From Octopus vulgaris (lineage: Eukaryota): a DNA stretch of 64,000 nt. The translations under genes and the position numbers were made by a program. Below, piece by piece: positions 1 to 64,000 of this stretch (the stretch's first letter is position 1; each line of letters opens with the position of its first letter). The notes below the pieces were generated by a model. That model made no database searches. It was not told the origin of the DNA and worked only from the letters and a program-made list of their open reading frames with translations. The stretch lies in NCBI GenBank assembly GCA_951406725.2, contig OX597826.1, positions 29,326,001 to 29,390,000 on the forward strand, given 5' to 3'.

Positions 1-420
1 ACCCAGTAAGCTGCTCTGGCAACAATTACGCTCAGATGGTGCTTTTAGCACTCCACTAACAAGGCTGCCAGTCATCAAATTTGATTTCGATTTCACTTAC
101 CTCAACAGGTTTTCTCAAGCAGAATTTAGTGTGCAATGAAGGAAAAGTGTGCATAAGTGGGCTGGTTACATCCCTGGCATAGGCCACGGTTTATGGCCTC
201 ACTTGGCTTGCCGGGTCTTCTCAAGCACAGCATATTTCCAAAGGTCTTGGTCACTAGCGAGAGGCCCTTTGTCACCAGCAGAGGTAAGAGCTCTCTGAAC
301 TTTGCCCAGGCTATTCTTATTCTAGCAGCTACACTTTCAGTGCACCCACCCCTGCTACTAACTTGGTCGCCTAGGTAACGGAAGCTATCAACTATTTTAG
401 TTTTTCTCCCTGGAATGTGG
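1..420 (-). mobile_element. RTE LINE fragment with internal deletion
   Basis: 260-420 matches the RT C-terminal region (RIRIAWAKFRELLPLLVTKGL) and is joined directly to the ORF end (DLW) and 3' UTR. Confidence 0.8.
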
Positions 421-686
421 CAGAGCGAAAAACCATGCCATGATAGAATGGTTTTTTAACTGCATGTCACAACACCTTCTTGATGTGTCAATGATAATTT
501 CTAGGTGTGGCATGGAATTAATCAAACGTAATAAGTATTTCCAGATATTTGACTTTCAAGTTCATTTGAGATCTGACATGTCTGCATGTGACTGGTGGCA
601 TGATACTAATTGCTGACACAACATAATGCGTCATGTGTTGCCATTATGAAAAACAGAAAACTCCGCTCTATAGTCTTTAGAAAAAA

Positions 687-3600
687 AAGAACTTTTGCAC
701 TTGCATTCATCTCATCACCTGACACTTTACCTGTGACGAAAGAGTCACAATATTTCCTCAATCTCACCTGATTATCTACAGTCAGTGTTCATAAATGCAT
801 GTCTTTACACCTGATGAAATAGTCACAAGACATTCTCCCCTTCTCTTACAGACACAGGTGACGCAGGTATGTCTAGGTATTCATTGTACTTTAGCTGCGC
901 ACATTTCATCTGATGTAGAAACAGGTGATATTGGCCATCAAGGGCAAAGAATCAGGTGACTGTGTGTGGGTGTTGGGAATAGGTGGTGTTGGGTGGGTGT
1001 GGGAGATGTCGTGACTCTTTGATCTGGAGCAGATCAGCTGATCGGTGGGATTGGTTCTTCATATGGAAAGAGATATCATCATCATCATCATGTTATTCAT
1101 TTTCCCATGCTTGCATGCCGTCATTGTCATCGTCGTCATCATTATCATTTAACGTTCATTCTTCATGCTGGCATGGGTTGGATGGTTTGGCAGGAGCTGG
1201 TAAACCGGAAGCCTGCATCAGGCTCCAGTTATCTGTTTCGGCATGGTTTCCATGGCTGGATGTCTTTCCCAATGCCTATAACTTCACAAAGTGTACTGGG
1301 TGCTTTGGACGTAGCACCATCACTGGCACTTTTTACATGGCCTGGCATGGGTGCCTCTTACGTGGCACTGGCACTAGGTGCTTTTCACTCGGCACCAGTA
1401 CGGGTGCTTTTCTATAGGGCTGTAGCATGTCAGACAAAATCCATTGAGGAATGTTTTCTATCGCCTGATGCTCCTCCTGTCACCATTCTTTTGTCTGCTG
1501 CTAAGCAAAATAATATTTCTTCCAGTCTTCTGGACACAATGTTATGGTCTTATGTTTCCATGGAAAACTGCACAAATGATACTGCTTATATGATGGTACT
1601 GGTGCGCAATGTGAGGACGAGGTGACACAGGTGTGCGCACGCAAACACACACACACTCACAGATTCATAGATATGTATTTCTTTATTGCCCACAGGGGGG
1701 GGGGCTAAACATAGAGGGGACAAACAAGGACGAACAAAGGGATTGTCAATTACATCAACTCCAGGGTGTAACTGGTACTTATTTAATCAACCCCAAAAGG
1801 ATGAAAGGCAAAGTCAACTTCGGCGGAATTTGAAATTGAATATAATGGTAGACAAAATGCTGCCAGGCATTTCGCCTGGCATGCTAATGATTCTGAAAAC
1901 TCGCTGCCCTACACAGATTCATATATCATCATCATCATTTTTCATCCACTTTTCCATGCTCACATCGGTTGGGCAGAATTTTGTTGAGGCATATCTTCCA
2001 CAGGTAGTTGCCCATTCTGTCACCAACCCTCACCTGTTTCCAAGCAAGGTAGTATTCCCTGTGACCAGACACATCTTGGAAGATTGGAAATTTAGAACAC
2101 TGCTTGCATGACAGTGATACTCATTTGCAACAGGATTCTTTCAGTTTCCCTCGAATAAATCTGTTCACATTGGTTGACCTAGGGCTATTGTAGGAGACGC
2201 TTGGTCAAGGTTCCGTGTTGTGGAACTGAACCTGAAATCACAGGTTCTGAACCACAAGGCTACGTACGTAACTTTTATTGTAAGTAGACCTAAATATCCA
2301 CACTAACACACCTGTTATAATTCTTTATCTCAATTGGAATGTATGTGGAAGTATTTAGAATACCCAAACTTATTTCTGCAAATGTGCTAAGCACTGATGC
2401 TGATCATAGTTTAATTAATAAATGTGGGTGCAAGGTTAATGCAGGAAAAATAGGGGTTGGGGTTAGTGGGGCCCCATTTAACCCTTTTGTTACCATATTT
2501 CTGTTGAAATGCTCTGTGTTTCTTTCAACTAATAAGTAAAATTAAAAAAAGTATTTATTTATAAGTATATATGAAATGGTAAGAACTTTTGCACTTGCAT
2601 TCATCTCATCACCTGACACTTTACCTGTGACGAAAGCGTCACAATATTTCCTCAATCTCACCTGATTTTCTACAGTCAATGTTCAGTAATGCATGTCTTT
2701 ACACGTGATGAAAAAGTCACAAGACATTCTCCCCCTCCCCTTCTCTTACAGACACAGGTGACACAGGTATGTCTAGGTATTCATCGTATTTTAGCTGCGC
2801 CATTTCATCTGATGTAGAAACAGGTGATATTGGCCATCGAGGGCAAAGAATCAGGTGACTGTGTGTGGGTGTTGGGAATAGGTGGTGTTGGGTGGGTGTG
2901 GGAGATGTCGTGACTCTTTGATCTGGAGCAGATCAGCTGATCGGTGGGATTGGTTCTTCATATGGAAAGAGATACCATCATCATCATCATGTTATTCATT
3001 TTCCCATGCTTGCATGCCGTCATTGTCATCGTCGTCATCATTATCATTTAACGTTCATTCTTCATGCTGGCATGGGTTGGATGGTTTGGCAGGAGCTGGT
3101 AAACCGGAAGCCTGCATCAGGCTCCAGTTATCTGTTTCGGCATGGTTTCCATGGCTGGATGTCTTTCCCAATGCCTACAACTTCACAAAGTGTACTGGGT
3201 GCTTTGTATGTAGCACCATCACTGGTACTTTTTACATGGCCTGGCATGGGTGCCTCTTACGTGGCACTGGCACTAGGTGCTTTTCACTCGGCACCAGTAC
3301 GGGTGCTTTTCTATAGGGCTGTAGCATGTCAGACAAAATCCATTGAGGAATGTTTTCTAACGCCTGATGCTCCTCCTGTCACCATTCTTTTGTCTGCTGC
3401 TAAGCAAAATAATATTTCTTCCAGTCTTCTGGACACAATGTTATGGTCTTATGTTTCCATGGAAAACTGCACAAATGATACTGCTTATATGATGGTACTG
3501 GTGCGCAATGTGAGGACAAGGTGACACACGTGTGCACACGCAAACACACACACACTCACAGATTCATAGATATGTATTTCTTTATTGCCCACGGGGGGGG

Positions 3601-4433
3601 GGGGGCTAAACCTAGAGGGGTCAAACAAGGACGAACAAAGGGATTATCAATTACATCAACCCCAGGGTGTAACTGATTACTTATTTAATCAACCCCAAAA
3701 GGATGAAAGGCAAAGTCAACTTCGGCAGAATTTGAAATTGGAATATAATGGTAGACAAAATGCTGCTAGGCATTTCGCCTGGCATGCTAATGATTCTGAA
3801 AACTCGCTGCCCTACACAGATTCATATATCATCATCATCATTTTTCATCCACTTTTCCATGCTCACATCGGTTGGGCAGAATTTTGTTGAGGCATATCTT
3901 CCACAGGTAGTTGCCCATTCTGTCAGCAACCCTCACCTGTTTCCAAGCAAGGTAGTATTCCCTGTGACCAGACATATCTTGGAAGATTGGAAATTTAGAA
4001 CACCGCTTGCATGACAGTGATACTCATTTGCAACAGGATTCTTTCAGTTTCCCTCGAATAAATCTGTTCATATTGGTTGACCTAAGGCTATTGTAGGAGA
4101 CGCTTGGTCAAGGTTCCGTGTTGTGGAACTGAACCTGAAATCACAAGTTCTGAACCACAAGGCTACGTACGTAACTTTTATTGTAAGTAGACCTAAATAT
4201 CCACATTAACACACCTGTTATAATTCTTTATCTCAACTGGAATGTATGTGGAAGTATTTAGAATACCCAAACTTATTTCTGCAAATGTGCTAAGCACTGA
4301 TGCTGATCATAGTTTAATTAATAAATGTAGGTGCAAGGTTAATGCAGGAAAAATAGGGGTTGGGGTCAGTGGGGCCCCATTTAACCCTTTTGTTACCATA
4401 TTTCTGTTGAGATGCTCTGTGTTTCTTTTAACT
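687..4433. repeat. About 1.9 kb near-identical tandem duplication (687-2531 / 2581-4433)
   Basis: Collinear copies with scattered substitutions and small indels (roughly 98% identity by eye); duplicated ORF-track entries. Confidence 0.95.
716..958. promoter_or_regulatory. Candidate regulatory element: homotypic CAGGTG/CACCTG (E2-box) cluster, duplicated at about 2610-2857
   Basis: Six E2-boxes in 243 bp of apparently non-repeat sequence. Confidence 0.35.
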
Positions 4434-4595
4434 ATAATAAAGAATTTAGTAAAATAACTTAGTTATCATTAAGCTAATGTTAGGAACATAAATTTTGACT
4501 ATGCTTGGTGGAAAATTTTAATTCAAAACTTATGAAAACAAGACATTTGTACTACGGAGCCAGAGGCGGTTTCAGGCGGGTTGGTATCAAAAGGG
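4385..4595. mobile_element. piggyBac-like MITE with TTAA target-site duplication
   Basis: TTAA at 4381-4384 and 4596-4599; terminal inverted repeats CCCTTTTG(T/A)TACCA (13/14 match). Related copies near 7567-7785, 55042-55271 and 56213-56426. Confidence 0.85.
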
Positions 4596-6484
4596 TTAAG
4601 CAGCTCTTCAGAAATTGAATCTCCTTATAATACTCTCTGGGAGTTTTTGGTTTGAAATTCATTGTCATTGCTTCAATTTGTTTGCCAATGCCATTATTTA
4701 GTTTAAAATGCAGTAAAAATAGGGGGCGGGGGGTCAGTGGGGCCCCAATTAGGCACCCTTAAAAAAATAGACACCCTTAGGACATTTCCTGGAGTTAGGG
4801 GTGTTACTGGTTTGAGTTACGTTGTCCTTGCACCAGCAGTCTAGGAAGATTTAACAAGTGTAAAAACATAACGGACAGAGAAACATCACTCAAATTTATA
4901 ATAGGATTACTGTATTGAACATCAAGTTTTAAACCCTTCTTGTCATATGAGTTTCTAGATATTGTTCACAGTAGTTTCAAATTTGAGAGTTGGTGAGGGG
5001 CTCTCTGTCCCCTTGCTAGCCTCAATTGGTACTTTTTTTTTCTTTTTTTCCCTTTTTTTTTTCTCTTCTAACAACTCCACAGTTTGCAGAACAGTGAGCA
5101 AGTCCTTGAGTCCTTAGTAATCAACCAAACAGCCTTCTTTCAGAAGTGATCTCAGAACCTTTGTTCTCATCATCATTACCATCATTTAATATCCATTTTT
5201 CCATGCTGGCATGGGTTGAATAGTTTGGCTGGAGCTGGTATGGCCAAGGGTCGCACCAGGCTCCAATTGTCTATTTTGACATGGTTTCTACAGTCCCCTT
5301 CCTAGCACCAACCACTTTTCAGAGTGTACTAGGTGCTTTCCATGTGGAATTAGCACCAGTGCTTTTTATGTGGCACCTCTGTGAAATAATAATTTAATAT
5401 GACAGCGCATTCAAGATCTTGTAAGTTTAGTTAGTGGAGATGTTGTGATGTTCTTACATTTTCCAACAGAATTAAGTGTCGAAATAAAACAGCGCCAGCT
5501 GGGAATTGAAGACGGGTGGCGATGCGCTCTTGACTGTCCGGTGGCTTAACCTCTTGTTCTATGGCGCTTGCCAGCTTTTCTTTGGAAATGTTGCTTGTGA
5601 TTTGTGTAGGAAGAACAGCTGCTGGCTTTAGTAACTAGAATCACAATAGTATTGTAGTATTAGTAGTAATAGCAGCAGTGCTGGTGATAGTAGTAGTAGT
5701 AGTAGTAGTAGCATCTGTGACTACTATTGTAATAGAAGCAACAGTCTTTGTGGTAGTAGTAGCAGTAGTAGTAAGCATTGTTTTTGTTGGTGCTACTAAT
5801 CATTGCAACTCAGTCGTGAATTGTTTTACTTTTACTATATTTATGGATTTTTCATGTGTGTGTGTGTGTGTGTTCAGTTGGCCGTCTGGTGTATATCTTT
5901 CTGCCACACACACACACACATCACATATACAAACTATATAAAGTGGATATTCATCTCCTCCTCCCTTCTCACGTCATCACTTTCTCACTCTCTCTTTCTC
6001 TCTCTCCTCACCACACTACTACCATCTATGTGGAGTCTTATGAATGAATGAACAATGAAACTAACCTGAATGAATGAATGAGTTTACAAAATAAGCACAC
6101 ATGCAAAAAAAAAATAATGAAGATATATTTGGTTGGGTGAACCATCTCCTCTCCCCTCTCATCTTTTCTATTTACGTCACTTTTCATCTAATTTTTCTAA
6201 CCCCCCACCCCAACCCACTGCCTCTTATTTTGTGGTCAAAAAAAACCCATTCATTTTTATTACATTTTATGTATATTTTTTCCAATACGTAAAATCTGTC
6301 ACCATTTGGTCTGTGACCGTAAAATATTCCACTTGTTCATCTACTACCTTTCTCCAATTATTTCTCTACTTTCATGTCTAGCCAAAGAAGGGGACCCTCC
6401 ATGCAACCCACAATAGCCCAGCCTGTTATAATTGGCAACCAAATCTCCTTCAAATCTTAACCCCCCTCCTCTAACTTTTACCTT

Positions 6485-6485
<1 letters not shown>

Positions 6486-6556
<71 letters not shown>

Positions 6557-7045
6557 CGCCATCCATCTTATCTTGTATTGAACTCAGTGTCTCATCTCTG
6601 TCTCTTTATAAACCTGTCTGTCTAATCTGTATAGCTCTGTAAATCTCTTTCAACATAAGTAACAGTCTCTTTCTCTATCTGTCTATCTACTTATCCATCT
6701 ATCTACCTACCTGCCTATCTACCTACCTGCCTATCTATCTACCTACCTACCTATATATCTACCTACCTACCTATCTATCTATCTACCTACCTATCTACCT
6801 ATCTATCTACCTACCTGTCTGTCTATCTACCTACCTATCTAATCTATCTAGCTATCTATCTCCCCTTCTCTCTCTCTCTCTATCAACAAATTTCTCATCT
6901 TTTCCTGTTAGAGCTCATCAGTTCCTCTCCATCCCATTTCTCTTTCTTCTTTCACTATATCTCTTCTTCATCTTCTTTCTCACACTTTCTCTTGTATTTC
7001 TTTCCCCCTCTCTATCTTTCATCCTCTTTCTCTCCTCCTACTCCT
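6486..7045. repeat. (TC)n(TA)n, (CTAT/CTAC)n and polypyrimidine tract
   Basis: Directly visible. Confidence 0.93.
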
Positions 7046-8984
7046 CTAGTAACCAAACTACCAGTCATACCATATAACTAACCCATATGTGCAACTATAG
7101 CCAAAATGGCTAATAGGTCTGTCTCACAGTCCTACAGTTCTAGGTTCAATCCCACTTCGCAATGTCATCATCATTTTAACATCCACATTTCTGTCGATAC
7201 AAATATTCTACAGCTGGATGCTCTTCCTGTCACCAGCCCTCACCTTTTCCCAAGCAAAGTAATATTTGCCCTAGCCAGGCATATTCTGCCACAGAAGACT
7301 AGAAATGAACAAAACCTGAATGGTACTGATGTATGTTTACATCCATCACGTGATGGCATGACATGAGTATGCACACACACACACACAGCAGACTTCTTTT
7401 CATTTCCTTCTGCCAAATCCACTCACCAAGGCTATAGTAGAAGACGCTAGCTCAAGGTGCAACACAGTAGGACTGAACCTAGAACCATGTGGTTAGGAAG
7501 CAAGCTTTTCAAACACACACACTGTTCTTCTGTAATTTTGGGCCATCCCAAGCCTCATACGTAGAATTAACCCTTTTGTTTCCATATTTCTCTTCAAATA
7601 TGCTGCCTCTTCTTCATTTAGTTTTGAAATTGATGAAGAATTTAGTAAAAATGACTTTTTTTGTTATTAAGCTGGTGTTTAGAGCAAATATTAACCTGAA
7701 ATTTTGATGAAAGGTTTCAATTTTGGTCCCATTAAAACAGGAAGTTTGTATTATAGAACCAGGAACAGTCTTGGATAGGTTTAGGTAGAGGGATCCTCTG
7801 GAAGGTTGGTAACTGGATAGCATCATCGTCATCATCATCTTCTTTTAATATATCCTTCCATGTTAAGGCTGTGAGCTGGCAGAAATGTTAGCTCGCCGGG
7901 TGAAATGCTTAGCGGTATTTCGTCTCTCTTTACGTTATGAGTTCAAATTCCGACGAGGTCGACTTTACCTTTCCTCCTTTCAGGGTTGATAAATTAAGTA
8001 CCAGTTGCATACTGGGGATCAATCTAATCGACTGCCCCTATCCCTCAAATTTCAGGCCTTGTGTCTAAAGTTAAAAAAAAGATATCCATCTTCCATGCTG
8101 GCATGGGTTGGGCAGGATGCAGCAAGTTGCTCCAGCACTTGCTTTGGTATAGTTTGTACTGCTTGATGGCCTTCCTAATGCCAACCACTTCAAAGTGTGT
8201 ACTGAGTGCTCTTTCATGCTGTTGGCATGAACAAGGTCACCAAGTTACTTGCAAAAAAACAAAATAAAAAAAAAAGTCCTCAACTGAGTGAGTGTGAGTG
8301 AATATTTGAGATTGGCGATGGCTATATGCCAGGTGTTGAGAGGCAATGGTATGACAGAGAGACAAGAATAGGTGTTTTGCTATGAAAGTGTTAAAGGAGT
8401 TTTTCTGTGGGCAGCAGCAGATCTGAATGAGTTCCTCGACCCTGGTGTAAATGCTTCCATGTTGTCTCAAAAGGCGAAAAGTATCATACGTTAATATCCA
8501 GTGTTAAGAGAATGAGTTGACCCCAGTTCATTACTGGTGCTTGAAGCACATTAATGGCAAAGTCAGTGATGCATGGATTTTATACTCGGATTGTGAGGTC
8601 AGCATTAAATAGTGTCATTTAAAATTGTGCTTTACAATTTTACCAATAATAATAATAACAACTGTTTCTACTCTAGGCACAAGGCCCGAATTTTAGGGGA
8701 GAGGGCCAGTCAATTAGATTGACCCCAATACACAACTGGTACTTAATTTATCAACCCCAAAAGGATGAAAGCAAAGTTGACCTTGGCGGAATTTGAACTC
8801 AGAACATAAAGACAGACGAAATCCAGCTAAGCATTTCGCTCGACATGCTAACATTTCTGCCTGTTCGCAGCCTTAGCCAGGAGTTGCTGGGACAGAAATT
8901 AAAATGGTAGTGTTGGGGTACTACAGTGAACTCACAAGGTGGGCATAAGAGAGAGGATATTGATAATGGAACAGAAAACAAAGT

Positions 8985-9300
8985 TTGATAAGTGGTAAGG
9001 GTGTCTGGCTTATGATCGTATGGTTGTGAGTTCAATTCCTGGTGGTGTGTTGTGTCCTTGAGCAAGACACTTTATTTCATATTGCTTCAGTCCACTCAGC
9101 TGGCAAAAATGAGTTGTACCTGTAATTCAAAGGGGCCAGCATTGTCAGATTATATGTCATGCTGAATCTCCCCAGGAACACTGTTAAGGGTACATGTGTC
9201 TGTGGAGTGCTCGGCCACTTGCATGTTAATTTCACGATGAAGCTGCTCCGTTCATCGGATCAACTGGAACCCCTATGGTCATAATGGGTAGAACACCAGT
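8985..9300 (+). mobile_element. Family-C tRNA-derived SINE
   Basis: AGTGGTAAGGGTGTCTGGCT...GAGTTCAATTCC head, then GTGTCCTTGAGCAAGACACTTTATTTCA...CCACTCAGCTGGCAAAAATGAG. Related copies near 12285, 31010, 33490, 34040, 46090, 49860, 55340 and 63010. Confidence 0.75.
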
Positions 9301-10859
9301 TTTAAGTGTGTGTGAGAGAGTTAGAGATGGAGGAAGAGGTGAGTGTGAAGAAGGGTGGGGTGGGGTTGTAGGTGAGGTGGTGGGGGAGGGTCTTTTAATC
9401 GATAGGGTTAGACTTGGTGCTCGCGGTGCTATCCTGGTTCCATCCGAAGATTACTTTCAAGGTAGACGCATCTTGAATATGCAGCCACATAGCCTCTGGC
9501 CTCTTATACAATACCGAGTCTACCTGATGATTAATTTAAGGTCCAAAACATCTGTGAGATACTCAGCCATTCGAGGCACAGAAGTTTGTAGAAAGCATCC
9601 TGTAAGATGCACTGCACTAGAAAATCAGTGAACCTGCCTTGTCACTGACAGTTAAGGCTCCCAGTGTGACTGTGGAATACTCAGGCACCTGCTATAAGCT
9701 ATAGCACTCCTAATTCACTGAGTGGCCTGTTACGTTGACTGAACTACTGGAAAGCTCGTTGTCGAAACAAGACGCAAGATCCATCACAACTAATGCATCA
9801 TTTCCTATACTTTGTGGTTGTATTCCATCTGTAAGTACATTTTACTGGGAGTTAAATGCTTGTGATGTGACTGCTGCTGCTGCTGCTACTACTGCTTGTT
9901 ATTGCTACTGCTACTATTACTGCTATTGTTGCATCCGGTGCACCTGAACTGCATGCTGTGTGTGTGTGGTGTGAGGTATGCATGTGTGTTGTACTGTTTC
10001 GATATGTGCTTGGATCGTTGCGTGTGTGTATGTGAGAAAGATCGAGAGAGAGAGAGACCTTTTAAGTGTGAGATTGTATGTGAGTGTAAATACACCTTGC
10101 AAATTTTATACTGATTGTGTGTGTGTGTGTATGTGTGTGTGACTGCATCTGTTAAATAAACGTGTTGCAGTTATTTAGCTTACTAAATTATATATCATGT
10201 TTGCGTGTGTGACAGAGCCAGTATACAACCATACAGGTATGTGTATCCAACAACAAAAATTCATGTATAGAGCCATGTGAATGGATACAAAATATATATG
10301 TAACGTGCATACAGTATGTGTGTACATTCGCTCACATGCACGTGCATGTGTAAAGTATATAAGTATATACATGTGTATAACAGATGAACTGAGTCGGGTG
10401 TGTATACTGTTGTATGTGTACACCTGAGCACATAGGCATATGTGGAACAAATGCCAGTGTGTCTATAGATTTGTATATGTGCACAATGAGGCTTGCATAT
10501 GTTGTAAGGTGTGTGTGTGTGTATGGCTATCAAATGTAGAGTTAAGACTATTTAAATAGATGTGTTATGTGTGTGTATATATATTCACATGTACATACAC
10601 ACAGGTGGGTAGGTGTCGGTGTAGACAACCAACAAGTGTTATACTAGTCTCTACTAATTGTGTAACAGGTGTGTGTGTGTGTGTGTACCTGCTTGTCTGA
10701 CTGTCTGTCCAACAATTAAAGCATTTAATCTTTCACTAATTGAATAATAGACATATGTATATATGTCAATAATTGTTCTTGTGTGTCTGTATGTACTTCT
10801 GTGTATCTGTGTTTACCTTACCAACAGTTGTTATATTAAGCCTCACAAATTGTATAATA

Positions 10860-11500
<641 letters not shown>

Positions 11501-12529
11501 AACAGCAAGTGCTCTATTAATCTTCTCTAATTCTCCTCATTAACATAGATTGATTTTTCTCCCAATCTTATTTCTTGTTATTTTCTCTCTTTCTTAGCTT
11601 AGCCTCTATTTCTACTTCAATCCAGTCAAGTAAAGCATTTCGATTATCTCCCTTCCTGTCTCTCACCACATCCTCCTCCTCCGCCTGCCATCTTCGTCTT
11701 CTGCGTGTGTTCTTTTAGTCCTTCGTTTGCTTCTACACAGTGGACTGTGGCCATGCTGGAGTACCACCTTCAAGGCTATTTGTCAATCAGTTTGGCTCCA
11801 GTATTTATTTTAGTCCATTCTTTAGTCAAAGAAATCAACACCCAGGACTTATACTTTGTAAGCCTAGTACTTATTCTATTGTTCACTTTTGCCAAAATGC
11901 TAAGTTACGGGGACGTAAACGCACCAACATCGGCTGTCAAGCGATGGTGATGGGGTGGGGAGACAAATACACACGCGCACACACATATTTGTGTATATGC
12001 GGCAGGCTTCTTTCAGTTTCCATCTACCAAATCCACTCTCAAGGTTTTGGTCTGCTTGAGGCTATAGTAAAAGAGACTTGCCCAAGGTGCCACGCAAAGG
12101 GACTGAACCTGGAACCGTGTGGTTGGCAAGCAAGCTACTTAACACACAGCCACTCCTGCGCCTCTTTTTATTTATCAAATGGCTAAGTTACCACATGTCC
12201 TACAAAGATGCCACATGGTATACAAGACTTATACAAATGAACATATATACATGTTCATGTGTTTGTGTGCATAGTGAAAACATGTGGCTTAGTGGTTATG
12301 GTGGACTGTGTCCTTGAGCAAGACTCTTTAGTTCACGTTTCTCCAGTATATTCGGCATAGCAAAAATGAGTTGTACCTGTAATGCATTCTGGGTGTCACT
12401 CTGAATCTCCCTGAGAACTTTAAGATTATGCGTGTCTGTGGAGTACTCTGCCACTTACTGGAAACCTTGTTGTTGCAACTGATGGAGTACCAGTTTGTAT
12501 TTAGTCAAATATCAACCTTTTGTTTCTCT

Positions 12530-12566
<37 letters not shown>

Positions 12567-12804
12567 GTAACATCCTTTCTTTCCATGCCTGCATGGATCA
12601 AATGGAATTGGTTAAGGTAGATTTTTCTGCAACCAGGTACCTTTCTTATTGCCAAATCTCACCTCCTTTCTGAGCAAGATAATGTTTTTTTGTTTATGGA
12701 AGACTGGGAATAAACAACCTCGTTTGTATGACAGGGATGCTCATTTACAACCAGCATGATATCAAGATGAGGTTATACACACTCAGACGCACACGTATTA
12801 TATA

Positions 12805-14215
12805 ATCCTTTCTACTGCAGGCACAAGGCCTGAAATGGTGGGGGGGAGGCAGTTGGTTAGATCCACCCCGGTATGCAACTGGTACTTAATTTATCGACAC
12901 TGAAAGGATGAAAGGCAGAGTTGACCATGGCAGAATTTGAACTCAGAACGTAAAGACAGGAAATACTGCTAAGCATTTTGCCCAGCATGCTAACGATTCT
13001 GCCAGCTCGCCGTTACATGTATTGCATAATGATAATAATAATCATCTTTTTTCCTATATAGGCACAAGGCCTGAAATTTATGGGAGGGGAATAGTCAATT
13101 ATATTGACCTTAGTACTCGGCTGGTACTTATTTTATCGACCCAGAAAGGATGAAAGGCAAAATTTGAACTCTGTACACAAAGATGGACAAAATACCACTA
13201 TGCATTTTGGCACAAAGCCAGCAATTTTGGGAGTTGGGGGTGAGTCAATTACATCAGCCCCAGTACTTGGGGAATAAGCCGCCGGGTGAGATAGTGAAGA
13301 TGCCGACAACCGCTCGGTTCAAAGTCGCTCTTGACCAGAAATGGCATGAATACTACCCTGTACATAACTCCATGTCCCCTTACATGGCCTTGCTTTTTGA
13401 GCCAAAAAATTAACTTAACTTAACTAACTTAACTTTGCTGGTACTAATTCTATTGACTCTGTAAAGTCGATCATAGCAGAATTTGAACTTAGAACATAAG
13501 GACCGGCAAAAATGGTGTTAAGCATTTTGGCTGGTGTGCTAACAATTCTACCAGCTTGCAGCCTTAATAATAACAATAATAATAATAGTAATAATAATAG
13601 TAATAATCCTTTCTGCTATAGGCACAAGGCCTGAGATTTTGGGGGAGGGATGAGTCGATTACATTGACCCCGATACTCAAATGGTACTTAATTTATCGAC
13701 CCTGAAAGGATGAAAGGCAAAGTCTGCCTCTGCGGAATTTGAACTCAGAACATAAGGACAGACAAGATGCTGCTAAGCATTTTGCCCATCATGCTAATGA
13801 TTCTGCCAACTTGCCACCTTAATAATAATAATAATAATAATCCTTTCTACTGAAGACACAAGGCCTGAAATTTTGGGGGAGGGGAGTAGTCAGTTACATC
13901 AACCCCAGTACTTGATTGGTACTTAGTTTATCAACCCTGGAAAGATGAAAGGCAAAATCGACCTCGGCAGAATTTGAACTCAGAACATAAAGATGGATAC
14001 AATGCTGCTAAGAATTTTGCCATCTTGCTGCCTGAATAATGATAATAATAATAATAATAACAATCCTTTCTACTATAGGCACAAGGCCTGAAATTTTGGG
14101 GGTGAGGCTAAGTCAGTAACATTGACCCCAATGCATAACTGGTACCTATTTTATCAACCCCAGAAGGATGAAAGGCAAAGTCAACCTCAGTGGAATTTGA
14201 ACTCAGAAGGTAGCA
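12805..14215 (-). mobile_element. Head-to-tail array of about 6 family-A SINEs (about 230 bp, (ATT)n tails)
   Basis: Repeated unit GGCAGCGAGCTGGCAGAATCGTTAG...GAGTTCAAATTCC...GCCTTTCATCCTTTCGGGGTCGATAAA...AGTACCAG...GGCCTTGTGCCT...(ATT)n. The central block resembles the Meta-SINE domain (from memory, unverified). Confidence 0.85.
13270..13436 (+). mobile_element. CR1/L2-type LINE 3' end with (TAACT)n tail, inserted into a SINE
   Basis: NKPPGEIVKMPTTARFKVALDQKW resembles the CR1 C-terminal WN-LP...FK--LD motif; short tandem-repeat tail. Confidence 0.65.
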
Positions 14216-14219
14216 ATGG

Positions 14220-14565
14220 GTGAATTATTTTATAATAAGAATCTTGTATACAGTGTTCAGGTGCACAACCACTCATCGAAAAATGTAACCAAGAATACCT
14301 GTACAGTACATAGAATAATGCGCAAAAAGACAAAGACGTGAACTGTAAATGTATACTATTGTGTAGTGTTAGCAAATTCTGGGAAGCATGGAAGTTTTGG
14401 AGGTTGTAGTGGCCTGACATCAATCAACTGAGGTAGTTTATTCCATGCTTCAGCAATTCTGAGCATGAAAAAATATTTCTGATTCATGCATGCTATGCTG
14501 CTTTCTGGTTTTGTAAGCATGCCCACAGGTGTTACGCATATGGAATTCAAAAAGGTGCCCGAGGT
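14220..14565 (-). mobile_element. CR1/L2-type LINE 3' fragment
   Basis: FFMLRIAEAWNKLPQ (FF--R----WN-LP motif) followed by UTR. Confidence 0.65.
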
Positions 14566-15765
14566 TGTCATTTATATATGTACATATGTTTGACTGGTTT
14601 CTTTCCATTTCCATTCTTAAATCAACTTATGAGGCCTTAGTTGCCCCAAGTCTATAAAAGAAGACATCTATTCAAAGTGTTGCACAGTGGGACTGAACCT
14701 GAGGTGATGTAGATAGGAAGCAAGCTTCTTAATCACACACCCATGCCTGATACGTACATATATATTCTTTTACTTGTTTCAGTCATTTGATTCCAGCCAT
14801 GCTGGAGCAGCGCCTTTAGTCAAACAAATCGACCCCAAGACTTATTCTGTCAGCCTCTTTTGCTGAACTGCTAAGTTACTGAGATGTAAACACACCAACA
14901 TTGGTTGTCAAGCGATGGTGGTGAGGACAAACACAGACACACAAATACATGTGCGTGTATATCATATATATATATATACAACAAGCTTCTTTCAGTTTCC
15001 GTCTGTGAAATCACTCACAAAGCTTTGGTTGGCCTAAGGCTACAGTAGAAGACACTTACACAAGGTGCCACACAGTGGGACTGAACCCACAACCATGTGA
15101 ATGGGAATCAAGCTTCTTACCACAGTCACTCCTATAGTTATGTTATACTCTGTTAAGAACATAGTAGAATACAGTATAAAGCTCGTCCACCTTCAGATTT
15201 CTCCTGGTGCTATCCAGTAGTAGTATTATATGTTCTGCCAGATTTGCATTGTGGCTTCTGTACAACCACAACATATTTCTTGATATACTCAGTGGTTGGT
15301 ACTACCTCGCAGGCCACAACAGACAGATAGGATGCACTTGAAGCCGAGGATTTGAGTTTATGGAAACGATATTTATATATCACCTGAGGAAACACAACTA
15401 GATCTCATAATGCGAGGAAACAGTTACATAACCAAATACCTGCAAGCCTAGACAATTATGTTGCATGGAAACAATTGTAGTAATTACAAATAAATCTCGA
15501 ACTATTCTCCTTCTTGTTGACACCAACTAATTCAGTTATCATCATCATCGTTTAACGTCCGCTTTCCGCGCTAGCACGGGTTGGACGGTTTGACCGGGTC
15601 TGGGAAGCCAGGGGCCGCTCCAGGCTCCAGTCTGAATCTGGCAGAGTTTCTACGGCTGGATGCCCTTCCTAACGCCAACCACTCCGTGAGTGGATTGGGT
15701 GCTTTTTACGTGCCACCTGCACAGGGGCCGGAGGGTCCGGCATCGTCACGATCGGTTCGAGCATT

Positions 15766-17691
15766 TTAACGTGTCAGCGGCACGGGGGCAACGAGGTCCG
15801 GGGTACTTTGGGGATCCAGGGTACTTTGGGGATCCGGGGTACTTTGGGGATCCGGGGTACTTAGAATGGGTAGGGGGTATGTGGAATTGCTGCAGAAAGC
15901 AGCCCGGGTCTTTGTAGTCACAGCATATCTCCAGAGATCTCGGTCCTTCGCCATTGCCTCAGTGAGGCCCAATGCTCTGAGGTCATGCTTGACCACCTCA
16001 TCCCATGTCTTCCTGGGTCTACCTCTCCCCCTGATACCTTCAACTGTTTGGGAGTGGCACTTCTTCACACATCTCTCTTCATCCATCCGCAGCACATGAC
16101 CATACCATCGCAAGCGTCGCTCTTGCACACCACATCTGATGCTTCTTATATCCAGCATTTCTCTCAGGATACTTACACTCTGTTTTACGTGCACACTGAC
16201 ACTACACATCCAGCGGATCATGCTAGCTTCATTTCTTTCAAGTCTACGCATGTCTTCTGCAGTCACAGCCCATGTTTCATTACCGTGAAGCATGGCAGTT
16301 CGCACACATGCATCATACAATCTACCTTTTGCTCTGAGGGAGAGGCCTTTTGTTGCCAGTAGGGGTAGGAGCTTTCTGAACTTTGCCCAGGCTATTCGTA
16401 TTCTAGTGGTGATACTCTCTGTGCATCCACCTCCGCTACTAACTTGGTCTCCCAGGTAGCGGAAACTATCAACTACTTCTAGTTTCTCTCCCTGGAGTGT
16501 GATGGAATCTGTTTTCTGAGTGTCTGTTGTGTCTATTGTCCCTGTGCATCTGCCGCACATGAAAGCTATCTTATCTGTTAATTTCCCTTTAATGTTGCTG
16601 CACCTCTTATGTGTCCATAACTTACATTGGGTGCATCTTATGGAGTTTCTACCTGTACCTTTCCTACAGGTTGAGCAGGGCCACCTACCCGAGGGGATGT
16701 GTGTTGAGTACCTCTTGCTGCTTACTAATACTTTGGTCTTTGCTACATTTATTCTAAGGCCCTTTGATTCCAACCCTTGCTTCCATACCCGAAATTTCTC
16801 TTCTAGTTCCGGTAGTGATTCTGCTATGAGAGCTAGGTCATCGGCATAGAGGAGCTCCCAGGGGCATCCCGTTTTGAATTCCTCTGTTATTGCTTGAAGG
16901 ACTATGATGAACAAAAGGGGACTGAGGGCTGAGCCCTGGTGCACACCTACTTCTACTCGGAATTCTTCACTATATTCGTTGCCAATCCTAACCTTGCTAA
17001 CAGCCTCTCTGTATAGAGCCTGTACAGCCCTTATTAGCCATTCTTCAATCTCCAGTTTCCGCATCGACCACCAGATAAGGGAACGGGGAACCCTGTCAAA
17101 GGCTTTCTCCAAGTCTACAAAAGCTATGTAGAGGGGTTTATCTTTAGCTAGGTACTTCTCCTGCAGTTGTCGGACCAGGAATATAGCATCAGTGGTGCTT
17201 CTACCTGGTACAAAACCGAACTGCATTTCATCTAAACAAATTCTCTCCCTAATGAGATTGGTTATGACCTTCTCTGAGACCTTCATCACCTGGTCCAACA
17301 GTTTGATACCTCTGTAGTTATTTCTATCTAGAGCATCACCCTTACCCTTGTAGCAGTTGACTATGGTACTGCTGCACCAGTCATTGGGTATGGCTCCATT
17401 GTGAACTACCTGGTTTACAATGCGGGTGACTATGGCATGGCCCACATAGCCAGCTGTTTTAAGCATCTCAGCAGTGATTCCTGATAGGCCAGGGGCTTTG
17501 CCTGGTTTCATATCCTTAATTGCCTTATCTACAAGGGAGCTGTCTATTCGGGTAGCTGGTCCCTCTACTGGGTCAACATTTGGCAGGCTCTCCTCCTCCC
17601 ATTCATTCTCCTCATTTAGCAGTCTTTCATAATGGCTTCTCCAAGCCTCTTTCTTTTCACTAGTAGTAAAAGCAAGTGCCCCATCATCCAT
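15766..17691 (-). CDS. LINE reverse transcriptase ORF (641 aa) with embedded C4HC3 PHD-like finger
   Basis: RT motifs including YADD; uninterrupted frame; CSTC-x9-CTQC-x4-H-x2-C-x14-CGRC after the RT core. Confidence 0.9.
   Translation of the reverse strand: MDDGALAFTTSEKKEAWRSHYERLLNEENEWEEESLPNVDPVEGPATRIDSSLVDKAIKDMKPGKAPGLSGITAEMLKTAGYVGHAIVTRIVNQVVHNGAIPNDWCSSTIVNCYKGKGDALDRNNYRGIKLLDQVMKVSEKVITNLIRERICLDEMQFGFVPGRSTTDAIFLVRQLQEKYLAKDKPLYIAFVDLEKAFDRVPRSLIWWSMRKLEIEEWLIRAVQALYREAVSKVRIGNEYSEEFRVEVGVHQGSALSPLLFIIVLQAITEEFKTGCPWELLYADDLALIAESLPELEEKFRVWKQGLESKGLRINVAKTKVLVSSKRYSTHIPSGRWPCSTCRKGTGRNSIRCTQCKLWTHKRCSNIKGKLTDKIAFMCGRCTGTIDTTDTQKTDSITLQGEKLEVVDSFRYLGDQVSSGGGCTESITTRIRIAWAKFRKLLPLLATKGLSLRAKGRLYDACVRTAMLHGNETWAVTAEDMRRLERNEASMIRWMCSVSVHVKQSVSILREMLDIRSIRCGVQERRLRWYGHVLRMDEERCVKKCHSQTVEGIRGRGRPRKTWDEVVKHDLRALGLTEAMAKDRDLWRYAVTTKTRAAFCSNSTYPLPILSTPDPQSTPDPQSTLDPQSTPDLVAPVPLTR
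15797..15862. repeat. 18-bp minisatellite (TCCGGGGTACTTTGGGGA) x about 3.7 at the end of the LINE ORF
   Basis: Directly visible; encodes STPDPQ repeats on the minus strand. Confidence 0.9.
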
Positions 17692-18010
17692 GCGGACACA
17701 TTTCTCTCCTATAACATCGCTATTTTCTCTGACACACTGTCTGGCAATCCGAAATACTTCAGCTCTTTGATCCTCGCGACGCTGGACATTGGCAAACTTC
17801 TTCTTTTCTGCTACATCTTTGGCAATGTATACCTGCCGCCCAGCCTCCCTTTTGGCTATCTGGTACAGTTCCCTCGGACACAGACAATGTGTTGTTAGCC
17901 AGCTGGAAGAGATGTTTTTCTGGGGCTATAAACAACAGTAGCATCGTCTTCTATGGGTCCGCCACATTTAGATGTCAAATTTACCTCATGATATATTTGT
18001 GTGTGTATAT

Positions 18011-18050
<40 letters not shown>

Positions 18051-18829
18051 ATGTATGTATGTATGTATGTATACACACACATAGATGTAGAGTAATGGGG
18101 ATTTGAAACCTGGGCAGGTACCTTATTAGGACTGATATAATTCAGATCTCATTAATCACATCAATAGGAAACATACAGAATCATTTAAGATAAACAGCAG
18201 GAGTGGCTGTATGTTAAGTAGCTTGCTTACCAATCACATGGTCCCACCTTGGGTAAGTGTCTTCTACTACAGCCTTGGGCCGACCAAAGCCTTGTGAGTG
18301 GATTTGGTAGACAGAAACTGGAAGACGCCTGTTGTATATGTATATATATGTATGTGTGTGTCTGTGTTTACCCCCCAAATATTGCTTGACAACTGATGTT
18401 GGTGTGTTTACATCTCCGTAACTTAGTGGTTCAGCAAAAGAGAGCGATAGAATAAGTACTAGGCTTACAAAGAATAAGCTCTGGGGTCGATTTGCTTGAC
18501 TGAAGGCAGTTCTCCAGCATGGCCGCAGTCAAATGACTGAAACAGGTAAAAGAGAATACTTCACTCAACAGTTAAATCCTGGGTTTGTTTCATTGGGTTT
18601 CATACAACATACACCGTATATAATCAAAACATTATAAAGAAGACTGGAGAATTATACTCCTTCAAAATTCATTGATTACAGTATTATTTTCATTAAATTC
18701 CAATCCAGTATGAGTTTCTGCATGTCAGAGTGGAATTTAATGAGAATGATAGCATAATAAACAACTTTCAAGATGTATAAATTCTCCATTCTTCTTTATG
18801 AGACCTTGGTTTTACTCTCTCTCTCTATC

Positions 18830-19100
18830 ATCACTTTTACATCTGGTTTTTCGTAACTTGCATGAATAGGATTGGTCCTTTCCTGCTCAGCGTCCCACCA
18901 CATGCTGGTCCTTTTGTCATTTCCATTATGAGGTTCAACTTCCTGGGTTGCAGTGGTTTGCCACTTTTGGTCCATGGTTTCCTTGATGGTCCTCTTTCAT
19001 GCTCTCCTTCCACTTGAATCTTCTGGTACTTCATTTACCATCTCTTATCATCCATATACATTGAATATCTGTATCAATGCAGTCTTCATTCTGTAACTTC
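18830..19100 (-). mobile_element. Old RTE-like LINE 3' fragment (different subfamily)
   Basis: Decayed VEGEHERGPSRKPW, resembling the VEG-RGRGRPRKTW motif. Confidence 0.55.
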
Positions 19101-19134
19101 TAACAATTACTGAATTTATATATACATACATATA

Positions 19135-20328
19135 ACATAAATACAGTTATTATACGGGTGCGCTGAAAGTGTAGCTGCTAGAATAAGAATAGCTTGGGCA
19201 AAGTTCAGAGAGCTCTTACCTCTGCTAGTGACAAAGGGCCTCTTACTCAGAGTAAAAGGTAGACTGTATGACGCTTGTGTATGAACAGCCATGCTACATG
19301 GCAGTGAAACATGGGCTGTGACTGCTGAGGACATGCGTAAGCTTGTAAGGAATGAAACCAGTTTGATCCGATGGATGTATAATGTCAGTGTGCATACTCG
19401 ACAGTGTAAGTACCTTGAGAGAAAAGTTGGACCTAAGAAGCATCAAATGTGGTGTGCAAGAGAGATGACTGCGCTGGTATGGTCATGTGGTGAGAATGGA
19501 TGAGGATAGCTGTGTGAAAAAGTGCCACACCCCAGCAGTCGAGGGAACCTGTGAAAGAAGTAGATCCAGGAAGACCTGGGATGAAGTGGTGAAGCATGAC
19601 CTTCGAACATTAGGCCTCACCAAGGAAATGACTAGCGACTGAGACTTTTGGAAATATGCTGTGCCAAATGAGACCATAACCTGTGGCCTATGCCAGGAGC
19701 ATAACCAGCCCGCTTATGCGTACCTTTACCTTCTTTGGACACTAAACTCTGCTTGCGAAGACCTATTGAGGCAAGTGTGATCAAAATCAAATTCGATTAC
19801 TGGCATCCATGCTAGCAGGGTGCAAAGAGCACCATACGAGTGTGATCGTTGACAGAGCGGCCAACCGGCTTCCATGCCAGTGGCACATAAAAGGCACTAT
19901 TTGAGTCTCATCATTACCAGCATTGCCTTACTGGCACTTGTACCCGTGCTAGTAGGGTGCCAAGAGCACCATCCGAGCGTGATCATTGCCAGAGCAGGCA
20001 ACTGGCTTCCGTGCTGGTGGCACGTAAAAGGGTACCATTCAAGCGTGATCGTTACCAACGTCACCTTACTGGCACCTGTGCCGGTGGCATGTGTAAAATG
20101 ATTCTAGCGAGATCATTGCTAGTACCGCCTGACTGGCCCTCGTGCCAGTGGCACATAAAAAGCACCCACTACATTCCCGTACTTGTTGGTGTTAGGAAGG
20201 GCACCCAGCTGTAGAAACTCTGCCAGATCAAGATTGGAGCCTGGTGCAGCCATCTGGTTCACCAGCCCTCAGTCAAAATCGTCCAACCCATGCTAGCATG
20301 GAAAACGGACGTTAAACGATGATGATTG
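19135..20328 (+). mobile_element. Degenerate RTE LINE 3' portion with tandemly repeated 3' UTR modules and (GAT)n tail
   Basis: MLHGSETWAVTAEDMRKL homologous to the 15.8-17.7 kb ORF but frameshifted; about 60-bp UTR units repeated at 19790-20170. Confidence 0.9.
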
Positions 20329-21368
20329 ATATATATATATATATATATATATATATTGCATTTCTAAATCTCTTAGAGAGATTTATACAGTAGCATCATG
20401 ATAAGGTGATGTTATGTTGCCAACTTAATGTGGCAGTCCCATGAAAAGGAGGAATGCTACTGCTATTTAGCCCTAGGAAACACCGTTTCTAGTTGGCCAG
20501 GGCATATTTTCTGTGTCATTCATATATATATGTATATATATATAAAATAATGTACGTATTATAATGTAACAAACGAAGAAAAAGATTCCTTCAATGGGGT
20601 TTAAAACATCCAATTAACTGGTACGTCAGTTAAATACAACAGAAATAGGAGTATAAATACAAATTAGAAACAAATTAGATAGAGGAATAGAATTGACAAT
20701 CTAACAATTTATTTTATATTATATTATGATATAAATAAATTGTTATATATGTGTGTGTGGCTCATCATCACCAATGCCATCTCAATTATTTGCTTTGGTT
20801 CTCAAAAGAGTAGAATAAATACCAGCCTTTAAAATATGTACTGATGTATGCATCCATTTGTGTGTCTCCTTGTCTTCACATTGTGACAGTTGTAAACCAG
20901 TGTCACCATCATATAAGTGGTGCGATTTTATTTCCAGTCTTCCATGAAAAACATGTCTGGCTATAGGGAAACGGGACTTGCTTGGAAATGAGGGTTGGTG
21001 ACAGGAAGGGCATGCAGTCATAGAAAATGTGCATTCAGTGAAGTTTGTCTGACCTGTGCAACCATGCATAAGTAGACATTACAATGATACTGATAATATA
21101 CATACATATACACACACACACATATGCAGGTATGTATATTGTTATAAAATGAGGAATATCCAAAGATGAATATTTCTTCCAAGTGCCAGTGAAGAATGCA
21201 AGGAACCAATACTAGATATACCCCACCACTGTATACCACACTTCACCATTCCACAGCAGAGAATGGTAATTCCTGCAACAGGAGACACAATGTAAACAAC
21301 GCAGTAACAATCGGACGGTCGTGGGTTTTTTTGTTTTTTTTCACTTTGGCTGCAACTGTTGTTTAACA

Positions 21369-21872
21369 ATTGCACATGTGCAATCATGTGACCTTGATTC
21401 TGGCTAATCAATGACCTTCACCCTTGGGAAACCATATGGTGAAAGAAAGATTCCCTTCCCTGCTCCGTTTGAGCATTGTTTGGTTGGTTGGTTGGTCGAT
21501 GGTGGTGGGTGAATGGATGGATGGAATATTTTTTGGGGATCTTGTTTTCTCCCCCCCCCCTCTCACTTGCAGCTAAGCTGAAAAACTAGGGGCACACAGT
21601 CAAGGACAGCCAGAAATTATCACACACACACACATGGTATAGGAGTGTTTATACACATACACATTTGCTGGTCACTGCCTTCTCTTGCTGTTAAAATAAC
21701 TAGGGGTTGCATACCATTCCAAAGGGAGAAACAGCAGTGGTGGTGGTGTTGAATAGAATAAGGTGGGTCACCTGATACTAGGTCAAAGGTAATTTTTTTA
21801 ATATGTTCTTATATGACTTGACCTAAGTTGACCTTTGACCTCTTTGTTTTTTTGTACTGTACTATGACCTAG
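21369..21872. promoter_or_regulatory. Candidate enhancer: cluster of nuclear-receptor AGGTCA half-sites
   Basis: Seven perfect AGGTCA/TGACCT sites including a DR4+DR1 triplet at 21819-21841 and TGACCTTGA at 21389-21397. Confidence 0.45.
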
Positions 21873-22959
21873 AATACCACCATCCCCTGTTACTGATAGC
21901 ATCATTATAACAATGACCATTGCCACCACAGTACTTCTACTACCACCACTCCCCTTGTTGCTTCGATCCCACCATCAACATCATTAACACTGTTATTGCT
22001 GCTACTACAACTACTACCATTATAATCATCATCATGGTCGTCACTCCTGCTGCTGCTGCCACCATCCCTGTCCTCATCATTACCTCCATCCCAGTTGCTA
22101 CTGTTACTGGCATCATCTTCATCATCATTATCATTCACAGTACAACTGAACAACCACCACCACCATCATCATCATCATCTTTTTTTGTGGCAGTTATCAG
22201 ACTTGGAACTGTTCTTTCTGCTGTTCCACTACATACCTTCGTGTATTGGACTGTTTCCAGTATTTGGACACTCAGGTGTGGTGGTCATGGTTTTGACACT
22301 GATTGTTGTTGTTGTGGTTTATAATAGTTGAAGTGGTGGTGGTCGTGGCTTTTGATGTGACAGTTGTTTTAGTTATACTGTAGTGATAGTTGTAGTTGTG
22401 GTGGTAGTAGCAGCAGTAGCAGTGGTGGTGGTTGCTACTGTAGTTGTGATTATCATTAATGAAACTGTTAGAAATGTCATTAGTAGTAGTAGTAGTAGTA
22501 GTAGTCGGTGGTGGCGGTTGTAATTCTGTAGACTTTTTCCTGTACCCCCCACCACCACCTTCCCCTACACTTCAACATTCTCCCATCACCTGGTCCTTAC
22601 TTGGAACCTTAACAGGATTCTGTTATACTGCAAGTATTTGAGCCTAAGTCTGTGGCTAGCTTAACCCCTCACCCCTCCCCTTTCAGGCACTGATAAGGGG
22701 CACAGCCAATGGCATTGCCCTTTCTCTCTTTGACTCATTAACAAAAAAGTAATTACGTTGTTTAGTTGTTTACACAGTTGTTTTGTTAGATTCCTTATGT
22801 GAAATCCTGGGCCGGAACATTGTCATAAAAAGTAATTAAAACCTTGTAACTGCATTGGTAGTATCATTGTTTAAAGTTAGGGGTTATTAGAATAGTTAAA
22901 TGTAGTAGTAGTAGTAGGTGGTGGTGGTGGTAGTAGTAAAATGTAATAATAAAAATTAT

Positions 22960-24424
22960 AATTATGGTTTCAGGTTTTGGCACCATGCCACATGTTTTCC
23001 AAGGAGTGCGTTGACCCCAGTACTTGACTGATATTTTTTTTTTTTTTCGAAAGAATGTGTGGCAAAGTTTACCTTGGTGAAATTTGAACTCAAGAACGTA
23101 AAGACAAAAGAAATGCTGTGAAGCATTTTCAAGATTTAACAGAATCCAGCCTGAAATTTTTAGGGGAGTGGGGGTAACTTGATTATTCACCCCCTCCCCA
23201 GTCATCAACTGATATTTATTTTCTTGACCCTGAATGGTTGGACAGCAAAGTCGACCCCGGAAGCATTTGGACTCAAAATGTATAACTGGAAGAGACACCA
23301 CTAAGCATTTCATACAGTGTGCTAAAAGTACCAGTTATGCATTGGGGTTGATGTAATCGACTCAATCCCTTTGTTTGGCCCCTTGTGGGAAATAAAGAAA
23401 TAAATAATAATGGTTTCAAATATTGCCACAAGAACAGCCATTTTTTGATGGGGGGGTGGGTGCTGTATCATTTACATCAACTGGTACTCAGAGTATTGAC
23501 CCTGAAAGGATAAAAGGCAAAGTTGATCTGGGTGGAATTTGATCTCAGAACGTAAAGGTGGACAAAATGCCAAGAAAGCATTTTGTCGGGCATTTTAACA
23601 ATTCTGTCAGTTTGCCAAGTAATGATAATAATAACAACAACAATAACAATAGTAATGATAATGATAATAATAATAATAGTTATAATAATAATGATAATAG
23701 TGATAATAATAACAGTAGTAATAATAATAATGATAATAACAATAGTAATTATAATAATAATAATAATAATAGTAACAATAATAACAACAGCAATTATAAT
23801 AGTAATCCTTTCTTCTATAGACACAAGGCCTGAAATCTTAGGGGAGGGTTAAGCCAATTACACTGAACCCCAAAATGGGCAAAATGCTTGGCAACATTTT
23901 GCCAGCTCAATACATCATGATCGTCATTTAACGTCCCATTGTCTATGCTGGCATGGGTTGGATGGTTTGACTGGGCTGGCACGCTGGAAGGCTGCACCAG
24001 ACTCCTGTCTGATTTGGCATGATTTTTCTATGGCTGGATGCCCTTCCTAATGCCAACCACTCTGAGAGTGTAATGGGTGCTTTTACATGTCATTTGCCAC
24101 GACTGCAATTTTGCTCGGTTTCATGGGTCATCATCTTAAGTACAACATAATGCCAAAGGTCTTGATCATTGCTTCCGTGAGGCCCAACACTCGAAAGGCA
24201 CAAGGCCTCAAATTGTGTGTGGTGGTGGTGGGGGGGGTAGGTGATAGTTGATTGCATTGACCCCAGTGCGTAACTGGTACTTATTCCATCAGCCCCTCCC
24301 CCCTTCCCGAAAGGATAAACAGCGAAGTCAACCTCAGTGGAATTTGAACTTAGAATGTGCAAACCGATGAAATTCCACAAAACATTTTCTCCTGGAGTGC
24401 TAATGAGTCAGCCAGCTGGTCACC

Positions 24425-24458
<34 letters not shown>

Positions 24459-24460
24459 TA
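22960..24460 (-). mobile_element. Cluster of family-A SINEs with (AAT)n expansion and a nested RTE 3' tail
   Basis: Same family-A unit in several partial copies; RTE tail at about 23915-24195. Confidence 0.75.
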
Positions 24461-24939
24461 GTTGCAATTTGTTGCATAATATTGTATTGACAGATGTGGT
24501 AATTTAACAACAACAATAGCAGTAGTGGTAGTTGTATTTTGGTTTTATTGTAAATTCCTAATTAACACACACACACACAGTTGTTTCAATCAATAAATGT
24601 TATTGATACAGATTCTTTCTTGTTTTGTATATTTTTGTTTTGTCTAAATATAGATCTGTAGTTTAATTTTATTTTCCTTGGGGCTGGGATTGGAGGTGAT
24701 AATACAATAGAGTTTTACTGAGTGACTGGTAAATGAAATGTAGCTTTGTTTAGAGGTTACCAAAGTTTTAATTGTCATCATCATCTTAGAAGCAAGTGTG
24801 GTTGTGTGATAAGAAGCTTGCTTCCCACCCACATGGTTCTGGGTTCAGTCCCACTTCATGGCACTTTGAGCAAGTGTCTTCCATTGTAGCCTTTCCGATA
24901 ATCCCCAAACAGGGAGAACCATTACCACTTTGAATAAAC

Positions 24940-26010
24940 TGCTTAGTGGCTTCTCATCAGGTACTTTACATTCTGAGTTCAAATTCCATTGTGGTTGACT
25001 TTGTGGGGGGTGTCAATAAAATAAATTCCAGTCAAGCACTGGGATCAATGTAACTGACTTGACCCCTGCCCCCAAATTTCAGATCTTGTGCCTATAATAG
25101 AATGGAATTGTTATTATTATCATTATTATTATTCACTAAGATAGTGAGCTGATTGGATAAAATATTTAGTGGTATTTCCTTTTGCTCTTTATGTTCATAG
25201 TTCAAATCCTGCTGAGGTCAACTTTACTTGTCATCCTTTTGGGGTTGATAAAATACAGTACCAGTCAAATACTAGGGTTGATGTAATTGACTAATTCCCA
25301 CCCTGTCCCTTCAAAATGGCTGGCCTTTTGCCAAAATTTGAGACTGCTGTTATTACTACTATTATTATTATTATTAAGGCAGCGAGCTGGCAGAATCGTT
25401 AGCATGCTGGGTGAAATGCTTAGCAGTATTTCGTCTGTCTTTACATTCTGAGGTCAACTTTGCCTTTCATCTTTTCGGGGTCAATTAAATAAGTACCAGT
25501 TACATACTGGGGGTTGATGTGATCAACTTAATCCCCTCCCCCAAGCTGCCCTTGTGCCAAAAACTTGAAATCATTACTGTTATTATTAAGAAGGTAGCGA
25601 GCTGGCAGAATCATTAGCACGCCAGTTGAAATGCTTAGCGGTATTTTCTCTACCCACAACGTTCTGAGTCCAAATTCCACCAAGGTTGACTTTGACTTTC
25701 ATCCTTTTGGAGTTAATAAATTAAGGACCAGTTAAGCCCTGGGATCGATGTAATCGACTTGTACCCTCCCTCAAAATTTCAGGCCTTGTGCCTTTAGTAG
25801 AAAGGATTATTATTATTATTATTATTTATTATTATTAAGGCAGCAAGTTGGCAGAATCATTAGCATGACAGGCAAAATGCTCATCAGTATTTTGTCCATC
25901 ATCACGTTCTGAGTTCAAATTCCACTGAGGTTGACTTTGCCTTTGATCCTTGGGGTTGTTGTAATAGGCTTGCCCCATCCCCCAAAATTGCTGGCCTTGT
26001 GCCAAAGTTT
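24940..26010 (+). mobile_element. Head-to-tail array of about 5 family-A SINEs
   Basis: Units start near 24940, 25138, 25378, 25592 and 25838, separated by (ATT)n. Confidence 0.85.
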
Positions 26011-26820
26011 GAAATCATCTTCGCTATCATCACTGTCATCATCATCATCATCATTATTATTATTATTATTATTCACCTCAGTTTGTTGTTTGAATGCAAT
26101 ACTAGCCATGAAGACATACAGTGAGCAAACAAGTTATGGTTTTAATATTGTTGTACAGATTACACATAGGAGAAACAAGTAGACAGGGCAAAAAAAAAAA
26201 GAAGAAAAAAGTAATCAATCAATAAATACATTTAAGACGTCATCGTCATCACCATTGTTATTATTAGTAATAAATAGTTGTAATGGTAGTAGTAGTAGTA
26301 GTAGTAATTTCAGTAAAAATAGTGTATTGGTAATCAATAAGTGATAATGGTGACTGACTGCCATCGTCAGCTGTAATACCACCACTTCAGTGACTATCAA
26401 TATATCTCAAGGATCGATACCTCCACCAATACCACCACCATCTTTGTTACTACTACAGTGCTGTTACCACACATTGTTCTTACTATCACTTCCACCCACT
26501 GCTGCCTCACCACCTGAACCAATGAGGAAAACTTCTATGTGATTGCTTGACCTGTTGGAAACAACAGCTTGGTTTCCTTTGAATTGCGCTTTAAACTGTC
26601 TTGGAAAGAAGAGAAAAAATGAACATGTATTTAATGATTTAGGTGTAGAGGTGTGGTCGAGAAGCTTGCTGCCTAAGCATGTTTCTTGGTTCCATGGTTC
26701 CAGTCCCACTGTGTTACACCTTGAGCAAGTCTCTTCTGCGATAGCCTTGGGCCAACCAAAGCCTTGTGAGTGCATTTAGTAGATGGAAAGTGAAAGAAGC
26801 CCACCACACACCCACACACA

Positions 26821-27031
26821 TGAGGGGGTACTAAAAGGTTTCTGGCTTTGGGTAAAAAAAAATACAGGAGGATCAGTTAATTTATTCAACATATTCCCTT
26901 CCCTAGATTCACACACTTGTGGCAGTGGTTCTTCAGTTTTTCTAAGCCCTTTAAAAGAACTTGGAAGGCTGGGTCTCCAACTTAGCCTTTCATGATACCC
27001 TTAAGGCCAGAAATTTTTCAGGGCCCCCTCG
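26821..27031. mobile_element. mariner-type MITE nested in a family-B SINE
   Basis: Imperfect 28-bp terminal inverted repeats TGAGGGGGTACTAAAAGGTTTCTGGCTT / AGGCCAGAAATTTTTCAGGGCCCCCTCG, followed by TA. Confidence 0.7.
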
Positions 27032-27489
27032 TACATATCTCTGTGTTGTGTTTGTTCCCTACCACTGCTTGACAACTGGCATTGGTTTATGTCCCTGTAA
27101 CTTAGCAGTTTGGCAAAAGAGACCAATAGAATGAGAATACCAAGTTTAAAATTAAAGACTAGGGTCAAAAGGTGGACGAGAGTGGCAAGCCTGGTGAGGT
27201 TGAATGGCCCTGCTTTGAGTACATTTTTCTAAGTTGGAAGAAAGGAACTGGAAGAGGTCACCTCAAATGTCTTGGAGACAGATGAATAATCTGGAACTTT
27301 TTGTGTGGAGTTTTTCTCTAAATTACCCAAGGTGGACTAATTTGCTATTGAAGATACCATTTATTATTTTTCTGAATTCTATTTTGTTGTTTCTCCTTTG
27401 GATCGATGTAAACCCCACCATTTTGTGATGTATTTCATCCTTTGATGCAATCTTCATTGTCCTGGGCTCTTGTGCCCAATAAAAGAATA

Positions 27490-28570
27490 AGACAGTGAGC
27501 TGGCAGAATCGTTAGCATGGCAGGTGAAATGCTTAACGATATTTTGCCTGTTGCTGTGTTCTGAGTTCAAATGTCTGCTGAAGTTGACTTCGCTTTTCAT
27601 CCTTTCAGGGCCAATTAGTTAGGCACTGGGGTCCATGTAATCGACTTAATCCCTTCCCCAAAAATTTGATGCCTTGTGCTTCCAGTAGAAAGATTTGATA
27701 TTAAGGCAGCGAGCTGGCAGAATCGTTAGCACGCCAGATGAAATGCTTAGTGGTATTATGCCTGTTGCTGCATTCTGAGTTCAAATTCCACCAGGGTCAA
27801 CGTCGCCTTTCGTCCTTTTGGGGGTTGATAAATTAAGTACTAGTGAAACACTGGGGTTGATGTAATTGATCAGTCCCTCCGCCTTAAATTTCAGGCCTTG
27901 TGCCTATAGTAGAAAGGACTATTATTATTATTATTATTATTATGATATAAGGTGGCGAGCTGGTAGAATTGTTAGCATGACAGGCAAAATGCTCAGCGGT
28001 ATTTTGTCCATCTTCACGTTCTGAGTTCAAATTCCACTGAGGTTGACTTTTCCTTTGATCCTTTCAGGGTTGATAAAGAGTACCAGTCGAACACTGGGAT
28101 TGATGTAATAGGCTGGACGAAATGGTGAGCGGTATTTTGCCTGTTGCTATGTTCTGAGTTCAAATTCCGCTGAGGGCAACTTTGCTTTTCATCCTTTCCA
28201 GCTACATGTTGTGAGTTCAGATTTTACTGAAGTCAGCTTTGTCTTTCATCCTTCTGGGGTCAATAAGATAAGTAATTACCTCACTTCTGCCCCCAAAATT
28301 TCAGGCCTTGCGCCTACAGTTGAAAAGATTGTTGTTGTTAACAAAGCGGCAGCTGGCAGAATCGTTAGCACACCAGGCAAAATGCTTAGCAGCATGTCCT
28401 CCTTCTTTACAATCTGCATTCAAGTTCCACCAAGGTTGACTTTACCTTTCATCCTTTCGGGGTCTATGAAATAAGTACCAGTTACGCACTGGGGCCAATG
28501 CAATCCACTTATCCCGTCTCGTAAAATTTCAGGCCTTGTGCCTTTAGTGGAAAGGATTATCATTATTATT
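27490..28570 (+). mobile_element. Head-to-tail array of about 5-6 family-A SINEs
   Basis: Same unit repeated in one orientation, some copies truncated. Confidence 0.85.
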
Positions 28571-29104
28571 AAGCTATTACTACATAGCTAAATTTTCATC
28601 TTGCAATTAATTTCAATTAACTAATGAGAACGATGAACAACAAGGATGTAAAATAAGTCATGGAAAGATGATTGTACCACAAACTATATAAGGAAGATGT
28701 TTATGCAACAGTTTAGGTTAATGGAAAGTTAATAAGAATAGGATATAAAATAAATCCTTGATATTATATAGTAAGTACAAAGCTGTCCTGTTTTCAGAAA
28801 CATGATGACATGCTAATGAATTAATGTTGTTGGCTTTAAACTGGCTAAAATAGGCATTATAATTATTTAGTACCATTATAAGTAGACTTCTCTCACTTGG
28901 CTTAACACTTGATCACCTTGTTCCTCTGTGTCTCACCCCTCTAGCATTGAAACTGGCCAAATCTGGCCAAAACATTCTACTTGTTTTATGTTCAAACTAC
29001 CCAGAGCTGGCCTCTCACATCTACCCACAATATCATTCTAAAAATAAACTCACATCACTGAAAACTTGAAGCTATGGTTGATTCAGAAAAAAAATTTTGA
29101 TAAT

Positions 29105-29500
29105 AGGTGCAGGAGTGGCTATGTGGTAAGTAGATTGCTTACCAACCACATGGTTCCGGGTTCAGTCCCACTGCATGGCACCTTGGGCAAGTGTCTTCTA
29201 CTATAGCCTCGGGCTGACCAAAGCCTTGTGAGTGGATTTGGTAGACAGAAACTGAAAGAAACCCGTCATATATATATATGTATGTGTGTGTGTATTTGGG
29301 TGTCGGTGTTTGTCCCCTCCAACATCGCTTGACAACTGATGCTGGTGTGTTTACATCCCCGTAACTTAGCAGTTCAGCAAAAGACACACCGATAGAATAA
29401 GTACTAGGCTTACAAAGAATAAATCCTGGGGTTGATTTGCTCGACTAAAGGCGGTGCTCCAGCGTGGCCAGAGTCAAATGACTGAAACAAGTAAAAGAGT
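29105..29500 (+). mobile_element. Family-B tRNA-derived SINE (about 400 bp) with internal (TA/TG)n
   Basis: GGAGTGGCTATGTGGTAAG...GGGTTCAGTCCC head, CORE-like ACCTTGGGCAAGT, internal microsatellite, tail GACTGAAACAAGTAAAAGAG. Other copies near 11725-12163(-), 14765-15130(-), 18197-18556(+), 35810-36175(+), 44960-45320(+), 53095-53400(-). Confidence 0.85.
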
Positions 29501-30489
29501 AATTAAATATTACATTTGACATAGCAATCTGAATACTACAGGCTGAAGTGCAATCCATAAAATGGAGAGAGAATAACACTTTCTTTGAACAGGACCCACA
29601 GGGTAACATTTCCGTATGATCTGGTACCTTTTACTGACAGCTGATTGAATCGAGACAATCTAGAATGTTGGTCTAGCACAGGTAACATTCTAAGATGATC
29701 TGGTTCCCTGCTAGGTGAACTAAGACTGTCGGATGTTGTTCTCAGATAATCACTGCTGTCCACTTGGTTGGTATTTGGAAGGGCATACAACTATAAAAAC
29801 CATGCCAAAGTAGGCCTCACTGGTGCTGGTACTACTTAGAAAGTACCCAATTTGTTCTGTAAAGTGGTTGATGATAGGAAGGGCTTTTGCTGTATAAACC
29901 ATGCCAAAACAGACAATGGAGTTTAGTGCTGTCCTCTGACTTGCCAGCTTCTGTTGAACCATTCCACCCATGCCAGCATAGAAAATGGACATTTAATGAT
30001 AATACATACAGTGGGCTTCTTTTACTTTCCTCTCCTAAATCCATTCACAAGTGTTTGGTTGGCTCTAGGCTGTAGTAGAAGACACTTAGCTAAGGTGCAA
30101 TGTAGTGAGACCGAATCCAAAACCATATGGATGGGAAACAGACTTCTTAACCAAATAGCTATGCTTGTACATACATGTATGTATTTGTATATTTATGATG
30201 GGCTCCTTTCAGTTTCTATCTACTCAGAAGACCCAAAAGCACATGGAGTTTGGAAGCTGACTTCTCAACCACATAGCCATGTTTGTCTGTACCATTCTGA
30301 ATCCCAAATACTGTTGGGAGTCTGTTATAGCTGTAATTTATTATGTAGTTGATTAAATAAGTACCAGTCATGTACTGGGGTTAGAATCCATCTTCCCAAT
30401 ACATTTGTGGATGTCTGTCTATCACGAATGGGAAAAGAATCTTGTAATGTTTATCACTTCTCTATTTTTTTCTTTTTTCTTTTTTCCAG

Positions 30490-30602
30490 TTCTCAAATCT
30501 TTTGGGGTCTGTATATCGTCGTGGTAACCTTGCTTTTACTCCTGATGGTGGCTGTGTGATTAGTCCTGTTGGGAACCGGATCACTGTTTTTGATTTAAAA
30601 AA
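30490..30602 (+). CDS. PWP2: PWP2 exon (probable exon 2): [37 protein letters not shown]
   Basis: Long polypyrimidine tract and ccag acceptor; gtaagt donor at 30603; matches the PWP2 N-terminus. Confidence 0.96.
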
Positions 30603-31449
30603 GTAAGTACTTTATCAGTTTTGTTTCTCTCTGTCTCTCTCTTATTTTGGTTGAGTCTCTTGTCTTGTTGCTCTGAGTTCCACCTGTGTGTACACTAGGT
30701 CTTCAAGCAAGTTCACAGCCAAAACTTGCCTGAAGACCCTCTGCAAGATGCTTACCCAACTAAAATGAAATATTATTAAGTGCTCTACTCACTGTGGTAT
30801 CAAGTACTCTTTTTTTTTTTTTCCAACAATCAACATGAAATGGGAATATATCTTTGTGTGTGCGTCTATAAATATATATCTCGGTATTGACCAAACTATC
30901 GGATGTTGTTATTACATCACTGATCACAATGCGCTTTTTTGCATTGTTTTAGCCTTCAAATGATGCCACCCTGCTAAGCAGGCGAGCAAGCCACCATTCC
31001 TCCTGATCGGAGGACTATTCCATCTGAGGGTCGCTCATGTATAGGTGAGTGGACAGCAGCAAGAACACAACATGCTGCCCAGTCTGAGAATTGAACCCAC
31101 AATCTAGAAATCATGAGTGCAGTATCCTAACCACTAAGCCACTTGCCTTCTCTAACACACAGACACACACATGATGGGCTTCTCTATTTTTGGGGATTGA
31201 ACTTGAAACCACATTGGTGCCAAGTGAATTTCTTAACACACAGCCTGTGCTTACTTGTGAAAAGGGGCAAACGTCTCACAAGTAGTTGTGCAGGCAAAAA
31301 GTGTTAGTAAATATGGTTGGAGTGACCTGAAAATTTGCACACCTATGTTAAAAAGGCTGGGGAGTTTGCTCAATTGAAAGGTGTGGCCTCTTGGGCAAAG
31401 TTCCTCATCTTTAAAATGTGGCCCGAGTAGACCCAAATGAAATCGGGTT

Positions 31450-31481
<32 letters not shown>

Positions 31482-34400
31482 AACCCACGTATTTACATCC
31501 ATACATGTGTAATCTTTTTCTTCATTTTCACTCTCTCTTTTCCTCTCTTCCTCTCTTCCAGCTATGCTTTTCTCTCGCTCTCTCTTTCTCCCTTCAACAG
31601 ACGACTGCTTGCTTTGACTTTCTTTGTCATTTTTATTCCCATAATTTAATGCAAGGAACCACGTTTTTACCATTCAGCTAATGTAATGGGGATCACCCAA
31701 CATAAGGTTTTAGTGTGGCATATGTGTGTGTTTATGTATGTATGTATGTATGTATATATACACACACACAGCACACATATACATGAAGTGTGTGATTGCA
31801 CGTGATGTGTGGTGCGAGCGAGTGTATGTAACATACATGAGTTCATGTGATGTGTGTGAATATATATGAGGTATGCTGGGTGGGTGTGTGTGTGTGTAAT
31901 ATGTTATGTGAATGAAATTCGTTCTGGTAGCAGAGTGACTCTGGGCTGGAACAGAGCTGAGTAAACCAGGAAACAGGTAAGATTCTAAATTCCATGCATT
32001 TCTCCATCAGACTATCTTTCAACATAATATCACTAAGCTGGAGTAAATAGTAGTACTTCCTCTCTCTCTCTCTCTCTCTCTCTTGTCACTTCCTCTCACT
32101 CTCTCCTTTCCTATCTCCTTTCTCCCTTTTTCTATCTCTTTCTCTGTCTTTCTGTCTCTAGCTTCCTATGTCTGTCTGTCTTTCTCTATCTTCCTGACTA
32201 TCTGTCTTTCTTTCTCTTGATCTTCTTGTCTGTCTCTTTCTTTCTTTCTCTCTCTTCCCATCTGTCTGTCTCTCTCATCTCTCACTTTCTTTTTACCTCT
32301 CTCTTTTCTCTTTCTTTCTCTATCCCCCCCTCTCGCCCACAAAAAATTCCTCCAGATTCTGACACTTATGACTGTCAACAGTTGACAGTTCTGCTGCTAC
32401 CATCAGCAAGAACTGTGGGGAGGATCTCTGGATCTGTAACGTGTGTGTGTGTGTGTGTATGCGTGTGCATCTGTTATCTCTATGTGATCTCTATGTGTGT
32501 GTGTTTCCATGACCAGAATGACATAAATAGTTTGGCTCCGGACTCTGTATTAACTGGTTGTTGTTTAGCCACAAGTCAGGTCAGTCTTGATTGAAGAAAT
32601 CAATGACCAAAGGTGTTCAAACTTTGACCATCCTTTTTTTCTTTCCAGACCATGCTTACTTAGGACTACATAATCTAATGTGTCCTTTACCACACTTTTT
32701 TTTCCTTCTCACTACCAAAAGAAGGGGAAATGATATAGAGAGATCTGGCTGTTATTTCTACCATGTCAAGTGAACATGTAGAGTTTTCCTCTTTGGTTCC
32801 ATTCCATGGGGTGAAGTGAAAGAATTTGAAGATTTTATGGTAAAATGTAACCTTTTAACTGTGAAATTAAATTTCATGGTTATTCAATAATAATGTCAAA
32901 TATCTACAAAAACAAAATGGAATTGGTATTTTCTGTAAGTCCACAAAATCCTCTCTAAACTTGACATATCTCAATAGAATATAGTTTCAAACATGATATT
33001 CCTCATCAGCAGATAGATTGTTCATCATCATCATCATCATTTAATGTCTGCCTTCCATGCTGGCATGGGTTGGATGGTTTGACAGGAGCTGGCCAGGTTG
33101 GAGCCTGCAACAGACTTCTGTGTCTGTTTTGGCAGGGTTTTTACAGTTAGATGCCCTTCCTAAGTTCAAATCCTGCCAAGATCCACTTTTTCATCCTTTT
33201 GGAGTGGGGTCAATACTATTCTATAGCTGTTGAGCCACAGGACTGCCTTAATAGGGCATTTATTTATTTATATTTAATCATATATTATTTATATCTTAGG
33301 CATGGCTGTGAGGTCAAGAAATTTGCTTTCTGACCCTTTAGTTTCAGGTTCAGCTCCACCGTGTGTCATCTTGAGCTAATGACTTCTATAATAGCCCTGG
33401 GGCAACTAAACCTTTGTGAAAGGACCTATCAGGTGGAAATTGAAAGAAGCCTGTTGTGTGTGTATTTATCTCTACGGTTATGTATGAGGACGTATGGCTT
33501 AGTGGTTAGGGTATTACACTCACAATTGCAAGATCATGGTTTCAGTTCCTGTGCCAGGTGGTGCATTATGTTCTTGAGCAAAACACTTCATTTTGCGTTG
33601 CTCTCCAATCACTTTTGACACCTGACATGTGATACACCAGGTATCATTGATTTGATGAAGGGAGTGATCTAACACATTTGGTTTCTATAAACCAGTGGTT
33701 CCCAAAGTGCGTGGTGCTCCCCCCCTCCTGGGAGCAGTGGAAAGTTCCAAGGGGGCATGGAAGAAAAGTGGGGCAGTAATGGGGTAATGATTCATGGGTT
33801 CATTAAGTTAAGTTTTATTTGTGAAATACATTTGCTTTGAATTTGCTTCAGAATGAGGTCTATGTTGGGGTGGGGGTGCTAGGAATGTGGCCTGGGTATC
33901 AAGGGGACGGCAGCCTGAAAAAGGTTAGGAGTCACTGCTATAAACAAATCCTTTGTGCAGGCTGTTCAGCAAGAAATTGAGGTTCTAAGTTACCTTCTTG
34001 AGTCATAAGGATTGGTTTCATGGCGGAGGTATTCCCCACCTGGATGGGATGCCAGTCCCTCACTGGTTTACTCGTTTTTGCCAGCTGAGCGAACGGGAGC
34101 AACATGAAATGTTTTGCTCAAGAACACGAGAACACCTCGCCCGGTACAGGAATTGAAACCACAATCTTATGATCACGAGTCCAACTAGCCACTAAGCCAC
34201 ATGTCTCAGCAAGAAATTGCAGAACCGTCTTTCTCTGACTATGAGAGATTACTACCACCACCACCATCATCATCTATGTGTGTGTGCCCCTTTTGATGTG
34301 ATAGCTGTAAACAATCATCATCATCATACAAGCAGTGTCCTTCATTTCTAATCTTCCATGGAGACATGTCCTGCCATAGAGGAGTATTTACCTTGCTTAG

Positions 34401-37400
34401 AATTAGGTAAGAGTTGGCAACAGGAAGAACATCCAGGCCACAGAAAATCTGCCTCAACGAATTCCATCTGACTCATGCAAGCATGGCAAAGTGAACATTG
34501 AAATGGTGATGATTGATCCCATTATTTTATTGGCTTAGAAGGGGCTGGTCAGTGTAATTGATTACCTTCCCTTAAAGTTTCAGGCCTTGTACTTATCTTT
34601 TTCTTCTACTCGTTTCAGTCATTAGACTGTGGCCATGTTGAGACACTGTTTTGTGGAACTTTTTGTCGAATGACTTGACCCCAGTACTTTTTTTTAAAGC
34701 CCTCTACTTATTCTGGGATACATACATAGACAAATATTTATATCGCTGACATGACCGATGGCAGTACCGCCTGATTGGCACTTGTGCCAGTGGAACGTTA
34801 AAGGCACCATCCAAGTGTGATCATTGCCGCTGACTGGCTCCCATGCTGGTGGCACGTAAAAAAACACCATTTTAGTTTGATTGTTGCCAACGTCACCTTA
34901 CTGGCACATGAAAACAATATTCGAGTGTGGTCATTGCCAGTACTGCCAGACTGGCTCCCGTGCAGGTGTCACATAAAAAAAAAACACCTTTTGAGCATGG
35001 TCGTTGCTAGTACCACCTGACTGGCCCTCGTGCCTATGGCATGTAAAAGCACCCACTACGCCCTCAGAGTGGTTGACATTAGGAAGGGCATCCACCTGTA
35101 GAAACTTTGTCCAGATCGAACTGGAGCTTGGTGCAGCCTTCTGGCTCAGCAGCCCTCAGTCAAACCATCCAACCCATGCCAGCATGGAAAGTAGATGTTA
35201 AACAATGATGATGATGATTATAGGCTTCTTTCAGTTTCCATTGTCTAAATTCACTCACAAAGCTTTGGTTGGCCAGAGATTACAGTAGAAGACACTTGCT
35301 CAAGGTGCCACACAGTGGGACTGAACCCAGAACCACATGGTTGGGAAGCAAACTTCTTACCACACCTACACCTACATGTTAGAAATAAAATTGTTTCCGT
35401 AGTTTTAGTTTTATTGCATGCTATCTCTGCATTACAGAGTGGAGCTCTTTAGAGCTTTGGCTATTTGCGCTGTTAAAAGTACTTCACATAATTTATGTGT
35501 GGTACTTAGTCACACTTGTCTCGGTATGTTGTATAAAGTATTAATAGTCGTTAAATACTAGAACATTGCTTGTTATATTAAGTGAAACTTTAGAAGTATG
35601 CTTTTGTCACCATGAGTTATATCAGGAAATAAAGCATACAAGCAATAGTTGTGATTTAACTTTTGTCAAATATTTTGGGACTTATACCCAAATGATGAAA
35701 CAAATGCTAATTTTCAAAATGTCTTCATTCTTGAAATTAAATTAAACAAAATAAATTTCTCATTTGTATGGTTCCAATTTATGTTGTTATTACTTCACTG
35801 AGTTTTATCAGCATGGCTTTGTGGTAAGAAGCTTGCTTTCCAACCACATGGTTCCAGGTTCAGTCCCACTCTATGGTGCCTTGGGCGAGTGTCTTTTACT
35901 TTAGTCTTGGGCTGACCAAAGCCTTGTGTTTGTGTGTGTGTGTGTGTGTGTGTCTGTCTGTCTCTGTTTGCCCTCGTCCTCCACCGCTTGGCAACCATTG
36001 CTAGTGTTTATGTTCCTGAAACTTAGCAGGTCAGCAAAAGGGACCGATAGAATAAATACCAAGCTTTAAAAAAGAAATAAACACTGGGGTTGATTCTTTC
36101 AACTAAAATTTTTTCAAGACGGTGCCCCAGCATGGCCGTAGTCTAATGACTAAAGCAACAAAAAGAAAAAAAGATAACCGCAGTCTACTCTACTAGAAAC
36201 CTATCACTGCCAAGTTTCATGAGGAAAATGTGTATTTGTCATAAAGTTATACCTCACACATCCTGCACCTCTCATGTTAACTCTCTCTCTATCTTTTACT
36301 CTCTCTTCTCTCTACATTCAGTGTAAAGTATAACTGGAGACATCTATTAACTATTTAGCGTTTAAAATCAGCCACTGTTATGTCGAGATTGAGTGGAGCA
36401 ACAACTGGGCTTGTTTGAAATGTGAACAGAGCTCCGAATCAGTCCTACACACGTTTGCTCAGTGTCTGTTCATCGACAATTTGTAGTTTATGTTGAACAG
36501 CTGTTATCGCATGTAAAATGAATCCAAGCTATCAGCTGGGTCTCTCGGTTAAAGATCGACCTGCTTCAATCGTTTGACAAAGAAGAACAGTTAGCCTTCA
36601 TTTTGACGGCTATCGCTATGGTGGTTGTGTGGTTGACATTGCTTCTTTCAGACCAAGCTCTCAGCAGCATCTTCAAGTACCACAGGAAGAATAAGGTGGC
36701 AGTGGAGAAGAGAAAATTTTTATGAAAATTAGGTGAAAATCATGCTGTTTGTGTGGCTAAAAGAGCCTTTGACAATCCAGGTATAATCTGGAGGAGGGCA
36801 CTCACTTTGGAGTGTCATGATAATCTGAAGGTTTGTATGGGTGTCTTGAATGATCCCTGTTTTTAGGGTTCTTGTCTTTTAATTATTATTTCTTTGGGGG
36901 TTTTTTAACTTTCTATTATTATTATTATAATTATCATTATTGTGATCTCCCTGTTTTGCTTCCTGTAAGTCTTCCTTCTGAATTCGTATTTTATCCTTGT
37001 ACTGTTACCAATGTCTTTGGCCCTTCTGGCCAATAAAATAAATCCATATCATAATAATAACAACAAGAGCACTCAGAGAGTGCAAACCTCTGCCAAGGCA
37101 ACACCAGTGTCCTCTCAACAATTAGTTGGAGATGATTTTTAGAATGAGAATATCTGAAATAAACTTGACTGCTCTCACAAATGATAATACTAAAAATGAA
37201 CCAGACCACTCTCAAAAATTAAGTTAAAAGAAAAATAATCTAGAATCCTTGTCCAGTACCAGATCAATCCCCAAATCTGATCAGTTCATGCCAGTCACGA
37301 AGCCAAACATCCTTAAAAGTTTCATCCGAATCCATCCAACAGTTCTTGAGATATCTTGTCCAGGGACAAACAAACAAACACGACTGAAAACAATACCTCT

Positions 37401-40400
37401 ACCTTCGCTAAGGTGGAGGTAATACTCCTTTCTCCTATAAGCACAAGGCCTGAAATTTTTGGGCAACAGGAATAGTCAATTGCATCAACCCCCAGTGCTC
37501 AGCTAGTACTTATTTCATCAACCCCAAAAGGATGAAAGGTATAGGTGACCTCAGTGGAATTTGAACTCTGAACACAAAAATGAACAAAATGTTGCTAAGC
37601 ATTTTGCCTGGCAATCTGGAAGAACTATCAAAGCATTGGACAAAATGAATGGGGAAAGTGGCGCGGAGGTTTTTTTCTGACTCTTTAAATGCCACTGAGC
37701 TTCACTTTGCTTTTCGTCCTCTTGTGGTCAACAAAACCAGTATCAGTCGAACACGGGGGGTCAGTGTGATTGACTAATTTCCTGCCACTAGATTTGTTTG
37801 CTTTGTACCAAAACCTGAAATCATTAAGGGTGACAAACTGACAGAATCATTATCATGCTGGACAAAATGCTTGGCAGCATTTCTTTCAGCTTTACGTTTC
37901 AAAGTTCACATTCTGCCGAGGTTGACTTTGCCTTTCATCCTTTCAGGATTAATGAAAGAATTACCATTGGCCCCTGTTGAGTTCTGGAGTTGATGTAATC
38001 GAGTATCCCACACACCCAAATTTCAGGCCTTTGTGCCTATAGTAGAAAGGGTTATTATTATTATTAGTATTAGTATTATATAAAGCAGTGAACTGGCAGA
38101 ATCGTTAACACGCTGGGTGAAATGCTTAGCGGTATTTTACCTGCTGTTATGTTCTGAGTTCAAATCCCGTCAAAGTTGATTTTGCCTTTCACCCCTTTGG
38201 GGTTGGTAAATTAAGTACCAGTGAAACACTGAGGTCAATGTAATCGACTAGTGCCCCCACCACAAAATTTTAAGCTTTGTGCCTTCAGTATAAAGTATTA
38301 TTATTATTATTATTATTATTAAGGCAACATGCTGGCAGAGTCGCCAGGTGAAATGCTTAGCGGTATTTCGGCCATCCTTACATTCTGAGTTCAAATTCTG
38401 CTGAGGTCGCATTTGCCTTTCATCCTTTCAGGGTCAATGAAATAAGTACCAGTTATGCATTGAGGTCAATGTAATTGATTAGCCCCCAACCCCTAAAATT
38501 TCAGGCTATGTGCCTATAGTAGAAAGGTTTATTATTATTATTATTATTATTATTTCTCTTTCTCCTTCTCAGTAATAAATCAGAGACCTTGCCTATTGAA
38601 AGCAGTCGGAATATTACTCATATTGCAACATCCCCAGATGGCTACACACTTATTTTGGTCAATGAAGGTGAGTACAATGATAAAGAGGGGAGTTTATTTG
38701 TTAAGGGACAGGAAAAAGGGTCAAAAATCAATTCCTTTAGTGTGGTGGGCAGTAACCTGCTGTCCGTAGGATCATTTCTGGCATTGAACAAATGGTGAAG
38801 ATTCCATTTAGTCAAGAAAGAAGAGATTTGATCTCACACACACACACATGTATATCTACATGATGATCTTCCATACTATTTTCATCTACCAATGCATTGG
38901 TTGGCCAATGGTTAAACCAGTTGACATTTACCCTTGCTGCTGTGCAATGGGACTGAACCTAAAACCACCAGGTTGCAAAGCAAGTTTCTAATCCATGCAT
39001 TCTATGCCTAAATTAGGTTTTTTTTTTTTTGGTTTTTTTTTTCCCCCAACTGTAAATTCATGTTGTTGAGATGGTTTCAAAGATGTTGTCATTGTTGTTT
39101 AATTGGTGTAGCACTGATCTAGCAGGCCTATATTCGCACATGCATTTCAAGGTCAACTTTGTCCTTCGTTCTTCTTCGGGTTCCCTGGTTCATCATCAGG
39201 TGGTTTGTACTCCTATGAAAATTCCAGGTAATTTTTCATTAGACGTGTGCCATTCACAAAGTCCTACAGGCTGCAGCTTGCTCATGTCTCACTTAGATCT
39301 TTCTTCCTTTGCTGGATTTTATTAGGGTAAAGTATGGAAGTGTCTGAAGGTCGTCTGTTAGTGAAGTTCAAATTATATTGGAAATTAGTTAATTAAAAAA
39401 AAAAAATGCAATAAAAAAAATTCAAATGTTTTTTTCTTCCTCCTTTTACCAAAACAGAATAAAATTTTCACTCTTTATTGGATTTCAGTTACTCTCTCTC
39501 TCTCTCTCTCTCTCTCTTCAAAATTTTTATTTTACTTTAACACCCCCAGTATTATGTCAACTCGGTTTTAATTTAAAAATTCCTCTGGGTTTTATCAATT
39601 TAAAATTTGAAATAAAAAAAGAGTAAAAACAATTAAAAAACACAAACAAAAATTCCCTTTACTGGACCCTTATATTAACCGTTGAATGGCTCTTCAAATA
39701 TTTGTATCCCTTGTTTCGTTTTATTGAATTTTGTAGAAAACAAATTATTTATTTTTTGTAATAAATTACTATTATTAATATTCATTGTATGCTTACTTGT
39801 TTTGTTTTTAAGTATTTTACCATTTCTAAACCCCGACACTTTATGTCTGTCTTTGTATTCACCCCTCATCCTTCGCCCTGGTGGCAAATAAATGAAATCA
39901 TCATCCTCTTCCTCATTACTATTATTATTCATATCCTCACAACAGATTAGAATGTTGGAAAAGAAAAACTCCTAACATCAGGCTACAACAAGAAACCTTA
40001 GATGCCAAGAACCTTCCTAAATATCCTAGTTGTTTTCTGGAGCTATACTTATAACTACTGGGATACATTTTATCCACACTATTATTATTATTATTATTAT
40101 TGTTATTGCGTGAAAGAGCAGTGCATGCCATCAAAGTGACACTGGAATAAAATATACAAAGCCCAGTATACCCATCATGATTACCTGTCTGATAAGGGTA
40201 CATCTGGCACATGCATCACAACCATATGAGTGCTACATGGTGATCTCATATTAAGTTAAACAGCTCATGACCTTGCAGGTGGGGCCCAGTTAGAATTTTC
40301 TTCAGGTCAAGTAGCCCATCCCACTCTAAAGGTCCACGAATAAGGGTTGTTTAAGGATGTTGAACAAAACACCCATATTTCCAAAGGTGAATTATTCAAA

Positions 40401-42361
40401 CCCTAAAGAATTCCTCTCAACACATCGCTATGATGCTCCTCTACTACTTCTGCTCCTGATCAGAGATGCACATATCGTCAGCCACTAAAAACAAAAATCT
40501 AAAATATTTTATCAATATTCCTAATTCCGCCACATCCTAACACTGTCAGAAACCTCTGGATATCAACCACCATCACCACCGCTCATGCTATGTGTTGAAT
40601 CAATCAGGAAAAATTCATGTATGAATGAACTATTTCCAGAGGAGTAGTTTTTATTAATAGAAGGATGAAAATTCAGACAATATAATTATAATAATCCTTT
40701 CTGCTATAGGCAGAAAGCCTGAAACTTTTGATGGGATGGGGTTTATCAATTACATTGATCCTAGCTATCAATTGGTACCTGAAAGAATGAAAGGCAAAGT
40801 TGACCATAGAGGAATTGAAACTCAGATTGTAAAGAATAAAAAGTTTTGAATGGTACAACAATGCACTATATTACAAACAATGGGCTATATACCTGTTGTA
40901 ATTTAGTCATCCATAGTCTGATGATATTTCGGAATAAAATTCCTTCTTCTGATATTCTTAGGTGGATTCACTGCTATAATCAGTTTTTGTGAAGCTGCAA
41001 GCTGGATATATTTTTCATGATAGACTGGAAACAAACAACATTGCCTGTATAATAGTGATGCTTATTTACAATCTTCACATGATGTCAATACAAGGGCACA
41101 CACACACACATGCGGCAGGATTCTTTCAATTTCCCTCTACCAAAAATCCACTCACAAGTCTTTGCTTGGCCCAGGGGTAATATAGGACAATCCAAAACCA
41201 TGCAGGAATGTTTAATATAGAAACATTATTCCATCCCGTAGAAGTTTTACCTTCCATCTGCCTTACCATGATACAAGGGCTAAATGCCAACCCTTAAGGG
41301 CTTTTGGGGCTTCTGTGAGAATATTACCTGTGATAGATCAACATTGTATACAACATCTTGGTTCACTTAGCTGTAAGAACTATGTTCCAGATTATGTGAG
41401 GATGTTAAACTGTAATAGACCTGTGTGTGATGAAGTGGGTGTCTGTAGGTTTAAATATTTCTAAGTTTTCTGTACCAAATATTCTGTTTGCTTTTTCTTC
41501 TAGAGGGAGAGGCGCTGCTGTGCAGTCTCATTAGTCGCAGTGTGCTGCACCGATTCCACTTCCACGGTCCAGTGCACTCTGTCAAATTCAGTCCTGATGG
41601 CAAGTGAGTATTTATATTTCCTTTTATATTTTATGTACCAATCTGACCTGCTTTACAACTTAATTATCATTCCACAGAGCTCTGCCAACCGTGGAAAATT
41701 TTAACTTAACAGACACTATATAAAGCCAACATGAATTCGACTGTATCTCGGTCCCACCTTGGCTGAGCAGGCCAATACTTCAAAGTCACTATCATTACAA
41801 TTCTTGTTAAGGAATAATAAATATCTACTCTACAGAATGTATTGAGTAATCTTTCAGTTTAACATGCCGGGACAAAATGCTTAGCGACATTTCTTTTGTC
41901 CTTACGTTCAGAGTTCAAATTCCACTGAGGTCAACTTTGCCTTTCATCCTTTCGGGATTGATGAAATAAGTACCAGTTGAACACTGGGGTCGATGTAATT
42001 GACTTACCCACCTCCCCTGAAGTTGCTGGCATTGTGCCAAAATTTGAAACAATTATAACTGGCCATAAAAACAAACATTAATATATAATGTGTGTGTGTG
42101 TATATATATATATACAGTCAAAAAGTGTGAAGCATGACTGTCAACACTACTACATGAACCCGAAGATTGCAGAATTCAATGCATGAAAGTACTAGTTCAA
42201 TCAGAATGAATATTTAACATTCTACTATTTCACTTTATTTTATTCAATTATAATATATTATCTTATAATATATCATTATAAGATTGTAAATATAACGTGA
42301 AAATCAGACAAGGTTGGAATTCTTTTTATTAATATATTCTTCTATACACAATCACACACAC

Positions 42362-42423
<62 letters not shown>

Positions 42424-45400
42424 TTACTTCATCAGAGAACTATTTGTAAATTTGAGGGGAAAAGAAAAGCAAAATTCCTGTATTTGCCTTGGTGTGTACA
42501 AAGTGAAGGGGAAATGGGTCACATTTTTTAGTATAGGAGCAGGTTTGGCTGTGTGGTTAAGAGACTCACTTTGCAGCATTTGGATTAGAGTTCAGTCTTT
42601 ATGAACAGCACAGTCAGTGGGATAAGCTATAAATTAGTTTATACTGCTACAAGACACAAAATATAAAATTTCTTGATGATATTTAATTACAAAAACACAG
42701 TAAAATTTTTGAGCCCTAGGAGGCAATGACTGAAATGTTTGGCATTATGTCACGGCTGAGAAGAAGACCCATCAAGCTGAGCCAAATCGCAGTTGTGGCA
42801 GATACAGGTGTCACGCAAATTGACACCCATGCCAGTGGCATGTAAAAGGACCCATTATACTCTTGGCGTAGTTGGCATTAAGAAGGGCATCCAGCTGCAG
42901 AAAACCCTGCCAAATCGGACTTCCAGCTTACCAGCCCTGGTTAAACCATCCGACTCATGCCAGCATGGACAGTGTATGTTAAATGATGATGGTGATGATA
43001 CAGAGAATGGCCAGGAGGGTTCATAGAGTAGAATAGGAACCACAGGGGTCTGTAGGCAAAAAATGGATGAGAACCATTGGGCTTCGGTAGCCTAATACAA
43101 TGCAGTTTGAACTCATGACCTTTGTACTTCCAGTCTTTTACTCTATATTGTTATGTTAATATGTCTTCAACACATTGGAATCTGGTTACTTTGGAATATA
43201 GCATTGGTTTTTAACCCTTCATTGTTGAAAATAATGAAATCCAATGCAACTAGTGACAGATAAAGTTATTTGTTGAAGCTGTTATATTTATAGTTATTGA
43301 TATGGCTGTGTGGTAAGAAGTTTGCTTCCCAACCACATAGTTCTGGGTTCATTCCCATTGCGTGGAACCTGGGGCAAGTGTCTCCTATCACCTCGGACTG
43401 ATCAAAGCCTTGTGAGTGGATTTGGTAGATGAACACTGAAGGAAGCCCATTGTGTGTGTATTGTTATGTTTACATCTCCATAACTTTGGCAAAAAAGACC
43501 GCAGTCTAATGACTAAAACAAGTAGAGGATAAAAGATATAATATGGGCATTTATCCTTGATAGAAGAGAGAATGTGTAAATATATATGTGTGTATAAATA
43601 TATATATGTATGTGCAGGTGGCACGTAAAAAGCACCCACTACACTCACGGAGTGGTTGGCGTTAGGAAGGGCATCCAGCTGTAGAAACACTGCCAGATAA
43701 GACTGGAGCCTGGTGCAGCCTTCTGGCTTCCCAGATCCCCGGTCGAACCGTCCAACCCATGCTAGCATGGAGAACGGACGTTAAACGACGATGATGATGA
43801 TGTATGTATAAATATATATATATATGTATAAATATATATATATATGTATATACTTATACATATGCAGAGACACACACACACACACACACATCATCATCAT
43901 TTAACGTCCACTTTCCATGCTAGCATGGGTTGGACGATTTGACTGGAGACTGGCGAATCAGATGGCTGCACCAGGCTCCAATCTGATCTGGCAGAGTTTC
44001 TACAGCTGGATGCTCTTCCTAATGCTAACCGCTCCGAGAGTGTAGTGGGTGCTTTTATGTGCCACCGGCACGGGGTCCAGTTAGGCAGTACTGGCAATGG
44101 TCACGTTCAAATGGTGCTTTTTACGTGCCACCTGCACAGGAGCCAGTCCAGTGGCACTGGCAACAACCTTGTTCAAATGTTTTGCACGTGTCACCGGCAT
44201 AAGTGCCAGTAAGGCGACGCTCGAATGGTGCTTTTTACTTGCCACCGGTACAGAAAATGAATGAGCCTAATATCTTCTTAAGGCAGGGACTTTTAGCCCT
44301 TTTCAGGACTTTTGTGTTGTAAGGCCTTTTTCAGTGCCATGCAATTCACTGCCACTATTCTTCCATCTATTTAAAATAACCTATTTAAATACATAAAATA
44401 CTGAAATTCACAAAGATCTTCACAAGAAAAGTGACTTGCTTCGGCTAGAAATAGTTTTATATGGTGATATAAATATTGGGTCGGTGCATAATTATTGCGG
44501 CTTTTTTTTTTTAACAAATTTTGTTCAACAAAAACAGTAACAGTATTTAAGAAAAACCTCTTTAAATGACAGTCTGACCATCTGCCAAACAGATGAGATG
44601 CAGGAATTGAAGTAGATGGTTAATATACTCCAGAATAATCATTTAAAGATGTTTTTGTTGAATAAAATTTGTTGAAAAAAGCCACAATAATTATGCACCA
44701 ACCCAGTAGATGTGAAGATATTTTGGGGCATAAAATCTGTTCAGAAAAGCAAATGTATTTTGAAATCCTAAAATGTTTCTAGATTCTGTATTCTTTGTTC
44801 TGGTGGTCTCAGTCTATGCTGTGCCACTGGTTTTAAAGTTGGTTGCTCTGAAAAGTAGGTTCAATTTCATGCAAAGGAACTGCTTGGGCTCTTAGAATAT
44901 TTGCTCCAGCTTACTAAGTTTAGAACGTAGTCTTACTGGGCCACAGGTTGACTTCTACGATTTCCGAACCACATGGCCCCGGGTTCAGTCCCACTGCATG
45001 GCACCTTGGGCAAGCATCTTCTACTATAGACCTCAGGCCAACCAAATCCTTGTGAGTGAGTTTTGTAGAGAGAAATTAAAAGAAGCCCATCATATATGTG
45101 TATGTGTGTGTGTATTTGCATGTCCCCTCCCCTCCACTGATTGACAACTGCTGTTGGTGTGTTTACATCCCCATAACTTAGCAGTTCAGCCAAAGTGATC
45201 AATAGAATGAGTACCAAGCTTAAAAAGAAAAAGTACTGGGGTCAGTACATTCAACTATAAATTCTTCAAGGCAATGCCCCAGCATGGCCAAGGTCTAATG
45301 ACTGAAACAAGTGAAATGAAAAAAATTATAATTTTCTTTTTTTTGTTTTACAGGAAGTTTGCTGTTGCTAAAGGGGACAAAGTCCTTTTGTATAGTGCTC

Positions 45401-48400
45401 CTTGTAAACAAATGAATTTCAACCCCTTCAGACTACTACGAACCCTTTATGGGGCTTATGACGACAATGTTTGTATCGATTGGAGTTCAGATTCACGGTC
45501 AGTGGATTTTTATTTTTTTGTCTGTTTTCTTGGTTTTGTTGTTGTTGTTGTTTAATAATCTTTAACATGAGTGAGTGTAGGGGAGACCCCTGATGGACAG
45601 TGTGGAGGTTTAGGTTTGATCCTTTGGATGTGTAGTGCCAAGTTAAAATAAAGGTTGGATGCAGGTGAGGGTCGTTAGTGGCTATAGGTCAAAGATATTG
45701 GATAATCTTCTATGTTGTGGGGAAATGTGGAAACTGATGTTTCAAGCAAAAAGCGTTTTTTGCAGAGTAAATTCTATCCTAAATAATTTAGATTTTTCTC
45801 ACCAAAGAAGGGCTTTGATTGTAATTTAATTTCTCCAAAATATATCCCCTCTTGCAAGCTTAATTAAATGACTCTTACAGATTCTGGTATTTCTCAGAGA
45901 TGTCGGCTAGTGTATAAAGAGTAAAGACCCCCTCTGGTCATGAATGACCATGGGATTGCACCTTCAAGGCTCGAGTCTGGGCAAGGTTGTTTGTGGAAGA
46001 CCAGCATTCTCCCATACATACCCAGCGTCCCTTCTCCACTCCCACCAATGTTATCCAAGAGGAAGAGGCAAAGGCTGATACAAATTGGCACCAGTGACAC
46101 CACAACTCATTTCTACAGCTGAGTGAACTAGGGCAATGTGAAATAAAGTGTCTTGCTCAAGGACACAACACAGCTTGGTTCGGGGATCGGTTGATGTACA
46201 TAAGAGAGACAACTCTGCTGCTTAATGTTATCAATGGTGCATGCTGGGTGAAAATTTGACATTTGTTAGCCCGGTCACAGTTTGGTCATAAGTGTGCTCA
46301 ATCAGGCCTGAACTAGCACGAATCAACATCGCATGATTTTCATATACATAATAGTGGTGGATTGGCAGGATTGATAGAGCATTGGAGGAAAATGTTCTGT
46401 GGCAGTTTCTTATGGTTCCGTATATTCTGAGTTCAAATCCTGCTGAAGTTCCAACTTTGCCTTTCGTCTTTTAGGGCCAATTATATATAATACCAGTTAT
46501 GTACTGGGAAAAGAATGTGGTGTCAATATAATTGTCTGTTTCCCCTCCTCCTTTTAAACTTTGAGCCTTGTACTTATTTTAGAAAGAATTGTATGTACAC
46601 ACACGTATACATGCGTATATACAAACGCACATATTTGCACTCATTCAGTGTCACACGTTTACATATACACATGTATACATACTCAAACTCACCCAGCATT
46701 ACACGCTCAGTATCACACACATATATAAACATACAAACCCACATATGGCACACTCTTGCACATACACATATACTTGCTGCACTCACTCAGTGTCACATGC
46801 ATACACACACACACATTGTTATTAGAATTTATTTATATTGAATAAATTTTGATTTTTTCCCCCTTCTTCCATTTGAAAATAAATGTTTATTTTCCTTTCC
46901 AGTGTTCTATGTGTTGGTTCCAAAGATATGTCAACCCGTGTCTATGGTGCCATCCGCTTCAAGAATCTCATCATTTACACTGTTGGAGGTCATTCAGACA
47001 GCATAGTCGGTGCCTTCTTTGAAAAAGATTCTATGAATGTATCCTTTTTGTCTTCTACCTGTCTTGTATACAAACACTCACACAAACACATAAACCTGTA
47101 CACATAGGAAGGGCGTCCAGCCATAGAAACTATGCCAAAGCAGACTGGAATAGAGTGCAACTTCCCAGCTTGCCAACTCTGGTCAAACCGTCCAACCCAT
47201 GCCAGCAGGGACAACAGATGATGATGATAGTCAGAACTATACACTTATAAGACACATAGATATAATCAGAGACAGACCACATTATACATACATATGCCCA
47301 CCTGTGCATATATATATATAAATGGTGTGAGGGTTATATACTTATGAAACACACAGTCATAGGCAGACCCCTGTTATACACCCACACAGACACGTAAAAA
47401 GCACCTATGCTGGTGACACATGGAAAGGTACCCATGCTGATGATAGATAAAAAGGTACCCATACAGCTGACATGTAGAAGATACCCAGTCCACTCTGTAA
47501 AGTGGTTGGCATTAGGAAGTGTATCCAGTCATAGAGACCAAGCCAAAACAGGTGACTAAAGCCTGGTGCAACTCTGGTTTACCAGTTCTGGTCAAACCGT
47601 CTAACCCATGCCAGCATGGAAAATGGGAATTAAATGATGATGATGATGATACACTGCATATATAGCAAGTTACACATTGATTTTTGCTGCCTGATTTCTA
47701 CATGTGCATATGCACTTGTGCAGTTAGTCTGATATTGTAACAAAGGAGATAGTGTTGTAAGAATAGAGTTTGGGGAAAAAAGGAAACTATTTTAAAATCA
47801 TTCCGTTGCCATTGTCGTTTTAATGTCTACTTTCAGCAGTAACATTGAATGGCTGTGAGGGTCCACCTGAATGAAATGGGAATCGAAGGGGTCCATAGGT
47901 AAAAAAAAAGCATGAGAACCACCGGTCTAGACTGTAACCCACGCCCCCTGAAATTGCCGACCTCTGTTTAGGTTAGAAAAACAGGTCCAAAAATTAGGGG
48001 CCATCTTTATTTATCGTCTGCCTTCCATACCGGCAGGTGTTGGATTGTTTGACAGGAGGATTCAGAGAATGCATCAAGGCCCAATGTCTACATTGGCTTG
48101 ACTTCTCCAGCTGGATGGCTTTCCTAATGCCAGCCACTTTACAGAGTCTACTGGGTCTGTTCTTGTGGTGTCAGCACTTGAGAAGTCAATAAAAATGTAA
48201 AATTTCCTTCTGAAATAGTTTTGGAATTCCTTAACTTGTCTTTTTGTTCAGCTTTACACAATAGCAGCAAATGGAATTGTGAATTACTGGGAATGTAATA
48301 CTGGGTTGGATGGACTGGAATCTTACAGAAAAGAAAATCAAAAAGATGCTGAAGATGTGGATGAAGAACAGTCTACAGGTACCTTTCTGTTCTTCCTTTT

Positions 48401-51400
48401 TTTTTCATTCAATCTTTTTATATTGGTATCTTTTTTGGTTTTATGCTTCAATTTTTAAAATTAAAAAAATAAAATTCTTGAGCGTTACAGCTCTGGTACT
48501 ACAGACATGGGATTAGAATGCCACAGAAAAGAATCGCAAGATGGATTCTTCAGACTGACAGGAGACTTAGGGGTAGACCAGGAATGAAATAGTTGGATAA
48601 TATCCGTAGTCTCAGCCGATCACACTTGAGAATCCAGCCAGGAGGTTAATGATGGTTACTTCAAATAGGACCCCGTTGAGGAAGTACCTAAAGACTCTCC
48701 CTTCCATGGACCTACCAGGAATAATGGGTGGAGAAGATGGATGGATGGGGTTGGGGTAATAGGTGAAAAGAGGCTTTCATACCTTTCCTGAATGTATTTC
48801 TAATGTAAATGAAGCAGTGCTCTTGATGATAGTGGAAGTCATGTGATGATGAAGATGATTAAACTAGTGTATGTGTGTGTATATGTACAAGCTCATCTTT
48901 AAGTGGGGAATGGTAAATTATCTAATATTCCAATGACATACAAATCATGTAATTATCTTACGGACTCTTAAGATAAAGTGTTGTTGATGAGTAAATGCTA
49001 TAAGCATTTTGTCTTGGCACTCTGCCAGTTCTATCAGCCTCCATCCTAAATATATATTTTTTTGTAACGACTCCTCTCGAGGCACAAATGCACGCTTTTG
49101 GTGGTACTGTTGAATTCATCCATCCTTTAATATTTCAAATTCTTAATTTTATCAATTACCAGATCATATGAGACCTCTAGTGGTGTTTGAATTTCAAATG
49201 TTAAAGGGGAGACAATCGAATTCCATGTGGCATTTTGTGCAGCAACTCTGCCTCATAATACAAAGGGAGATAATTTAATATATCGTAAGGCAGTTTGTTT
49301 AACGCTCAACCTTGAGATAAAAAAGTAGATTGACAATACAACAGGCATTTTTATGTGGTGTGCTACATAATAATAATATTAACCCTTTAGCATTCAGATT
49401 AGGTAATGCTTATATATTTGTATTGAATTAATCATGAATTATCATGTAGATTCTGGATTACAATGACACAGTAGTTTATTTTTAGAATGACATTGCAGGA
49501 TAAGTGTGAGGGGCCTGATTTGGCCAGATTGAACGTAAAGCAGGTAGAAAAAAAATCACCCGGCATACTCTGTAAAATGGATGGCATTAGGAAGGGCATC
49601 TAGCTATAGAAGCCCTGCTGAAGCAGAACAGCTCTCCAGCTTGCCAGCTTCAGTTAAACCATCCAACCCATGCCAGCATGGAAAACAGACATTAAACGAT
49701 GATTATGATGATGGCTGGCTTAAATGCTAAAGGGTTAACGATGGTGAATGAATACCACCAGGCATCTTTTGTTTCCCTCATCTTCGTCACTCTTATTGAA
49801 TGCTGTTTTGTATTTGCATACATCATATCATGCAATATGAAGAAAAAAAGAAGTGAGTCCAGGGACTCATAAGGCTGGTTAATTGGTTACCATATCTTAT
49901 AAGTGACCAAGATCGCAACATTCTCCCTGAACAGGGTGTCAGTCCATTGCAGGTCTTTTCATTTATGGTAAAGTGGACTGGAATATGAAATGAAGTGTTT
50001 TGCTCAAGAACACAATGCACTGCCCAGTCCAGGAATTGAAACAGCGATCTTGCAATTGTGAGCGCTATGCTCTAACCACTAGGCCTTGTGCCTTCACCTC
50101 GTATCACTTATAAAGGGAGGTAATAACAGGTTAATTTAATGAGCAGATAATTCAGTTGTTAAGCAAATAAATTATCATTGTTGAAACCAAGAGAATTCCA
50201 TTCATGTGACAATGATAGCAATAGTTGGAAGCAATCTGAGTAATATGAAAGTAGTAAAATATATTTTTAATTTTAGCTCTATTGATTTCCTATTGAATTC
50301 AGAGTCAGCACTGCGGGTTAAACTGTTTTGTAAATGGATATGTCTATGTAAACAAAACAATTGAAGATAGAAAAATAGTCAATGAGTGTAGATGCACATT
50401 TCAAGAATTATTGCTCTCTCATCAGCTCCACATCCAACTCCTCAACTATCCATGAACACATTGCTTAAATATCCACTTCGTTTAGTAGTATAACATAGCT
50501 GGATAGGTCAATTTACATATTAAACACATTCCTGACAACTTGTGTGTGCAATTCTATATTTAAGAGATGAGGAATTATGTACATTATTTACATTTGACGG
50601 ATATTTATCCTCATCTTGTTTGTTGTTAATACAACATTTCAGCTGATATACCCACCAACCTTCTTCAGGTGTCTTGGGGAAATTTTGAACCTGGGTTCTC
50701 ATTCTTAAGGTATTTTTCAATGTTGTTATTATTATTGTTATTGTTCAGGTCACTGCTTGGAATCGAACTCGGAATCTTGGGGTTAGTAACCCGTGCTCTT
50801 AACCACTATGCCATATGCCCGTGGGCAATTATGTCGAATGTAAATAATGTAACTTGTATGTGCATATTAATTGCTGGCAAGGATGCAGTGTTTCACTTTG
50901 CAACCATAACATGCTCTCTGAAGTAAATATTATGGTTGCTAAACAAAATACTGTGTCCTTGCCAGTAACTAATAAAATGTGTATACTAAGGTGGCAAGCT
51001 GGCAGAATTGTTAGCACGCTGGGCGAAATACTTAGTGCTATTTTGTCTGTCTTTACGTTCTAAGTTCAAATTCCACTGAGATCGACTTTGCCATTCATCT
51101 TTTCTGGGTCAATAAATTAAGTACCATCTGCGTACTGGAGTCAGTCTAATTGACTGGTCCCCTCCACAAAAATTGCAGGCCTTGTGCCTAGAGTAGAAAA
51201 GAATAAAATGTGTATACTGATAAATTTCAATGTTGTGCTTATAAATTTTCTGTTACAGAGACCCAGAAACGTCGCCGCCAAGAAGAGGAAGATGACCGTG
51301 TGAAGAACAAGATCATTTACAAGAAAGGTCATAGGTGAGGAGACATTCCTTCTGTTTACTCTACAACTATGTCACAATTGTAGTTCCCTGTGGAGGAGAG

Positions 51401-52821
51401 GAAAATACAGTCAGCTTGGATGAGGCTTTTTGATGTATGCTTTAGAGAAAAGCAGAGAAAATTAAAAACAAAAATGGTTGTTTAGTAACAACCATTTGGT
51501 GAATAGTCTTGCTAGCACAGCAATTGCAAAGGAATGCAACATAAGCAACGCGTTATTCTGAAAGAAAGAATAAAAACGAATGAGTGTTCTTTCTAGATCA
51601 ACAGCAAAATCGTTTCTATGTATGCTTTTCCATTAGGAAGGACAAGCAACCACAGAAATCATGCCAAAGTAAACATTGGAGTTTTGTGACCCATGAGATC
51701 CTGTCAAACTATCCAACCCATACTGACATAAAAGATGATGGTGATGACAATGACAGTGTATTATTATTATTATAAGTGCCAGTGATACACTGGGGTTGAT
51801 GTAATCGACTAGTCCCCTCCTCCTAAAATTTCAGGCTTCGTACCTATAGTAGAAATAATTATTGTTGTTATTAAGATGGTAGAGCGCTAGCAGAATTGTT
51901 AGCATGCTGGACAAAATGCTTAGAAGTATCTTTCCCATCACTATGTTCTGGGTTCAAATTCTGCTGAGTTCAACTTTACTTTTCATCCTTTTGGGGTCAA
52001 TAAATTAAGTAGCAGTGAAACACTGGGGTCAGTGTAATTGATTAGTCCCCTCTTCCCAAATTTCAGGCCTTGTGCCTATAATAGAAAGGATTGTTGTTGT
52101 TGTTAAAGTAGCAGAACTGTTGGCATTTCATTTGTCTTTACCTTTTGAGTGCATATTCTGCCAAGGTCGACTTTTCCTTTCATTCTTTTGGCGTTGATGA
52201 AATAAATCCCAGTTAAGCACTGGGCTTGATGTAATTGACTCAACCCATTCTGGCAAAATTTCAGGCTTTGTGCCGTAGAAAAATTACCATTTTTATTCTT
52301 ACCCATGTGCTATAGTGTACCCTATCAAAAACCACTTTCTTCATTTATGTGTGTGTTTGTGTGTAGCTTTGATTGCAAAAGTGAGCTTCTTAAGCGCACA
52401 GCTTTATTTGCACCAATATATTTGAAAAAAATAAGTATGTGAGGTTATTTTCTGTTCTAAAGCCATTTTGTTTTGTTTCCAAATGATTTCAGATGTAATT
52501 TGAAACTGTCAAGAGACAAAGGAACTTCACAGATGGCAGCCAAACTGACCAGTGTTGCTTTCCATAAGCTAACTAATTTGCTGGTGACTGGCTTTGAAGA
52601 TGGCTGTTTCTTCATCCACGAGATGCCCGTTGCCAATCTCATCCATTCCTTAAGGTGGGTACAGTTTTTCACTCATCAATACCTGATACTCTCAACTTGA
52701 TCTTCTGTTTTGTATTCATAAAATAACTCACATAATGATGGCAGAACAATGGAGGAGGCCCCCACCAACACCCTCTTCCATTCATATCTTTTGTCTTTTA
52801 TTATCCCAGTCAATACAGTGC

Positions 52822-52852
<31 letters not shown>

Positions 52853-53066
52853 ATGACATGCTGTGCTTGAGGAGACCTATTGAGTCAAGTACATCAAAAT
52901 CAAATCACAATCAAATGGAAATTGTAGTTGTGGTCCCCATGCTGGCTGCATGTAAAAAGCACCATCCGAACGAGGCCAATGCTAGTGCCGCCTTAACTGG
53001 CTCCCGTGCTGGTGGCATGTAAAAGGCATCATCTGATTGTGATCGATGCCTGGCCCCTGTGCCATA

Positions 53067-53099
<33 letters not shown>

Positions 53100-53420
53100 T
53101 TTTATTTGTTTCAGTCATTTGACTGTGACCATGCTGGAGCACTGCCTTTAGTCAAGCAAATCGACCCCAGGACTTATTCTATCGGTCTCTTTTGCCAATC
53201 TGCTAAGTTAAGGAGACGTAAATACACACCATCGGTTGTCAAGCAATGGTGGGTGGGACGGACACACACATACGACTGGCTTCTTTCAGTTTCCATTTGC
53301 CAAATCTACTCACAAGGCTTTGGTCAGACCAAGGCTATAGTAGAAGACACTTGCCCAAGGTGCCATGCTGTGGGACTGAACCTGGAAGCTACTTACCACA
53401 CATATGCATATATACATAGG

Positions 53421-53462
<42 letters not shown>

Positions 53463-53565
53463 CATACATAGGGCCATATATATATATATATACATACATA
53501 CATACATACATACATAGGGCCATATATATATATATATATACATACATACATACATACATAGGGCC

Positions 53566-53624
<59 letters not shown>

Positions 53625-55910
53625 TATATATATGATGGATGTGGGTTCAAGTCCCATGGCTGGTTGTTGAGTAATTTTTCCACTTTGTAAGTGTAATTTA
53701 CCCAGTATTTTTGCTGTTCTAATGGCAAATTTGCGTTCAAAAAAATATCTAATTTGTATCCTTCAATATGTGTGTGTGTGTATGTGTATATATATATATA
53801 TGATGTGTGTGATATAATGTTATAACCTGTATTTTCAGTATTTCCGACCAGTTAGTTGGTGCCGTGGAATTCAACAAGACCGGAGATTGGATTGCTATGG
53901 GCTGTTGTGGTCTCGGTCAGTTACTGGTATGGGAATGGCAGAGTGAGACCTACATTTTAAAACAGCAGGGTCATTTCAACAATATGACCTGTCTGCAATA
54001 TTCTCCTGATGGTCAGTTTATTGCGACCGGTGGTGATGATGCGAAGGTCAGCATAAATTTTTCTTATCTTTTATATAAAATATTCTCTATATTCGTAAAG
54101 TTTATTTGCCAACAGAATGTAGCAGTCCTATAAAGGACGATGTTACTGTTGTTTTAGCCCCTGGAAAACATTATTCTTCATAGGATTGCCATATTCTGTT
54201 GGTATATATACATTACCTTCCAGTACTGTTCCTGTATGTCTCTCACTAAGAGATTTAAAACAAGTTGTTTTTCTCCATACGAGATCAGCAGTTATATGTC
54301 ACTTAAAAAATATGCAGTATTTGCAAGTAGAGAGAGCTTTCGTCCCTAGCTTGTGGTTGTCTCACACTGAGGATGGATAACATCCAGAAACCTAGGTCTG
54401 TGAGTATCACGTAAGGCCAGAGACGGAGTGATGATCTCCTTTGCAAATGCTATATAAACACAAACTGTGTGTCGATAGATACCTAGAGAAGATGTTTTCC
54501 ATATAAACATTGCCATCCATTACTGTCACTGTATATCTCTTGCTCAGAGATTTGAAACAAGTTGTTTTTCTCTATTCTTTACGTTTTTATTTATAATTCT
54601 TCAATAGCTTTTTTTCTTATATATTTCTTTATATAAAGGCACATGGCCTTATGCTTAGGGGATTGTGTTTCTGATTGTGATATGGTTTCAATTCAGGCAG
54701 TGAGGTGGCAGAACTGTGAGTATATTGGGCATGCTGCTTAGCGGCATTTTGTTCGTCTTTACGTTCTGAGTTCAAATTCCACCAAAGTGGCTTTGCCATT
54801 CATCCTTCCAGGGTCGATAAAATAAGTACCAGTTGATCACTGGGGTCGGTGTAATCGACCTATACCCCCCCTCCATAATGTGCCAAAATATGAAACCAAT
54901 ACCATGGTTTCAATTCTCATCATGGTCCAAGCCATCTCTTATTGGGAAATAAAACTTCCAAAGACTAGGTGCTTGTACAAGTCATTTGGCATGATTCTTA
55001 CTGATGGATGCTCTTACTAACACCAACCACTTCACAAGGTGTTAACCCTTTCAATACCAACTTGGCCGAAACCACCTCTGGCTCTGTAATACAAATGTCT
55101 TGTTTCCATAAGTTCTGAATTAAAATCTTCCACCAAACCTTAGTCATAATTTATGTTCCTAACACTAGCTGAATGATAACTAAGTTATTTTACTAAATTC
55201 TTTGTCATGTTTAAAATTAATTGAAAGAAATACAGAGCATCTCAACAGAAATATGGTAATAAAAAAGTTAAAGGTGCATTTTCTCATAGCACCAACAATA
55301 GACCAAACTTAAGTTAGTCACAAGCCCTAGAACTTGTGTGACCCAAGATTCACCCAGTTTCCATGACATACAAGTGGCTGAGATAACATTTCCCCAATAA
55401 ACAGGATGTCATCCTGTTGCAGGATTTATTTCCCAATGATTGCTGGAACTCTTTTACACCTGAATGCACTGCAGCAATACGAAACGAAGTGGTCTTGCTA
55501 AAAAACTCAATGCTTTGCCCAGTCTGAAAAATTGAAGCTGCAATTTTATAACCACGTGCACCAAGCCCTAACTACCAGACTGCTTGCCTTTAAACCCTAG
55601 AGAGGTTGAGTAATCCTTAATGGGGCAAAACTAGAAAGAGCTCATAATTCTATACAATATATAAGTATATTTGTCCTTTCCTTGAAGAGGTTTGTAGTAA
55701 CAATACATTTTGAAGCGATGCATTGTGGTGGTTCAACTCCACTTTGAGAGCGATTCTGATAGCCTCAGTTTGAAGAGGGCAGTTGTCCTTTTCAGAGGGT
55801 CAGTGTGGTACTCCACATCAGAGATCGTCACTATGGTTAAAAACCACCTTTGACATAACCATCAAAGTATCTGTTTCATGGTGTGTGTATCATTTTACAT
55901 GTTATGTGTT

Positions 55911-55947
<37 letters not shown>

Positions 55948-58364
55948 CAAAGTTACCTAGGTAAACAATTCTAAATTTGTAAATTTTTTCAATTTATCTC
56001 AGGTGAAAGTTTGGAATGTGATGAGTGGCTCCTGTTTTGTAACATTCTCTGAACACACGGCAGGTATCACTGGGGTGACCTTCAACCAACAAGGACAGGT
56101 GGTGCTTTCTTCCTCATTGGATGGAACAGTGCGAGCATTTGATCTGAACCGGTGAGGGTCTTTTACCTATTTCAGTATTTGATAGCTTCCACATTTAACA
56201 AGAGTTGTCTATTTAACCCTTTTGTTACCGGCTCTGGCTCTGAAGTACAAATGTCTTGCTTTCATAAATTTTGCATTAAAATATACCACCAAAACTTAGT
56301 CACAATTTATGTTCCTAACACCAGCTTAATGATAACTAACTTATTTTACTAAATTCTTGGTTATATTTAAAATAATTGAAAGAAACACAGAGCATCTCAA
56401 AATAAATACAGTAACGAAAGGGTTAACAGCTATTCAAATTGCTAAAATGATTCAGGTTAAATCATAGATTAGGCAGTATTTTTACATTAAATAATACCTG
56501 TTCTGCTTAGCATCCATTGTACAATCTCTCTGCCTTCCATCTTGTTTTTATTTTGTGCTCTGTATCCTAAGATGTTTGAGCATAAAGCATATTTCTCATT
56601 CTAAAGGGACTTGAAAGATTACTGTGGCAGGATTTCCATTGCTATATTGACAAAGATTTGCTGCAGAAGATTTTTTTTGTTTCTCTCTCCATTTTTTTAT
56701 CTCTACCTTGCCTATTCTTCCTGCAGAAGAGCATATGTTCGAAATGTAAGAGACTTAGGACTTTCCCTTCTATTTTTCCTGAGTGTAAACCTAATACAGT
56801 ATTTTTTTCACCTCATCTTTATGTACTTTTATTTTTGCACCATATATATATATACTAGCAGTATCGCCCGGCGTTGCTCGGGTTTGTTTCGACCCGCTGG
56901 AATTGGAATTTTTGAAAAGTAAAAATTTTGCATTATGTAGCTTGTTATTCTCTTCAAGTGAACATTTTTCTGGTTGAAATACACTGAAAAGTGGCGACAC
57001 AGCAGTGAAAAAATCGTAAAAAATAGGTATTTTCATAGAATAAAGCACCTGTTTGATGTAAATAATTTTTGGTGTTAACATGGTCCGATTTGAATTTTAT
57101 CTTATACGGAAGGAAGAGCAACCCTTCTATCATACTCTCAATTTTGGTCAACTTGCGCCGCAGGGTCTCAGAGGAGATAGTGTTAGTTGAAGGCTACCAA
57201 ACCTGGCGCACACAGACAACTTCAGCTTTATATAGAGAGAGATAACACACACACATTAATACACATACATACACACACACACACACGTGTGTATGGATGT
57301 ATGTATATATGTACATCTTACCACTTCTTGCCATATTTTTATCCTTCACTTCCTACACACAGACACACACACACACACACACTCACACACACACACACTC
57401 ACACACACACACACATGCACACACACACATGCACGCACACACACACACACACACACACCTTAGCTTACAATTTTCTTTCAACAATTGACACTGTCATATA
57501 TGTATATGTTTGCATGTCTATGTGTGTAAAGAGAAAGTGTGGTAATAGGCGGAGTAAAGCCTTTGAAGTGAGAGAGGGAAATCGTAAAATATTGAGTTTT
57601 CTCGAATTTTTGCTTAATTGGGGGTGAAATTGAAAGAAATTTATATGCCATGACCGAATGGAATGTACTTGGAAAAATCATAGGTAAACTCCAATGGAAG
57701 AAATTGTGTGAGGAGTAAATCGTTATGTATTTATTTGTTTCTGTTTGCTCTGTATTTTTTTTGAGTAGTGGTTTAAGGTACACTTGTAAAGAGAAAGTAG
57801 GAGAAATTATGGTAATAGCAGGAGTGAAGCAGTTGAAATTAGAGAGGCAAATCGTAAAATATTTACTTTTCTCGAATTTTTGCTTAATTGGGGGTCAAAT
57901 TGAAAAAACTTTATATGCCATGACCCAATCGAATCTACTTGTAAAAATCATAGGTAAATTCCAATTGAATAAATTCTATATTGTAGAATTGTATTAAAAA
58001 GGAACATGGGAACAGGCAGAGAAAATCTGCCTTTTATCATAAGAGATATATATATATACACACACATATTTGATTTTAGTACATGTTTTGTAAGACTCCT
58101 TTACGTGAACTCAGGTTTTAAAATAGATGTTGTTATCTCTTGGTAGGGTCATTATGCCAATAATAAATACACACTGGTTCTATTTCACTTCTTTTATTAT
58201 TAGTAGACTATTCATTAGCATATAACTAATTAACTGTTTAAATAATCATCAGTCATATTCTATCAGTCAATCAATGAGCTAAGTTTGTCAAAGCCCTTTC
58301 ATTGTCAATGACATCATTGACATGCCCTCTCTATTCCATATATGTCTGTCTGTCTATCTATCTA

Positions 58365-58402
<38 letters not shown>

Positions 58403-61400
58403 CATACACACACACATAAATGTTTGCCCCTTTTTTTCAATTCCTTCACTTATTTTCTTCCAGTTATCGAAATTTCCGGACATTTACCTCTCCGCAAGCT
58501 GCCCAGTTTTCCTGTTTAACAGTTGACCCCAGTGGAGAAATTGTGTGTGCTGGAACTGTGGACTCATTTGAGATTTATGTCTGGTCCATGAAAACTGGAC
58601 GTCTGCTCGATGTATTGTCTGGACACGAAGCCCCTATCTCTGACCTTAGCTTCAGCCCATCTCGAGCATTGCTGGCCAGTGGTTCCTGGGATAAAACTGT
58701 CAAGTTATGGGACATTTTTGAAAACAAAGGAGCAAGGGAAACTCTGACTTTAAATGCCGATGGTAATTATGACACTTAATTAAAATTCTTTATTTTTATG
58801 TTGATTCATCATGTCAGGTGAATGGGCTGGAGGTGTAACGACATATTGTCATCAGTAGTAGTACTGTAAAATTAACCCTTAAACAACAAACATCATGAAT
58901 TGATGTTTCCAAATGACCTCCGAGCCATCTCCTTTCTCAGATGCATCTAAGCATAAGTGGCTCTTATTGATAGGAAGAATCAAGTTGCAAAAGGAAGATT
59001 TATACAATGATGAAGAAGAAATCTGGGATTATATTGTCTAATATGTCCTTTTATTTATTTTTCTTTTAAGATACTAGAATGTGATTTCAGGTGATTTTCT
59101 TGTTGTTTATAACGAGACAAGCAATCACTGTGGAGACTTCTTTGTTAACACATGTACAAGAGCAATTAACAACGGAGTGAGGATACACTAATGAAGTTAA
59201 TGAAATAATAGTTTCTGTTACCCTCAACAATCTAATTAATGCTGAAGGTGGCATTGACAGAAGTACAGTATGAGTTGTTACAGTGAAGGATGGGTGGAAG
59301 AACTCATGGGTGCTGTTAGCAATGTTGACAACAAAGAATCTCTTTGCCTCTGTAAAAGACTGATCTCTTTGTAAAGAGGTTGCTGCTGTGTTAGTGAAGT
59401 ATGGAGAGTTATAGAGAGAAGGGAGGTAAATAGGGGTTCGTTGGAAATGTTAATGCTGCTATTGCTGTTGAGCAAACGGTCTTCGTCCCTGTGGTGGGAG
59501 AAGTCCGAAACGTGGTCCTTTGCTATTTGTAAGACCTGCAGAAGAGAAAGCAGGTCAACCCCCAACACCGAGAGCATCGACGGATGGATGAGTGTGCATC
59601 CAGGCTCAGCGGTTGCGTAGGAAGTCGGGGACAAGAAACAGGAGGAAAGAGTGAGAGAAAGTTGGGGCGAAAGAGTACAACAGGGGTCACCACCCCACCC
59701 CCTGCCAGAGCCTCGTGGAGCTTTAGGTGTTTTCGCTCAATAAACAATCACAACGCCCGGTCTGGGAATCGAAACCGCGATCCTCCGACCGCGAGTCCGC
59801 TACCCTAACCACTGAGCCATTGCGCCTCCACTGTTAATGCTGCTGGTGGTTGAGCCACAACAGAATAACAGTTACATAATAACTATTGCAGCCATGTTTG
59901 AATTTCTGATTTATGTGGCTACCTTAACATTACAGTTTATATCCTTGTTGTAATCACATGTCATCATTTCACTTTGCCATCATCTCACACCACTGTCATC
60001 TCACGTCGGCTTCATCATGCATTACTGTCATCATCATCGTCTCATGACACCATCATCATCATCATCATACATAATATACTTCATTTCTCTGTCATCTCCC
60101 CCTTTTCTTTTATAGTTTTGGCTCTTGCATTTCGTCCTGATGGGGGTCAGTTGGCCGTTGCAACTCTCAACGCTTCTATAACATTTTGGGACTCACAGTC
60201 TGCTGTCCAGACTGGCTCAATTGAAGGACGACATGATTTGGGTTATTTCCGCAAACTGGAAGATAAAATAACTGCCAAAAAATCAGCAGCTGGACAGTAA
60301 GTTTTTTTTTTTTTTATCTTTTAATTTATGTTTACCAACTCTGTTACTTTATTTTATTGTATTTTAAGTTTTTTTATTTCTATTTTCTTTCTCTTGGCTT
60401 TTATTTATTTGTTCTTCATAGCTTTATCTCATTGCAAACTCTGACCAGTCATTAACGTTTAGCAATGTTTGAACCAAATTAATACTGAAAGGGATGACCC
60501 TTGGGAAACCTAGGTGCTAGGTATAAATGTGGTGGTATGTTTTAGAAGTTCCCTTTACAACTTGGGGATTTGGGACTGAAAACCACTGCATGGCTCTTTC
60601 AACATGTATCTTATTGCTTCGTGTGTAAAACTGTAGAGAAGCCTGCTGTATGTATATTATATATATATGTCATCATTATCATGGGCCTCACAGTGGCAAT
60701 GATGAATGACCGAGACCTTTGGCATTCTGTCGTGCTTGAGAAGAAGACCCACCAAGCCAAGTAAAATCGCAATCATGCCAGATACTGGTGTCATGCAAAT
60801 GGCACCCATGCCAGTGGCATGTAAAAGCAGCCTTTACACTCTCGGAGTGGATGGCATTAAGAAGGGCATCCAGCCATAGAAACCATGCCAAATCAGGCTG
60901 GAATGTGGTGCAGCCTGCAGCCCCTCAGCTTACCAGCCCTGGTCAAACTGTCCAACCCATGCCAGCATGGACAACAGATGATGATGATCATCATCATCAA
61001 TTTAACATCTACTTTTCCATGCTTGCATGAGTCAGACAAGGGTATATTGAGGGTAAAGTTTTCTTTTGACAGCATGTCCTTCATGTTGCAAGGGTCTCTC
61101 TTCCAAGTGAGAAAATAATCTCTCAGTCTATCAGACAACAAACAGTTTGGACACCTTATGAAAAAGGCTTTGTGTCTGCCAAGATCACATGAAGCATGTT
61201 CAGAAACCCAGTCATGTTTCCTTGGTGAACTGCAAGCAAATGCCATTGTTAGCGAAGCTATTGTTTAATAATCAGTGAAGAAACACTTGTAAATAAGGAT
61301 ATAGTAACTCCTTCAAGCAAATATCGACAAATAGGTACAATCATTGATTATGTGATTAAGAAGCTTACTTTCTAATATCAGGGTCTTCGGTTCAGTCTCA

Positions 61401-61702
61401 CCGCACAACACCTTAGCCAAGAGTCTTCACAAAGCCAAAGGAGTTTGAAGGGACATGCCCATGATCCATCAAATATCCATTTCCATTTCTTTTCCCTATT
61501 ACTGTGACAGTGGTCGGTGGGATATGGTTAATCTTTCACTCTGTTATTTTTCAGGGCATTTAACACCATTTGTTATTCAGCCGATGGGAAAGCTATACTT
61601 GCTGCCGGCCGTTCCAAAAATGTCTGCATTTATTCAGTAGAAGACCAAATTCTTATGAAAAAGTTTGAAATTTCTTGCAACAAATCCTTTGACGGAATGG
61701 AG
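30490..61702 (+). CDS. PWP2: PWP2/UTP1 WD40-repeat SSU processome (UTP-B) protein, partial multi-exon gene (13 exons in window; first and last exons not found)
   Basis: 13 GT-AG bounded exons of 113,95,100,144,136,127,76,162,208,149,299,181,148 nt join with compatible phases into one open frame of 646 codons. Recognisable PWP2 motifs: [62 protein letters not shown]. Confidence 0.97.
33693..33937. mobile_element. hAT (Charlie-like) MITE with 8-bp target-site duplication
   Basis: CAGTGGTTCCCAA...TTAGGAGTCACTG flanked by CTATAAAC at 33685-33692 and 33938-33945. Confidence 0.85.
36375..37045 (+). mobile_element. Decayed L1/Tx1-type LINE 3' fragment
   Basis: [18 protein letters not shown] (36412-36465) fits the CX2C-x8-H-x4-C zinc knuckle of L1/Tx1 ORF2; followed by a T-rich UTR ending in aataaaataaa. 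Confidence 0.55.
37062..37422. mobile_element. Helentron-associated (HINE/DINE-1-like) element
   Basis: Palindrome GCACTC-aga-GAGTGC, subterminal ACCTCTGCC, (ACAA)n tract and terminal hairpin TACCTCTACCTT-cgct-AAGGTGGAGGTA. Confidence 0.65.
37425..38553. mobile_element. Family-A SINE cluster: one minus copy then about 4 plus copies ending at the PWP2 exon 3 acceptor
   Basis: Minus copy 37425-37620; plus train 37680-38553. Confidence 0.85.
38573..38667 (+). CDS. PWP2: PWP2 exon 3: [31 protein letters not shown]
   Basis: ttctcag acceptor, gtgagt donor, phase 2 to 1. Confidence 0.95.
41504..41603 (+). CDS. PWP2: PWP2 exon 4: [32 protein letters not shown]
   Basis: ttctag acceptor, gtgagt donor, phase 1 to 2. 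Confidence 0.95.
44476..44706. mobile_element. mariner-type MITE with TA target-site duplication
   Basis: TA-TTGGGTCGGTGCATAATTATTGCGGCTTTTTT...AAAAAAGCCACAATAATTATGCACCAACCCAG-TA; inverted repeats over 50 bp, resembling Hsmar1/MADE1-type termini. Confidence 0.85.
45354..45497 (+). CDS. PWP2: PWP2 exon 5: [16 protein letters not shown]...[16 protein letters not shown]
   Basis: ttacag acceptor, gtcagt donor, phase 2 to 2. Confidence 0.95.
46903..47038 (+). CDS. PWP2: PWP2 exon 6: [16 protein letters not shown]...[18 protein letters not shown]
   Basis: ttccag acceptor; followed by GTATCCTTTT (U12-type donor); phase 2 to 0. Confidence 0.95.
47039..48251 (+). other. U12-type (minor spliceosome) GT-AG intron of PWP2
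   Basis: 5' splice site GTATCCTTT at 47039; branch motif TTCCTTAAC at 48227-48235, ending 16 nt before the intron end (CAG at 48249-48251); reading frame kept across the junction. Confidence 0.92.
48252..48378 (+). CDS. PWP2: PWP2 exon 7: [42 protein letters not shown]
   Basis: ttcag acceptor after the U12 branch site; gtacct donor; acidic linker as in PWP2 orthologues; phase 0 to 1. Confidence 0.9.
49383..49734. mobile_element. Second piggyBac-like MITE family, interrupted by an RTE 3' tail
   Basis: TTAA-CCCTTTAGCATT...AATGCTAAAGGG-TTAA; RTE tail at about 49550-49712; decayed relative at about 28935-29545. Confidence 0.8.
50550..50851 (-). mobile_element. tRNA-headed SINE-like element with Penelope-type hammerhead remnant
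   Basis: A box TGGCATAGTGG (50803-50813), B box GAGTTCGATTCC (50759-50770); downstream CTGAAGA...GAAA motif (50637-50668); 19-bp inverted repeat 50580-50598 / 50833-50851. Confidence 0.6.
51259..51334 (+). CDS. PWP2: PWP2 exon 8: [24 protein letters not shown]
   Basis: ttacag acceptor, gtgagg donor; phase 1 to 2 exactly bridges exons 7 and 9. Confidence 0.85.
51775..52280 (+). mobile_element. Array of about 3 family-A SINEs
   Basis: Same unit, head to tail. Confidence 0.8.
52493..52654 (+). CDS. PWP2: PWP2 exon 9: [10 protein letters not shown]...[36 protein letters not shown]
   Basis: tttcag acceptor, gtgggt donor, phase 2 to 2. Confidence 0.93.
53410..53632. repeat. Higher-order repeat [(CATA)n-GGGCC-(AT)n] x4
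   Basis: CATAGGGCCAT recurs near 53415, 53467, 53513 and 53557 between microsatellites. Confidence 0.9.
53839..54046 (+). CDS. PWP2: PWP2 exon 10: [36 protein letters not shown]...TGGDDAK
   Basis: tttcag acceptor, gtcagc donor; highly conserved PWP2 segment. Confidence 0.97.
54204..54572 (+). mobile_element. Retrozyme-like or Penelope-derived non-autonomous element with 72-bp direct terminal repeats
   Basis: 54204-54275 and 54501-54572 align without gaps (61/72 identical), period 297 bp, with a hammerhead in the middle. Confidence 0.6.
54361..54404 (+). ncRNA. Type I hammerhead ribozyme (minimal helix III, Penelope/retrozyme type)
   Basis: CTCACA | CTGAGGA | TGGAT-aac-ATCCA | GAAA | C-ctag-G | TC^ | TGTGAG. 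Helix I CTCACA/TGTGAG, core CUGANGA and GAAA, helix II 5 bp, palindromic helix III loop, GUC cleavage triplet ending at 54398. Confidence 0.8.
55046..55267. mobile_element. piggyBac-like MITE (same family as 4385-4595, opposite orientation)
   Basis: TTAA flanks at 55042 and 55268; internal sequence is the reverse complement of the 4.4 kb copy. Confidence 0.8.
56003..56151 (+). CDS. PWP2: PWP2 exon 11: [25 protein letters not shown]...[14 protein letters not shown]
   Basis: tctcag acceptor, gtgagg donor, phase 0 to 2. Confidence 0.97.
56217..56422. mobile_element. piggyBac-like MITE 65 nt downstream of PWP2 exon 11
   Basis: TTAA-CCCTTT...AAAGGG-TTAA. Confidence 0.85.
56855..57242 (-). mobile_element. 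Non-autonomous Helitron
   Basis: On the minus strand: 5' TC start, subterminal hairpin CCCGAGC-AAC-GCCGGG (56867-56882), 3' CTAG end, inserted between A and T with no target-site duplication. Confidence 0.8.
57520..57975. repeat. Diverged direct repeat of about 200 bp (about 260 bp period)
   Basis: TGTAAAGAGAAAGT...TTTTCTCGAATTTTTGCTTAATTGGGGGT...AAAATCATAGGTAAA occurs twice. Confidence 0.8.
58464..58762 (+). CDS. PWP2: PWP2 exon 12: [10 protein letters not shown]...[30 protein letters not shown]
   Basis: ttccag acceptor, gtaatt donor; WD40 repeats. Confidence 0.97.
59461..59831 (-). mobile_element. Young tRNA-derived SINE with 13-bp target-site duplication
   Basis: A box TGGCTCAGTGG (59809-59819) and B box GGTTTCGATTCCC (59764-59776) on the minus strand; CpG-rich; flanked by TGTTAATGCTGCT at 59448-59460 and 59832-59844. 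Confidence 0.85.
60116..60296 (+). CDS. PWP2: PWP2 exon 13: [18 protein letters not shown]...[27 protein letters not shown]
   Basis: ttatag acceptor, gtaagt donor, phase 1 to 2. Confidence 0.97.
61555..61702 (+). CDS. PWP2: PWP2 exon 14: [26 protein letters not shown]...[15 protein letters not shown]
   Basis: tttcag acceptor, gtaaat donor, phase 2 to 0. Confidence 0.96.
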
Positions 61703-62366
61703 GTAAATATTTTCGTATGTGTGTGTGTATGGTGTGAGTGTAATTTTCTGAGCTGTTTCATTATTTGATACAAGGCCATTATTCATAGTAGTAGTGGTGG
61801 TTGTGGTGCTGGTGGTTATTTAACCCTAGGTCAGATATTTGATAGGCTTGTGGTCAACAAAACTATATCAGCAGCAATCATCTTAATTTATTTTTTTGCA
61901 TATCCAAGATTTTGCTATCATCAGTGTAATTTTTTTTCTAAGTGGTAGGATGTGGTTTCAGAGATACTCGGCTGCTTTTTCTAACAGGTTGAGCTGTCCT
62001 CATTTGTTCCAGTGTATTGTGATACAACAGACAACAGTTGTGTAAATGACGATGATAATAATGATGACAGTGATAATGGTCTTTGATATGGGAACAAAAG
62101 CAGAAAATTTGAGGAAAGGGGCTTAGCTGATACCATTGAGCCCAGTAATTTATTTTATAGTGGCAAACTGGCAGAATCATTAGAATGTAAAGATGGGCGA
62201 ATGCCACCAAGCGTTTTTGTCCAGTATTCTGTGTTCAAATCCTGCTATGGTTGAGTTTTCCTTTCATTCTTATGGGGGTTGATAAAATAAGTACCAGTCA
62301 AATACTGGGGTCGATGTAATCGGCTGCTCCTCTCCCCCATAAACTGCTGGCCTTGTACCTAAATTT

Positions 62367-62772
62367 AGGAGCAGCTGTGTGGTAAGTAGCTTGCTTACCA
62401 ACCACATGGTTCCGGGTTCAGCCCCACTATGTGGCACCTTGGACAAGTGTCTTCTACTATAGTCTCGGGCCGACCAAAGCCTTGTGAGTGGGTTTGGTAG
62501 ATGGAAACTGAAAGAAGCCCATCGTGTGTGTGTGTATATATATATATGTGTGTGTGTATGTGTATATGTTTGTGTGTCTGTTTGTCCCCCACACCAACAT
62601 CGCTTAACAACCGATGCTAATGTGTTTACATCCCCGTAACTTAGTGGTTCGGCAAAAGAGATCGATAAAATAAGTACTAGGCTGAAAAAGAATAAGTCCT
62701 GGGGTGGATTTGCTCGACTAAAGGTGGTGCTCCAGCATGGCCGCAGTCAAATGACTAAAACAAGTAAAAGAT
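62367..62772 (+). mobile_element. Family-B SINE, near full length
   Basis: Collinear with the 29105-29500 copy. Confidence 0.85.
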
Positions 62773-64000
62773 TAAAAATAAATGTAGGATTTACACGCCG
62801 ACCTTGTAAAGCCCTCACCAGCAGCAATTACCCAAATAGACCCCTGGTTTGGAGGGTTGCCTTTTTTGATCCTCCATTGTGGCCCCTTGATTGTCAACCA
62901 TTGAACAGAGAGAACTATAGCATTTCATCATGGCACCACCATTGGTGAGCTTACCTTGTTCGTTGTCGTCGTCTGGACGTTACTGTCAAAAGACATAGGA
63001 TTCGCAGGGCCTGTGCCCCAGTTTCCAATGTGTGTAAGTGACAGAGGGATCATAACATCCCCACTGAGTGGACTAAAGCAACATGAATGAAGGGTTTTGC
63101 TTACAAATAATATATACACCACCCTATCCAGGAATTGAAACTGGTTTTGTGGTATTGTGAGCGGAACACCCTAACCTCTAGGCAACACACCAGCACTTGG
63201 CGTGTTACTTACAAATAAATGAATTGTGACTAAAAATGACGACACTGGTTGAAACAGGTGAGGAAATATACTGGATCATTGAAAATATGTTAAATCATTT
63301 GAAAGTGTCATCTTAGTGTGTCCAGGTCAGTCAGTTGTGTAATCACATCGAAACACTTTATTATATTTATCATTTTGAGCTATTGATTTATATCACTCTG
63401 AACAACACTACATACAGCTGGGTGGATTGAATTGATGGCATTATTAAATGCCTGCTCTTCATGGCTGAAATAACAACGATGCTTGCAGAATACAAACTTG
63501 TCGCCTCAATATAGACTGAAATGATATAGCACGACTAAGAGGAAGAACCAGGTATGCGGTTGTCTCCCTTGATAATTATATCTTATACTGATTGATTGAA
63601 CAGCCAAATGATATCAATTTTTTATAAGAAAAACCCCGCAAAACAATGTGAGGTATAAGAAACACTACAAGTCGATGGTTTCTATTTTTTATCTTTTACC
63701 TCATTATTTTGCGGTTAGAATCCCCTTCTTTCGAGAAATCTTTGGAAATACGAGGTTGGAAGCTGACTTTTCTGTTCTGCTATTTATGTATAAAGAGAGC
63801 TATTTTGCATGTGCAAGATAAGATTGTTATTGTAACAAATAAGTAGTAAGCAATTCAGTTCTGTTGTTAATCTGTAATTTGGTCTTGCTAATGATGATGG
63901 CTCTTTTAGTCTCAGATTTCCTCTATTTCATTCTGTGGTGTCAGAAGAAACTTGGATGTCTTGGGTGGTTTTTTTTTTTTTGCTTGTTTGCCATTTATTT

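Follow-up and report, generated by a model that had tools for sequence, protein, structure and literature searches.

The window, a 64,000-nucleotide stretch of Octopus vulgaris DNA, carries on its plus strand a coding exon of a PWP2/UTP1-like WD40 gene (53839..54046), identified with phmmer. The best full-length match of this exon was human PWP2 (7mq8_LO residues 328-396, E 1.2e-36), and contigs from two runs presumed to be RNA show splicing on both sides of the exon. The intron that follows it contains an insertion (about 54095-54575) formed by an inverted, 5'-truncated arm and then a 1.3-unit direct arm of a repeat family whose monomer measures 353 bp (GC 0.43). The inverted arm (54095..54171, minus strand) covers family positions 290-353 and 1-13, is 95% identical to the family consensus, and stops at the short 3' hotspot of the family. 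The direct arm (54167-54575, plus strand) runs through positions 317-353, 1-298, a deletion, and 1-75; its first part (54167..54500, positions 317-353 then 1-298) is 87% identical to the consensus, and the two arms overlap by 5 bp. The initial annotation had placed the insertion at 54204..54572, missing the inverted arm and the first 37 bp of the direct arm (54167-54203). TATTC is present at both insertion edges, where it is ambiguous and could possibly be a target-site duplication. Very high-copy repeats, with contig depth far above single copy, adjoin the insertion at window positions 54718-54864 and 55060-55270; we take these to be probably SINE-type.

Within the direct arm the start of the unit occurs twice on the plus strand, as repeat 1 (54204..54278, family positions 1-75 of the first pass) and repeat 2 (54501..54575, the start of a second pass round the unit, 91% identical to the consensus). 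The repeats are ungapped, lie 297 bp apart, and are 84% identical over 75 nt, with 12 differences, 11 of them within the first 72; the original description of 72-bp ungapped repeats with 11 mismatches enclosing a hammerhead was therefore correct. The two repeats carry 7 and 5 private changes and share 2 non-consensus bases, which bears out the suggestion that they were identical at insertion and decayed afterwards. The 297-bp unit deduced from their spacing did not hold. Consensus positions 299-353 are missing at the junction 54500..54501 (plus strand), which creates the 297-bp spacing; these positions are present in 82 other segments, and the inverted arm contains the very 55 bp that are absent here from the direct arm. 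The junction 22-mer has a single occurrence in the 2.8-Gb genome at ≤1 mismatch, and the deletion is not an assembly error, because a DNA contig of organism B crosses the junction without gaps. The 55-bp deletion is private to the locus; the spacing is therefore an accident of the locus, and there is no 297-nt unit. A 297/298-nt subfamily was considered and rejected, given the single occurrence of the junction and the deletions of another copy (L085), which differ and are shorter.

Between the repeats lies a minimal type I hammerhead (54361..54404, plus strand), recognized from sequence, in the sense orientation and about 320 nt downstream of the 5' splice site. It consists, on the same strand, of stem I (54361-54366 with 54399-54404), CUGAGGA (54367-54373), stem II (54374-54378 with 54382-54386), GAAA (54387-54390), a helix III made of the 6-nt palindrome CCUAGG (54391-54396), and UC (54397-54398), with predicted cleavage after 54398. 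Predicted pairing was 0.52-0.97 for stem I, 0.64-0.84 for stem II, and 0.03 for helix III as a monomer. A loose motif search gave 3 matches in the window vs 0.57 expected, and the hammerhead had no Rfam match at gathering or E-value thresholds alike; Rfam models miss minimal variants, and the absent match is no evidence against a ribozyme. The case for the ribozyme accordingly rests on the family evidence. The ribozyme had been described as undamaged, which is nearly right: it differs from the family consensus at 1 of 45 nt, a CpG C-to-T change (C to U before stem II) that is common to 11 of 70 other hammerhead-spanning copies and happens to lengthen stem II.

The locus holds this single hammerhead, with one cleavage site, and not two or more consecutive complete-ribozyme units; no second core was found on the plus strand within 49-60 kb of the window. 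Helix III of the hammerhead is predicted to need a partner, and since the hammerhead is single and has no partner nearby, the copy should be almost inactive and, by prediction, incapable of releasing a circle. The 297-nt circle joined at the cleavage site that had been envisaged should not form at a locus with one such site. In the available portion of PMC4209133, single minimal hammerheads showed no in vitro cleavage. The surrounding structure has also decayed: the window's 297 nt folds at z -1.8, the family consensus at z -7.3, and 9 of the 67 pairs predicted outside the ribozyme are disrupted in the window copy (rank 64 of 82), whose long hairpin is more broken than that of the median copy.

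A genome search with the repeat yielded at least 77 matches (40 scored of 1010 candidates), other loci being about 80% identical. Loci from left-flank-only and right-flank-only queries were added and 24 duplicates of 90 dropped, giving 66 loci and 109 segments. Copies span 0.2-2.1 units, are about 10% decayed from the consensus, and wrap head to tail; 37 of the 109 segments exceed 353 nt (the longest, 753 nt), and 6 cross the cleavage site twice. The exact core pattern, which covers the 13-nt stem II variant only, matched 45 genome places, none of them one unit apart. It was matched by 3 of 36 flank-selected copies, which gives about 540 ribozyme-bearing copies, with wide error. The genome thus holds roughly several hundred such copies, and the proposed copy-number check came out as a dispersed repeat; 400 kb of evenly chosen genome contained 1 fragment of the family. 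The sole reading frame within the insertion is a 56-aa antisense ATG frame. In stem II of one subfamily (L008, L013, L030, L043, L065, and L084) the A-U pair is replaced by G-C and the loop has 4 nt in place of 3; this subfamily falls outside the exact core pattern count of 45. Elsewhere in the window, truncated fragments of the family or its relatives occur at 17875-17968 (plus strand, 85% to consensus) and 20362-20497 (minus strand, 75%), neither with a ribozyme.

Comparison with a sister family (L145:5580-5808; loci L226-L265) informed on past function. This family is 71% identical, has a unit of about 359 bp and the palindrome CUCGAG, gave 2427 first-look candidates, and is younger (about 93-97% to its own consensus); its 33-nt ribozyme occurs in 61 exact copies, no two of which are spaced by a unit length on one strand. 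Between the families, pairs of stem I, stem II, and the palindrome change on both sides; such two-sided changes affect 6 of 14 pairs. Across 22 selected copies of the two families 89.6% of cells were paired, vs 3-48% for slid controls, in rows that were chosen for an intact core and that amount largely to a single event separating the two families. The consensus units of the two are predicted to fold with far greater stability than their shuffles (z about -7), and both families have an unpaired C before stem II and an A after it. The extra A between stem II and GAAA is conserved, with C/A in 48 of 70 and T/A in 11 of 70 copies, and is found in the sister family as well. All elements of the minimal consensus of Penelope-like elements (PLEs), given as CUGANGA-H-G...C-GAAA-palindrome-UH in the accessible part of the PMC4209133 supplement, are present in the family hammerhead; the unpaired C before stem II belongs to that published consensus, and the extra A does not. 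Because the stems covary between the two families, the ribozyme was, judging from these sequences, likely functional in the source elements.

Present-day constraint is a separate matter. Constraint or domestication had been proposed on the grounds that a fully intact ribozyme would have a probability of about 0.04 under decay. In 36 copies selected by their flanks only, the 12 core bases differed at 34 of 423 positions (8.0%) vs 8.8% and 8.5% for the non-CpG flanks (p 0.79). Over the full 45 nt these copies differed at 11.5%, more than the flanks, because of the subfamily and CpG sites in stem II. In 34 copies from whole-unit queries the core differed at 5.6% vs about 9% for the flanks (p 0.018 at all sites, 0.07 at non-CpG sites), a lower divergence that is expected because the query contains the core. 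Base-matched rates were alike for core, paired, and unpaired sites. All 12 core bases were kept in 32 of 70 copies, and the core together with all 13 pairs in 4 of 70. Across the family copies, the catalytic core decays as fast as its flanks.

The window copy itself stands out, with 1 change in 45 nt vs 50 in 412 elsewhere (binomial 0.021, Fisher 0.045) and, without the subfamily sites, the strongest ribozyme-versus-flank contrast of the 70 copies (0/40 vs 30/250, p 0.006). Among the 36 flank-selected copies, not one shows ≤1 change in the 45 nt. These observations, together with the sense orientation in a spliced gene and the sharing of the insertion by organisms B, C, and D, favor a reading in which the insertion arose as a repeat copy and selection then maintained its ribozyme, for instance for cutting intron RNA and affecting PWP2 pre-mRNA splicing or decay. 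However, 4 of the 70 copies gave p values of ≤0.05 where 3.5 would be expected, and the probability that the lowest of 70 values reaches 0.006 is about 0.34. The flanks of the window copy have also decayed further than the median (rank 51 of 66), and the copy was chosen for looking intact; the estimate of 0.04 overlooked this choice and the hundreds of copies, and when the window copy's own changes were shuffled, some 45-nt stretch with ≤1 change appeared in 40% of trials. The poor pairing of helix III, the missing second core, the reported inactivity of single minimal hammerheads, and the broken hairpin also speak against retention by selection. The strong contrast of the window copy can be explained by selection among many copies, and we consider kept function very unlikely. 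Slightly less probable still is its specific form, a retrozyme hammerhead domesticated in an intron of octopod PWP2, an essential gene of ribosome biogenesis, that would cut pre-mRNA with the help of a protein or of a second RNA pairing with the palindrome. The ribozyme of the window copy is likely no longer under selection.

In the two runs, which were guessed to be RNA, intronic contigs had a depth of 4-5 vs 63-178 for exon contigs, and the contigs are possibly DNA. One of them (X11, 54272-54494) passed unbroken through the cleavage site, although assembled contigs cannot show ends and this one may be DNA. No circular joint was present among the assembled contigs of these two presumed-RNA, possibly DNA, runs. 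Organisms B, C, and D showed 0-4% differences over the pieces of the insertion seen, too few for comparing the ribozyme with its flanks. In organism E, one contig left the exon, matched the inverted arm for 23 nt, and showed no match beyond that point, the ortholog and paralogs being indistinguishable.

The ends of the copies point to the mode of insertion. Among the 109 segments, 3' ends cluster at positions 11-20 (39 segments, 26 of them exactly at 16) and 71-80 (19 segments), about 60 nt apart, and 5' starts are scattered. Head-to-head arms, in which an inverted 5'-truncated copy lies beside a direct copy, occur at 30 of 66 loci, the window locus included. The 30 arm pairs comprise 13 that combine a short and a tail end, as at the window locus, 1 with two short ends, none with two tail ends, and 16 with at least one end elsewhere. 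A microsatellite follows 32 of 78 hotspot ends vs 7 of 31 other ends, which indicates weak targeting; none follows at the window locus. In the sister family, two 3' ends lie about 41 nt apart. As described in the available text of PMC8557442, PLE insertions include partial tandems, a 5'-truncated copy in inverted orientation, and a one-ended tail. For an Anolis PLE, the accessible part of PMC11167929 reports that reverse transcription starts at two internal sites, which define the tail, that both strands are cut at AT-rich DNA, and that uncut RNA is used in vitro. The octopus ends fit these descriptions closely, with a tail of about 60 nt. The retrozyme or Penelope layout assumed at the outset was right in kind, this being a retrozyme-type repeat likely mobilised by Penelope enzymes, but the repeats are a head-to-tail wrap and not LTRs.

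The same ends bear on the reading that the 75-bp repeat arose by a later local duplication unrelated to retrotransposition. Its junction is indeed unique to the locus. Repeat 2, however, terminates at the long ('tail') 3' hotspot, at position 75, where 19 of 109 segments end at 71-77, and thereby completes the commonest arm pairing, short and tail; the divergence of the repeats is also as large as the age of the family predicts. A local duplication is accordingly extremely improbable.

The nature of the template is constrained by the ribozyme site. The cleavage site is crossed by 75 of 109 segments, a figure inflated by how group A was found, and no segment starts within positions 191-200. Since segments read through the cleavage site and none start there, we conclude that a cut, linear monomer did not serve as the template. 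We lean toward a circle as the template, with an uncut multimer a strong contender. Folding of the consensus showed no preference (circular -124 vs linear -122 to -131 kcal/mol) and so does not speak for a circle.

The genome contains candidates for a mobilising partner. Young elements with reverse transcriptase (RT) and GIY-YIG domains are present, with 781-aa frames at many loci. We examined 50 GIY-YIG loci (30 of the 148 matches, and 20 of these places again with 8-kb extensions), and the unit served as terminal repeat at none of them, their terminal repeats being others; the sole hit, at L145, proved to be an independent insertion of the sister family, 1.3 kb beyond the open reading frame. 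A tblastn search over 165 family loci returned unconnected fragments only and no joined PLE frame, and no RT and GIY-YIG open reading frame was found between pseudo-LTRs (pLTRs), the arrangement of an autonomous Penelope-like element. Two of the elements met in this survey are worth recording. A very young Penelope-like element (L136:430-5672, G000:C16:20834500-20842500) has terminal repeats of 456 bp that are 99% identical, an upstream frame of 359 aa with no Pfam match, and the 781-aa RT and GIY-YIG frame seen at many loci; its pLTR has no similarity to the 353-bp unit and, by eye, seems to carry a hammerhead with a U3-A8 core variant. A Penelope-like copy at L145:1821-4983 has inverted arms of 766 bp that are 100% identical, and its RT and GIY-YIG frame is 574 aa long.

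These searches bear on whether the unit is the orphaned pLTR of an extinct autonomous Penelope element and not a stand-alone retrozyme. The tail and inversion marks are of the same kind as those of such elements, the ribozyme fits the PLE minimal consensus of the available PMC4209133 text bar one extra A, and retrozymes have been proposed to derive from pLTRs in the accessible part of a recent preprint (bioRxiv 10.64898/2026.07.22.740005). Yet the long copies re-enter the unit, up to 753 nt, no copy extends into an RT or endonuclease frame among the 165 family loci, and the upstream flanks have only inverted arms and microsatellites in common. We regard an orphaned pLTR as quite unlikely. Origin from a pLTR fits our preferred explanation; mobilisation as part of a full element does not.

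That explanation, in which we have considerable confidence, sees the locus as what decay has left of a two-armed insertion. The inserted sequence belongs to a dispersed, non-coding family of 353-bp hammerhead repeats, an animal non-LTR retrozyme; Penelope machinery likely copied it into the intron, and its ribozyme is likely unselected. Source loci would have made multi-unit RNA, which hammerhead pairs may have cut through the palindromic helix III. A Penelope-like reverse transcriptase/endonuclease would then have begun reverse transcription at internal positions about 16 and 76, acting on both nicked strands and running through the ribozyme site.

The window hammerhead also invites comparison with those in the introns of amniotes. 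Amniote intronic hammerheads are few-copy and deeply conserved, and they are single, intronic, and on the sense strand. The window hammerhead is likewise single, intronic, and sense, but it lies in a repeat family of hundreds with no tested excess conservation. Conserved intronic hammerheads of amniotes are named in the available portion of PMC7229834.

The closer relatives are the metazoan non-LTR retrozymes, among them the 350-390-bp Mytilus repeats (Cervera and de la Pena 2020, PMC7229834, in the part accessible). Like these, and especially those of Mytilus, the octopus family has a non-coding unit of ~350 bp, GC 0.43, in keeping with the short (about 150-400 bp), low-GC units of this class, with one type I hammerhead per unit, wraps head to tail, has a stable predicted fold, and is dispersed, a likeness known here from sequence and predicted fold. 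Unlike those described in that portion, its copies span 0.2-2.1 units in two arms with about 10% decay, no long intact-ribozyme array was found here, and C and A flank stem II. With PLEs whose pLTRs carry minimal hammerheads (PMC4209133, PMC8557442, and PMC11167929, available portions) it shares the minimal hammerhead with palindromic helix III, the partial tandem, the two fixed 3' ends (tail), and the inverted 5'-truncated arm; unlike them, the family has no ORF, and its tail is about 60 nt vs 30-40 in PLEs. Li, Clavereau, and Pollet (bioRxiv 10.64898/2026.07.22.740005) present retrozymes of vertebrates and four invertebrates as non-autonomous PLE derivatives, arguing from pLTR homology in the portion of the preprint available. 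The octopus copies resemble theirs in being monomeric dispersed relics, many intronic, that co-occur with EN+ PLEs, whereas the Penelope link here rests on insertion ends. By the two-ribozyme criterion given in that portion, the window locus is not an active retrozyme. The repeat family is a new family of animal non-LTR retrozymes, and the locus is a decayed copy and not an active member. Our literature searches turned up no publication on retrozymes of cephalopods, although the supplement of PMC7229834, outside these searches, may list some.

As a dead repeat copy, the locus itself matters little. The family provides a mollusc example of retrozyme insertion ends with the tail and inversion marks of Penelope. 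These ends support the proposed partnership between retrozymes and Penelope elements, with a template that was read through the ribozyme site.
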